27,773 nucleotides of DNA from a virus (Duplodnaviria > Heunggongvirae > Uroviricota > Caudoviricetes). Both the position numbers and the translations under genes were made by a program. Positions within the stretch are counted from its first letter, which is position 1. Each line of letters starts with the position of its first letter. Below are positions 1 through 27,773 of the stretch, piece by piece. Under the pieces are notes generated by a model. The model worked only from the letters and a program-made list of their open reading frames with translations. It was not told the origin of the DNA and ran no database searches. Location of the stretch: the IMG/VR virus record IMGVR_UViG_2531839178_000008, positions 1 through 27,773 of that record. One strand, 5' to 3'.

Positions 1-8346: not shown

Positions 8347-8688
8347 TCATCCGAAGAAGCAGCAATCCGGGTCAGCACGCACAAGCTCAAGCGCATCAGT
8401 CAGCGAAAGTTCAGTACTGTACTGATGCCATTTCATATCCTTCCGCATCCAATAGATTTTCCATCTATCCAGAGAACGTATGTACTTGATTCTTGCTGAT
8501 GGCAGGATGTTTGTTTCACCTGGGTTGCCCTGCCACACGGGGCGCTGTTCGCCGATATCTATCGTTTGGTCATTGATGCTATAAACAATATCCAGTTCAT
8601 TGCGGATATGTTCAGGCGGCCTTATGCTTTCAATGAATTGGTGAACTTCTTTTTTGACCGCTTGATATTCAAGGTCAGTGAACGCCAT
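8347..8688 (-). CDS. hypothetical protein (113 aa) directly downstream of the repressor gene
   Basis: ATG at 8688 with GAGGAGG 5 nt upstream, 37 bp after the repressor stop on the same strand; no family recognised. Confidence 0.6.
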   Translation of the reverse strand: MAFTDLEYQAVKKEVHQFIESIRPPEHIRNELDIVYSINDQTIDIGEQRPVWQGNPGETNILPSARIKYIRSLDRWKIYWMRKDMKWHQYSTELSLTDALELVRADPDCCFFG

Positions 8689-8725
8689 CTATCCTCCTCA
8701 CCCAAACGTTTCTTCAGGCCACTGG

Positions 8726-9432
8726 TTACCAGCTATGCGATGACCAGAATACTCTGCCAATAATCCTTACGGTTTTATGAAATTCATCTCTATCCATTAC
8801 TTCATCCGGGTACTCTTCGCGATTTATTGATCTGATTATCACCGATGTAGGAGTGGCGATTAATGTTTTTACTCGCAACAAATCAGACTGGCAAATAGCG
8901 TAGGTTTTACCATCTCTGATGGTGGTATCTTGTGTGTTAACACCAACAACATCGCCATCGTGAAGAGTTGGTTCCATGCTTTGACCTGTTACCCTTACCA
9001 GCTTGGCAGAACTTTCAGTTACCCCCATCTTTTTCAGATAGTACTTTCTGAAAACCAAAGAGAACTCTGATGATTCTTCTATCTCGCAGCTACCGCTTCC
9101 AGCCGAAAGCGAAACGTTAAGAAGAGGCAATGCGACAAACTCGTCATCGTTTTTTTAATGTCTTCCCATACCACAGCTTTTAAAGATGACTCACGGATAT
9201 TGGATGGTTCTTCATGTGTACCATCCCTCATTTCACCAATACCAGAACTAAGCCATTCAGGGCGTACTTTTAAAGCATTAGCTAACTCAACCATCTTGCG
9301 AGATCCGTTTGTTTTACCGGATGACATCTTCTGTATGGCTGGCTGAGATATTCCAACCATGTCCGCAAGCTGTGATTGCGACACCCCTGCCGATCTCATG
9401 GCTGCATTTAGTCTTTCTGCGAATGTTTTCAT
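8726..9432 (-). pseudogene. cI: cI-like repressor (XRE-type HTH plus S24 LexA-like peptidase domain) interrupted by a frameshift
   Basis: N-terminal frame from ATG 9432 encodes the HTH domain (QSQLADMVGISQPAIQKMSSGK). A second frame (8726..9130) encodes ...LPLLNVSLSAGSGS... with Ala-Gly and GQSMEPTL (S24 Ser motif). The frames meet at an A7 run (coding strand; + strand T7 at 9150..9156); one extra A gives a continuous repressor. Confidence 0.8.
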
Positions 9433-9444
9433 ATCCACAAATCT

Positions 9445-9520
9445 ATAACTACGGTTATCCAAAGTAAAATAATAAAGGTTATTGCTATCTTTTATAACTT
9501 GGGTTATCCTTGGTTATAAG
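9445..9520. promoter_or_regulatory. OR operator region with divergent promoters
   Basis: Palindromic sites ATAACTACGGTTAT (9445..9458) and ATAACTTGGGTTAT (9494..9507), plus AATAAAGGTTATT (9471..9483) and a partial site at 9510..9520; putative pR -35 TTGCTA (9482..9487) and -10 TATCCT (9505..9510). Confidence 0.6.
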
Positions 9521-9543
9521 TAATGACTGAAAGAGGTATGCTC

Positions 9544-9768
9544 ATGAATTTAGTAATTCAACGAGCCTTGAAGATTGTCGGTAGTCAAAAGCGGCTTGCC
9601 GACAAGTGTGGTGTAACGCAGCCAGCAGTACACAAATGGCTGAAAGGCGGGCAGGTTTCTCCAGAGAAAGTTACCGCCATCGTTAACGCCACTGGAGGGC
9701 AGATCAAGGCTTACGAAATTCGCCCAGATTTACCACACCTGTTTCCAAAACCGAATCAGGCAGCATAA
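9544..9768 (+). CDS. cro: Cro-like DNA-binding protein (YdaS-type HTH)
   Basis: Divergent from the repressor; AGAGG 7 nt upstream of ATG 9544; HTH segment SQKRLADKCGVTQPAVHKWLKG. Confidence 0.7.
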   Translation: MNLVIQRALKIVGSQKRLADKCGVTQPAVHKWLKGGQVSPEKVTAIVNATGGQIKAYEIRPDLPHLFPKPNQAA

Positions 9769-9806
9769 GTAACACCGCTATTTTCACAATGGGCATTCGT
9801 CCTACG

Positions 9807-9821
9807 TCGCTGACAAAGCGA
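9807..9821 (+). promoter_or_regulatory. nutR boxB hairpin
   Basis: TCGCTGACAAAGCGA, same UGACAAA loop as the nutL element, between cro and cII. Confidence 0.6.
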
Positions 9822-9851
9822 GCCCCAAGATATCTGACCAACTAAGGCCAT

Positions 9852-9867
9852 ATGCGTTTCCACGCAT
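9852..9867 (+). terminator. weak tR1-like hairpin
   Basis: ATGCGT-TTCC-ACGCAT between boxB and cII with only a weak T tract after it. Confidence 0.25.
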
Positions 9868-9906
9868 AGCTTTCAACTAACTATTCACTATTGGAAATCT
9901 TAAGAA

Positions 9907-10206
9907 ATGGAACAAACAAGTTACAGCAAACTATCACAGCGCGACGTTGATCGTGCAGAAACAGATTTACTCATCAACCTGTCAACGCTTACCCAGCGCG
10001 GTCTGGCAAAGATGATTGGCTGTCATGAATCGAAGATAAGCAGAACGGACTGGAGGTTTATTGCTTCGGTCTTGTGTGCTTTCGGAATGGCATCAGACAT
10101 CAGTCCGATTAGCAGGGCTTTTAAGTATGCGATTGATGGACTCACCAATAAAAAACGCCCGGTGTGCAAGACCGAGCGTTCTGAACAAATCCAGATGGAA
10201 TTTTAA
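9907..10206 (+). CDS. cII: cII-like transcriptional activator
   Basis: C-terminus ...GLTNKKRPVCKTERSEQIQMEF matches the lambda cII tail as recalled; position after cro and nutR. Confidence 0.8.
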   Translation: MEQTSYSKLSQRDVDRAETDLLINLSTLTQRGLAKMIGCHESKISRTDWRFIASVLCAFGMASDISPISRAFKYAIDGLTNKKRPVCKTERSEQIQMEF

Positions 10207-10228
10207 CAACATCCAACGAGGTAATTAT

Positions 10229-10372
10229 ATGCGAAAAACGCAGGAAAATAAACGCGTTAATCACCGAAAAGATGTGCTACGTGACCAGTTTTATCAGGGG
10301 GTTAATCCAGAAATAGCTGTGCCACTGAGAGAAATACTTAACAGGTACAAAACTTCGGAGAAGTCAAAATGA
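10229..10372 (+). CDS. small hypothetical protein (47 aa)
   Basis: ATG 10229 with GAGG upstream; stop overlaps the next start (ATGA). Confidence 0.4.
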   Translation: MRKTQENKRVNHRKDVLRDQFYQGVNPEIAVPLREILNRYKTSEKSK

Positions 10373-11121
10373 GCATGAATCTTATGGCTAAGGCCATGAA
10401 TATAAAGGTTGGCAACCCACTGAGAAAACTGATTCTGATTAAACTTGCCGATAACGCCAATGATAATGGCGAATGCTGGCCTTCATATCAACATGTCGCT
10501 GACCAGTGTGAGGTGAGCAGATCGACAGTAAAAAGTCACATTAGGGCACTGGAAGAGATGGGGCTTTTGAAAAGGGAATGCAGAAGAAAAGGAGAGCTTA
10601 ACCAGTCAAACGTTTTTTATCTGACGCTGGATAATGCACAACAAATCCCACCAGAATCAGGTGGGGCAGGAGCTGCCCGGGGTGGGGCAGGAGCTGCCCC
10701 CAGAACCTATCACTCTTTTGAACCAGTCAATGAACCTAAAAACATTATGTTCGAACATGTCCGAACGGAGTGTGAAAAAACTCCTGACCGTCACGAAGAA
10801 ACCGACAAGGCATTCGAGGAAATATTCTGGTGTGCAGGCATGCGGAAAGCCGGGAAGAAAAACGCAGCTTCGGCATTCAGAACACAGTTCAGGGAATGGC
10901 GTAAAACTACCAGGGGGACGGCAAGCGAGTTTGCCACGATGCTGGCAGACGATATTGCATGCAGGAATGGTAAGCAGTTCGGATTCGACAGGTTGTTACC
11001 GTCGAGCTACCTGAACGGTCAGCGCTGGAACGACGAGAAGCCAGAAACCATTCAACCACAATCCAGACCATCATCCGCAATTACCGTATCGAAAACTGGC
11101 TACGTGTTTTTCGACAGGTGA
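10369..11121 (+). CDS. replication initiation protein (O-like, winged-helix N-terminal domain)
   Basis: N-terminal HTH-like segment (NPLRKLILIKLADNANDNGECWPSYQHVADQCEVSRSTVKSHIRALEEMGLLKR) of the type found in phage replication initiators; internal iteron-like repeat; position after cII. Confidence 0.6.
   Translation: MSMNLMAKAMNIKVGNPLRKLILIKLADNANDNGECWPSYQHVADQCEVSRSTVKSHIRALEEMGLLKRECRRKGELNQSNVFYLTLDNAQQIPPESGGAGAARGGAGAAPRTYHSFEPVNEPKNIMFEHVRTECEKTPDRHEETDKAFEEIFWCAGMRKAGKKNAASAFRTQFREWRKTTRGTASEFATMLADDIACRNGKQFGFDRLLPSSYLNGQRWNDEKPETIQPQSRPSSAITVSKTGYVFFDR
10660..10701. repeat. two tandem 21-bp repeats with internal dyad symmetry (candidate origin iterons)
   Basis: GGTGGGGCAGGAGCTGCCC occurs at 10660..10678 and 10681..10699, each with inverted GGGCAG/CTGCCC arms, followed by an AT-richer stretch; encodes a GGAGAAR/GGAGAAP repeat. 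Confidence 0.6.
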
Positions 11122-11124
11122 ACC

Positions 11125-11232
11125 ATGAAATCAAAAATCAAATCGCTACTGGTCGCTGGTTATAACCACGGCTGGTTAAGTATTTCGTTTGTCGATTTCT
11201 GGTTTAAAAATCTCAATCTGAGGGAATCATGA
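11125..11232 (+). CDS. small hydrophobic ORF (35 aa) coupled to the primase-helicase start
   Basis: ATG 11125 four nt after the upstream stop; stop TGA overlaps the primase-helicase ATG; MKSKIKSLLVAGYNHGWLSISFVDFWFKNLNLRES. Confidence 0.3.
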   Translation: MKSKIKSLLVAGYNHGWLSISFVDFWFKNLNLRES

Positions 11233-14135
11233 GGCCAAGTGAACTTAGCGACCTGCTTTGGGCGCAGGTTGACAGGGTGGCTCCGCACCTGTTGCCAAAT
11301 GGCAAGAAAGAGGGGCATGAGTGGGTTGCCGGTAACGTCAACGGTGACAAGGGAAACAGCCTTAAGGTCAACCTTAGCGGCAAGAAAAAATGGGCTGATT
11401 TCGCTGAGGGAGACGGCGGTGACATGCTTGATTTGTGGATGGCATGTCGTGGAATTAACCTGCATCAGGCTATGCAGGAAGCGAAAGCATTTCTCGGTAT
11501 CAAGGATGACGATCACCATTTCGATGCCAAACGTGAGAAGAAATTCTCCAGACCTGATCGCAAGAAAATCGCCCACTACGTTACCAGAACAGAATCCCAT
11601 CTTGAGTACCTGCAATCGCGTGGCATATCGCCAGAAGTCGTAAAGCGCTACGAGGTTGTCAGCGGCAAGGTGTGGAATGGAGAACGAGAACTGGATGCTC
11701 TGGTGCTTCCGTACAAACGCGATGGTGAGTTGTTGCAGGTCAAGCGAATCAGCACTGAGCGCCCGGACGGGAAGAAAGTCATTATGGCAGAAGGTGATTG
11801 CGAACCTTGCCTGTTCGGATGGCAGGCTCTGGACGCTGGCGTGAGGGCGGTTGTGCTTTGCGAAGGCGAAATTGATTGTATGAGCTATGCGCAATACGGC
11901 ATCTCGGCGTTATCCGTGCCGTTTGGTGGCGGGAAAGGCGCTAAGCAACAGTGGATTGAGTTTGAGTATCACAACCTCGACAGGTTTGAGGAAATATTCA
12001 TCTCGATGGACGTTGATGATGTTGGTCGTGAAGCCGCAAGGGAAATCGCAAGCCGACTCGGTGAACATCGTTGCCGTCTTGTTACTCTGCCGTACAAAGA
12101 CATCAACGAATGCCTGATGAACGGTGTTACCGAGGATGAAATCTGGCAGTACATCGGCACGGCATCCTACTTTGATCCTGAAGAACTCTACAGCGCGCGA
12201 GAGTTTTACCAGGACACTATCAACGCTTTCTACAGCAAGCAGCAGTATCTGTTTAATCCACCGTGGGAATCTCTGGCAGATAAATTCCAGTTCCGTGAGG
12301 CCGAGTTGACGCTGGTCAATGGTGTGAACGGTCACGGAAAGGCATGCCCACTGAATGAGCCTATTCTTTTAGCTGATGGGACATGGACTACTCACGGGAA
12401 TGTAAAAATTGGCGATCAGGTGGCGTCAGTAGACGGCAATCCGTCAACTGTCACTGGGATATTCCCGCAGGGTGTTAGAGATGTTTACCGAGTCACATTT
12501 GAAGATGGTCGTTATGTTGATTGCGCAGGCGATCACCTATGGGAGGTCACTAGTCGTGGATTCACGAAAGGCGAGAAACGCCGCGTGATAGATACCTTCG
12601 GGTTGAAGCGGTTGAGTGAAACGAAGAGGCACAAAAATGGCGTTAGGATTCCTGAAATAACTGGTGACTTTGGCGACCACTCAGAGCCATTAGCATGGGT
12701 TATCGGCTCCCTTCTCGGGGATGGTAGTCTTAGCAATGGGAGCGTGAAGTTTTCAAACGTCGAGCCATACATGATCGAGCGTATGAAGGCTGAACTGCCT
12801 GATTACAACTTCTCTGGAGATGGTAAGGACTGGCTGATATCAACGGCGCGTGGTCAGGTAAATCCACTCATGGAGACCCTGCGAGGTTATGGACTAATGG
12901 GGTGCACAGCAAAAAACAAATTCATCCCTCGTGTGTTTTTTTCCGCAAATAAATCAACGCGTATAGGCATGCTGTGTGGTCTGCTTGAAACGGATGGGTA
13001 TGTCGAGAAGGATGGAACGCTTGTTTTTTCCTCAGCAAGTGAAGAACTGCGCAATGGGGTTGTTCAACTGGTTAACTCACTCGGCGGGTCATGCCGGACG
13101 CGAGTTAAAACTGGCGTGACATACACATACAAGGACGATAAGCGGCATGGGATGGATTCATACGAGGCAAGAATCAGACTGACAAGAGAAATCAGGGAGG
13201 CCATCCGTTCACCACGACTCAATGGCAGATTAACTGCGCATCGATTCGAGGGCTGTGGGGTATTCGTCAGGAATGTTGAAAAAATCGGCAATGCAGAATG
13301 CTTGTGTATTATGGTCGATCACCCTCGCCACCTGTATGTAACCAGGGGATATGTGGCGACGCATAACACCGAGGTTGTCGGGCATATGGCACTTGAGGCA
13401 ATGCGTCAGGGTGTGAAGACGTGCATCGCGTCACTTGAGCTGAAGCCTGGTATTCTCCTTAAGCGCCTTACCCGTCAGGCGACGTGCTGCAAGATTCCGC
13501 CAGTGCTGGAAATTGACTCTGCATTTAAATTTTATGACGAAAGACTTTGGGTGTTTGGCCTGACCGGAACGGCGAAAGCCGACAGGCTGATCGAAATATT
13601 CGACTACGCTCGCCGCCGATACGGGATCCAGTTATTCATCATCGACAGCCTGATGAAATGTGGCATAGGCGACGATGACTATAACGGGCAGAAGGCGTTT
13701 GTTGACTCGATTTGCGACTTCAAAAACAAAACAAACTCCCACGTCATTCTCGTTACTCACTCGCGAAAAGGAGACAGCGAAGAAAAACCAACCGGGAAAA
13801 TGGACGTAAAAGGCTCTGGAGCGATAACAGACCTGACAGACAACCTTTTCATCATCTGGCGTAACAAGGCTCGCGAGAGAGCGTTACAGAGAGTTCAGAG
13901 TGGTGAAAAGATGTCAGAGAAGGACGAACAGCTACTGGCATCTCCGGCATCTGTTTTAATGCTTGAAAAACAACGTAACGGCGAAGGTTGGGAAGGTGGT
14001 GTCCCGTTGTTCCTTGACGAGCAATCGCACCAGTTCCTGCAACTTGAATCAGGATCGCCATATAGCTACATCGCCAATATGCCGAAATCGGAATATGACG
14101 AGGCGTGGCGACAGGAAAACGTGACGGAGTATTAA
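11229..14135 (+). CDS. primase-helicase (Toprim primase plus gp4/DnaB-like SF4 helicase) containing an intein
   Basis: Toprim motif (VVLCEGEIDCMSYA), P-loop GVNGHGKA interrupted, Walker B-like IQLFIIDSLMK after the insert; 968-aa ORF with GAGGG ribosome-binding site. Confidence 0.85.
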   Translation: MRPSELSDLLWAQVDRVAPHLLPNGKKEGHEWVAGNVNGDKGNSLKVNLSGKKKWADFAEGDGGDMLDLWMACRGINLHQAMQEAKAFLGIKDDDHHFDAKREKKFSRPDRKKIAHYVTRTESHLEYLQSRGISPEVVKRYEVVSGKVWNGERELDALVLPYKRDGELLQVKRISTERPDGKKVIMAEGDCEPCLFGWQALDAGVRAVVLCEGEIDCMSYAQYGISALSVPFGGGKGAKQQWIEFEYHNLDRFEEIFISMDVDDVGREAAREIASRLGEHRCRLVTLPYKDINECLMNGVTEDEIWQYIGTASYFDPEELYSAREFYQDTINAFYSKQQYLFNPPWESLADKFQFREAELTLVNGVNGHGKACPLNEPILLADGTWTTHGNVKIGDQVASVDGNPSTVTGIFPQGVRDVYRVTFEDGRYVDCAGDHLWEVTSRGFTKGEKRRVIDTFGLKRLSETKRHKNGVRIPEITGDFGDHSEPLAWVIGSLLGDGSLSNGSVKFSNVEPYMIERMKAELPDYNFSGDGKDWLISTARGQVNPLMETLRGYGLMGCTAKNKFIPRVFFSANKSTRIGMLCGLLETDGYVEKDGTLVFSSASEELRNGVVQLVNSLGGSCRTRVKTGVTYTYKDDKRHGMDSYEARIRLTREIREAIRSPRLNGRLTAHRFEGCGVFVRNVEKIGNAECLCIMVDHPRHLYVTRGYVATHNTEVVGHMALEAMRQGVKTCIASLELKPGILLKRLTRQATCCKIPPVLEIDSAFKFYDERLWVFGLTGTAKADRLIEIFDYARRRYGIQLFIIDSLMKCGIGDDDYNGQKAFVDSICDFKNKTNSHVILVTHSRKGDSEEKPTGKMDVKGSGAITDLTDNLFIIWRNKARERALQRVQSGEKMSEKDEQLLASPASVLMLEKQRNGEGWEGGVPLFLDEQSHQFLQLESGSPYSYIANMPKSEYDEAWRQENVTEY
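12345..13367 (+). mobile_element. intein (341 aa) with a LAGLIDADG homing-endonuclease domain, inserted at the helicase P-loop
   Basis: Starts at Cys (CPLNEPILLADG...IGDQV...DG, block A), block B His (AGDHLWEV), two LAGLIDADG motifs (WVIGSLLGDGSL and IGMLCGLLETDGYV), blocks F/G (CLCIMVDHPRHLYV...GYVATHN) ending in His-Asn, followed by Thr as +1. Confidence 0.8.
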
Positions 14136-14213
14136 ATGACCATCTACATCACTGAGCTTGTAACAGGCCTGCTGGTAATCGCAGGCCTTTTTATTTGGGG
14201 GAGAGGGAAGTGA
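14136..14213 (+). CDS. small hydrophobic ORF (25 aa)
   Basis: ATG immediately after the primase-helicase stop; MTIYITELVTGLLVIAGLFIWGRGK, a single predicted transmembrane helix. Confidence 0.25.
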   Translation: MTIYITELVTGLLVIAGLFIWGRGK

Positions 14214-14488
14214 ACGATAGCTACCGACAGTTTGAAAACTGGTGGTCAAAAGACAAAAGCCAGTTCACAGGAGACGATGAATTAAAAGAGTTTGCCTGGG
14301 TGATATGGCAGGCATCGCGAGCAGCTATTGAACTGGATATCGACTGGCCCGAATCGAATGACGACTTTTGGAAAGATGGTGAAGAAGGTGCTTATGCGAT
14401 GGGTTATGAGGATGGGCGTGACAAAACGGTAATTGCAGTAATGAAAGCTATCAGAGCCGCTGGAATTAAAGAGAAGAATTTTCGATGA
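14210..14488 (+). CDS. hypothetical nin-region protein
   Basis: GTG at 14210 with GGGAGAGGG upstream preferred over the listed TTG; acidic Trp-rich product; stop overlaps the NinB start. Confidence 0.45.
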   Translation: MNDSYRQFENWWSKDKSQFTGDDELKEFAWVIWQASRAAIELDIDWPESNDDFWKDGEEGAYAMGYEDGRDKTVIAVMKAIRAAGIKEKNFR

Positions 14489-14895
14489 AGCAAACAATCT
14501 TCCTCCGAACTAAGCAACAACAGCAAGCCGCAATAAATGCCATCCTCTCAACTCCTCTCGATAAAGACAAGCCAGTCACCATCCGCATTACTGACTACAA
14601 GCGAAATCTTGACCAGAACGCAAAATTTCACGCGATGCTGGCGGATATCGCTCGTCAGGTTCAATGGTGCGGCAAATGGTTAAAACCGGAACAATGGAAG
14701 GTTTTGTTGATCAGCGGTCATGCAGTGGCAACAAAACAGGAAGCTGATGTTTTGCCCGGGCTTGAAGGCGAATACGTCAACATTCGCGAAAGCAGCGCGC
14801 AGATGAGTGTGAAGCGTATGGCAAGTCTGATTGAGTACACGACAGCATGGGCTATTGGTCAGGGTGTCAGATTTACCGACAGGAGGTACGAATGA
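14485..14895 (+). CDS. ninB: NinB (Orf-family recombination mediator)
   Basis: Conserved NinB pattern (..[27 protein letters not shown]..) and position after the replication genes. Confidence 0.8.
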
Positions 14896-15068
14896 GACGA
14901 CAGCGACGAAGTATCACCGACATCATCTGCGAAAACTGCAAATACCTTCCAACGAAACGCTCCAGAAATAAATGCAAGCCAATCCCAAAAGAATCTGACG
15001 TAAAAACCTTCAACTACACGGCTCACCTGTGGGATATCCGGTGGCTAAGACATCGTGCGAGGAAATGA
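14892..15068 (+). CDS. ninE: NinE-like small protein
   Basis: ATG 14892 overlapping the NinB stop with AGGAGG upstream; [58 protein letters not shown] resembles lambda NinE as recalled. Confidence 0.5.
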
Positions 15069-15109
15069 CTATTTATCCGGTGCGCCGCCAGAATGACGGC
15101 GCGGTGTGG

Positions 15110-15418
15110 TTAAACGAAGCGGATCTGGAGTTTTTTTCCAGTAGCGCGGGCGAATTTTTTTAGGGTGGCAAATGATGGGCCGCTGATACCTGATGCGAGA
15201 TTACTTTCCATTCTGGTGATCGCGGTCGCTTTTGTTCCCATTCGCTCGGCAACTTCAGCCTGAGTTAAGCCAGCTTCTTTGCGTGCTGCCAGCATTTCAT
15301 CAAGCAGTGCGAATTCGTCAGCGATAGCGTCGTATTCTGCTTTAAAAGCCGGGTCTTCCATCCATTTGGCTGCCATTTCGTCGTGTGTCATGGTGGGGAG
15401 AGTGCGTTTACCAGTCAT
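15110..15418 (-). CDS. HigA-family antitoxin (XRE-type HTH)
   Basis: ATG 15418 with AAGGAGG 6 nt upstream; HTH segment AGLTQAEVAERMGTKATAITRMESNLASG; overlaps the toxin 3' end by 11 nt. Confidence 0.8.
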   Translation of the reverse strand: MTGKRTLPTMTHDEMAAKWMEDPAFKAEYDAIADEFALLDEMLAARKEAGLTQAEVAERMGTKATAITRMESNLASGISGPSFATLKKFARATGKKLQIRFV

Positions 15419-15737
15419 GCTTAACCTCCTTCATTCTGGTTTCAGCTTTCTTGCGTTCGGCTGGCGGTGTTTTCTGCGTTTTCTTTACAAAACTATGCAG
15501 CATGATGATGCGTTTCCCTGTCAGAGTGCAGTAAAAAACACGCGCGATCCCATCGTTGCCTTTAATTCTGAGTTCGAAAAGCCCGTCACCAAAGGCGCTG
15601 GTGTGAGGTTCTCCGAGATTGCTGCCATATATCTTCATACGTTCAACGAGATGTTGGTATCGGGCACGCATACTCAATGGAAGCCGATCGACTTCCAGCC
15701 TTACATCTTCACTGTAGTATTCGATAGTGTAGTTCAT
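15408..15737 (-). CDS. Gp49-like / HigB-family (RelE/ParE superfamily) toxin
   Basis: MNYTIEYYSEDVRLEVDRLP...GDGLFELRIKGNDGIARVFYCTL...IIMLHSFVKKTQKTPPAERKKAE matches the addiction-module killer pattern; toxin precedes antitoxin. Start could also be the ATG at 15749. Confidence 0.8.
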   Translation of the reverse strand: MNYTIEYYSEDVRLEVDRLPLSMRARYQHLVERMKIYGSNLGEPHTSAFGDGLFELRIKGNDGIARVFYCTLTGKRIIMLHSFVKKTQKTPPAERKKAETRMKEVKHDW

Positions 15738-15872
15738 AGGTATCAACATAACAAAATCGTTATATGCATTCAAGGCCTGTAGTTGACGACAACACATATC
15801 CGGGGCTATATTCCTCACGCGCCAGCAAAATCTGGCGTCGGGATTGGAACCCCGGATATCGAAACGGTGCAT

Positions 15873-15892
15873 ACCGCGCTGGCGGTTTTTTT
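15873..15892 (+). terminator. weak intrinsic terminator in the nin region
   Basis: ACCGC-GCUG-GCGGU followed by T7 on the + strand. Confidence 0.35.
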
Positions 15893-16055
15893 ATGCGCTA
15901 AGCACAGTCACATTCGCGATTTATGGCGGGCTGTGTGGGGGCACCGAAAGGTGCGCCGGATGTTTCGACCGGTAGTTCCAACCCTGCACAGTTCGCCACC
16001 CGATGATTGGAACCTGAAGGTGGTGAGGTAAAAATTATCGAAACGCGAGGTCGTT

Positions 16056-16742
16056 ATGACTGTTCAAGTTGCTGTCAAAAACCTTTCCCCTGTCACTTAT
16101 AACCAGATTCCTGTAATCACAACTGAGTTACTCGCCCGCCTTTACGGAACAGAAGCAATCCGTATACAGCAGAATCACCATGAAAATAAATCTCGATTTA
16201 TTGAGGGAAAACACTTCTTTAAAGCTGTTGGTGATGAGCTCAAAAATTTGCGACTAGTTTTAAACGAGTCGCAAAATGAGGTGAAAATTTCTCCAAAAAC
16301 CCGCTCCCTCATCCTCTGGACAGAACGCGGCGCAGCTCGTCACGCGAAGATGCTCGAAACCGATCAGGCATGGGACGTGTTCGAAAAACTGGAAGACTGC
16401 TATTTCAGCCAGACTTCGAAAAGCGCAGGTCATCACGAGAAGAAAACCAGCGAGCTTTCTGCAAAAGATGCAAACAGTCTGGTATGGTTGTGGGATTATG
16501 CCAACCGCTCACAGGTATTATTCCGCGAACTGTATCCGGCGCTAAGACAAATTCAGTCTAACTATTCCGGCAGATGCCACGACTACGGTCATGAGTTCTC
16601 GTATGTTATCGGAATGGCGAGAGACGTTTTAATCAATCACACACGAGATGTTGATATTAATGAGCCAGACGGACCAACGAATCTTTCTGCATGGGTAAGA
16701 CTTAAGAACAAAGAATTACCTCCTTCACTACATCACTACTGA
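16056..16742 (+). CDS. ORF6N-domain protein (antirepressor-like)
   Basis: N-terminal ..[35 protein letters not shown].. (NKxRFxEGKH signature); GAGG ribosome-binding site. Confidence 0.65.
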
Positions 16743-16760
16743 CAGATTGCCAACGCAACG

Positions 16761-16784
16761 ACCCAGCTTCGGCTGGGTTTTTTA
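16761..16784 (+). terminator. rho-independent terminator
   Basis: ACCCAGC-TTCG-GCTGGGT followed by TTTTTT. Confidence 0.75.
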
Positions 16785-16816
16785 TTGCTGAATTTTCAAT
16801 ATGAGAGGACATGACA

Positions 16817-17071
16817 ATGAACGAGCTGATAAATAGCAACGCCATTAAAATGACCAGCATTGAAATCGCTGAGTTGGTGGGTAAGCGTCATGACAATGTG
16901 AAACGTACCATCGAAACGCTGGTTAAAAGTGGAGTTATCCGGCTTCCTCAAATTGAGGTTTCCGAAAGAATCAATAACTTAGGGTTCAATGTTCAGTACG
17001 AGCATTACGTCTTCGAAGGCGAACAAGGTAAGCGCGACAGCATTATTGTCGTTGAAGGAGGTGTTGCATGA
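16817..17071 (+). CDS. Rha-like regulatory protein (pRha domain)
   Basis: ..MTSIEIAELVGKRHDNVKRTIETL.. matches the Rha N-terminal signature; ATG 16817 has better ribosome-binding-site spacing than 16811; stop overlaps the next start. Confidence 0.55.
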   Translation: MNELINSNAIKMTSIEIAELVGKRHDNVKRTIETLVKSGVIRLPQIEVSERINNLGFNVQYEHYVFEGEQGKRDSIIVVEGGVA

Positions 17072-17838
17072 ATGCCGTAATTATTGCCAACGCAGAAATC
17101 GTGCCGATTGAGTTTAATGGCGAGCGTGTTGTTACGTATCAAATGATTGCTGATATTCACGGGGTTCCAGTAGCCACTATTCAAAATGGCTATGCGCGAA
17201 ACTCTGAGTATTTCATAGACAGGGAAGATACATATTTTATTGATTTTCATGAAAATACCTTTAGAAGGGGTTTTGAAATTCCTCCTCGTGGCATGCGAGT
17301 TTTCACTGAATCAGGCTATTTGATGCTGGTTAAAACCCTGCGCGACGAGACGGCGTGGAGAGTGCAACGTGAGCTTGTTCGCAATTATTTTCGTGGCCAA
17401 AAAGAAGATAAGTCAGCCTTGCCCGACTTCACAAACCCTGCTGAAGCCGCCAGAGCGTGGGCAAACGAATATGAGCAGAAAGTGAAGCTGGAGCAACAAC
17501 TCGCGATTGCCGCACCTAAAGTTGAGTTTGCCGATCGCGTTGGCGAGGCCAGCGGAATTTTGATTGGAAACTTTGCAAAGGTTGTTGGTATTGGCCCAAA
17601 CAAACTGTTTGCGTGGATGCGTGATCACAAAATCCTTATTGCTTCAGGTTCCCGGCGCAATGTGCCAATGCAGGAATATATGGATCGCGGCTATTTCACA
17701 GTGAAAGAAACAGCGGTCAACACAAATCACGGAATACAGATATCGTTCACCACAAAAATCACCGGGCGTGGTCAACAGTGGCTGACCAGAAAGCTGCTCG
17801 ATAACGGAATGCTGAAAGTAACAGGGGAGGCTGCATGA
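17068..17838 (+). CDS. phage antirepressor (ORF6N-like N-terminus plus KilA-C/ANT C-terminal domain)
   Basis: C-terminal segment ..ADRVGEASGILIGNFAKVVGIGPNKLFAWMRDHKILIASG.. is typical of the ANT domain. Confidence 0.7.
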   Translation: MNAVIIANAEIVPIEFNGERVVTYQMIADIHGVPVATIQNGYARNSEYFIDREDTYFIDFHENTFRRGFEIPPRGMRVFTESGYLMLVKTLRDETAWRVQRELVRNYFRGQKEDKSALPDFTNPAEAARAWANEYEQKVKLEQQLAIAAPKVEFADRVGEASGILIGNFAKVVGIGPNKLFAWMRDHKILIASGSRRNVPMQEYMDRGYFTVKETAVNTNHGIQISFTTKITGRGQQWLTRKLLDNGMLKVTGEAA

Positions 17839-18197
17839 ATGAGTACAGATTCACGCTTCCATACCCACCATCGCTGAATACCTACTGGCGAAGACGGGGA
17901 AGCCAATACTACATCAGCGATAAAGGCCAGAAATACCGAAAAGACGTTCAGCAAATCATCCGCCAACTCAAGTTAGATATTTTCACCAAAGCACGACTCC
18001 GCATCAAAGTCATCGCAGACGTTCCAGACTCCCGCCGCCGCGACCTCGACAACATCCTGAAGGGGCTACTCGACTCTCTTATCCACGCCGGATTTGCGGA
18101 AGACGACGAGCAATTCGATGACATTCGCGTAATTCGTGGTGTGAAAGTACCAGGCGGAAGGCTTGGAATAAAAATCACCGAACTGGAGAACGTATGA
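17835..18197 (+). CDS. rusA: RusA-family Holliday junction resolvase
   Basis: LPYPPSLNTYW..., RRRDLDNILKGLLDSL and C-terminal GGRLGIKITELENV parallel E. coli RusA. Confidence 0.85.
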   Translation: MNEYRFTLPYPPSLNTYWRRRGSQYYISDKGQKYRKDVQQIIRQLKLDIFTKARLRIKVIADVPDSRRRDLDNILKGLLDSLIHAGFAEDDEQFDDIRVIRGVKVPGGRLGIKITELENV

Positions 18198-18382
18198 ACG
18201 CCACAATTCAAACGATACCAGAGCTTCTTATCCAGACACGAGGCAATCAGACCGAAGTGGCGAGGATGCTTTCCTGCGCAAGAGGAACAGTGCTCAAGTA
18301 CAACCGAGACAGCAAAGGCGAGCGTCACGTAATAGTTAACGGCGTCCTGATGGTCAAACAGGGCAAGAGGGGAAGACGATGA
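18194..18382 (+). CDS. ninH: NinH
   Basis: ..TIPELLIQTRGNQTEVARMLSCARGTVLKY..VIVNGVLMV.. matches lambda NinH as recalled; position immediately before Q. Confidence 0.75.
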   Translation: MNATIQTIPELLIQTRGNQTEVARMLSCARGTVLKYNRDSKGERHVIVNGVLMVKQGKRGRR

Positions 18383-19002
18383 GACTCGAAAGCGTAGCTA
18401 AATTTCATTCGCCAAAAAGCCCGATGATGAGCGACTCACCACGGGCTACGGCTTCTGACTCTCTTTCCGGTACTGATGTGATGGCTGCTATGGGGATGGC
18501 GCAATCACAAGCCGGATTCGGAATGGCTGCATTTTGCGGTAAGCATGAACTCAGCCAGAACGACAAACAAAAGGCTATCAACTATCTGATGCAATTTGCA
18601 CACAAGGTATCGGGGAAATACCGTGGTGTGGCAAAGCTCGAAGGAAATACTAAGGCAAAGGTACTGCAAGTGCTCGCAACATTCGCTTATGCGGATTATT
18701 GCCGTAGTGCCGCGACGCCGGGCGCAAGATGCAGAGATTGCCACGGAACAGGTCTGGCAGTTGATATAGCCAAAACAGAGCAGTGGGGGAGAGTTGTCGA
18801 GAAAGAGTGCGGAAGATGCAAAGGTGTCGGCTATTCAAGGATGCCAGCAAGTGCAGCATATCGCGCTGTAACGATGCTAATCCCAAACCTCACCCAACCC
18901 ACATGGTCACGCACTGTTAAGCCGCTGTATGACGCTCTGGTGGTGCAATGCCACAAAGAAGAGTCAATCGCAGACAACATTTTGAATGCGGTCACACGTT
19001 AG
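18379..19002 (+). CDS. Q: late-gene antiterminator Q (lambda type)
   Basis: 207-aa product beginning MRLESVAKFHSPKSPMMSDSPRATASD with a CRDCHGTG...CGRCKG zinc motif, essentially the lambda Q sequence as recalled. Confidence 0.9.
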   Translation: MRLESVAKFHSPKSPMMSDSPRATASDSLSGTDVMAAMGMAQSQAGFGMAAFCGKHELSQNDKQKAINYLMQFAHKVSGKYRGVAKLEGNTKAKVLQVLATFAYADYCRSAATPGARCRDCHGTGLAVDIAKTEQWGRVVEKECGRCKGVGYSRMPASAAYRAVTMLIPNLTQPTWSRTVKPLYDALVVQCHKEESIADNILNAVTR

Positions 19003-19044
19003 CGGCATGATTGCCACGGATGGCAACATCTTAACGGCATGATA

Positions 19045-19073
19045 TTGACTTTTTGAATAAAGTTGGGTAAATT
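19045..19073 (+). promoter_or_regulatory. late promoter pR'-like (with associated qut region)
   Basis: -35 TTGACT (19045..19050), 17-bp spacer, -10 TAAATT (19068..19073), as in lambda pR' immediately downstream of Q. Confidence 0.6.
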
Positions 19074-19262
19074 TGACTCAAGAATGGCAGGTTTATATCC
19101 GTTCACATTCTTTCGGTTTTTTACCCACCTCATCTTTAAGTTGTGACTGCTCCCCGCCCTGTCGGGCGAGGGTTTACGGCGTTTTTCGCTAAGCGCACTG
19201 ACATGCGCATCATAAACTCGGGAGCACATAGGAATAGAGCCTGCTTTCGGGATTTTTTATTT

Positions 19263-19337
19263 GGGTCAGTCGTATAAAGGTCATTACGGAAGGCTGTTAA
19301 CCTTCTTATCGTGGTTCGAGTCCACGCTGTCCCGCCA
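19263..19337 (+). tRNA. tRNA-like gene, anticodon GUU (Asn-like), atypical
   Basis: Canonical T arm CGTGG-TTCGAGT-CCACG, anticodon arm GAAGG-CTGTTAA-CCTTC, encoded CCA; but acceptor stem has a U-U mismatch and the D arm is only 3 bp. Confidence 0.4.
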
Positions 19338-19342
19338 AACAT

Positions 19343-19418
19343 GCTGGTTTAGCTCCAATGGTAGAGCAGTCGCCTTGTAAGCGAATGGGTAGCGGTTCAA
19401 GTCCGTTAACCAGCACCA
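19343..19418 (+). tRNA. tRNA, anticodon UGU (Thr)
   Basis: Manual fold: acceptor GCTGGTT/AACCAGC, D arm GCTC-CAATGGTA-GAGC, anticodon loop CTTGTAA, variable TGGGT, T arm AGCGG-TTCAAGT-CCGTT, discriminator A, encoded CCA; 76 nt. Confidence 0.65.
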
Positions 19419-19534
19419 TAACTGAGCCGTAGCCACTGGCTATCCTGAATTCATCAGTGACAGTTACGCTGCGGCCTTCTTTTTCCCTTCCCAATATAAG
19501 AACTACGCCATCCGTTATTTGCGGAGGTGAGGCT

Positions 19535-19750
19535 ATGAAATCCATGGACAAAATATCAACGGGCATTGCCTACGGCACCTCCGCAGGCAGTGCCGGCTAC
19601 TGGTTTTTACAGTGGCTTGATCAGGTCAGTCCATCACAGTGGGCTGCGATTGGTGTGCTGGGAAGTCTGCTTCTGGGGCTTCTGACTTATCTGACGAATC
19701 TGTATTTCAAAATAAGAGAAGATAAGCGTAAGGCTGCGAGAGGTGAATAA
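19535..19750 (+). CDS. S: holin, phage 21 S21 (pinholin) type with dual-start motif
   Basis: [44 protein letters not shown]... with two in-frame starts (M1, M4) as in S21; GGAGG ribosome-binding site. Confidence 0.85.
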
Positions 19751-20247
19751 TGTCGCCATCATTACGCAAGGCTGTTGCAGTTGCTATTGGTGGCGGGGCT
19801 GTTGCTATAGCATCTGTGTTAATCACTGGCCCAGGTGGTAACGATGGTCTGGAAGGTGTCAGCTACATACCATACAAAGATATCATTGGTGTATGGACTG
19901 TATGTCACGGACACACCGGAAAAGACATCATGCCTGGTAAAACGTATACCGAAGCAGAATGCAAAGCTCTCCTGAATAAAGACCTTGCCACTGTCGCCAG
20001 ACAAATTAACCCGTACATCAAAGTCGATATACCGGAAACAACGCGCGGCGCTCTTTACTCGTTCGTTTACAACGTGGGCGCTGGCAATTTCAGAACATCG
20101 ACGCTTCTTCGCAAAATAAACCAGGGCGATATCAAAGGCGCATGTGACCAGCTACGTCGCTGGACATATGCTGGCGGTAAGCAATGGAAAGGGCTGATGA
20201 CCCGTCGTGAGATTGAGCGTGAAGTCTGTTTGTGGGGGCAGCAATGA
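19750..20247 (+). CDS. R: SAR endolysin (lysozyme, phage 21 R21 type)
   Basis: N-terminal weakly hydrophobic Gly/Ala-rich SAR segment ([20 protein letters not shown]) followed by a lysozyme-like domain; start overlaps the holin stop (TAATG). Confidence 0.85.
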
Positions 20248-20711
20248 GCAGAGTCACCGCGATTATCTCCGCTCTGGTTATCTGCATCATCGTCTGCCTG
20301 TCATGGGCTGTTAATCATTACCGTGATAACGCCATTACCTACAAAGAGCAGCGCGACAAAAACGCAAGAGAACTGAAGCTGGCGAACGCAACCATTACTG
20401 ACATGCAGCAGCGCCAGCGTTCTGCTGATGCACTCGATGCTAAATACACGAAGGAGTTAGCTGATGCGAAAGCTGAAAATGATGCTCTTCGGCGCAAGCT
20501 TGATAATGGTGGTCGGGTGCTCGTCAAAGGAAAATGCCCTGTGCCATCCTCAGCCGAAACCTCCAGCGCCTCCGGCATGGGCAATGATGCCACCGTCGAA
20601 CTCTCTCCAGTTGCTGGACGAAACGTTCTCGGTATCCGGGACGGAATCATCAGCGACCAGACAGCATTGAGAATGCTTCAGGAGTACATCAGGACTCAGT
20701 GCCTGAAATAA
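20244..20711 (+). CDS. Rz: Rz (i-spanin)
   Basis: N-terminal transmembrane segment ([19 protein letters not shown]), coiled-coil body, start overlapping the R stop. Confidence 0.75.
20464..20670 (+). CDS. Rz1: Rz1 (o-spanin lipoprotein) embedded in the +1 frame of Rz
   Basis: Signal peptide plus lipobox ([13 protein letters not shown]) followed by a Pro-rich segment ([11 protein letters not shown]), as in lambda Rz1. Confidence 0.65.
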
Positions 20712-20913
20712 TTTTTTTGCAAATCACAAAGTCAATTTAATGAGCCTCGCACTTGCGGGGCTTTTATATGTCCGCAGTAAACCGCGCATCGCAGCGCGTA
20801 ACAATCCCGAGTCTTTCAGAAAGCTGAGCCTGAGAACTGCCGTATATGGTGGCGACCATCTCGGGGCGGCTTTTCTGTGCGAACAGGCTCAACTTTCTAA
20901 AGGACATACCGAC

Positions 20914-21510
20914 ATGAACAAATCATTAACCGTTCTTCCTTCTGGCGAATACCCGACCATGAGCAGTCTTGAGATGGTGGATTACATTAATGCTGATCGG
21001 AAATCCAAAGCGGAGGCGGAGGGGCTTGCGTTCCCCTGTAAGAAATATCGCAAACTCGAACACCGCAGTTTCATGAAGAAAGTACCCAGGGTCCTCGGGG
21101 ATGCAGCTGCAAAATTTTTTGCAACTGATACCTATATCAACGGAACAGGTGGTGTTGTGGAGAGGGATATTTGCAATTTTCCCAAGCGTGAAGCTTGCCT
21201 CATGGCAATGAGCTACAGCTATGAGCTTCAGGCGCAGGTGTATGACCACATGACGGAGCTTGAGGGCGGGAAGGACATTAACCTCCTCGATTTCTCTGGC
21301 CTGACCGATATGGCAATCAGCGAAATGCAAAACCGTGTCGCGGCTGCTGAGAAGTTCTCATTTGAAATGCACGGTCAAGCAGGTAGCGCTCTCATGACTC
21401 GTCGGAAGAAAGAGAAGAAGGCCATTAAAAAGGCTGAGCAGCTTGTGAAGGATCTGATTCAGTTCAAGCTATGTGACATGGGGGATTTCCCTGATGGTAA
21501 ACCAGCATGA
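20914..21510 (+). CDS. Rha-like phage regulatory protein (tentative)
   Basis: ATG 20914 (AAGGA upstream) preferred over the listed 20740 start; ..MSSLEMVDYIN..FPKREACLMAMSYSYELQAQVYDHMTELE.. loosely follows the pRha pattern. Confidence 0.4.
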   Translation: MNKSLTVLPSGEYPTMSSLEMVDYINADRKSKAEAEGLAFPCKKYRKLEHRSFMKKVPRVLGDAAAKFFATDTYINGTGGVVERDICNFPKREACLMAMSYSYELQAQVYDHMTELEGGKDINLLDFSGLTDMAISEMQNRVAAAEKFSFEMHGQAGSALMTRRKKEKKAIKKAEQLVKDLIQFKLCDMGDFPDGKPA

Positions 21511-21719
21511 CTCCGATTGATTTCATACATAAAAATGTAACAACCGAGTTAATAAAGCTTGGGTACGACCAGAACGCGGCTATGACTGGCGCTGACATGG
21601 CGGTGGAGCATTACCGCCGTTGTTCACAAGCCAGCAGAAAAGGCCGAGTTTTCGATGACTGCCTGTACATTGCAAAACAGTGGGCAGGTAGGCAGAAAAG
21701 GGAAAAAATGACAACCTGA
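21507..21719 (+). CDS. hypothetical protein (70 aa)
   Basis: ORF coupled to the upstream gene (ATGA overlap); no family recognised. Confidence 0.4.
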   Translation: MTPIDFIHKNVTTELIKLGYDQNAAMTGADMAVEHYRRCSQASRKGRVFDDCLYIAKQWAGRQKREKMTT

Positions 21720-21842
21720 GAGCTACTTTCACAACGGCTCTTCATTACAAAGCCTATCTACGGGTGGGCTTGATAATGGCTTATACCCTACACGGGATAA
21801 CTTAACTGATATCCCTTTTAACGGATAAACGGAGCACAAATA

Positions 21843-22397
21843 ATGGCAAAGCTCACCGACAAACAAGAGCTGTTTGCCCGTGAGTACCTGAAAGATCTCA
21901 ATGCCACGCAAGCAGCCATCAGGGCGGGTTACAGTGAGGATTCTGCCGCCGTACAAGGATGCAAAAACCTAATAAAAGCTAATATCGCAAAGCGCATTGC
22001 TGAGCTTAAAGCCGAGCGAAACGAAGAGGTAGGTATAGATGCCGCTTATGTTCTTCGTAGATTGGTTGAAATCGACCAGATGGATGTGCTCGACATTCTC
22101 CTGCAAAACGGTGAGCTAAAGCCCATTAAAGACTGGCCTAAGGTATGGCGCACAACGCTATCAGGAATGGATGTCGTGGAGATGGTATCCGCAGATAGCG
22201 CCGCACTTCTGAAGAAAATCAAATGGCCTGATAAGGTTAAAAACCTTGAGTTGCTTGGGCGCCATGTTTCTGTTCAGGCGTTTAAAGACAACGTCAAAAA
22301 TGAAGTGACTGGCGCTGACGGAGGACCAGTCAGAACAGAAATTACCAAATTAACGCCTGAGCAGGCCGCAGAGGTGTATAGAAAAATGATGGGCTAA
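21843..22397 (+). CDS. terminase small subunit (Terminase_2 type)
   Basis: N-terminal [28 protein letters not shown] is the characteristic motif of this family; directly precedes the large subunit. Confidence 0.8.
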
Positions 22398-22399
22398 GT

Positions 22400-24019
22400 A
22401 TGCCGTTACCATTCCCCTTCGATTTTAAACATCCTGATTACCAGATGGTTTTTGAATGGCGGATGGAACGCCTACAGCGCATTCGCCAGAATCCTGAAAT
22501 ATTGCCTGCACTAAAACAGTTTTACCGTACCAATCCGGCTCAGTTCATCATCGACTGGGGCATGACAACGGACCCGCGTAATATTGATTATGGCCTGCCG
22601 GTGACCATTCCGTTTTTACTCTTCCCTAAGCAGGAGGAGTGGATCCACTGGATTATGGAACGCTGGAGCAATCGGGAGAATGGTATTACCGAAAAATCCC
22701 GTGAAATGGGGCTCAGTTGGACCGCGATCGGACTGGCCTGCTCGCTTTGTCTCTTCAACAAAGAAATGGTTATCGGTTTCGGCTCCCGTAAAGAGGAATA
22801 CGTCGACAGCACCGGTGACCCGAAAGCATTGTTCTGGAAGGCGCGCAAGTTCGTGGAAACACTACCTGTAGAGTTTCGCGGTTCGTGGAGCGAGAAGAAG
22901 CACGCGCCATATATGCGTGTTGAGTTTCCTGAAACTGGTGCCGTTATCAAAGGCGAGGCTGGCGATAATATCGGTCGTGGTGACCGTACGACCCTTTATT
23001 TTGTGGATGAGGCTGCTTTTCTCCAGCGACCATTACTTATTGATGCCGCGCTTTCTCAGACAACCCGATGTCGTATCGATCTCTCATCGGTTAACGGCAT
23101 GAACAACCCCTTCGCACAGAAGCGGCACAGTGGAAAAATCCCGGTGTTTACGTTTCACTGGCGTAGCGATCCGCGTAAAGACGATGAGTGGTATCACAAG
23201 GAGTGCGAGAAAATTGATAACCCAGTCATCGTTGCCCAGGAACTGGATCTTAATTACCAGGCATCAGCAGAAGGCATCCTGATCCCCTCAGAATGGGTAC
23301 AGGCTGCGGTTGATGCACATATCAGACTGGGCATTCAGCCCGGCGGCCAACGGCTTGGTGCAATGGATGTCGCCGACGAAGGGCGGGATAAAAACGCCTG
23401 TTCGCTCCGTTATGGCATCCTGCTGAATGACGTACAGGAGTGGTCAGGTAAGGGGAGTGACATCTATGACTCTGTGGTTAAGGTTTTTGGTCTGTGCGAT
23501 GACTTTGGTGCCGATGAGTTTCGCTTTGATGAGGACGGATTGGGTGCTGGCGTTCGTGGTGATGCGCGCGCTATCAACGAACTGCGTGAAGCGGAGGGCA
23601 TCTGTCAAATCACCGCCACTCCATTCCGGGGCAGCGGGAGCGTGTTTCATCCTGAAAATGAAGCTGTTCCCGGTGATAATGGTAAACCGGCTCGTCTGAA
23701 TAAGGACTTTTTTGTCAATGCCAAAGCCCAGGGGTGGTGGCATCTTCGCAAATTATTCCGCAATACATTTCGTGCACTACAGGGTATGGAGTATGACCCG
23801 GATGAGATTATTTCCATCAGCAGCACAATGGAAAATAAAGACCGGCTGTTGATGGAGCTGTCACAACCTACCTGGTCAAAAAATGCCACCGGAAAAATTC
23901 TTGTGGATAAGCAACCTGACGGAACGAAATCTCCAAACCTGGCTGATTCTGTGATGATTGCTTATGCCCCGATGGAAATGCCCATCGTAATTTCTGATGA
24001 CTTTATGGAGTGGATCTGA
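22400..24019 (+). CDS. terminase large subunit
   Basis: 539-aa protein with an ATPase N-terminal region (Walker B-like [10 protein letters not shown]) and a nuclease-like C-terminal region, between the small subunit and portal. Confidence 0.85.
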
Positions 24020-25559
24020 TGTGGCCGTTTAAACGAAAAGAACCGTCAGCGCCGGCGGTACCGGACAAACAACCTGAACCACAGCCACCGGAAATTAACG
24101 ATGAGGTGATCGCTTCCGTCCGGCAGAAACCACGGAGGGAGTTTGTTCGCTATGAGCCACCACCGGGCGTTATCCCGGCACCGGTTCGCGACGCTGTGCT
24201 GGCAATGGATGCAACACCGTATGACACCCTGAACAGTCATTATCCTGATTTTGTTTATGGTGGTTTCCCGGGCTATCCGTATCTGGCACTTCAGGCGCAG
24301 TTACCGGAGTACCGGCGTATGGTCAGTGTGCTTGCCGAGGAGATGACCCGTAAGTGGATAAAGGTTAAGGCGGTCGGAGAAGGGGACGACAGCCACGCGT
24401 CACGCATAGCGCAGCTTACTGACGCACTGGAGCACTATAACGTACAGGACGTTTTCAGACTGGCGATTGAGCACGACGGCTTTTTCGGGCGAGGGCAGAT
24501 TTATATTGATGTGCGTTCGCCATCGGGTATATCTGCCTGGACTGACCCGGCGGAGCTGGGATCCGGACTGTTTATTTCCGACAAAAAATCCCGAAAGGTT
24601 CCCTGCTGGGGCTTCGTGTTATTGAACCCGTCTGGACGTATCCGGGTATATATAACGCGGATAATCCGCTGAGTGATGATTTTTACCGTCCGTCCGAATG
24701 GTACGTAATGGGAAAAACGGTTCACGCCAGCCGCATGATTGATCTGATCTCCCGTCCGGTTCCGGACATGCTGAAGCCGGCCTACAACTTTGGCGGCCTG
24801 TCACTGGTTCAGATTGCTGAGCCTTATGTTGATAACTGGCTGCGAACACGCGACAGCGTGGGCGATATGCTGCATTCGTTTTCGCTGAGCGGGATTAAGA
24901 CGGATATGACACAGGTATTAAGTGGTAAAAGGGACCCGAATTACGCAAAACGCGCGGAGTTGTTTAACCGTACCCGTGATAACCGCGGGCTGCTGATGCT
25001 GGACAAGACGAACGAAGAGTTTTTCCAGTTCAACACTCCCCTGAGCGGCCTCGACACCCTTCAGGCGCAGGCACAGGAACACATGTTCTTTGTCAGTGCC
25101 ATACCGTCCGTAAAATTCGCCGGGCTGAGCCCAACGGGACTGAATGCGTCGAGTGAGGGTGAAATCCGGGTGTTTTACGACACCATTGCTGCACTTGCCA
25201 CCCGTCTTCTGAAGAAACCGCTGAAAAAGGTGCTGGATATTATCCAGTTGTCTGAGTTCGGCGATATCGATCCTGATATCACGTTTGAATTTGAACCCCT
25301 GCATGAGCTGACGCGCGAGCAACTGGCGAATATCCGTAAAACTGAGGCGGAAACGGATCAGATTTATGAGAGCACCGGAGCAGTGACCAATAACGAAGTA
25401 CGCGAACGGCTGGCGACTGCGCAGGACAGCCCGTACAGCGGTATTGACCTGAGCGGGGACATCGAGATTGACGACACTGAAATTGACAACACCGAAGAAA
25501 ATCCGCCGCAAGGCCCGAATGCAGACCCTGAGGCGGATTTCACCCAACGCGGGGATTGA
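24019..25559 (+). pseudogene. portal protein interrupted by a single-base frameshift in an A6 run
   Basis: The N-terminal frame (to 24672) and C-terminal frame (open from 24546, listed from 24708) overlap; one extra A in the run at 24583..24588 joins them (...[28 protein letters not shown]...), giving a portal-sized protein of about 510 aa. Confidence 0.75.
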
Positions 25560-26289
25560 GGCCTGGTACCGCAGACAACTGGATAATGCCGTCAGTGGGA
25601 TGCACAACAGTGTACTTTACTGGCTGCGGGCTGAGTACCGTAAAACAGACCTCGCGCAGGATGCGTCCCCCGTTAACCTGATGCGTGGTGCCATGCAGCA
25701 ACTTGCCCGGCGCTGGCAGAAAAATTTTGACGAAATGGCCCTGCGGCTGGCGAGGCGGTTTGCCGGTGATGTCCTGAAAAACAGCGATGCGTCACTGTAC
25801 ACTGCGCTCCGTGATGCCGGGTTTACGGTTCCTTTCCGTATGACAACGGAGATGAATACCGCACTTCAGGCCAGCATCACGGAGAATGTGAACCTCATTC
25901 GCTCCATCCCGCAGCAACATCTCACCCAGGTGGAAACACTGGTCATGCAGTCTGTTGGCCGGGGACGTGACCTGAAAACGCTGACCGATGAACTGGAAAA
26001 ACGTTACGGCATCACACGACGGCGCGCGGCGCTGATTGCCCGCGACCAGAACAATAAGGCAACGTCGGTAATGCAGGCCGCCAGACAGCGTTCGGTGGGT
26101 ATCACTGAAGGTGTCTGGAGGCATTCCCGCGCGGGTAAAACATGGCGTCCGTCGCATGTGAAGGCGAACGGTAAACGGTTTGACCTGCGAAAGGGGATGT
26201 TTCTGGATGGTAAGTGGGTACTGCCGGGCGAAGAAATCAACTGCCGGTGTGGCTGGGAGGCCGTTATTCCCGGACTGGAGAAAAAATGA
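25519..26289 (+). CDS. head morphogenesis protein (Mu gpF / SPP1 gp7-like minor head protein)
   Basis: Position after portal and conserved C-terminal region (..[50 protein letters not shown]..); start uncertain (ATG 25519 or the listed TTG 25468). Confidence 0.7.

Positions 26290-27773: not shown

Follow-up and report, generated by a model that had tools for sequence, protein, structure and literature searches.

Relation to known lambdoid repressors

The cI repressors of phages Lambda and 434, members of the LexA/S24 superfamily, are built on a common plan: a helix-turn-helix (HTH) domain at the N-terminus, a linker with an Ala-Gly site, and a C-terminal S24 domain with a GxSMxP motif and a lysine downstream of it. 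Their surroundings are just as characteristic, with a divergent cro gene, three O_R operators, and O_L operators upstream of N. All these elements are found in the stretch of DNA analysed here, hereafter called the window, whose 27,773 nucleotides are the whole of contig AKNA01000005.1 from the Shigella boydii 965-58 draft assembly GCA_000268145.1. Two things set it apart from Lambda and 434: the operator half-sites, ATAAC/GTTAT, are specific to the immunity type of the window, and the two domains of its repressor are written in separate frames. Given one more adenine in a run of seven (A8 instead of A7), the latter disappears, and there is no difference in kind between this cI and those of Lambda and 434.

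Stx-converting phages of the genus Traversvirus offer a second point of comparison. Their cI is 96.6% identical to that of the window at the amino acid level in the Stx1_JNE110649 locus and about 93% identical at the nucleotide level in SH2026Stx1, and the gene neighbourhood DUF3024, cI, cro, cII is the same in SH2026Stx1, Stx1_JNE110649, PA28, and the window. The Traversvirus alleles differ from the window in carrying either AAAAGAAAC (Lys-Arg-Asn) or, in PA28, no run at all, and are thus without a long homopolymer at this site.

A third likeness is technical rather than biological. In 454 assemblies, homopolymer errors in the consensus are biased toward A/T, rise with the length of the run, and create artificial frameshifts (PMC3277595). 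The window has in common with the products of homopolymer-error-prone (flow-based) sequencing the same one-base shortfalls in the longest A/T runs, calls that depend on the sequencing run, and artificial frameshifts; for the data used here, we infer a pyrosequencing-like platform from the accession numbers and the error pattern.

An apparent split of the repressor gene at a run of seven adenines

The repressor gene lies on the minus strand and, as written in the window, occupies two reading frames. The HTH frame (9079–9432) runs from an ATG at 9432 to a stop at 9079–9081, i.e., 117 codons plus the stop, and the preliminary description rightly gave this 117-aa N-terminal fragment as the only product of the gene as written. 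Its residues 1–94 (MKTFAERLN...WEDIKK) are native, match the N-terminus of intact relatives, and comprise a 434-repressor-like HTH_3 domain (Pfam, E 7e-8, residues 10–61) and the start of the linker; residues 95–117 are 23 out-of-frame residues, TMTSLSHCLFLTFRFRLEAVAAR. The S24 frame (8726–9154) is open from 9154 to a stop at 8726–8728 and contains the linker with its Ala-Gly site (NDDEFVALPLLNVSLSAGSGS), followed by the serine and lysine motifs GQSMEPTL and RVKTL. In the ORF listing, it starts at a TTG at 9130 and is 134 aa long, LSAGSGS and GQSMEPTL included, and the Pfam Peptidase_S24 profile matches this piece from end to end (E 7.5e-19).

The two frames are different and meet at 9150–9156, a T7 run on the plus strand (A7 on the coding strand). 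The preliminary description had placed the separation of the HTH and S24 domains at an A7 run within 9130–9160 and had read in the S24 frame an Ala-Gly site, in SLSAGSGS, and a GxSMxP-type motif, GQSMEPTL; we located all of them there. The split at A7 is read directly from the sequence and does not depend on statistics. As for its origin, we consider it very probable, on the evidence detailed below, that it is a sequencing or assembly artefact, with A8 under-called as A7, and that the gene is intact. The 965-58 draft assembly would have dropped one base of the A8 (T8) homopolymer, and, in the organism, cI would most likely be a single ORF of 708 nt encoding the 235-aa protein WP_000846391.1.

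The restored 235-aa repressor

Inserting one A in the run (A8) indeed produces a single 708-nt ORF, the 235-aa translation of which is identical to WP_000846391.1, a protein annotated “XRE family transcriptional regulator” at the same position in E. coli FDAARGOS_944 and E. coli O39:NM F8704-2. In this restored protein, the frame junction falls at Lys94/Asn95, and the Ala111-Gly112 pair (LSA111-G112SGS) sits in the linker between the HTH and S24 domains. The motifs GQSMEPT and RVKTL point to Ser152 and Lys189, respectively, which, by analogy with LexA and Lambda cI, would form the Ser-Lys dyad. The Peptidase_S24 profile is covered over positions 1–116 of 116 (Pfam, E 3.5e-18), the best PDB sequence matches of the N-terminal part are the DNA-binding domains of the phage 434 repressor (E about 1e-7), and the PHROGs assignment is PHROG 4, “transcriptional repressor”/CI-like repressor (E 3e-53).

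An HTH domain, an S24 domain, an Ala-Gly site in the linker, and the context of an immunity region, features expected of an autocleaving repressor of the cI/LexA type, are all found. The underlying gene is an ordinary cI-type repressor of a lambdoid prophage, already known and widespread. Its locus is carried by 163 complete E. coli genomes; the exact 235-aa protein is present on 280 contigs and the split fragments on at most 4 read-run contigs. From what is known of Lambda and 434, the protein would be expected to bind ATAAC-N4-GTTAT operators at O_R and O_L, and its membership in the family suggests, by analogy, that it would be inactivated via RecA-stimulated self-cleavage.

Immunity region

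On the other side of the operators, the cro-like gene (9544–9768, plus strand) diverges from cI; it encodes 74 aa, is intact, and is identical in hundreds of assemblies. Beyond it lies cII (9907–10206), and an N-like antiterminator gene is found at 6437–6820. Between the repressor gene and cro, O_R (9445–9507) has three ATAAC-N4-GTTAT sites (9445–9458, 9469–9482, and 9494–9507) with a spacing of 24–25 bp. Upstream of the N-like gene, O_L (7072–7110) has sites of the same type at 7072–7085 and 7097–7110, the only two detected there. The motif thus has five matches in the window for 0.62 expected, and a count of five was reached in 0 of 100 shuffles.

The N gene, the replication genes (10369–11121 and 11229–14135), the Q gene (18379–19002), and the lysis cassette all have the same lengths as in relatives. 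With full-length lytic genes, a prophage truly lacking cI function should be lethal to its host, if Lambda biology is a guide, which argues against a real null in strain 965-58.

Run length in relatives and across sequencing runs

In order to compare run lengths, we used three kinds of assemblies: the GenBank contig, NCBI assemblies, and Logan assemblies of read runs. The NCBI set (n = 12) was made up of the two closest complete genomes and of ten chromosome-scale or large-contig assemblies encoding the window's own cro protein. The two closest genomes are 99.8–99.9% identical to the window over the gene, and both have T8 (A8) and an intact ORF; the ten others have T8 at the cI run and also at another T7 run of the window, at 7830 (10/10 at both). 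The comparison with homologous repressors proposed in the preliminary description, i.e., a search for A8 at this position, therefore gives A8 in 12 of the 12 NCBI assemblies retrieved with this immunity region. A continuous frame spanning both repressor domains is absent in the window, with A7, and present in all 12 of these assemblies, with A8; we attribute its failure in the window to a miscall. More distant cI alleles have either AAAAGAAAC, which is the commoner allele, or no run, and all are in frame. Seven other runs that we checked are invariant among the NCBI assemblies, and a phase-variable homopolymer locus finds no support in this set, the length at the cI run being 8 in 12/12.

Lengths deviating from 8 were seen in read-run assemblies only: in three accession-early runs, one or both of the 8-base tracts are called as 7, and one recent run has 9. 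Matched genotypes are particularly informative here. Over 3,665 bp, SRR094061 has no mismatch with UGBG01000002.1, an NCBI contig of 4.4 Mb, and two gaps, which are precisely the two 8-base runs (7 vs. 8). ERR15561420, which has the genotype of SRR094061, differs from the same contig by one mismatch and four gaps, each of them an additional base in a homopolymer (T9, T9, G7, and A7). As for SRR040460, its sequence over 3,039 bp is that of CP065611.1 (5.19 Mb) and JARKNK010000001.1 (a 3.16-Mb contig) save for the 7830 run, again 7 vs. 8. Calls of 7, 8, and 9 are thus obtained on otherwise identical sequences, so that run length tracks the sequencing run and not the genotype; indeed, 7 and 9 appear only in read-run assemblies that miscall further runs. 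A literature search on the sequencing platform of 965-58, SRR059778, SRR094061, and SRR040460 returned nothing usable.

Aligned over 5.2 kb with its nearest genotype (L037), the window itself shows four substitutions, an additional in-frame repeat unit of 21 bp, and the two T8-to-T7 gaps. The Logan assembly of SRR059778, which has the window's genotype, has A7 at the cI run, like the GenBank contig, and the repressor fragments are found in the Logan assemblies of SRR059778, SRR094061, and ERR15561420.

One has to consider that the A8 of strain 965-58 may truly have slipped to A7, making cI a genuine pseudogene. Its product would then be no more than the N-terminal domain, 94 residues long, extended by 23 out-of-frame residues and deprived of the domain for dimerisation, cooperativity, and cleavage, and the prophage would be either a decaying cryptic element or under the control of another copy of the repressor. 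Two assemblies of the 965-58 data do agree on A7, although a systematic under-call would be reproduced in the same way; homopolymers are natural hot spots of slippage and mutation; and Shigella prophages do decay, some decay of this lineage being made plausible by two features of the contig described below, a probably real 11-bp duplication in a head gene and a portal allele shared with SRR7163918. Against this stand the 8 bases of all 12 NCBI assemblies and the matched genotypes, in which other accession-early runs fall from 8 to 7 at the same two places in sequences otherwise equal to those of 8-base assemblies. Moreover, a second and different prophage genotype, SRR094061, has the same double shortfall; a real deletion would then call for four independent identical mutations, or for an old null allele kept through 0.3% divergence. 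Together with the expected lethality of a null repressor in the presence of intact lytic genes, this makes a genuine deletion improbable in our view.

Were A7 real nonetheless, the prophage would be cryptic, non-inducible, and weakly immune, or a subpopulation would induce spontaneously; some full-length repressor would still be made through slippage at a low level on the A run; and the locus would illustrate prophage domestication in a modest way. We hold it to be very unlikely that A7 is real and that the A8 tract of cI is a slippage-prone weak point from which a bare DNA-binding fragment occasionally arises. Between the two readings left side by side in the preliminary description, the 12/12 A8 count and the run-dependent calls thus favour the homopolymer miscall with an intact repressor, and they go against the genuine split with a weakened, non-inducible repressor.

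Possible programmed recoding at the run

The A7 run could also be read as a site of −1 ribosomal frameshifting or of transcriptional slippage, through which one gene would give both a short DNA-binding fragment and some full-length cleavable repressor. A −1 shift at the run, or one extra A in the mRNA, would yield exactly the full-length protein, and slippage at Lys codons within A runs is a known phenomenon. The zero frame at this position, AUU AAA AAA ACG, is however not an X XXY YYZ heptamer and would permit at most P-site slippage of a single tRNA. The 90 nt downstream show no sign of a stimulatory structure either, their folding energy of −25 kcal/mol being close to the shuffle mean of −23.8 (z = −0.35). 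Finally, the shifted arrangement is found in no homologue: the closest have an in-frame A8, the commoner allele has AAAAGAAAC, PA28 has no run, and a single joined match spans at least 80% of the protein in 372 of 444 phage records. As heptamer, downstream structure, and conservation are all absent, we rejected programmed frameshifting, the probability of which we regard as negligible.

Other homopolymer shortfalls and lesions in the contig

The under-called A8 that we favour at the cI locus has companions in the contig. Relative to near-identical relatives, the window has three 1-bp gaps, all of them in the longest A/T runs (7830–7836, 9150–9156, and 24583–24588), and each breaks a gene; homopolymer runs of 8 or more number zero in the window. 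The run at 7193 is likewise called differently by two assemblies of the same strain, as G6 in the contig and as G5 in the Logan assembly of the reads, which again speaks for miscalls.

The run at 7830–7836 (T7, vs. T8 in relatives) lies in a minus-strand gene at 7625–8157 and breaks a 177-aa hypothetical protein of the WP_001193679.1 type into pieces of 121 and 63 aa. The 121-aa fragment occurs on only about 12 contigs, of various immunity types, and T7 is probably a miscall of the same kind as at the cI run. The presence of the 63-aa fragment on 613 contigs suggested a common and real T7 allele, an idea that we rejected, since the genomes concerned have T8, with an annotation that uses the shorter start only.

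The run at 24583–24588 (plus strand; A6, vs. A7 in relatives) lies in the portal gene (24019–25559), whose 513-aa product (Phage_portal_3/DUF1073) is broken into 217 and 283 aa; by exact sequence match, these fragments are EIQ36516.1 and EIQ36517.1 of S. boydii 965-58. The A6 allele is also present in SRR061722, which has a further shortfall (A6 to A5), and in the later run SRR7163918. It is probably a miscall as well, with less certainty than at the cI site. One Logan contig of the same reads, SRR059778_98 (L021), has A7 and an intact portal gene, with nine substitutions relative to the window at 22939–25924. We did not count it as proof of error in the contig, as nine nearby substitutions may indicate a paralogous head module or a popped bubble.

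The nine substitutions of L021 all fall within the terminase/portal region, and downstream of it the sequence is identical to the window, a pattern that points either to a paralogous second head module in the genome or to a mixed de Bruijn path.

Further downstream, in the gene at 26286–27527, an 11-bp tandem duplication, TGGCGATGTGG (27407–27417), adds a third unit to a near-repeat; through the resulting frameshift, the Pa193_gp24/DUF2213 head protein ends after 413 aa instead of 449. The GenBank contig and the Logan assembly of SRR059778 agree on this duplication, which none of the relatives has. It is not a homopolymer error and likely arose as a true mutation in the prophage of strain 965-58, so that one genuine lesion or more is probably present.

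Further frameshifts were sought in the region 2543–5601, where the single difference found is an in-frame one of 3 nt.

Consequences for databases

The two halves of the repressor exist in NCBI as separate S. boydii proteins: WP_094192317.1 (117 aa; 9079–9432), named “helix-turn-helix transcriptional regulator”, and WP_284521253.1 (134 aa; 8726–9130), named “S24 family peptidase”. Both are probably artefacts of the miscalled run, and such half-repressor records can mislead surveys of domain architectures or of defence systems and prophages. The miscall origin is probably shared by these two RefSeq fragment records and the other “pseudogenes” of the contig. The contig should bear a data-quality flag, its longest A/T runs being called too short: the interrupted genes for the repressor, the 177-aa protein, and probably the portal are not to be taken as pseudogenes, as signs of prophage decay, or as the mark of a non-inducible prophage. 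The biological weight of the case is small, a cI-type repressor being standard and widespread.

Additional features of the prophage

The replication/HTH_36 gene (10369–11121) contains at 10660–10680 an in-frame 21-bp repeat unit, GGTGGGGCAGGAGCTGCCCGG, with one copy more than in L037. Its protein is 250 aa long in the window and 243, 258, or 265 aa long in relatives, indicating a Gly/Ala-rich repeat of variable length; FDAARGOS_944 has an ISEc20 insertion at the position corresponding to 10678–10684.

In the nin region, on the minus strand at 15110–15872, sits a toxin–antitoxin module: a pair of small overlapping ORFs about 95% identical to the HTH antitoxin and the RelE/ParE-family toxin of a relative (L008). 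Finally, two tRNA genes, tRNA-Asn (GTT) and tRNA-Thr (TGT), are found at 19263–19418, between the Q-like antiterminator gene and the lysis cassette, and occupy the same place in related prophages.

Follow-up and report, generated by a model that had tools for sequence, protein, structure and literature searches.

A candidate prophage replication origin with iteron-like repeats and a conserved AT-rich element inside an HTH_36-type initiator gene

Two tandem repeats and an adjoining AT-rich element, all within the coding sequence of a prophage replication initiator, form a candidate origin of replication, and the repeats are the predicted iterons for the initiator that this gene encodes. Judging from comparative sequence analysis, we put the probability of this reading at roughly 80%. 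The repeats lie in a 27,773-nt stretch of viral DNA that was analysed as a whole (27.8 kb; the window). The initial annotation had proposed a lambda-style origin inside the initiator gene, and the predictions of that proposal at the sequence level held: the location of the repeats, conservation of the motif in two reading frames, tracking of the recognition helix, an AT-rich neighbour, and equivalence of position with the iterons of phages ES18 and Sf101. An origin inside the initiator gene is a well-known arrangement. Apparently undescribed in the literature searched are the present HTH_36 initiator family and its iteron, the table relating recognition helix to iteron, the near-invariant element, and the variation from 1 to 10 units. 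That literature yielded no published binding, footprint or replicon experiment for this initiator family and nothing on this origin in searches for the motif itself or for iterons in 24B-type or Eru-type Stx phages; the Eru papers make no mention of iterons. The features of the region are as follows.

10369 to 11121, + strand: replication initiator gene, 250 aa (ORF; Pfam HTH_36; PHROG 270 and 4617).
10369 to 10644, + strand: N-terminal winged-helix domain, aa 1-92, with recognition helix SRSTVKSHIRALE; presumed iteron-binding module.
10660 to 10678, no strand assigned: predicted iteron 1, GGTGGGGCAGGAGCTGCCC, with the dyad GGGCAG-GAG-CTGCCC.
10681 to 10699, no strand assigned: predicted iteron 2, the identical 19-mer with 7-bp arms (GGGGCAG-GAG-CTGCCCC), abutting the conserved element as in all relatives.
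10702 to 10737, no strand assigned: conserved AT-rich element AGAACCTATCACTCTTTTGAACCAGTCAATGAACCT (family consensus AGAACCAGTCACTCTTTTGAACCAGTCAA), 29-36 nt, directly after the last repeat.
10708 to 10747, no strand assigned: least stable 40-bp stretch of the initiator gene, 30% GC, nearest-neighbour dG -46.6 kcal/mol.
10741 to 11121, + strand: C-terminal module, aa 125-250, common to the ES18 gp59, Sf101 gp44, epsilon34 and mEp043 O proteins.
11229 to 14135, + strand: primase-helicase (Toprim_2 and P-loop helicase domain), interrupted by an intein (Pfam and PHROG matches).

The genes are ordered cI (minus strand), cro, cII, initiator and primase-helicase, and the initiator consists of an N-terminal winged helix-turn-helix, a linker encoded by the repeats, and a C-terminal domain with a tail. 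Pfam HTH_36 (PF13730) matched aa 17-67 (E 7e-14; 51.8 bits against a cut-off of 25) and was present in all 120 of the 120 database proteins closest to the initiator, while PHROG 270 and 4617, both 'replication initiation protein', matched with E values of 1e-67 to 6e-68. An AlphaFold2 model of low confidence (20 near-identical sequences, mean pLDDT 38.6), used for a rough secondary-structure pattern only, shows the helix and strand pattern of a winged helix in the N-terminal domain, and a sequence search of the PDB gave weak matches of the GntR/MarR winged-helix type only (E above 0.2). The gene had been described as O-like, which is apt for its role and position; its N-terminal domain, however, is HTH_36 and not Pfam Phage_rep_O. 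PF04492 (Phage_rep_O) had no match in the initiator at E ≤ 0.01, and BLASTP against P22 gp18 returned E = 52, that is, no detectable similarity. The homologue is annotated 'O' in several of the nearest records, including Stx2 phage 24B, where the next gene is 'P'.

That next gene in the window encodes the 968-aa primase-helicase, which corresponds in position to gene 'P' in 24B and to gene 61 in ES18 and is presumably the replicative enzyme loaded at the origin. The C-terminal module of the initiator, for which a Pfam search found no match, is presumed to be the helicase-recruiting domain. Its tail, PSSAITVSKTGYVFFDR, is common to all initiators that precede this primase-helicase and is missing from a Vibrio-phage relative whose next gene is a different helicase; we infer that the tail contacts the helicase.

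The initial annotation had placed two 21-bp tandem repeats within 10660-10760. A repeat search of the window found two exact 19-nt copies of GGTGGGGCAGGAGCTGCCC, at 10660-10678 and 10681-10699, so that 21 is correct as the period but the identical unit is 19 nt rather than 21 bases. The array is real by the measure of Tandem Repeats Finder, which reported 10660-10699 with period 21, 1.9 copies, 100% matches and a score of 80, the highest within the window. Internal dyad symmetry had also been noted, and each copy indeed contains GGGCAG-GAG-CTGCCC, with 6-bp arms around a 3-bp centre. The GC content of the array (80%) lies in the top 0.03% of the window's 40-mers. When the window was searched with the 16-mer core, allowing up to three mismatches, three matches were obtained against 0.14 expected from shuffles; no shuffle attained three, all three matches were at the array, and no occurrence was found elsewhere in the window. 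The repeats are in frame in the ORF at 10369-11121, in agreement with their described location inside the initiator coding sequence. They form codons 98-111 of 250, translate as GGAGAAR-GGAGAAP, and lie between the HTH_36 domain (aa 17-67) and the shared C-terminal module (from near aa 125).

In phage lambda, the four iterons to which O binds lie around the midpoint of gene O (PMC8022706). They have dyad symmetry and measure about 19 bp each, and in ori-lambda an AT-rich region comes after them (Tsurimoto and Matsubara 1981, cited in PMC8022706 and PMC7466680). The candidate origin resembles ori-lambda in lying mid-gene, between a DNA-binding N-terminal domain and a presumed helicase-recruiting C-terminal domain; in the dyad symmetry of its sites, their length of about 19 bp and their spacing by roughly two turns of the helix; in having a low-stability stretch directly 3′ of the repeats; and in that N-terminal domain and iterons travel together as a single module that can be exchanged. 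It differs in that the N-terminal domain is HTH_36, in that the predicted iterons are GC-rich, unrelated in sequence and present as two identical copies, and in that units of 21 or 24 bp permit in-frame expansion. The partner protein differs as well, being a phage primase-helicase in the window and P with host DnaB in lambda. The dyad symmetry and 21-bp spacing are those of a lambda-type origin, but there are two copies rather than the typical four. The initiators of lambda, P22 and L seem to differ in the iterons that they bind, which in each case lie within the gene for that initiator (PMC8022706; PMC7466680), and gene 18 of P22 and gene 18 of phage L hold their own repeats (PMC8022706). The window gene would follow the same inferred rule, by which each initiator binds repeats in its own coding region, although P22 gp18, unlike the window protein, is a Phage_rep_O protein.

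Comparison with ES18 and Sf101 places the repeats directly at the position of lambda-type iterons. Only the C-terminal half of the gene is common to ES18 gp59, Sf101 gp44, epsilon34, mEp043 and further phages of the P22-like or lambdoid kind; from about window position 10737 onwards, nucleotide identity is about 93-95%. ES18 and Sf101 have the same downstream toprim primase-helicase as the window, and their arrays end the same short distance before the shared module. In contrast to the window protein, the N-terminal halves of ES18 gp59 and Sf101 gp44 are Phage_rep_O (PF04492 matched P22 gp18, ES18 gp59 and Sf101 gp44 with E values of 1e-35 to 7e-38). ES18 carries four lambda iterons, ATCCCTCAAAATGAGGGA, spaced 20, 24 and 23 nt apart just upstream of the junction, and Sf101 carries at least four copies of TGTCACCAAAACGGTGACA at the ES18 iteron coordinates; GenBank annotates a rep_origin on the iteron stretch of ES18, and P22 likewise has a rep_origin. 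Where the window has the element that begins AGAACCAGTCAC, ES18 and Sf101 have an A-rich spacer of the lambda type. In the alignment the three genes converge at TAAAAACATTATG, and the repeats and 36-nt segment of the window take the place of the lambda-type iterons and A-rich spacer. The N-terminal domain is thus exchanged together with its own repeats as one module, and the C-terminal domain together with the primase-helicase as another, which matches the lambda pattern.

One explanation for the repeats is that they are only a coding minisatellite, produced by slippage of a Gly/Ala linker unit of 7-8 codons, in DNA that has no cis-acting role. The units of close relatives do look like the products of simple slippage, being 21 or 24 bp, in frame, identical and present in 1-10 copies, and the low-confidence AlphaFold2 model shows aa 93-126 without secondary structure. 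To examine selection on the motif, IMG/VR was scanned with the 19-mer, giving loci L013-L131, among which 80 distinct arrays lie away from contig ends. In 20 of the 80, a single ORF contains the motif in two different frames, where it is translated as GGAGAA and as the different peptide VGQELP, with spacings of 17, 21, 22, 23 or 24 nt (for example, L056, L087, L111 and L065). Because the motif occurs in two reading frames of one ORF, the data support conservation of the DNA motif rather than of the encoded peptide. The arms GGGCAG and CTG(C/A)CC are near-invariant across arrays, whereas the central 3 nt are free to vary, with GAG, CTC, CAT, ATT, ATC and TTC all seen. This low diversity is partly circular in loci that were selected by the 19-mer itself, which the protein-selected GTDB set described below corrects. 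The pattern of conserved arms and free centre fits duplex DNA in which a dimer contacts two half-sites; it does not fit a peptide repeat or a hairpin. Slippage accounts for the variation in copy number but for neither the existence of the motif nor its conservation. Moreover, as described below, the motif changes along with the recognition helix across genera, and unrelated N-terminal domains of the lambda O type have their own iterons at the same place. Units in frame that vary in number among close relatives were thus found, but conservation by the peptide alone was not, and we regard a purely coding role as very unlikely.

We also considered that the GC-rich palindromes might act as hairpins in RNA or single-stranded DNA, for instance in attenuation, as RNase targets or to make translation pause between domains, since a stem of 6-7 bp closed by a 3-nt loop is possible in every unit. 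The folding z-score of the array was just -1.8, and neither a terminator-like site on the + strand nor an Rfam family match was found there. A common arm variant, GCTGACC, weakens the palindrome and breaks the stem; it is uncompensated in 47 units and compensated in two, and the arms are conserved in sequence beyond what pairing demands. We therefore rejected the hairpin or terminator interpretation, which these observations make extremely improbable.

The sampling bias of the 19-mer scan was avoided by searching one genome per GTDB species with the winged-helix domain alone, which gave 80 gammaproteobacterial loci from genera that include Pantoea, Pseudomonas, Aeromonas, Xenorhabdus, Shewanella, Erwinia and Photobacterium. 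The conserved element was present in 75 of these loci, and in the 170 nt before it 72 of the 75 had at least three copies of a 17-mer of their own (mode 4; four copies in 33 loci and five in 25), spaced 21-24 nt apart; shuffled controls gave 0.02 hits. The dyads of relatives were read directly, a fixed-register self-complementarity score of the last 17-mer being off-centre and uninformative. The sequence of the repeat differed with the type of recognition helix.

RSTVK helix (window type): repeat GGGGCAG-GAG-CTGCCCC.
A/SRSTVKV helix (Pseudomonas): repeat GGGGCGG...
KRSVM helix: repeat GTGCAG..CTGCAC.
RRSVI helix: repeat GTGCAGGAGATGCAC.
KSAVR helix: repeat TGCC..GGCAC.
DRSTVR helix: repeat GTAGGCC..GCCTAC.
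RRSVM helix (Shewanella): repeat AGTGAA..TTCACT.
KRSVMR helix (Erwinia tracheiphila): repeat GGTGAC-ACAGA-GTCACC.

Across about 150 distinct relatives, the iteron sequence tracks the recognition helix: iteron identity averages 0.90 where helix identity is at least 0.85 and is otherwise at most 0.65. The association is confounded because relatives share ancestry and are not independent at every node, and iteron identity correlates with identity in the rest of the domain (rho 0.59) as well as with the helix (rho 0.39). Within the limit that relatedness sets on independence, different N-terminal domains come with different iterons, and the C-terminal domain can be exchanged.

The initial annotation had also pointed to an AT-richer stretch after the repeats, and this is the least stable 40-mer of the gene (10708-10747), which begins 9 bp past the array; its 70% AT is a moderate value. 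A neighbouring 40-mer (10716-10755, also 30% GC) falls in the lowest 2% of the window, and in relatives mean GC drops to 0.42-0.45 over the first 40 nt past the array. The conserved element overlaps this stability minimum and occupies the place of the A-rich region in lambda-type genes, which leads us to infer that it is the unwinding or loading region.

Several observations indicate that the element is constrained as DNA. Among the 80 species-level loci that had been selected on the protein alone, 75 have it with 0-6 mismatches, all but one of the 75 with at most four, and it stands in frame after the HTH_36 domain in all 104 of the 104 IMG/VR viral contigs with enough upstream context. In a Vibrio phage and Salmonella phage S107, whose iterons and C-terminal domains both differ from those of the window, identity to the window at third codon positions is 0.83-0.92 in the element compared with 0.36-0.47 in the N-terminal domain. 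Diversity at third positions is 0.15 for the element as against 0.52 for the N-terminal domain block (p = 4e-9 in a Mann-Whitney test that pooled iteron and element codons). Over 50 loci from high-GC hosts, the element has a GC3 of 0.30, compared with 0.72-0.74 in flanking coding sequence. Because third positions are conserved and GC3 is low relative to the flanks, sequence comparison indicates that the element is constrained at the DNA level and held AT-rich against codon bias. ES18 and Sf101 share a similar A-rich spacer although their iterons differ, so origins of this kind probably have, as a rule, a conserved segment beside variable iterons. A possible third copy of the half-repeat of the element, AACCAGTCAA at 10600-10609, was rejected, as third codon positions vary freely there among relatives; the resemblance is treated as a coincidence that arises from the conserved peptide LNQSN.

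By analogy with lambda, initiator dimers would bind each dyad-symmetric site, and sites about two helical turns apart would present them on the same face of the DNA. The resulting nucleoprotein complex could then destabilise the adjoining low-stability stretch (10702-10747), and the C-terminal domain would bring in the primase-helicase encoded just downstream.

A different possibility is that the sites serve mainly in control, as an autoregulatory roadblock in the transcription or translation of the initiator gene itself or as titration or handcuffing sites that would restrain replication, and that replication truly starts elsewhere. Rep proteins of iteron plasmids both initiate and autoregulate, read-through from pR could be impeded by binding sites within the unit from which the initiator is transcribed, and a regulatory array would tolerate a variable copy number more easily. 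In lambda, moreover, plasmid-borne iterons ITN3-4 together with oop silence replication (PMC3349717). On the other hand, the fixed abutment of the array to an element that is conserved as DNA, AT-rich and least stable argues for initiation here, as do the equivalence with mapped or annotated lambda-type origins and the lack of another copy of the motif in the 27.8-kb window. Control and start roles are also not mutually exclusive. We therefore consider a role mainly in control unlikely and favour an origin at the repeats and element. GC skew was set aside as a guide to the start site, since in lambdoid phages it mostly follows the direction of transcription.

The number of sites appears loosely constrained. 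Among the 80 distinct IMG/VR arrays there are 1-10 copies (mode 4), and the 120 nearest protein clusters have 1-9 units, with peaks at 2 and 6. In the close E. coli, Salmonella and Shigella lineage, every array consists of identical units of 21 or 24 bp, always in frame. The array of the E. coli and Salmonella lineage behaves as an in-frame variable-number repeat. Single-copy alleles are common among close relatives, and individual phages and prophages span the range.

Stx2_16002: 1 unit.
Window prophage: 2 units.
24B: 3 units.
EH2085: 7 units.
WP9-S17: 7 units.
UTAK-8: 10 units.
E26: 10 units.

Counts from short-read assemblies may be collapsed, and several contigs end inside arrays. The two copies of the window are at the low end relative to the family norm of 4-5, and a two-copy origin could be weak. 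Phage SI5, isolated from irrigation water, has two units, which with the three of the well-studied phage 24B shows that a short array is compatible with a working phage. It had been proposed that a repeat that is absent, or variable without consequence, in relatives would speak against an origin; copy number does vary, from 1 to 10, but the motif itself is strongly conserved. Iteron-number variation inside the initiator gene that alters initiator length is shared with Stx phages 933W and P27, which have six iterons, the two extra ones lengthening O by 13 aa (PMC7466680). Those phages, however, have a lambda-type O with 4 or 6 non-identical iterons, whereas the window family has 1-10 identical units and a different initiator family.

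A broader interpretation, which we offer tentatively and hold to be somewhat doubtful as a whole, combines the element and the copy-number variation: the element AGAACCAGTCACTCTTTTGAACCAGTCAA would be a universal cis-acting origin core for the HTH_36-type phage initiators of Gammaproteobacteria, and the repeat of the E. coli and Salmonella lineage would be a tuning knob. As such a core, the element may always abut the last iteron independently of iteron specificity and helicase type, and it might be recognised alike in all these phages, for example once melted, when a conserved surface of the initiator or a host factor could bind the single strand. The repeat of 1-10 units could set origin strength and the linker length of the initiator together, and in this way tune prophage replication, including that of Stx phages of the 24B type.

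Many prophages of E. coli, Shigella and Salmonella have this same replication module, as do Stx2 phages of the type of 24B, Min27 and F403. Shiga toxin output depends in part on phage replication, and the published work that we found on Stx-phage origins deals with the lambda-type O/P module. The candidate origin at 10660-10747 is a concrete target for replicon and binding experiments, and the conserved element within it is a straightforward candidate unwinding or loading site that can be tested. The helix and iteron table is a ready data set on how winged-helix initiators read DNA, and the variable copy number could be used for typing and, as a natural series, to study the iteron-number requirement.

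The nearest phages to the window are the Stx2 phages 24B, Min27, F403 and F451 (94.5-94.7% identity), and two Stx2a prophage records are closer than the 24B group (about 96.6%). The cI gene of the window prophage appears to be frameshifted. Given this frameshift, the prophage may be defective, in which case selection on its origin could be relaxed. Targeting of the iteron by ISEc20 (IS110 family) was considered and rejected: among 5426 complete E. coli genomes, a junction at the iteron was present in one, and the insertion sequence lay elsewhere in 1224.

Just 3′ of the AT-rich stretch lies a near-perfect 18-bp palindrome, GTTCGAACATGTCCGAAC (window 10749-10766), of which a 10-bp tandem at 10747-10766 is another view. 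The palindrome stands at the start of the module common to the window and the P22-like phages ES18 and Sf101. In lambda, an inverted repeat is found to the right of the AT-rich region, and the palindrome in the window may be an additional piece of the predicted origin.

Record and contig boundaries were found to fall inside the iteron array, both in the Klebsiella phage phiKp_30 record (L009 1-131) and in the IMG/VR contigs L015, L020, L038, L040, L046, L057, L062, L067 and L071. Because the array evidently breaks assemblies or serves as an arbitrary record start, iteron copy numbers taken from short-read assemblies may be underestimates. At two comparison loci, L212 (E. coli FDAARGOS_944, at about 4180-4190) and L022, the IS110-family element ISEc20 has inserted into iteron 2, leaving the initiator gene truncated. 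We rejected the idea that the iteron is a preferred ISEc20 target, because a search of 5426 complete E. coli genomes found the junction between the two in just one.

Features of the window discussed below
8726-9130, minus strand: S24 peptidase part of cI
9079-9462, minus strand: HTH part of cI
10229-10372: 47-codon ORF upstream of the initiator gene
12345-13367: 341-aa intein (aa 373-713) within the primase-helicase gene (11229-14135)
5601-5659, minus strand: lambda cIII thermoregulator RNA element
19263-19418: two neighbouring tRNA genes carried by the phage (Asn-GTT, Thr-TGT)

The stop codon of the 47-codon ORF overlaps the initiator start codon (ATGA), which suggests that the two genes are translationally coupled. 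ES18, Sf101, P22 and the irrigation-water phage SI5 carry a small ORF in the equivalent position.

The two overlapping ORFs at 8726-9462 (minus strand) represent a split cI repressor gene. The split results from a 1-nt deletion in a T-run near 9149-9155, which has seven T residues in the window versus eight in E. coli FDAARGOS_944, where cI is a single 708-nt CDS. Either cI is a pseudogene and the prophage defective, or the missing T is a sequencing error in the homopolymer.

The primase-helicase intein begins with C and ends with HN, followed by T, and has matches to Hint and LAGLIDADG homing-endonuclease domains; the P-loop of the host protein (GHGKA) directly precedes the insertion point. 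Alleles of 626 aa without the intein are present in E. coli E26, ES18 and Sf101, and the Stx2 phage 24B has a 968-aa form.

Downstream of the replication genes, Rfam matches to the C4 antisense RNA, its a1/b1 targets and isrK (15806-16003) suggest an antirepressor region under P1/P7-type antisense control. The window also carries the cIII thermoregulator element and the tRNA gene pair.

Follow-up and report, generated by a model that had tools for sequence, protein, structure and literature searches.

The gene pair lying antisense between ninE and the IsrK/C4-ant region of a lambdoid prophage is very probably a self-contained type II toxin-antitoxin (TA) cassette, belonging to the Gp49 (PF05973) branch of the RelE/ParE toxins and carried as a moron. 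It was analyzed within the window, i.e., the whole stretch of viral DNA under study (27,773 nt). The cassette is ordinary and intact, with a predicted ribosome-dependent RNA-cutting toxin and a DNA-binding antidote. The pair is already annotated by standard pipelines, RefSeq proteins identical to the two members being labelled type II toxin and HTH protein, respectively, and the family is well described; the sole mildly new feature of the cassette is its conserved promoter layout. The direct significance of the locus is small, as one more prophage-borne toxin-antitoxin moron. It is also a clean case of a 0.72-kb TA cassette shifting position among lambdoid early regions, and its arrangement of promoter, operator and start codon provides a directly testable hypothesis for antitoxin excess in toxin-first modules.

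Location and limits of the cassette

A sequence-only reading of the window had placed a Gp49 toxin and an XRE-HTH antitoxin at this locus, and the open reading frames, overlap, motif and flanks were all found at the coordinates given there. The features of the region are as follows:

14847..15068, plus strand: NinE (PF05322), flank of the cassette
15082..~15800, minus strand: mobile TA cassette (promoter/operator, toxin, antitoxin and 3' hairpin), delimited by homology across contexts, ~0.72 kb
15082..15102, minus strand: GC-rich hairpin with a 9-bp stem just past the antitoxin stop, the conserved 3' end of the cassette
15110..15418, minus strand: antitoxin gene, 102 aa (HTH_3; likeness to 6AF3_B HigA and N15 gp48)
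15408..15418, minus strand: 11-nt overlap ATGACTGGTAA of toxin stop and antitoxin start, read directly from the sequence
15408..15737, minus strand: toxin gene, 109 aa, Gp49 family (PF05973, phrog_2523, RefSeq WP_024258354.1)
15425..15431, minus strand: antitoxin Shine-Dalgarno AAGGAGG, 6 nt before the ATG, within toxin codons M-K-E-V, part of the conserved C-terminal M-K-E-V-K
15745..15750, minus strand: -10 element TATGTT, overlapping the right arm of the palindrome and ending 7 nt before the toxin ATG
15748..15763, no strand: operator-like palindrome ATAACGATTTTGTTAT (minus-strand reading), unique in the window and conserved in relatives
15768..15773, minus strand: -35 element TTGAAT, its TTG at a fixed offset in relatives
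16056..16742, plus strand: antirepressor (ORF6N/P22_AR_C), other flank of the cassette

That the pair had been inserted antisense beside NinE, with an antirepressor on the other side, was borne out both by the flanking plus-strand genes and by comparison with an empty site: phage JLK-2012 has a NinE-ant junction free of the pair, and aligning the window to it puts the beginning of the replaced segment at ~15066. Homology to POCJ13 covers 15082..15800 and homology to TUM9812 covers 15082..15763, the flanks being otherwise unrelated in both cases. Across contexts, homology stops at ~15800, and the left limit is the 3' hairpin in all of them. The extent proposed earlier (15110-15770) was thus right as to location and too small, the actual unit running from ~15066/15082 to ~15800. 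On the antirepressor side of the cassette the next features are IsrK, C4 and ant.

The 3' hairpin (centroid -16.6 kcal/mol, z -2.4, by RNA folding) was ruled out as an intrinsic terminator because neither strand carries a U-tract. Two longer reading frames were also discarded. The 154-aa extension of the toxin ORF to 15872 is mechanical, since family profiles and the RefSeq protein start at 15737 and cassette homology stops at ~15800, and a 167-aa plus-strand ORF (15279..15782) was rejected as a shadow ORF.

The toxin

The toxin, whose N-terminus reads MNYTIEYY, scored 90.5 bits with PF05973, whose gathering cutoff is 23.9 (E = 7.4e-26), the match extending across profile positions 3-90 of 90. 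In addition, phrog_2523 aligned along its full length, RefSeq WP_024258354.1 has the same coordinates, and PF05973 was present in 120 of 120 toxin homologues among the matches listed. In the Pfam scan Gp49 was the sole family at E <= 0.01, with PF05015, PF09907 and PF06296 unmatched, while the NCBIfam scan returned only sub-threshold matches for toxin and antitoxin alike. The HigB/HigA-like label that the pair had received is consequently appropriate in the loose, Gp49-type sense and not in the strict one, as neither the canonical HigB Pfam families nor the NCBIfam HigA models were matched. The KKTQKTP motif named in the same reading is present, at toxin residues 85-91.

Profile matches of the toxin in the PDB were HigB (6AF3) and HigB1 (7NBU/7AWK). 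The AF2 model (pLDDT 90.4, pTM 0.84), obtained from a homologue alignment that left out N15 gp49, comprised a strand at residues 4-7, helices at 10-17 and 21-37, four strands between 46 and 85, and a helix at 92-108. Its best Foldseek matches were 6AF4 HigB (TM 0.76) and 7NBU HigB1 (TM 0.70), followed at lower rank by RelE, HigB2, YoeB, YafQ and ParE. As modelled, the toxin is a RelE/ParE (BECR) fold protein with a long C-terminal helix. The assignment to Gp49 made from the letters alone was therefore upheld, by a PF05973 match far over the gathering score and by a fold like those of Streptococcus pneumoniae HigB and Mycobacterium tuberculosis HigB1.

The catalytic and mRNA-contacting residues described for HigB1 are K58, R61, E66, R68, N73, R77, F93, K95, Q98 and K99 (PMC9098466). 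Seven of these ten are kept in the toxin, HigB1 E66/R68/R77/F93/K95/Q98/K99 corresponding by alignment to the candidate catalytic residues E55/R57/R66/F83/K85/Q88/K89, whereas K58, R61 and N73 are replaced by S47, G50 and D62. Judging from the alignment, H45, which is invariant in the subfamily, may stand in for the missing residues. In 29 homologues (57-94% identical to the toxin) the mapped catalytic residues were invariant with the exception of Q88, which was kept in most. The fold and catalytic residues shared with HigB1 support ribosome-dependent, A-site mRNA cleavage by the toxin, and the loss of K58, R61 and N73 means that codon preference may differ. ParE-like gyrase poisoning was ruled out, given that HigB and HigB1, the nearest matches in sequence and structure, are mRNases whose catalytic residues the toxin keeps.

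The antitoxin and its coupling to the toxin gene

An XRE-type HTH partner had been proposed for the toxin, and the second gene answers to that description: HTH_3 was matched on residues 44-98 (E = 3.4e-11), and relatedness was seen to N15 gp48 as well as to HigA in complex 6AF3 (6AF3_B; E = 1e-3). No HigA-family model was among its NCBIfam matches. The ~40 N-terminal residues form a putative toxin-binding segment, and the protein terminates directly after the HTH, at residue 102. Its single-sequence AF2 model was left out of the fold search because the pLDDT (58) was too low. Values of dN/dS for the antitoxin ranged from 0.01 to 0.11 in pairs involving the window, far below 1, so that this gene too is under purifying selection.

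The toxin-first order and the 11-nt overlap of the two genes, both claimed previously, were seen directly, with ATGACTGGTAA at 15408..15418. The same 11-nt overlap occurs in enterobacterial relatives, overlaps in the family being mostly 4-17 nt, and the toxin-first adjacent arrangement is kept with a conserved antitoxin partner in 78 relatives. The toxin and the antitoxin each have their counterpart in a single solved complex, 6AF3. The best inter-protein covariation, in a set of 78 related sequences in which the signal is confounded by phylogeny, linked toxin R24/Q28/E32 with antitoxin A16/W19/D22/Y29, and two co-varying haplotypes of the toxin and antitoxin N-termini were distinguished. The shared complex and the covariation lend indirect support to neutralisation of the toxin by antitoxin binding.

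The two starts differ in their translation signals. The motif AAGGAG(G/A) is kept ahead of the antitoxin start in nearly all relatives, while no Shine-Dalgarno sequence was found ahead of the toxin start, either in the window or in the relatives. Duplex energies in the relatives were accordingly -4 to -14 kcal/mol at the antitoxin start vs. ~+1 kcal/mol at the toxin start.

Promoter, operator and the leaderless reading

Within the window, ATAACAAAATCGTTAT was the sole exact instance of ATAAC-N6-GTTAT; with one mismatch allowed, three sites were found against 0.49 expected, a number reached in 0 of 100 shuffles. The family consensus of the palindrome, TAACA-N4-TGTTA, occupies a fixed position in 80 of 82 relatives. 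Its arms are invariant in the cassettes of E. coli, Salmonella, Photorhabdus and Edwardsiella, and symmetric compensatory arm variants (TTAGC/GCTAT and TTACC/GGTAT) occur among relatives. The copy in the window is imperfect, with perfect outer 5-bp arms and pairing at 6/8 positions, most relatives having ATAACA-N4-TGTTAT. The palindrome had already been picked out at 15748..15763 in the sequence-only reading, and its conservation across genera strengthens that part of the claim; it does not, as was then thought, overlap the start of the toxin gene but the -10 hexamer, lying 11-26 nt upstream of the toxin ATG.

The promoter elements are conserved along with the palindrome. The -10 pattern TAnnnT was nearly fixed (T in 80/80, A in 80/80 and T in 79/80 relatives), and the toxin start codon lies 6-7 nt downstream of it in 71 of 83. 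At the -35 element, 56 of 80 relatives have the TTG at one constant offset, separated from the -10 by a 17-nt spacer (T 69, T 64 and G 59 of 80 by position), and it is at this element that homology among unrelated cassette contexts starts. A promoter/terminator scan reported no minus-strand promoter at its threshold because only 8 of 12 consensus positions match, and for the same reason the assignment is based on conservation and not on the scan.

Taken together, the fusion of palindrome and -10 element, the lack of a Shine-Dalgarno sequence for the toxin and the strong one for the antitoxin point to a promoter under autorepression and to a toxin cistron that is probably leaderless. The layout implies that the antitoxin would autorepress the cassette promoter through the palindrome. 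With a -10 element that merges into the operator and stops 6-7 nt short of the start codon, the cassette would produce the toxin from a leaderless mRNA, whose 5' end is placed only by the -10 spacing. This reading would apply to a subfamily of hundreds of modules from Gamma- and Betaproteobacteria and Nitrospira. A GTG start in 27 of 83 relatives speaks against it, GTG being a poor leaderless start codon in E. coli. On balance, there is an even chance that the toxin-first order across the Gp49 subfamily is made safe by translation and not by extra promoters. Extra promoters are the source of antitoxin excess in known reverse-order systems (PMC7167474), yet none was detected in the cassette. 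In the literature searched, a leaderless-toxin design for reverse-order toxin-antitoxin systems was not found described. If this design is real, toxin output in the prophage would be sensitive to anything that alters leaderless translation.

Distribution and variation

At least five prophage contexts were found to carry the cassette, in each case on the strand opposite to the neighbouring genes, and this orientation relative to the phage operons implies that it is expressed in the lysogen. It was present in 31 of 5426 complete E. coli genomes, and the architecture of the module is tightly conserved in hundreds of genomes. The pair, together with the same operator, also occurs without adjacent IsrK/C4/ant in TUM9812, Salmonella, Photorhabdus and dozens of beta-proteobacterial chromosomes. 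The Photorhabdus cassette adjoins sbcB, outside any prophage, and in Edwardsiella several other toxin-antitoxin pairs occupy the same spot. PhiR5_2 and strain S792 carry ATA in place of ATG at the toxin start and keep the antitoxin, indicating that the toxin can vanish without loss of the antitoxin.

Proposed working and alternative roles

In a lysogen, the cassette would be transcribed leftward from a weak sigma-70 promoter of its own (TTGAAT-17-TATGTT), regardless of the repression of the phage operons. The 5' end of the transcript would lie at the toxin ATG (15737) or within a few nt of it, so that the toxin cistron would be leaderless and poorly translated, while the antitoxin, translated from its strong AAGGAGG site, would accumulate in excess despite the toxin-first order. 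An antitoxin dimer on the palindrome overlapping the -10 element would repress the promoter, and antitoxin residues ~12-32 would bind toxin helix alpha2 (residues 21-37) and neutralise it. Should the antitoxin supply fail, be it that the cassette or prophage is lost or that an infecting phage shuts off transcription, free toxin would enter the ribosomal A site and cleave mRNA, resulting in growth arrest. Abortive infection or prophage stabilisation is the general expectation for such pairs. Here, selection most likely acts through addiction, by which the cassette or prophage is retained, and exclusion of other phages may be a by-product. Several findings count against this account: the replacement of the HigB1 activity residues K58, R61 and N73, the normal AGGAGG leader of N15 gp49, the non-toxicity of M. 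tuberculosis HigB2 and HigB3, the GTG starts among relatives, the promoter's match at only 8 of 12 consensus positions, the ATA toxin starts, and the domain-level match that was all PADLOC recognised.

Conceivably, though we consider it rather doubtful, the pair serves mainly in anti-phage defence, through abortive infection or superinfection exclusion, the lysogen being protected when an incoming phage stops host transcription or degrades the labile antitoxin and so frees the toxin. The molecular mechanism would be the same as for addiction, and only the selected role would differ. Within prophage early regions the pair does occupy a variable moron position, always transcribed counter to the phage operons, and the Edwardsiella spot with its several other TA pairs is consistent with a defence role. 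Furthermore, a HigBAC system of a lambdoid prophage protects against lambda-vir and Bas25 (bioRxiv 10.1101/2024.02.24.581848), and Gp49 domains serve as effectors in the Menshen system (PMC12065111). The cassette, however, is devoid of a sensor: its antitoxin, at 102 aa, lacks a C-terminal extension, and no gene for a SecB-like chaperone lies next to the pair. PADLOC system models match nothing past the toxin domain, the cassette is rare among complete E. coli genomes, and its position by sbcB in Photorhabdus shows that it is found outside prophages too. If the pair does exclude other phages, a minimal, sensor-less Gp49 module would join the prophage defence repertoire.

It is improbable that the toxin is inactive or weak and the pair a DNA-binding regulator with a passenger, or a decaying selfish element without phenotype. 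Such cases are known within the same Pfam family, as M. tuberculosis HigB2 and HigB3 are non-toxic on expression (PMC9098466), and the three unconserved HigB1 activity residues as well as the lineages that have lost the toxin start (ATG to ATA) with the antitoxin retained would agree with them. Nevertheless, toxin dN/dS was 0.02-0.18 in pairs involving the window, far below 1 and hence indicative of strong purifying selection. Moreover, of the seven mapped catalytic residues, six do not vary across homologues of 57-94% identity and the seventh, Q88, is kept in most, the architecture is tightly conserved in hundreds of genomes, and an elaborate curb on toxin translation would be pointless if the protein were harmless.

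It is very unlikely that the HTH protein mainly regulates the adjacent divergent IsrK/C4-antirepressor module, making the pair part of the phage's immunity circuitry and not an autonomous module: the cassette -35 (15768..15773) does stand back to back with the -35 of the IsrK promoter (15783..15788), and part of the inter-promoter spacer moves with the cassette in several contexts, but pair and operator occur without IsrK/C4/ant in the genomes listed above, the sole exact palindrome copy in the window is at the cassette's own promoter, and JLK-2012 and similar phages run IsrK/C4-ant without the pair.

Comparison with known systems

Menshen (NsnABC) systems consist of NsnA (ParB-DUF262), NsnB (an ABC ATPase) and a multidomain NsnC with an N-terminal inactive-PIN domain. 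In PADLOC, toxin residues 49-99 matched positions 233-283 of 293, the C-terminal effector part, of one NsnC model; no NsnA- or NsnB-like genes are annotated in the cassette-bearing regions of VL40 and FDAARGOS_943. A Menshen system was therefore ruled out, the match reflecting the shared toxin domain only, in keeping with the Gp49 effector domain carried by some NsnC proteins (PMC12065111).

The canonical HigBA systems (Proteus vulgaris Rts1, E. coli K-12) and V. cholerae HigBA2 share with the pair the superfamily fold, the toxin-first order and an HTH antitoxin. HigB2 was among the weaker structural matches (TM 0.58). Canonical HigB, however, belongs to PF05015/PF09907 and V. cholerae HigB2 to PF06296 (PMC11980606, Table 1), none of which the toxin matches. 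M. tuberculosis HigB1 (7NBU on the ribosome, 7AWK) resembles the toxin in fold (TM 0.70), but the TAC system requires a SecB-like chaperone and a chaperone-addiction extension of the antitoxin, and the window cassette has neither a third gene nor such an extension. HigBA of S. pneumoniae (6AF3/6AF4) came closest to both partners in sequence and structure, with a toxin profile E of 1.4e-9 and TM 0.76, an antitoxin E of 1e-3, and a toxin that likewise has a long C-terminal helix and a (K/R)TQKTP motif; it differs in showing ~20% identity in structural alignment, in its longer toxin (141-aa construct) and in being a chromosomal Gram-positive locus and not a prophage cassette. HigBA2 of Acinetobacter baumannii (plasmid pAB120), likened to the pair by description, also has a Gp49-domain toxin first and an HTH antitoxin second, although it is plasmid-borne. 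It forms one transcription unit, and its antitoxin represses the unit's own promoter, an effect that is stronger with the complex (PMC5906591); that article on HigBA2 gives no transcription-start or leader data and does not mention a leaderless arrangement.

More generally, the gp49 family is described as acting by ribosome-dependent mRNA degradation with a toxin-then-antitoxin order (PMC11980606, Table 1), and GP49-domain Tad toxins are validated TA modules, as cited in PMC5906591. The N15 pair differs from that of the window in that gene 49 has a normal AGGAGG leader, whereas the window subfamily has no toxin Shine-Dalgarno sequence, and in that the gene 49 stop and gene 48 start overlap by 1 nt vs. 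11 nt. N15 also differs in being a prophage in linear plasmid form, where stabilising the plasmid is an obvious role for a TA pair, while the host element of the window is an integrated lambdoid prophage. Phage N15 gp49 is the founder of Pfam Gp49 (PF05973), and gp49/gp48 is a Tad-Ata-type module; the window pair falls into one group with it, with S. pneumoniae HigBA and with M. tuberculosis HigB1. Like the pair described here, gp49/gp48 is phage-borne and toxin-first; gp49 shares 46% identity with the toxin over residues 15-105, including LFELR and LHxFVKKTQKTP, and gp48 shares 38% identity with the antitoxin together with its layout of an N-terminal segment followed by a C-terminal XRE-HTH.

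Identity of the gene pair

The sequence-only reading had described a Gp49-type, toxin-first pair with an 11-nt overlap, lying antisense between NinE and the antirepressor gene, and this was borne out in family, fold, overlap and flanks: both genes are on the minus strand and their neighbors on the plus strand.

15737..15408, minus strand: toxin gene, 109 aa (MNYTIEYY…KKTQKTPPAERKKAETRMKEVKHDW)
15418..15110, minus strand: antitoxin gene, 102 aa
14485..14895, plus strand: NinB
14847..15068, plus strand: NinE
16056..16742, plus strand: ORF6N/P22_AR_C antirepressor

The overlap reads ATGACTGGTAA, and the KKTQKTP motif noted in the same reading occupies toxin residues 85-91. The mechanical toxin ORF reaches 15872, but the start is at 15737, since three lines of evidence agree: positions 1-108 of 108 of the phage family profile phrog_2523 align with toxin residues 1-109, RefSeq holds exactly matching toxin and antitoxin coordinates in E. 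coli VL40 and FDAARGOS_943, and homology between cassette copies in unrelated flanks ends ~60 nt upstream of the toxin ATG. As a member of an established family the pair is unremarkable, and annotation pipelines already label it (in these two strains, WP_024258354.1, "type II toxin-antitoxin system RelE/ParE family toxin", and WP_000147081.1, "helix-turn-helix domain-containing protein").

Protein families, fold and conservation

Profile searches against toxin and antitoxin families, a check proposed in the earlier reading, assigned the toxin to Gp49 (PF05973, 90.5 bits, E 7.4e-26) and antitoxin residues 44-98 to a C-terminal HTH_3 domain (E 3.4e-11). No other Pfam family matched the toxin, canonical HigB families included, nor did the NCBIfam HigA model match the antitoxin, so that the label "HigB/HigA-like" holds in the loose Gp49-type sense and not in the canonical one. 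Among PDB sequences the toxin matched S. pneumoniae HigB (6AF3, E 1.5e-5), improving to E 1.4e-9 with a 30-sequence toxin profile that also reached M. tuberculosis HigB1 (7NBU and 7AWK, E ~1e-4); the top match of the antitoxin was the HigA chain of the 6AF3 complex (E 1e-3). The AlphaFold model of the toxin, built from 29 homologues, was confident (pLDDT 90.4, pTM 0.84), and its top structural matches were S. pneumoniae HigB (TM 0.76) and M. tuberculosis HigB1 (TM 0.70), followed by RelE, HigB2, YoeB, YafQ and ParE.

Residues were mapped by profile alignment to HigB1, with residue roles taken from PMC9098466 and the +6 offset of the HigB1 chain relative to native numbering verified on K58, R61, E66, R68, N73, R77, F93, K95A, Q98 and K99. 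The HigB1 catalytic-pocket residues E66/R68/R77/F93/K95/Q98/K99 correspond to toxin E55/R57/R66/F83/K85/Q88/K89, of which E55, R57, R66, F83, K85 and K89 were invariant in 29 homologues (61-94% identity) and Q88 was kept in most, whereas HigB1 K58, R61 and N73 are not conserved (S47, G50 and D62 in the toxin). Comparison of the window copy, one at a time, with six others for which dS was estimable gave dN/dS values of 0.02-0.18 (toxin) and 0.01-0.11 (antitoxin), indicating strong purifying selection on both genes. Caution on the predicted toxin activity comes from two M. tuberculosis Gp49 paralogues found experimentally to be non-toxic (PMC9098466), and from an ATA codon at the toxin start in phage PhiR5_2 (L003) and E. 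coli S792 (L005), at ~3161 in both. In these two the antitoxin is intact and annotators call a 76-aa truncated toxin; it looks as if the toxin has been silenced and the antitoxin retained.

Predicted promoter and operator, and translation signals

The palindrome that the sequence-only reading had pointed out, ATAACAAAATCGTTAT at 15748..15763, was confirmed, and it is the sole exact ATAAC-N6-GTTAT in the window. Upstream regions of cassettes from four genera, eight at first and then ten, align in a conserved block amid unrelated flanks (TTG-N…-ATAAC-N6-GTTAT-GTT-N7-ATG). Another 76 relatives, from Gammaproteobacteria, Betaproteobacteria and Nitrospira, then supplied the 60-70 nt preceding the start codon. 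The core TAACA-N4-TGTTA stood at a fixed place in 80 of 82 sequences, and in 71 of 83 the start of the palindrome lay at -25/-26 relative to the start codon. The last two bases of the palindrome double as the opening TA of a TAnnnT hexamer (key positions T 80/80, A 80/80, T 79/80; most commonly TATTAT, TACTAT or TAATAT). A TTG stands exactly 17 nt 5' of this hexamer in 56 of 80 sequences, and in 71 of 83 a gap of 6-7 nt separates the hexamer from the ATG or GTG. Arm position 6 is G in the window and A in most relatives, leaving 5-bp perfect arms. Variant arms remain symmetric (TTAGC/GCTAT, TTACC/GGTAT), a symmetry that binding by a dimeric HTH protein would predict. The signals in the window are as follows:

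15773..15768, minus strand: predicted -35 of the cassette promoter, TTGAAT
15763..15748, read on the minus strand: palindrome, putative operator
15750..15745, minus strand: predicted -10 of the cassette promoter, TATGTT
15737, minus strand: toxin ATG
15431..15425, minus strand: antitoxin Shine-Dalgarno (SD) sequence, AAGGAGG

Duplex energies in 76 sequences gave no anti-SD complementarity in the 15 nt 5' of the toxin start (about +1 kcal/mol in ~60 of the 76, never stronger than -3.7). AAGGAG(G/A) lies 5-7 nt 5' of the antitoxin start in nearly all sequences (-4 to -14 kcal/mol), encoded within the conserved C-terminal M-K-E-V-K codons of the toxin. Since the -10 ends 6-7 nt upstream, the simplest reading is that the transcript would start on, or immediately beside, the first codon of the toxin; the toxin cistron would then lack a leader and be translated weakly, and the antitoxin cistron after it would be translated well. 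Against a leaderless toxin stand the GTG start in 27 of 83 relatives and the normal AGGAGG leader of N15 gp49. A review of type II systems (PMC7167474) explains antitoxin excess in toxin-first modules by extra promoters for the antitoxin or by truncated transcripts; the promoter scan of the window detected no additional antitoxin promoter, and a weak one is possible. This family-wide layout of promoter, operator and putatively leaderless toxin is the only addition of some interest.

Mobility and genomic contexts

In phages such as JLK-2012, Min27 and 24B, NinE is followed directly by the window sequence from ~15784 onward. In the alignment, the extra segment runs from 15066 to ~15780-15800 and replaces the last three NinE codons. 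NinE is two residues shorter after insertion (…RHRARK*, 15066..15068, vs. …RHRARKTR* in JLK-2012, L002 ~2666..2675). As judged from such alignments, the toxin-antitoxin unit is a mobile cassette.

Contexts of the cassette (identity; neighborhood)
Stx phages POCJ13 and 75/02: 92-93%; DUF4145/hypothetical genes
PhiR5_2 and several E. coli strains: 81-84% (wider query including flanks); 5' of an IsrK-ORF6N antirepressor-NinB block
E. coli KY176: 89-90%; adjoins an orphan HigA-family gene
E. coli TUM9812: 87% (nucleotide); between DUF4222 and Rha/Ash genes
Salmonella: toxin 74% (protein); neighborhood as in TUM9812
Edwardsiella prophages: toxin 89% (protein); many other toxin-antitoxin pairs nearby
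Photorhabdus: toxin 68% (protein); outside any prophage, adjoins sbcB

The pair is antisense to neighboring phage genes in all prophage contexts, and the left homology limit is always 15082, the foot of a GC hairpin 3' of the antitoxin stop (15082..15102; 9-bp stem, -16.6 kcal/mol) that has no U-tract. The cassette is rare, present in 31 of 5426 complete E. coli genomes and chromosomal in all 31. The protein family is large: a cutoff of E <= 1e-3 gives 2875 clusters, and species-representative genomes hold at least 585 loci. In Edwardsiella (L015 4927..6429, L016 258..792) the homologue sits in a hotspot dense with other small pairs (a second, different Gp49+HTH, DUF4160/DUF2442 and ParE-like/ParD-like). 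In TUM9812 (L008 3027..4028), RefSeq shortens the toxin to 76 aa because it calls a Rha-family gene over the toxin's 5' end, despite an intact 109-aa ORF.

Surroundings in the window

The spacer between NinE and the antirepressor gene carries, 5' of the latter, a P1/P7 immI-like RNA module (15783..16003, plus strand), and cassette-free phages share this IsrK/C4 module.

15783..15812, plus strand: promoter-like TTGACG-18-TATATT
15806..15858, plus strand: c4 a1b1 target element (Rfam)
15819..15892, plus strand: IsrK sRNA (Rfam, 72 bits)
15873..15893, plus strand: terminator
15919..16003, plus strand: C4 antisense RNA (Rfam, 75 bits)

The promoter-like element places the cassette promoter back to back with that of IsrK.

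Elsewhere, an intein appears to interrupt a 968-aa Toprim primase/helicase-type replication protein (11229..14135, plus strand), with a Hom_end-associated Hint match at residues 379-424 (23.9 bits, below the Pfam gathering score of 32.1) and a LAGLIDADG_3 homing-endonuclease domain at residues 579-634; RefSeq labels a same-length protein only "toprim domain-containing protein". A full-length match to the lambda cIII thermoregulator RNA element (RF01804, 5601..5659, minus strand, 88.5 bits) marks the leftward early operon. Tandem tRNA-Asn(GTT) and tRNA-Thr(TGT) genes (19263..19418, plus strand) follow a Q-like antiterminator ORF (18379..19002) and precede the lysis genes. The 86-aa ORF at 16811..17071 (plus strand) aligns with no more of the Rha regulator profile than its first 27 positions and is therefore a truncated Rha gene; the equivalent locus is marked as a pseudogene in VL40 and FDAARGOS_943.

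Possible toxin-antitoxin contact

Enterobacterial copies fall into two haplotypes, one with …EDVRLEVDRLPLSMRARYQHLVERMKIYGSN… at toxin residues ~9-48 and AAKWMEDPAF at antitoxin residues 16-25, the other with …DEVEAEILSLPETLQARYIRYTEKMRIYGAN… and VEKMLSNPAV. The toxin and antitoxin segments switch in concert, and between haplotypes hardly any difference is seen in the HTH or in the toxin's catalytic half. The highest corrected mutual information in 78 toxin-antitoxin pairs was found for toxin R24 with antitoxin W19, Q28-A16 and R24-D22, followed by Q28-W19, E32-Y29, H29-Y29 and E32-A16. Covariation of the last toxin residues with antitoxin residues 5-10 was discarded as an artefact of nucleotides common to the gene overlap. 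In this small and phylogenetically structured sample, docking of an N-terminal antitoxin helix on toxin helix alpha2 is only suggested.

Predicted function and comparison with known systems

Members of the gp49 family, with toxin-then-antitoxin order, act by ribosome-dependent mRNA degradation (PMC11980606, Table 1), and Tad toxins with a GP49 domain are cited as validated toxin-antitoxin modules (PMC5906591). The predicted mechanism, well supported by homology, is that of an autorepressed pair in which the toxin would be a ribosome-dependent mRNase neutralized by the N-terminal region of the antitoxin. Being antisense in the rightward early operon, the cassette would be expressed in the lysogen from its own promoter, and in lytic growth it would be traversed by early transcripts.

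Addiction, by which the cassette or prophage would be retained, is the favored role, as reported for plasmid-borne relatives. An alternative compatible with it is that other phages are excluded. HigBAC of a lambdoid prophage does defend against lambda (bioRxiv 10.1101/2024.02.24.581848); HigBAC senses phage via a chaperone, which the window cassette lacks, and PADLOC finds no system at the cassette locus. Regulation of the IsrK/C4/antirepressor module is considered unlikely because the putative operator is confined to the promoter of the cassette itself and the pair is widespread without IsrK, C4 or the antirepressor gene. In phage N15, gp49, the founder of the Pfam Gp49 family, shares 46% identity with the toxin over residues 15-105, and N15 gp48 shares 38% with the antitoxin.

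Follow-up and report, generated by a model that had tools for sequence, protein, structure and literature searches.

The nin region of the analysed virus contains three consecutive plus-strand genes (positions 16056 to 17838) with matches to antirepressor families, which raises the question of whether the locus holds three separate antirepressors or a module of another composition. The window, i.e. the whole stretch of DNA that was analysed, comprises 27,773 nucleotides of the IMG/VR record IMGVR_UViG_2531839178_000008. The segment is in our judgement quite probably an ant-roi accessory module, composed of a self-contained, RNA-gated ant cassette (Unit A, 15783-16786) and a cassette-substituted roi (Unit B). 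Such modules are ordinary in lambdoid phages of the Stx-converting and the HK022-like kind, where they lie in the nin region; the roi allele is rare.

According to Pfam, the segment is preceded by a Gp49/HigB-like toxin and an HTH_3 antitoxin, with NinB further upstream, and followed by rusA, in agreement with the earlier note, which had placed the cluster between a toxin-antitoxin pair and rusA. The domain searches also recovered the ORF6N, Rha-type and ORF6N + ANT assignments proposed there for the three genes, and added a P22_AR_C domain in gene 1 that had not been mentioned. The antirepressor-type label is borne out by domain and PHROG matches and by homology to the experimentally tested Phi24B Ant and Gifsy-1 AnrP. 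The description as three genes is misleading because gene 2 is a 5' remnant of roi and gene 3 contains the C-terminal domain of that same roi.

Gene 1 (16056-16742) encodes an Ant protein of 228 amino acids formed by an ORF6N domain (E = 2.6e-20) and a P22_AR_C domain (E = 7.9e-28); no Pfam match to P22_AR_N was found in it. It is 70% identical to Ant of phage Phi24B over the full length and 62% identical to AnrP of Gifsy-1 within the ORF6N domain only. As in a Phi24B-type Ant, ORF6N is combined with P22_AR_C and the gene lies ahead of roi within the nin region. Sequence searches of the PDB with genes 1 and 3 as queries gave no match, and PADLOC returned no match for genes 2 and 3 and weak ORF6N-type matches of gene 1 to the candidate family PDC-S05.

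In Phi24B, norfloxacin treatment of an ant knockout yields 27-56% of the wild-type pR' output, and Ant leaves superinfection immunity unaffected; enhancement of SOS-induced prophage derepression by Ant is known for Phi24B only (PMC3064807). The ORF6N-type AnrP leads to induction of the Gifsy-1 prophage (PMC4825925). By analogy with these two proteins, Ant of Unit A may cause derepression and induction. None of the ORF6N/P22_AR_C and KilAC proteins of the ant-roi module is known to target a repressor. The cI gene of the window carries a T7 frameshift within positions 9140-9160, so the natural target of the antirepressor may be absent, unless the frameshift is a sequencing error.

RNA leader ahead of ant

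Judged from its sequence, the ant gene of the window carries the full IsrK/C4 switch, in one of many co-varying specificity classes. All elements of the switch lie on the plus strand. A sigma-70-like promoter (TTGACG-18-TATATT, 15783..15812), found by consensus scan with 10 of 12 positions matching, is the predicted equivalent of PisrK and would produce the transcript of the leader and ant. It ends 7 nt upstream of the start of the IsrK match, and the isrK promoter region of Gifsy-1 can be aligned to it in both the -35 and the -10 element. The assignment is a consensus match only: the region contains three promoter-like sites against a shuffle mean of 5.1, i.e. no excess.

The promoter is followed by an IsrK-like leader RNA (15819..15892; Rfam isrK RF01394, 72.1 bits at a gathering threshold of 50). 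The leader also matches c4-a1b1 (RF03163, 50.1 bits, gathering threshold 46.7). The IsrK-like RNA contains the C4 target site a1 (UUGGAAC, 15844-15850) in a hairpin loop as well as the site b1 (UCGAAAC, 15859-15865), and ends with an intrinsic terminator (15865-15892). The fold is unexceptional by itself (z = -1.39). This terminator is the one that the first reading of the locus had placed upstream of the cluster; the regulatory RNAs upstream of gene 1 had been missed in that reading.

A C4-type antisense RNA is located at 15919..16003 (Rfam C4 RF01695, 75.2 bits, gathering threshold 45). Its b' site GUUUCGA (15962-15968) lies within a 9-nt loop and its a' site GUUCCAA (15975-15981) within a single-stranded bulge. 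The minimum free energy of the C4 fold is -46 kcal/mol (z = -4.88), and double-sided changes are seen in 15 of the 26 consensus pairs, with 97.8% of cells canonical among 48 distinct sequences. The 5' untranslated region of gene 1 (16007..16051) harbors the second pair of target sites, a2 (UUGGAAC, 16007-16013) and b2 (UCGAAAC, 16038-16044), the latter located 3 nt before the Shine-Dalgarno sequence GAGG (16048-16051). The complementarities of C4 to a1/b1 as well as to a2/b2 are exact over 7 nt. The three-way match of a1, a' and a2 is retained in 145 of 149 related loci, which represent eight a alleles; at least ten b alleles occur among the same loci, co-varying at fixed positions.

Transcription from the sigma-70-type promoter would yield the IsrK-like leader with a1/b1 and a leaky terminator, and the read-through RNA would consist of C4, a2/b2, ant and finally a strong terminator. 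C4, either in cis or processed and in trans, would pair through both of its single-stranded patches with a2/b2, and this pairing probably keeps ant translation off in the lysogen. Both target sites are also present on the short IsrK-like RNA, which should therefore be able to compete for C4; this would switch ant translation on as in Gifsy-1. A leader ORF is present in the window (ATG at 15923, 27 codons, stop at 16006); it ends 49 nt ahead of the gene 1 AUG, and translational coupling to the antirepressor gene of the icd/orf45 type was not found for it. As the coupling by an upstream ORF known from Gifsy-1 and P1 is not conserved, the switch may differ in detail.

The ant cassette is closed by an intrinsic terminator at 16760..16786 on the plus strand, formed by GACCCAGC-TTCG-GCTGGGTT (16760-16779) and a T-run (z = -3.7). 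It is conserved in Phi24B, where it separates ant from roi.

Genes 2 and 3 as parts of one roi gene

According to the alignments, genes 2 and 3 together represent a single roi gene that has been split and whose front domain has been replaced. Gene 2 (16811-17071, 86 amino acids) consists of the first 81 codons of an HK620-type roi and five new codons (EGGVA) followed by a stop; 75 of 79 amino acids (95%) are identical to residues 1-79 of HK620 Roi. Pfam matches only positions 1-27 of the 91 positions of Phage_pRha (E = 6.2e-7), and NCBIfam gives a sub-threshold pRha match only. The last helix of the pRha-type domain is missing, the alignment stopping ahead of AQLSPEFTARLVDRWRELE. The tblastn matches of gene 2 lie within full-length roi genes of 342 phage records, and PGAP describes the gene 2 equivalent as a pseudogene ('incomplete, missing C-terminus').

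Gene 3 (17068-17838) starts with a new ORF6N domain (E = 1.7e-10), which is followed by the conserved linker (ALPDFTNPAEAARAWA) and a Roi-type KilAC/ANT domain (E = 3.1e-33). Residues 126-256 are 92% identical to residues 110-240 of HK620 Roi. Its start overlaps the stop of gene 2 and its stop overlaps the start of rusA, in both cases as ATGA. The KilAC type and the nin-region position before rusA/ninG are those of Roi-type proteins, and the single pRha + KilAC polypeptide of ~240 amino acids that also defines them is absent.

Nucleotide alignment to HK620 roi and the sequences of P0003 and P0054 delimit the substituted cassette within roi (17055..17412, plus strand), which comprises the ribosome-binding site AAGGAGG, an ATG and the foreign ORF6N. 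Its right boundary is at 17412 if the parent was a P0003-like roi and at ~17470 if it was HK620-like, corresponding to a size of ~360-415 bp. The same roi junction is present in the six loci L001, L026, L028, L050, L058 and L109, and full-length relatives of gene 3 form two clusters only (P0001 and P0002). For the N-terminal module of gene 3 the best match in 50,697 phage records is 46%, i.e. no close relative. A word-indexed search with this module gave three matches and missed a relative at 98%, so that an exhaustive comparison with 1853 representatives was used instead; the closest representative is P0054 (72%), in which ORF6N is joined to a KilAC domain of another kind.

These boundaries suggest that codons 1-81 of roi survive as gene 2, and that the foreign ribosome-binding site, ATG and ORF6N were joined at the linker to the resident Roi KilAC domain, resulting in gene 3. 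Unit B (16811-17838) has no promoter of its own and lies behind the ant terminator; its expression should therefore depend largely on antiterminated transcription from PR, which it would share with rusA-ninH-Q. A programmed frameshift fusing genes 2 and 3 was considered and rejected: no relative with a pRha-ORF6N-KilAC triple exists among those found, and an AAGGAGG of its own precedes gene 3. As an example of a domain exchanged at a conserved linker the rebuilt roi is clean, both of its junctions being readable; no general principle changes with it. Its use is for annotation, where gene 2 should be marked as a remnant of roi.

Alternative readings and the left-edge ORF6N gene

The 5' end of a second ORF6N gene is located at 1..158 on the minus strand, in the leftward early operon (Pfam, N-terminus of ORF6N, E = 2.4e-9). 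In a 99.75%-identical relative this gene is full length (~260 amino acids). Ahead of it neither a C4/IsrK leader nor a promoter was found; the search came upon just a terminator-like hairpin (minus strand, 253-232). The earlier note had described an inverted paralog with a similar N-terminus, which holds at the protein level (34 of 51 amino acids, 67%, shared with gene 1). It had also proposed the two copies as inversion substrates and had itself named low nucleotide identity as an outcome that would refute this. Within the window 104 of 157 nt (66%) are identical and the longest exact run is 8 nt, so the proposal does not stand there; as inversion repeats we took long, near-identical inverted copies with exact runs above ~25-30 nt. 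Beyond the window edge, as deduced from L001, the left gene should share with gene 1 a stretch of 143 bp at 86% identity with exact runs of 32, 23 and 18 nt, which is at best a marginal inversion substrate.

Taken as a whole, the proposal of three separately functional, terminator-bracketed antirepressor-type genes with inverted ORF6N paralogs 16 kb apart serving for inversion of the early region appears very improbable. All three ORFs are intact and match antirepressor families, the two ORF6N genes are true paralogs and the exact runs beyond the window edge would favor recombination between them, but gene 2 is the truncated 5' end of roi and the copies within the window are too dissimilar by the measure given above. 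Only the upstream one of the two bracketing terminators was confirmed (15865-15892): the strongest, that at 16760..16786, is internal, between genes 1 and 2, and no plus-strand terminator was found after gene 3, which runs into rusA. Moreover, inversion would leave PR pointing in the direction opposite to Q, which should be lethal to the phage, and no inverted arrangement was seen among the related loci examined, in what was not a systematic search. A different view of gene 2, which we consider unlikely, is that it is no relic but a selected small helix-turn-helix protein working with gene 3; it could be an autoregulator or a dominant-negative competitor of the Roi proteins of co-resident prophages, or at the minimum a leader ORF bringing ribosomes to gene 3 via the ATGA overlap. 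The ORF is intact in every junction-bearing locus, including L058, whose gene 3 has diverged by 14% at the nucleotide level and whose gene 2 is an HK022-type 5' allele of roi, and the divergent relative P0054 (in L057) also stands directly behind a truncated pRha-type gene. The pRha fragment of L057, however, has an in-frame stop, and homologous exchange with intact roi genes can account for the differing alleles upstream of the junction. Of the six loci with the junction, five are within 0-1 nt of the window and therefore say nothing about selection. The lost domain helix, the significant match to 27 of 91 Pfam positions and the pseudogene call of PGAP argue for a remnant as well.

It is also possible, if doubtful, that gene 3 and perhaps gene 1 encode site-specific DNA-binding regulators of lytic growth like HK022 Roi instead of repressor-binding antirepressors, in which case the domain swap would change the DNA site that is read and not the repressor that is inactivated. 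Work by Clerget and Boccard from 1996 is said to have found that HK022 Roi binds DNA at a site inside its own gene and that it governs growth on IHF mutants, and ORF6N, pRha and KilA-N were reportedly described by Iyer, Koonin and Aravind in 2002 as modules of DNA-binding type. At least five different N-terminal modules precede this same KilAC domain, which is consistent with such a role. PMC3430580 cites Clerget and Boccard 1996 as implicating Roi in lytic growth. Against this, it is established that KilAC/ANT and P22_AR_C are domains of P1 Ant and P22 Ant, which inactivate repressors (PMC3064807), and the ORF6N-type AnrP induces Gifsy-1 (PMC4825925).

The preferred reading, an RNA-gated ant followed by a rebuilt roi, could be extended in a way that we regard as quite improbable: the leader would belong, as a single allele, to a large combinatorial address code, and the split roi a selected two-protein variant (an orphan helix-turn-helix protein and an ORF6N-KilAC protein), not a recombination scar. 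The a and b alleles (at least eight a and at least ten b) do occur in mixed combinations across lambdoid prophages. If true, the code would set whose C4 RNAs silence and whose IsrK RNAs unlock the antirepressors of co-resident prophages, and Stx-type prophages would be linked by a network, at the RNA level, of cross-induction as well as cross-immunity. Antirepressor cassettes help to set the timing of the lytic switch in lambdoid prophages, Shiga-toxin phages included, with consequences for the release of toxin and the spread of phage. The specificity class of the recognition sequences gives a concrete prediction of which co-resident prophages could cross-regulate.

Comparison with known systems

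Gene 1 has its P22_AR_C domain in common with P22 Ant (mnt-arc-ant-sar). In contrast to P22 immI, the cluster lacks P22_AR_N and adjoining arc/mnt, and its control is of the C4 type; the Rfam search of the whole window gave no sar RNA match at the gathering threshold. The immI locus of P1/P7 (c4-icd-ant), as far as Citron and Schuster 1990 is represented in PMC12197685 and PMC7313666, resembles the window in these respects: C4 has two single-stranded patches, the target sites occur in duplicate on either side of c4, with the downstream pair at the ribosome-binding site of the gene that precedes or encodes the antirepressor, and allelic recognition sequences define specificity classes. On the same sources, the window differs by the absence of an icd-like coupled ORF, by the antirepressor architecture (ORF6N + P22_AR_C) and by its lambdoid CI/Cro immunity region in place of P1 C1.

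The leader of the window is collinear at the nucleotide level with the isrK-orf45(STnc1160)-anrP locus of Gifsy-1 (PMC4825925), where IsrK in trans raises anrP translation ~140-fold. Common to both is the order of promoter, IsrK with a1/b1 and terminator, C4-like RNA, a2/b2, ribosome-binding site and ORF6N-type gene, as is a place near Q in the late-early region, after Q in Gifsy-1 and before rusA-ninH-Q in the window. AnrP lacks the P22_AR_C domain of gene 1, and the alleles differ (b UCACCG and a UUGGCGU in Gifsy-1; b UCGAAAC and a UUGGAAC in the window). The 45-codon orf45 ends at +244 and overlaps the anrP AUG (+241), whereas the ORF of the window has 27 codons and ends 49 nt upstream.

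In HK620 roi occupies the same nin-region position upstream of rusA as in the window. Roi of HK022, HK620 and 933W is a single polypeptide, whereas in the window the pRha-type DNA-binding domain stands apart in truncated form and ORF6N has taken its place. The ant-roi loci of Phi24B, Min27, YYZ-2008 and Lahn2 (PMC3064807; PMC3430580) have the same order as the window; in Phi24B it is leader, ant (ORF6N + P22_AR_C), a 68-bp spacer with the same terminator, and roi. The module is followed by ninG in Phi24B and by rusA in the window, where, unlike in Phi24B, it is also preceded by a toxin-antitoxin pair. The a allele is UUAGCAC in Phi24B in place of UUGGAAC, and Phi24B roi encodes one pRha + KilAC protein of 242 amino acids, whereas roi of the window is split and has its N-terminal domain replaced.

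Gene content and surroundings

The cluster is real and belongs to a known type, the ant-roi module with a C4/IsrK switch; the roi chimera within it is rare and cleanly resolvable. The gene calls of the earlier note were good, but it had presented the cluster as three genes bracketed by terminators, with an inverted paralog that could support inversion, and these three points did not hold up well.

The window is the early/late-early region of a lambdoid prophage or phage. Its nearest relative is a prophage in E. coli FDAARGOS_944 (97.5% identity across 15900-17900, 99.7-99.9% across most of 1-15069). All three ORFs were found where the note had placed them. According to Pfam, gene 1 (16056-16742, +) comprises ORF6N and P22_AR_C, gene 2 (16811-17071, +) has a match limited to positions 1-27 of the 91 in Phage_pRha, gene 3 (17068-17838, +) comprises ORF6N and ANT/KilAC, and the partial ORF at the left edge (1-158, -) matches the ORF6N N-terminus. 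The domains guessed from sequence (ORF6N, Rha-type, ORF6N plus ANT) are thus matched, P22_AR_C having gone unmentioned. All four ORFs belong to "anti-repressor" families in PHROGs. The neighbours are also as described, namely a Gp49/HigB-like toxin with an HTH_3 antitoxin (minus strand) and RusA; NinB is matched as well. As for the terminators, there is one on the plus strand upstream of gene 1 (15865-15892), but the strongest of the region (16760-16779 plus a T-run, +; z = -3.7) sits between genes 1 and 2, and none was found on the plus strand after gene 3, which overlaps rusA by ATGA.

Between ninE and the IsrK promoter, prophages that are otherwise near-identical carry different toxin-antitoxin cassettes: the Gp49/HigB-like toxin and HTH_3 antitoxin in the window (15070-15782), RelE/ParE and HigA in the FDAARGOS_944 prophage (17195-17883), with flanks of 98-99.9% identity. 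In the CI-type repressor gene (8729-9432, -), a frameshift near 9150-9156 breaks the reading frame at codon 94; it comes from a 1-nt homopolymer difference (T7 in the window, T8 in FDAARGOS_944). The repressor of the relative has 235 aa with HTH and S24 peptidase domains, and both window halves show 100% protein identity to it; the break reflects a sequencing error, or else the repressor is defective. A lambda cIII thermoregulator element (RF01804, 88.5 bits) is located at 5601-5659 (-), and two tRNA genes, the counterparts of which are annotated tRNA-Asn and tRNA-Thr in FDAARGOS_944, lie just 3' of Q (19263-19334 and 19343-19415, +).

The RNA leader of gene 1

Three Rfam families exceed the gathering score immediately 5' of gene 1 (ant): c4-a1b1 (15806-15858), isrK (15819-15892) and C4 antisense RNA (15919-16003). 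A promoter-like site (TTGACG-18-TATATT) ends 7 nt 5' of the IsrK match. These matches and the placement of the site identify the upstream terminator of the earlier note as that of an IsrK-like RNA; the note, having no regulatory RNAs in it, missed the switch. The fold of C4 (-46 kcal/mol, z = -4.88) agrees with the family consensus and leaves two patches unpaired. The patch GUUUCGA, in a 9-nt loop, is the exact complement of UCGAAAC at target sites b1 (15859-15865) and b2 (16038-16044), upstream and downstream of C4; b2 lies 3 nt 5' of the Shine-Dalgarno GAGG, and the AUG of gene 1 is at 16056. The patch GUUCCAA is the exact complement of UUGGAAC at a1 (15844-15850, a hairpin loop) and a2 (16007-16013).

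Among 149 loci chosen for a common first IsrK hairpin, a1 occurs as 8 different heptamers, and 145 loci contain both the exact reverse complement in C4 and the same heptamer again downstream. The b alleles (at least 10) co-vary likewise at fixed positions, and a and b alleles are found in mixed combinations, the class of the window (UUGGAAC with UCGAAAC) comprising 12 of the 149. In 48 distinct sequences, double-sided changes are present in 15 of the 26 C4 consensus pairs and 97.8% of cells are canonical. In all collected loci that show the C4-loop pattern, an ORF6N gene follows. At the level of sequence, this covariation and allele matching is evidence of a real RNA system. One viral contig (L007) has two IsrK/C4 leaders (3961-3985 and 7223-7247) with the same a allele, UUGGCGU, and different b alleles (UACGGA and UCGAAAC), which makes two partly cross-specific cassettes within one phage.

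C4 is predicted to block translation of ant until it is titrated by the IsrK-like RNA. Since a putative promoter and a terminator belong to this cassette (15783-16786) itself, its expression from the prophage should be possible. Downstream of the ant terminator, the rebuilt roi (16811-17838) runs on into rusA-ninH-Q, so it should be a delayed-early function expressed via antiterminated PR transcription.

The rebuilt roi and the left-edge gene

Gene 2 is the 5' end of roi and gene 3 a roi chimera. In tblastn, 342 phage records have a full-length roi gene whose 5' end matches gene 2; gene 2 shares 75 of 79 residues with HK620 Roi residues 1-79, and residues 126-256 of gene 3 share 121 of 131 with Roi residues 110-240. 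Both junctions are visible in the nucleotide alignment: roi homology ends at ...GTCGTTG|AAGGAGGTGTTGCATGAATGCC (17054/17055) and returns in the linker where KilAC begins (~17412-17470, depending on the parent roi allele chosen). The substituted segment supplies a ribosome-binding site, an ATG overlapping the stop codon that gene 2 has gained, and the ORF6N domain. The gene 3 protein thereby retains the KilAC effector domain of Roi and would read a different target via its new N-terminal domain.

A search of 50,697 phage records gave no close relative of this ORF6N module, the best match being 46%. Among 5.8 billion proteins, where ordinary 240-aa Roi proteins are abundant, the full-length chimera has just two related clusters, P0001 (98%) and P0002 (89%). 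In an exhaustive search (1853 related representatives) the closest was P0054 (72%), an ORF6N protein in which the same linker leads to a different KilAC domain; its locus likewise follows a truncated pRha-type gene, that fragment having an in-frame stop. The Roi-type KilAC domain is also found behind a second pRha type (P0003), KilA-N (P0005) and an ant-type ORF6N fragment (P0013), an instance of the familiar domain shuffling of such regulators. P0013 (203 aa, E. coli) is a natural ant-roi fusion in which ant-type ORF6N residues 1-52 run straight into the Roi linker and KilAC.

The gene 2/gene 3 junction is present in six other loci, including L058, where gene 3 is 14% diverged and the roi 5' allele is HK022-type. 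In the PGAP annotation the counterpart of gene 2 is an incomplete pseudogene, and near-identical junction copies gave no selection signal on gene 2. L058 also has an extra roi remnant upstream of the pair (119-586), in which ~33 first codons of an HK620-type roi precede an unrelated 120-aa C-terminus; insertions seem to recur at the roi 5' end.

The left-edge paralog resembles gene 1 in protein (34/51 residues, 67%) but not closely in DNA (104/157 nt, 66%; longest exact run 8 nt), the low identity which the earlier note itself had held against inversion. In a 99.75%-identical relative the full-length gene, as inferred, encodes 260 aa with ORF6N only, shares that domain alone with gene 1, and adjoins an AntA/P22_AR_C gene, xis and int. 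Past the window edge it matches gene 1 at 16281-16423 (143 bp, 86% identity; exact runs of 32, 23 and 18 nt), at best a marginal substrate for recombination. Inversion at this stretch would point PR away from Q and would probably be lethal for the phage. Neither an RNA leader nor a consensus promoter was found upstream of the left-edge gene. Some Stx2a phages, such as VT2phi_272 (5406-5648, -), carry a second, diverged IsrK/C4 leader copy (~72%) close to the left end of the genome, on the opposite strand; their left-arm antirepressor gene, unlike that of the window, may also be C4-controlled.

Relation to known antirepressor modules

The prototype of such control is the P1/P7 c4-icd-ant system (summaries in PMC12197685, PMC7313666). 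The Gifsy-1 isrK-orf45-anrP leader aligns collinearly with that of the window from the promoter through the start codon, and AnrP (STM2616) is an ORF6N protein with 62% identity to gene 1 in this domain. In Gifsy-1, anrP is transcribed from the isrK promoter as a translationally silent long RNA, short IsrK in trans raises anrP translation ~140-fold, and AnrP induces the prophage (PMC4825925). Gifsy-1 orf45 (+107 to +244) overlaps the anrP AUG at +241, whereas its window counterpart, of 27 codons, ends 49 nt short of the gene 1 start codon; this defining overlap is thus not conserved.

Phi24B and many other Stx phages have the order ninE, ~210-bp spacer, ant (ORF6N and P22_AR_C, 225 aa), 68-bp spacer, roi (pRha and KilAC, 242 aa), ninG. 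As in the window, the terminator in the ant-roi spacer is kept, and the leader upstream of ant is also conserved (94% mean column identity). Across its full length gene 1 has 70% identity to Phi24B Ant; it is a mosaic, 16146-16240 (residues ~31-60) resembling the left-edge subtype rather than the Phi24B Ant/AnrP subtype, and the remainder Phi24B Ant. In an ant knockout of Phi24B, pR' output after norfloxacin falls to 27-56% of the wild-type level, while superinfection immunity is unchanged (PMC3064807).

Follow-up and report, generated by a model that had tools for sequence, protein, structure and literature searches.

The late region of phage 21 was reportedly first characterized by Guo, Kainz and Roberts in 1991, and a pair of genes for tRNA-Asn and tRNA-Thr has been annotated ever since in that region. 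Phage 21 (OL657228, AJ237660), Sf6, SfI, HK446, mEp506, Kapi1 and BTP1 share the order Asn-Thr and the 5-nt spacer of the pair studied here, and the papers on SfI, phage L and epsilon34 report tRNA genes at the equivalent position, traced to phage 21 and Sf6. The pair is also labeled by the NCBI pipeline in E. coli genomes. The phage 21-type cassettes are placed directly after the leader terminator and ahead of a conserved box and the lysis genes. Other tRNA genes are known from the late leader of lambdoid phages: in the 933W-like Shiga-toxin phages, ileZ-argN-argO lie downstream of Q and upstream of stx, and the usual account of them is rare-codon decoding. They likewise lie between Q/pR' and the lysis genes, but decode AUA and AGA/AGG and are unrelated in sequence to the pair described below. 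The SfI paper also cites an ileX gene close to stx2.

Two tRNA-cleaving defences are relevant to the isoacceptors of the pair. Belukhina et al. (PMC12409363) found that AriB, the Toprim nuclease of PARIS, cleaves Lys(UUU), Thr(UGU) and, less efficiently, Asn(GUU) of E. coli. The cut falls between nt 40 and 41 of U36-A-A-U39-C40-N41, the change of U39 to A abolishes cleavage (the essentiality of U39 comes from tRNA-Lys), and D-loop contacts were proposed for AriB. The T5 versions of the three tRNAs jointly neutralize PARIS, all three being needed for growth rescue of E. coli once PARIS is activated (PMC12409363). A preprint of July 2026 (10.64898/2026.07.10.737580) identified P2 OLD as a tRNase that depletes host Thr(UGU) among other tRNAs. 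Thr(UGU) of HK446 supplied in trans restored near wild-type plating of HK97, HK542 and Bas34, while E. coli Thr(UGU) gave no such rescue; a single tRNA neither rescued lambda nor relieved OLD toxicity, and tRNA stability was shown directly only for a Bas32 tRNA. Because HK446 also encodes the inhibitor Oad2, the authors gave little weight to a role of the HK446 tRNA in defence and preferred a reading related to lysogeny.

We analyzed a stretch of 27,773 nt (the window, 27.8 kb), in which ARAGORN found exactly two tRNA genes, both on the + strand. The features of the late leader and the adjacent genes are as follows.

18379-19002, + strand: Q, late antiterminator gene of the lambda type (205/207 residues identical to lambda Q)
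19045-19073, + strand: late promoter pR' (-35 TTGACT, 17-nt spacer, -10 TAAATT) with lambda-type qut region
about 19088-19240, + strand: late leader body, orphan sequence, neither lambda-like nor 21-like
19217-19262, + strand: tR'-like intrinsic terminator, hairpin 19217-19251 followed by AUUUUUUAUUU
19263-19337, + strand: tRNA-Asn(GUU), 75 nt, anticodon 19296-19298, discriminator G73, CCA encoded (ARAGORN, Rfam)
19343-19418, + strand: tRNA-Thr(UGU), 76 nt, anticodon 19376-19378, G1-C72, C2-G71, A73, CCA encoded (ARAGORN, Rfam)
19419-19490, + strand: conserved boundary box (AACTGAGCCGTAGCCACTG...), long hairpin 19426-19475 followed by a U-rich tract
19535-19750, + strand: pinholin/antiholin gene of the S21 type, 71 aa or, with the second start, 68 aa; 68/71 residues identical to phage 21 S21
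19750-20247, + strand: SAR endolysin gene of the phage 21 type, sharing 156/165 residues with its phage 21 counterpart

Both tRNA genes are genuine. The covariance-model search, which the sequence-only reading had named as its own check, gave 55.3 bits (E 1.5e-9) for tRNA-Asn and 61.5 bits (E 3e-11) for tRNA-Thr against Rfam RF00005, above the gathering score of 29 bits, and each gene matched the model over its full length (positions 1-71). No RF00005 match was found on the - strand, and the ORFs that overlap the pair, whichever their strand, are short and accounted for by the tRNAs. ARAGORN and Rfam returned the same coordinates, lengths and anticodons as had been folded by hand, namely a 75-nt tRNA with GUU and a 76-nt tRNA with UGU.

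The covariance-model alignment located the acceptor-stem mismatch and the short D arm that had been noticed in the GUU tRNA: the non-standard pairs are U4.U69 in the acceptor stem and U13.U22, the latter leaving a D stem of 3 bp. The label 'tRNA-like' given to this gene on account of its atypical features was nevertheless too cautious, as the score is high and the mismatches are conserved in the family. Conversely, the UGU gene had been described as canonical; it is a tRNA, yet it bears a G27.A43 mismatch in the alignment and, on inspection of the sequence, has C in place of A at position 14 (window 19356), which varies between C and T among related contigs. A at tRNA position 14 is near-universal and the partner of U8, and tRNA-Thr departs from this; the D-loop contacts proposed for AriB in the PARIS paper (PMC12409363) may make C14 relevant to that nuclease. 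C14 is the sole exception among the conserved features. The anticodon loops, CUGUUAA (Asn) and CUUGUAA (Thr), have 7 nt with U33 and a purine at position 37, the T arms GGTTCGAGTCC and GGTTCAAGTCC match the T-loop pattern GTTCRANNC, and GG is found in both D loops. AsnRS depends on the identity elements G34, U35, U36 and G73 and ThrRS on G1-C72, C2-G71, G35 and U36, and all of these are found in the two window tRNAs.

Over its full 156 nt, the pair matches the phage 21 record AJ237660 at 100% identity. Phage 21, Sf6 and HK446 have the same two tRNA bodies, and tRNA-Asn is also identical to the copies of phage L and JLK-2012. At the megablast level, 79 phage records match the region, many of them with annotated tRNA-Asn/tRNA-Thr, and around the pair of the BTP1 prophage the sequence agrees with the window at 98.2% identity. 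A 381-nt query with the pair at its center (19150-19530) was matched by 1043 of the 5426 complete E. coli genomes, and the matches listed bear PGAP annotation of tRNA-Asn/tRNA-Thr. In E. coli FDAARGOS_944, the locus is 99% identical to that of the window. The feature is thus the already known phage 21/Sf6-type tRNA-Asn/tRNA-Thr cassette, as the genes at this position were described in the SfI, phage L and epsilon34 papers, and there is nothing new in it as a sequence feature.

The cassette is not a fixed part of this type of leader. Among the 117 usable IMG/VR contigs with the AACTGAGCCGTAGCC box, 59-60 carry the Asn and Thr genes at the same offset and the remainder are without tRNA. The promoter regions upstream of the cassette were of the lambda type in 13, of the 21 type in 16 and of other types in 30 cases, and either S21 or lambda S follows downstream, indicating that the cassette assorts independently of its neighbors. 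Copies identical to those of the window were found in 43 (Asn) and 39 (Thr) of 59 IMG/VR contigs. The spacer between the genes, AACAT in the window, is either AACAT or AATAT across the family. In tRNA-Thr, G5-C68 is replaced by U5-A68 in 4 related contigs, a compensatory change, while U4.U69 of tRNA-Asn was never repaired in the 59 contigs. The identical copies, the compensatory change and the unrepaired pair together indicate selection on a working tRNA with a conserved mismatch in tRNA-Asn.

Two relatives deviate in the second gene, and neither of these second tRNAs was called by ARAGORN. In phage L (MW013502; 481-552 of the stretch examined), the gene annotated as 'tRNA-Leu(TAA)' is a derivative of Thr(UGU) that is 4 nt shorter, with 89% identity to the window over the whole pair, and may be a decayed or re-purposed Thr(UGU) copy. 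The second tRNA of JLK-2012 (NC_049942; 1281-1356 of the stretch examined) is a chimera, in which nt 1-26 are those of the phage Thr gene (26/26) and nt 27-76 are near E. coli thrU (46/50), suggesting that a phage and a host tRNA gene have recombined. Downstream of the chimera lies a gene for tRNA-Gly(UCC), an isoacceptor that is likewise reported among the targets of OLD.

The sequence-only reading had set the pair between pR' and the holin gene in the late leader, and the positions of pR' (19045-19073) and of the holin start (19535), as well as the annotations of phage 21, Sf6 and phage L, agree with this. The surrounding leader is composite. The pR' site is the only promoter-like site in 18950-19600, and the segment 19003-19087 aligns with lambda and matches the pR'/qut annotated in HK620, P22, HK97 and relatives at 95-96% identity. 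The designation of the leader as lambda-like holds for this segment but not for the leader body (19088-19240), which is neither lambda-like nor 21-like. A distant-mode search with the body yielded no match among phage records; in E. coli, identity of 99% or higher is limited to 2 genomes, and coverage of 80% or higher is reached in 17. A GC-rich hairpin segment within the leader (19151-19194) occurs at about 91% identity in more than 400 E. coli genomes, at other and mostly unannotated places.

The terminator that follows the leader body has 10 outer pairs, including 3 G.U, and 2 inner pairs in a local fold, and its AUUUUUUAUUU ends one base before the 5' end of tRNA-Asn. The 3' arm and the U-run (about 19233-19260) align with lambda tR', while the 5' arm of lambda tR' is replaced in the window, leaving a weaker terminator: its fold energy is -12.5 kcal/mol, whereas lambda tR' reaches -26.9 and the terminator of phage 21 reaches -20.2. 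The absence of tR' from the window had been considered, as a simple terminator scan was blank and a first fold gave a 4-bp hairpin, and was rejected when the local fold gave the 10-bp stem before the U-run; the scan probably missed the element because the loop exceeds the limit of the scan. Behind the tRNA genes, the boundary box is common to lambda, phage 21, Sf6 and HK446. Its hairpin folds at -23.4 kcal/mol (z -3.9), and in the record of phage L a terminator is annotated past the tRNAs and ahead of the holin gene. Judged from folding, conservation and the phage L annotation only, the hairpin is probably a second leader terminator or an element of processing or stability. As for the flanks of the pair, which had been likened to the lambda tR' and S-upstream regions, the resemblance holds for the 3' half of tR' and for about 60 nt past the tRNAs (19419-19480), whereas the sequence beyond about 19480 is that upstream of phage 21 S21 and not that upstream of lambda S.

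In comparison with the described loci, the window shares the type of the lysis genes with phage 21 (S21/R21), but phage 21 has its own Q/QBE upstream of the cassette while the window has lambda Q and a lambda-type pR'/qut. HK446 combines lambda Q and the cassette as the window does, but retains the full lambda 6S leader and lambda S. The rare orphan leader body and the weaker tR' hairpin set the window apart from both. The window is a natural recombinant, a mosaic prophage in which an orphan leader joins lambda Q/pR' to the lysis genes of phage 21.

Between the U-run of tR' and the box, lambda has 163 nt (44782-44944) and the window has 159 nt (19261-19419). No similarity between the two segments was detectable, their alignment scores being no better than those of shuffles (global z 1.1, local z 0.6), and at the lambda locus no tRNA was found by ARAGORN or by Rfam even at E<=10. 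A decayed tRNA pair in the 163-nt segment of lambda is therefore rejected as a reading. Since unrelated segments of 163 and 159 nt lie between the same boundary sequences, the cassette amounts to a module replacement; of the two possibilities raised from the sequence alone, an insertion into or a replacement within a lambda-like leader, it is replacement that the comparison bears out. The cassette travels as an independent, interchangeable module between two conserved boundary sequences.

Given the position downstream of pR' and tR', the pair is presumably made mainly under Q antitermination, as part of the late transcript from pR', from which RNase P and 3' trimming would release the tRNAs. 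Low-level expression in the lysogen is probable through read-through of the rather weak tR'. The pR' promoter is constitutive in lambda. This, together with the weak tR' and the second terminator-like hairpin past the pair, makes expression of the tRNAs without that of the lysis genes plausible in the lysogen. As worded, the BTP1 transcriptome paper implies that both tRNA genes of the prophage rank with the highly expressed loci when the lysogen is cultured, though the high spontaneous induction of BTP1 could be the source of part of this signal. For the modified leader of the window itself, expression and processing are deduced from the arrangement described above.

Regarding the function of the pair, we compared the anticodon stems with those of the host at the positions attacked by the two nucleases. 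The isoacceptors themselves match the nuclease targets, Thr(UGU) and Asn(GUU) for AriB and Thr(UGU) for OLD. The AriB site reads UAAUCA in thrU and UAAUCC in asnT, but UAAGCG in tRNA-Thr and UAACCU in tRNA-Asn of the window, so that both lack the host U39 required by AriB. The T5 tRNAs that counter PARIS have UAAGCA and UAAGUU at this site; thus G39 occurs in T5 Thr, T5 Asn and the window Thr, and C39 in the window Asn. In the 5' strand of the Thr anticodon stem (nt 27-31), where OLD cuts, the host has ACUGA and the window GUCGC. Because the stems differ from those of thrU and asnT at the AriB and OLD positions, decoding of ACA and AAC/AAU could continue after cleavage of the host tRNAs. The HK446 Thr gene that acted in trans is identical to tRNA-Thr of the window. 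The chimera of JLK-2012 carries the host UAAUCA site.

The same isoacceptors occur together in unrelated settings. In P7 and P1, Asn(GUU) and Thr(UGU) are neighbors in the same order, directly adjacent in P7 (525-678 of the stretch examined), and the N4-like phage VEc25 (237-486 of the stretch examined) has the same order with a tRNA-Ser between them (ARAGORN); the genomic context of the P1/P7 and N4-like pairs is unrelated to that of the window. Thr(UGU) of P7 and VEc25 are 62/76 and 67/76 identical to that of the window and have the C31-G39 pair in common with it. Their Asn tRNAs, at 42/76 and 45/75 identity, come from another lineage in which the acceptor and D stems are ordinary, and that of P7 keeps the host-like UAAUCA. 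T5 shares two of its three PARIS-countering isoacceptors with the window, which has no tRNA-Lys, and T5 Thr and Asn are not closely related to those of the window (48/76 and 46/78 identical). T5 is moreover a virulent phage with an array of 24 tRNAs, whereas the window represents a temperate lambdoid phage with a two-gene cassette.

Altogether, we propose, with a probability of roughly 55% and from sequence comparison and the published work, that the window carries a functional phage 21/Sf6-type cassette whose products are predicted to be nuclease-evading replacement tRNAs, with ACA supply as a second role. The pair would replace the host tRNAs once these become scarce or are cut by Toprim tRNases borne by P2/P4, and added capacity for ACA, a codon rare in the host and over-used by the phage, would be a secondary benefit. 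We word the replacement role with reserve, since the resistance to AriB is a prediction, the functional data concern the Thr tRNA only, no tRNA-Lys is encoded, and the authors of the OLD work prefer another reading. Lys(UUU), which is absent from the cassette, is the main PARIS target. It also counts against the proposal that ACA is most enriched in the early genes, which are mostly translated before the late-made tRNAs appear.

The alternative that survives best, although we regard it as unlikely, is pure codon supplementation, in which the pair only adds decoders for over-used codons and speeds late synthesis, with no evasion of nucleases. With 42 annotated E. coli K-12 genes as the reference, the genes of the window over-use ACA 2.5-fold: its share of the Thr codons is 31% for early genes and 17.5% for late ones (the portion of the late operon inside the window), as compared to 10% in the E. 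coli sample (Fisher p 2e-13 for early and 0.018 for late genes). E. coli has a single gene for Thr(UGU), thrU, which fits such a need. Likewise, the SfI paper gives ACA as 17.3 in the phage versus 7.1 in the host, and the phage L paper notes that 24/25 Asn codons of the major capsid gene are AAC. However, the enrichment of ACA is weakest in the late genes, which are co-expressed with the tRNAs, and ACA ranks only seventh among the over-used codons, AGG, AGA and AUA being far more over-represented and left without a phage tRNA. No AAC/AAU bias was found in the window (AAC 54% in the phage versus 63% in the host, with similar overall use of Asn), nor was one found in SfI, whose authors arrived at a similarly mixed picture. 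With ACA enrichment mixed and AAC/AAU unbiased, supplementation accounts in part for the Thr tRNA but not for the Asn tRNA. It also leaves unexplained why every phage Thr(UGU) copy has C31-G39 in place of A31-U39, and why extra E. coli Thr(UGU) failed to rescue where the HK446 tRNA succeeded.

A role of the pair as a cis-acting RNA element is considerably less probable. On this view, the tRNA folds are there mainly to be processed by RNase P/RNase E, which would separate off the pR' leader and define the 5' end or the stability of the lysis mRNA, and the released tRNAs would be by-products or inactive. The setting of the pair, sandwiched between two strong leader hairpins and beginning one base past the terminator U-run, would suit such an element, as would the decayed second copies of phage L and JLK-2012, from which it follows that an intact second tRNA is not always kept. 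On the other hand, anticodon loops, identity elements, T loops and CCA are conserved and the acceptor stem shows compensatory changes; the identical HK446 Thr tRNA is active in trans, outside the leader; and lambda and about half of the related leaders have no tRNA at all.

That the pair makes up for a host tRNA gene broken by the integrating prophage, as suggested for HK446 (10.64898/2026.07.10.737580), is in our view very improbable, even though many carriers use tRNA genes for integration, the attP of HK446 resembles thrW and SfI enters thrW: thrW encodes Thr(CGU) and not Thr(UGU), thrU and the asn genes are not among the named attachment sites, an intact thrW is rebuilt on integration according to the phage L paper, and the late operon, where the cassette is located, is a long way from int/att, a region that the window does not include. 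Phage 21 integrates into icd, which is no tRNA gene.

Some other elements were noted elsewhere in the window. An ORF of 117 aa in the early-left region (2304-2657, - strand) is 71% identical to HK446 gp27 (Oad2, the reported anti-OLD protein) over its first 55 residues only, and no homologue of gp33, the OLD trigger of HK446, was found in the window. An Abc2 homologue (97% identical) lies at 3116-3409 (- strand) in the same region. A full-length lambda cIII thermoregulator element (Rfam, 88.5 bits) was found at 5601-5659 (- strand), at the start of a cIII-like ORF. At 15806-16003 (+ strand), a c4-a1b1 target element, the Hfq-binding sRNA isrK and the C4 antisense RNA stand in tandem (Rfam, 50-75 bits), immediately upstream of an antirepressor-like (Ant) ORF at 16056-16742. 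The segment 15806-16742 looks like a P1/P7-style antisense-controlled ant module in a lambdoid nin region.

Returning to the nuclease-evading replacement tRNAs, a broader claim can be made only tentatively, and we hold it to be somewhat short of an even chance: the Asn(GUU)+Thr(UGU) pair may be a dedicated counter-defence module of temperate enterobacterial phages against Toprim tRNases (PARIS AriB, P2 OLD) encoded by competing elements of the P2/P4 type. Our literature search found no such claim for the lambdoid cassette as a whole, and the HK446 preprint (10.64898/2026.07.10.737580) tested the Thr tRNA only and favored another explanation. If true, the claim would account for the recurrence of the two genes together in lambdoid, P1/P7 and N4-like phages, for the 31-39 pair and nearby stem positions being unlike those of the host, and for the retention of the Asn tRNA despite the lack of codon bias. 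The recent work on tRNA-cleaving defences offers a testable reason for these particular isoacceptors, and, should the counter-defence role be true, a prophage element matched by about one-fifth of complete E. coli genomes would be an anti-defence locus.

Follow-up and report, generated by a model that had tools for sequence, protein, structure and literature searches.

A one-base shortening of a homopolymer splits the portal gene of a lambdoid prophage contig from Shigella boydii 965-58

Introduction

In the draft genome of Shigella boydii 965-58 the portal gene of a prophage is divided over two open reading frames that part at a run of six A's. The division could reflect the way in which the run was read by the sequencer, a real mutation of the prophage, or a site at which ribosomes or RNA polymerase change frame and still deliver the full-length protein. 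Here we ask which of these readings fits the locus best. We analyzed the whole stretch of DNA available, 27,773 bp, hereafter the window, together with its relatives among complete genomes, prophages, isolated phages and assembled read sets.

Results

Genomic context of the split gene

The window is the entire contig AKNA01000005.1 of assembly GCA_000268145.1, as established by exact protein matches to Shigella boydii 965-58. It carries a lambdoid prophage with a structural module of the myovirus type. The early region is lambdoid (CI, Cro, CII, N, replication, Nin and Q) and is followed by two tRNA genes, a lysis cassette and the beginning of the head module, which in the relatives runs on into a myovirus tail of the E217/Pa193 type. 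The portal gene lies between the gene for the terminase large subunit (TerL), which is directly upstream and overlaps it, and the gene for a Mu F-like head morphogenesis protein (Table 1). It thus occupies the portal position in the head-packaging order TerS, TerL, portal, head morphogenesis/scaffold, capsid. In GenBank its two halves are EIQ36516.1 and EIQ36517.1, each labelled 'gp18 domain protein'.

Several other features of the contig were recorded along the way. A 968-aa primase/helicase gene (Toprim_2 and AAA_25) at 11229..14135 on the plus strand shows matches to Hint (PF05203, residues 379-424) and to a LAGLIDADG homing endonuclease (PF14528, residues 579-634) between its two enzymatic domains. 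The insert is probably an intein, and a relative without the Hint and LAGLIDADG matches is far shorter (L010, >626 aa). Within the Nin region, genes at 15110..15737 on the minus strand encode a HigA-like HTH_3 antitoxin (102 aa) and a Gp49/RelE-like toxin (109 aa). Genes for tRNA-Asn(GTT) and tRNA-Thr(TGT) are located at 19263..19418 on the plus strand, between the Q antiterminator and holin genes; at this position E. coli CFSAN029787 has another set, of four tRNAs.

A single A restores the portal gene

The sequence at the break reads GAC AAAAAA TCC. The upstream frame spans 24010..24672 on the plus strand and encodes 220 aa from a GTG codon, or 217 aa from the ATG codon at 24019 chosen by the annotators. 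Residues 1-190 of this N-terminal fragment are native and the final 27 are out of frame. The second frame, one nucleotide apart from the first, is open from the nucleotide that follows a TGA codon, so that the open frames overlap (Table 1); the ATG-initiated portal ORFs themselves do not. The C-terminal fragment corresponds to residues 231-513 of the intact portal. Residues 191-230 are encoded at 24589..24707 in the second frame, but upstream of any start codon. A functional portal in two pieces was therefore rejected as a candidate, these 40 residues of the domain being in neither product.

With one A inserted in the run, the frames join into an ORF of 513 codons, and its product agrees with WP_000267592.1 of E. 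coli CFSAN029787 at 513/513 residues. This bears out exactly what an earlier note on this DNA had claimed, namely that the portal frames overlap and fuse if the A6 run is changed to A7. When the gene was aligned base by base with its relatives, A6 versus A7 was the only indel in it. The missing A is an ordinary homopolymer frameshift in a portal gene of the intact type.

Table 1. Features of the window that bear on the split portal gene, with their coordinates
Feature	Position	Strand	Evidence or remark
A6 run, site of the -1 nt frameshift; A7 in all intact relatives	24583..24588	+	sequence and alignments
Portal N-terminal fragment, 217 aa, EIQ36516.1	24019..24672	+	PF06381 profile positions 2-96, E=1.7e-12
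Portal C-terminal fragment, 283 aa from first ATG, EIQ36517.1	24708..25559	+	PF06381 profile positions 140-357, E=6.7e-59
Stretch with both frames open, 127 nt	24546..24672	+	ORF list; TGA at 24543..24545
T7 on the plus strand (A7 on the coding strand) versus 8 in relatives; splits the gene of a 235-aa CI-like HTH + S24 repressor	9150..9156 (gene 8726..9432)	-	alignment
T7 on the plus strand versus 8 in relatives; splits a 177-aa hypothetical gene	7830..7836 (gene 7625..8157)	-	alignment
11-bp tandem duplication TGGCGATGTGG, frameshifts the DUF2213 gene	27407..27417	+	alignment
DUF2213 / Pa193_gp24-like head gene, cut to 413 aa versus 449 aa in relatives	26286..27527	+	frameshift by the duplication
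Terminase large subunit gene, 539 aa, intact	22400..24019	+	length as in relatives (annotated TerL protein / hypothetical protein)
Mu F-like head morphogenesis gene, 229 aa, intact	25600..26289	+	PF04233

The split gene belongs to the PF06381 portal family

Searches with the PF06381 profile (Phage_portal_3, formerly DUF1073; cut-off 33.8 bits) gave 47.2 bits for the N-terminal fragment, 199.8 bits for the C-terminal fragment and 285.7 bits for the intact relative, which matches the whole model (positions 2-357, E=5.4e-85). As deposited, the window encodes no single polypeptide that covers the whole PF06381 domain; once one A is added, it does. Because both fragments match the same Pfam portal model, which the intact protein spans in one stretch, the split is not a chance pattern. 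Solved dodecameric portals were matched over residues 190-483, best by 8fvh (E217 gp19, E=2.8e-32) and 9b41 (gp19 portal, E=9.1e-33) and more weakly by 7kln and 8hds. The split gene is thus a phage portal gene of the PF06381 / DUF1073 family, of the type of Pseudomonas phage E217 gp19.

The run has seven A's in all intact copies

Comparison with portal homologues, which had been named beforehand as a check, gave a uniform answer: A7 and one ORF were found in 38/38 other copies examined (8 complete E. coli genomes, 29 IMG/VR prophages and 1 metagenome contig, at 84-99.7% identity). All eight complete E. coli genomes, mostly from human stool isolates and several of them IS-rich, carry the gene at 99.7% identity over a span of 1551 nt, versus 1550 nt in the window. 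Six of the eight were aligned base by base, and each has A7 and a single CDS of 1542 nt. The other copies came from a pattern scan that permitted A6 plus 0-2 extra bases and returned the 29 IMG/VR prophage contigs and the metagenome contig; in these 30 contigs, which are 84-99.6% identical to the window, the run is exactly A7 and the open frame is 508-519 codons long in most. The sequence of the intact portal protein was found on 227 contigs, and that of a close variant on 186.

No match came from a megablast search of the portal gene among 50,697 phage records; the search at the protein level was the informative one. The nearest isolated phages, which are Klebsiella temperate phages (59% amino-acid identity) and Ralstonia phages in which the gene product is annotated as 'portal protein', have one unbroken homologue. 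An exact-pattern scan of the GTDB species representatives also gave no match; Shigella is probably folded there into a single E. coli representative. A neighbouring DUF3024 protein, looked up to trace sister contigs, proved too widespread (7315 blocks) to serve for this. Since the 38 other copies and the isolated phages that we examined have one uninterrupted gene, the split is not a feature of the family.

Programmed recoding at the A run

A split gene of this kind might still yield full-length portal if ribosomes shifted by -1 at the A run or if RNA polymerase slipped there. Were the tRNA-Lys in the P site to slip by -1 on the second AAA, the outcome would be exactly the wild-type sequence, and in E. 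coli ribosomes are prone to shift on A runs read by tRNA-Lys, as in IS1 (A6C) and dnaX (A AAA AAG). However, the zero frame, GAC AAA AAA UCC, offers C AAA AAA U at the site, and this does not have the form of the slippery heptamer X XXY YYZ. Folding the 98 nt downstream of the run and comparing them with shuffled sequences in search of a stimulatory RNA structure revealed none that was significant (MFE -25.2 kcal/mol versus -23.5 +/- 2.9 for the shuffles, z = -0.61). Efficient transcriptional slippage needs a run of about nine A's or T's, as in mxiE, Thermus dnaX and the poly(A) tracts of Buchnera, and six A's fall far short of this. The two-frame layout is kept in 0/38 other copies and in none of the homologues of isolated phages, and we know of no need for a truncated portal isoform. 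Programmed frameshifting was rejected on the grounds that there is no canonical heptamer, no significant downstream structure and no conserved split, and we regard recoding of either sort as extremely improbable. Traces of wild-type portal could in principle still arise by slippage of tRNA-Lys in the P site, with no sign of selection for it.

Other frame lesions in the contig

The portal is one of four genes of the contig with a broken frame (Table 1). The repressor gene, which the earlier note had put forward as a companion case of one missing base, is a real one: its run is T7 where the relatives have T8, and the repaired CI-like repressor is identical at 235/235 residues to WP_000846391.1. 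A T8 run is likewise T7 in the 177-aa gene, which lies between N and CI and has no Pfam match; its repaired product is identical to WP_001193679.1 (177/177). The DUF2213 gene is broken in another manner, by the 11-bp tandem duplication, which none of more than 40 relatives shares and which is located 366 bp from the end of the contig. Removing it gave a DUF2213 protein identical to that of a relative (449/449). The duplication cannot be a base-calling error, as no sequencing chemistry yields such a change. If real, it means that one or more head genes are truly broken, and the prophage may then no longer be kept from decaying.

Beyond the four lesions we found no IS element and no nonsense codon, and the genes have the lengths seen in the relatives. 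After repair, the portal, CI, 177-aa and DUF2213 proteins are each 100% identical to the proteins of intact relatives, so that no decay has followed the apparent lesions. The observations that bear on decay are one lesion outside homopolymers, the 11-bp duplication, and two private substitutions in well-sampled stretches. The earlier note had offered a defective prophage as one of two alternatives; outside the four broken frames nothing in the prophage points to such a state.

Changes in run length concentrate in the longest runs

We compared the homopolymers of the window with those of relatives at >=98.5% identity. The window contains no run longer than 7. Both runs that are 8 bases long in the relatives are 7 in the window (2/2), and one of the three 7-base runs, that of the portal gene, is 6; the two 7-base runs called correctly are those at 12936 and 20712. 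Among the 21 runs of 6 bases, none is shorter in the window and one is longer (C6 at window 4..9, at the contig start, versus C5 in FDAARGOS_944). A second 6-base run was flagged in the census; it is shorter in L018, the contig from SRR059778, and not in the window. All three run changes that break a gene are shortenings by one base. The changes are therefore confined to the longest runs, become more frequent with run length and are mostly shortenings, as an artefact would have it, and correcting the runs gives products identical to those of the relatives with no secondary decay.

Substitutions tell a similar story. Where at least three close relatives cover the window, only two private substitutions were found (9526 and 25466), and the same well-sampled stretches hold three private indels, besides the A6, which two further read sets also have. 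This excess of indels over substitutions runs counter to ordinary mutation spectra. A Logan assembly of SRR059778 is nearly identical to window 4470..11389 and reproduces both T7 runs. The two assemblies differ at a G-run (7193..7198), which the window and its closest relatives have as G6 and the SRR059778 contig has as G5. This disagreement suggests that run lengths were ambiguous in the underlying reads. The G-run and the C-run at the contig start are discrepancies in non-coding or terminal sequence.

A6 recurs on different backgrounds

The exact 283-aa fragment was also found on two Logan contigs, from SRR061722 (L005) and SRR7163918 (L007). The three A6 copies stand on three SNP backgrounds, and each resembles an A7 genome more closely than it does the other two. 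The haplotype of the window is common to CFSAN029787 and RMDEC465, which are A7 genomes, and over 5.4 kb one SNP and the portal indel are all that separate the SRR7163918 contig from E. coli O121 201805972. The different SNP backgrounds imply that A6 is recurrent and not one inherited lesion; a mutational hot spot and a systematic error at the tract would both fit. An old pseudogene, in which a single ancestral change from A7 to A6 was passed on among the A6 strains in a long-defective prophage, would account for there being three A6 copies. Against it, no SNP is exclusive to the three, each of their haplotypes is common to A7 genomes, and no further decay is seen. A single lineage-specific pseudogene was rejected on the strength of this haplotype table, and we give it next to no weight.

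Over 8.5 kb the SRR7163918 contig shows no indel besides this one. The stretch that it covers contains a single run of at least 7, the A7 tract itself, so that a contig clean elsewhere is still what a flow-based platform could have produced. If this run, of 2018, is Illumina, A6 exists in nature.

Small indels were also recorded in other copies of the module. The SRR061722 contig has a change from A6 to A5 at its position 7968, in the major capsid gene; two further genomes (L026 and L051) share a change from C5 to C4 at window 25667, in the Mu F-like gene; and the S. dysenteriae portal protein VDG89075.1 (P0012) has a change from T5 to T4.

Discussion

The two explanations that the earlier note had offered, undercalling of homopolymers and real inactivation, are the only ones left once programmed frameshifting has been tested and found unsupported. 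Even taken together, an old inherited pseudogene and programmed recoding are very unlikely. Starting from the observed one-base difference, its uniqueness against the relatives, its dependence on run length and the identity of the repaired proteins, we infer that base calling, rather than mutation, is the cause, and consider homopolymer undercalling in the draft assembly somewhat better than an even bet. Long homopolymers would have been under-called in the reads of the 2012 draft, and the A7 of the portal gene would have entered the record as A6. The two 8-base runs, in the CI repressor gene and the 177-aa gene, would have been shortened in the same way. The real prophage would then make a normal 513-aa portal, with nothing unusual at the site. 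Drafts of 2010-2012 from this sequencing centre were, we presume, produced largely by 454 pyrosequencing. Besides the shortening that depends on run length and the identical repaired proteins, the repressor tips the balance toward undercalling. The N, Q, holin, lysozyme and Rz genes are intact and of normal length, and by analogy with lambda biology a true CI null beside them should be lethal. This makes the CI lesion suspect, and the portal lesion in turn likelier to be an artefact too. Undercalling sits less easily with the presence of A6 in the independently assembled SRR061722 and SRR7163918 contigs, with the 11-bp duplication, which it does not explain, and with the two other 7-base runs called correctly.

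The first two of these observations speak for a real and very recent slipped-strand deletion, to which we give a substantial chance that nonetheless falls short of even. DNA polymerase would have slipped in the A7 tract and left a portal null allele; no capsid would package DNA, the prophage would be defective for particle production, and the tract, as a mutational hot spot, would give rise to the null allele independently in other strains. Shigella is known for the accumulation of pseudogenes. A6 in three data sets on three SNP backgrounds, an SRR7163918 contig otherwise free of indels, a private duplication that also disrupts the DUF2213 gene of the head, and the small indels of other kinds that further Shigella and E. 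coli assemblies carry in this module all fit such a deletion. However, the proteins show no later decay, being 100% identical to the intact ones once repaired, and private indels outnumber private substitutions in the well-sampled stretches. At wild-type rates, a change of both 8-base runs in one lineage at about 0.3% divergence would be unlikely, and the companion CI lesion should kill a host with intact lysis genes. The assembly of the window and that of SRR059778 also disagree at the G-run. If the lesions are real, they would be routine slippage-driven inactivation of a prophage in Shigella. A more elaborate version, with A6 real and of at least three independent origins and the A7 tract acting as a reversible, contingency-like on/off switch for particle production, strikes us as highly unlikely; the prophage family would thereby lose particle production time and again and could win it back, and slippage of tRNA-Lys or of RNA polymerase might leak a little full-length portal. 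On balance, we favour undercalling over recent slippage.

The case matters mainly for annotation hygiene, as two GenBank 'gp18 domain proteins' are the halves of one ordinary portal. The 965-58 prophage may be mis-scored as defective, or its repressor as inactive, from three one-base differences, and these sit exactly in the longest homopolymers of the contig. Undercalling and recent slippage are both well-known kinds of event, and neither touches an open biological question.

Among known systems, the nearest to the gene itself are the PF06381 portals, E217 gp19 (PDB 8fvh) and gp19 (PDB 9b41). It shares with them the match to the full model, the match to solved portals and the setting between TerL and Mu F-like genes. 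It differs from them in being split after residue 190, with residues 191-230 outside both called ORFs, and its N-terminal 190 residues have no counterpart in the solved structures. Like IS1 (A6C), dnaX (A AAA AAG), Shigella mxiE (T9) and the Buchnera poly(A) genes, it has an A/T run at the junction of overlapping frames and involves a -1 shift. Unlike them, its run is too short, the heptamer is non-canonical, a stimulatory structure is lacking and the split is unconserved. Slipped-strand pseudogenes in decaying prophages of Shigella and EIEC resemble it in the Shigella host, the mononucleotide tract and the small indels in the same module elsewhere, whereas this contig is free of IS insertions, nonsense codons and excess substitutions. 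Set against flow-based undercalls (454 / Ion Torrent), the locus is unusual in that A6 is seen in a read set of 2018 too and in that the 11-bp duplication is a change of another kind, and the link to the platform is here presumptive. It has in common with them one-base shortenings in the longest runs, a dependence on run length, repaired products identical to those of the relatives, and several such changes in a single contig.
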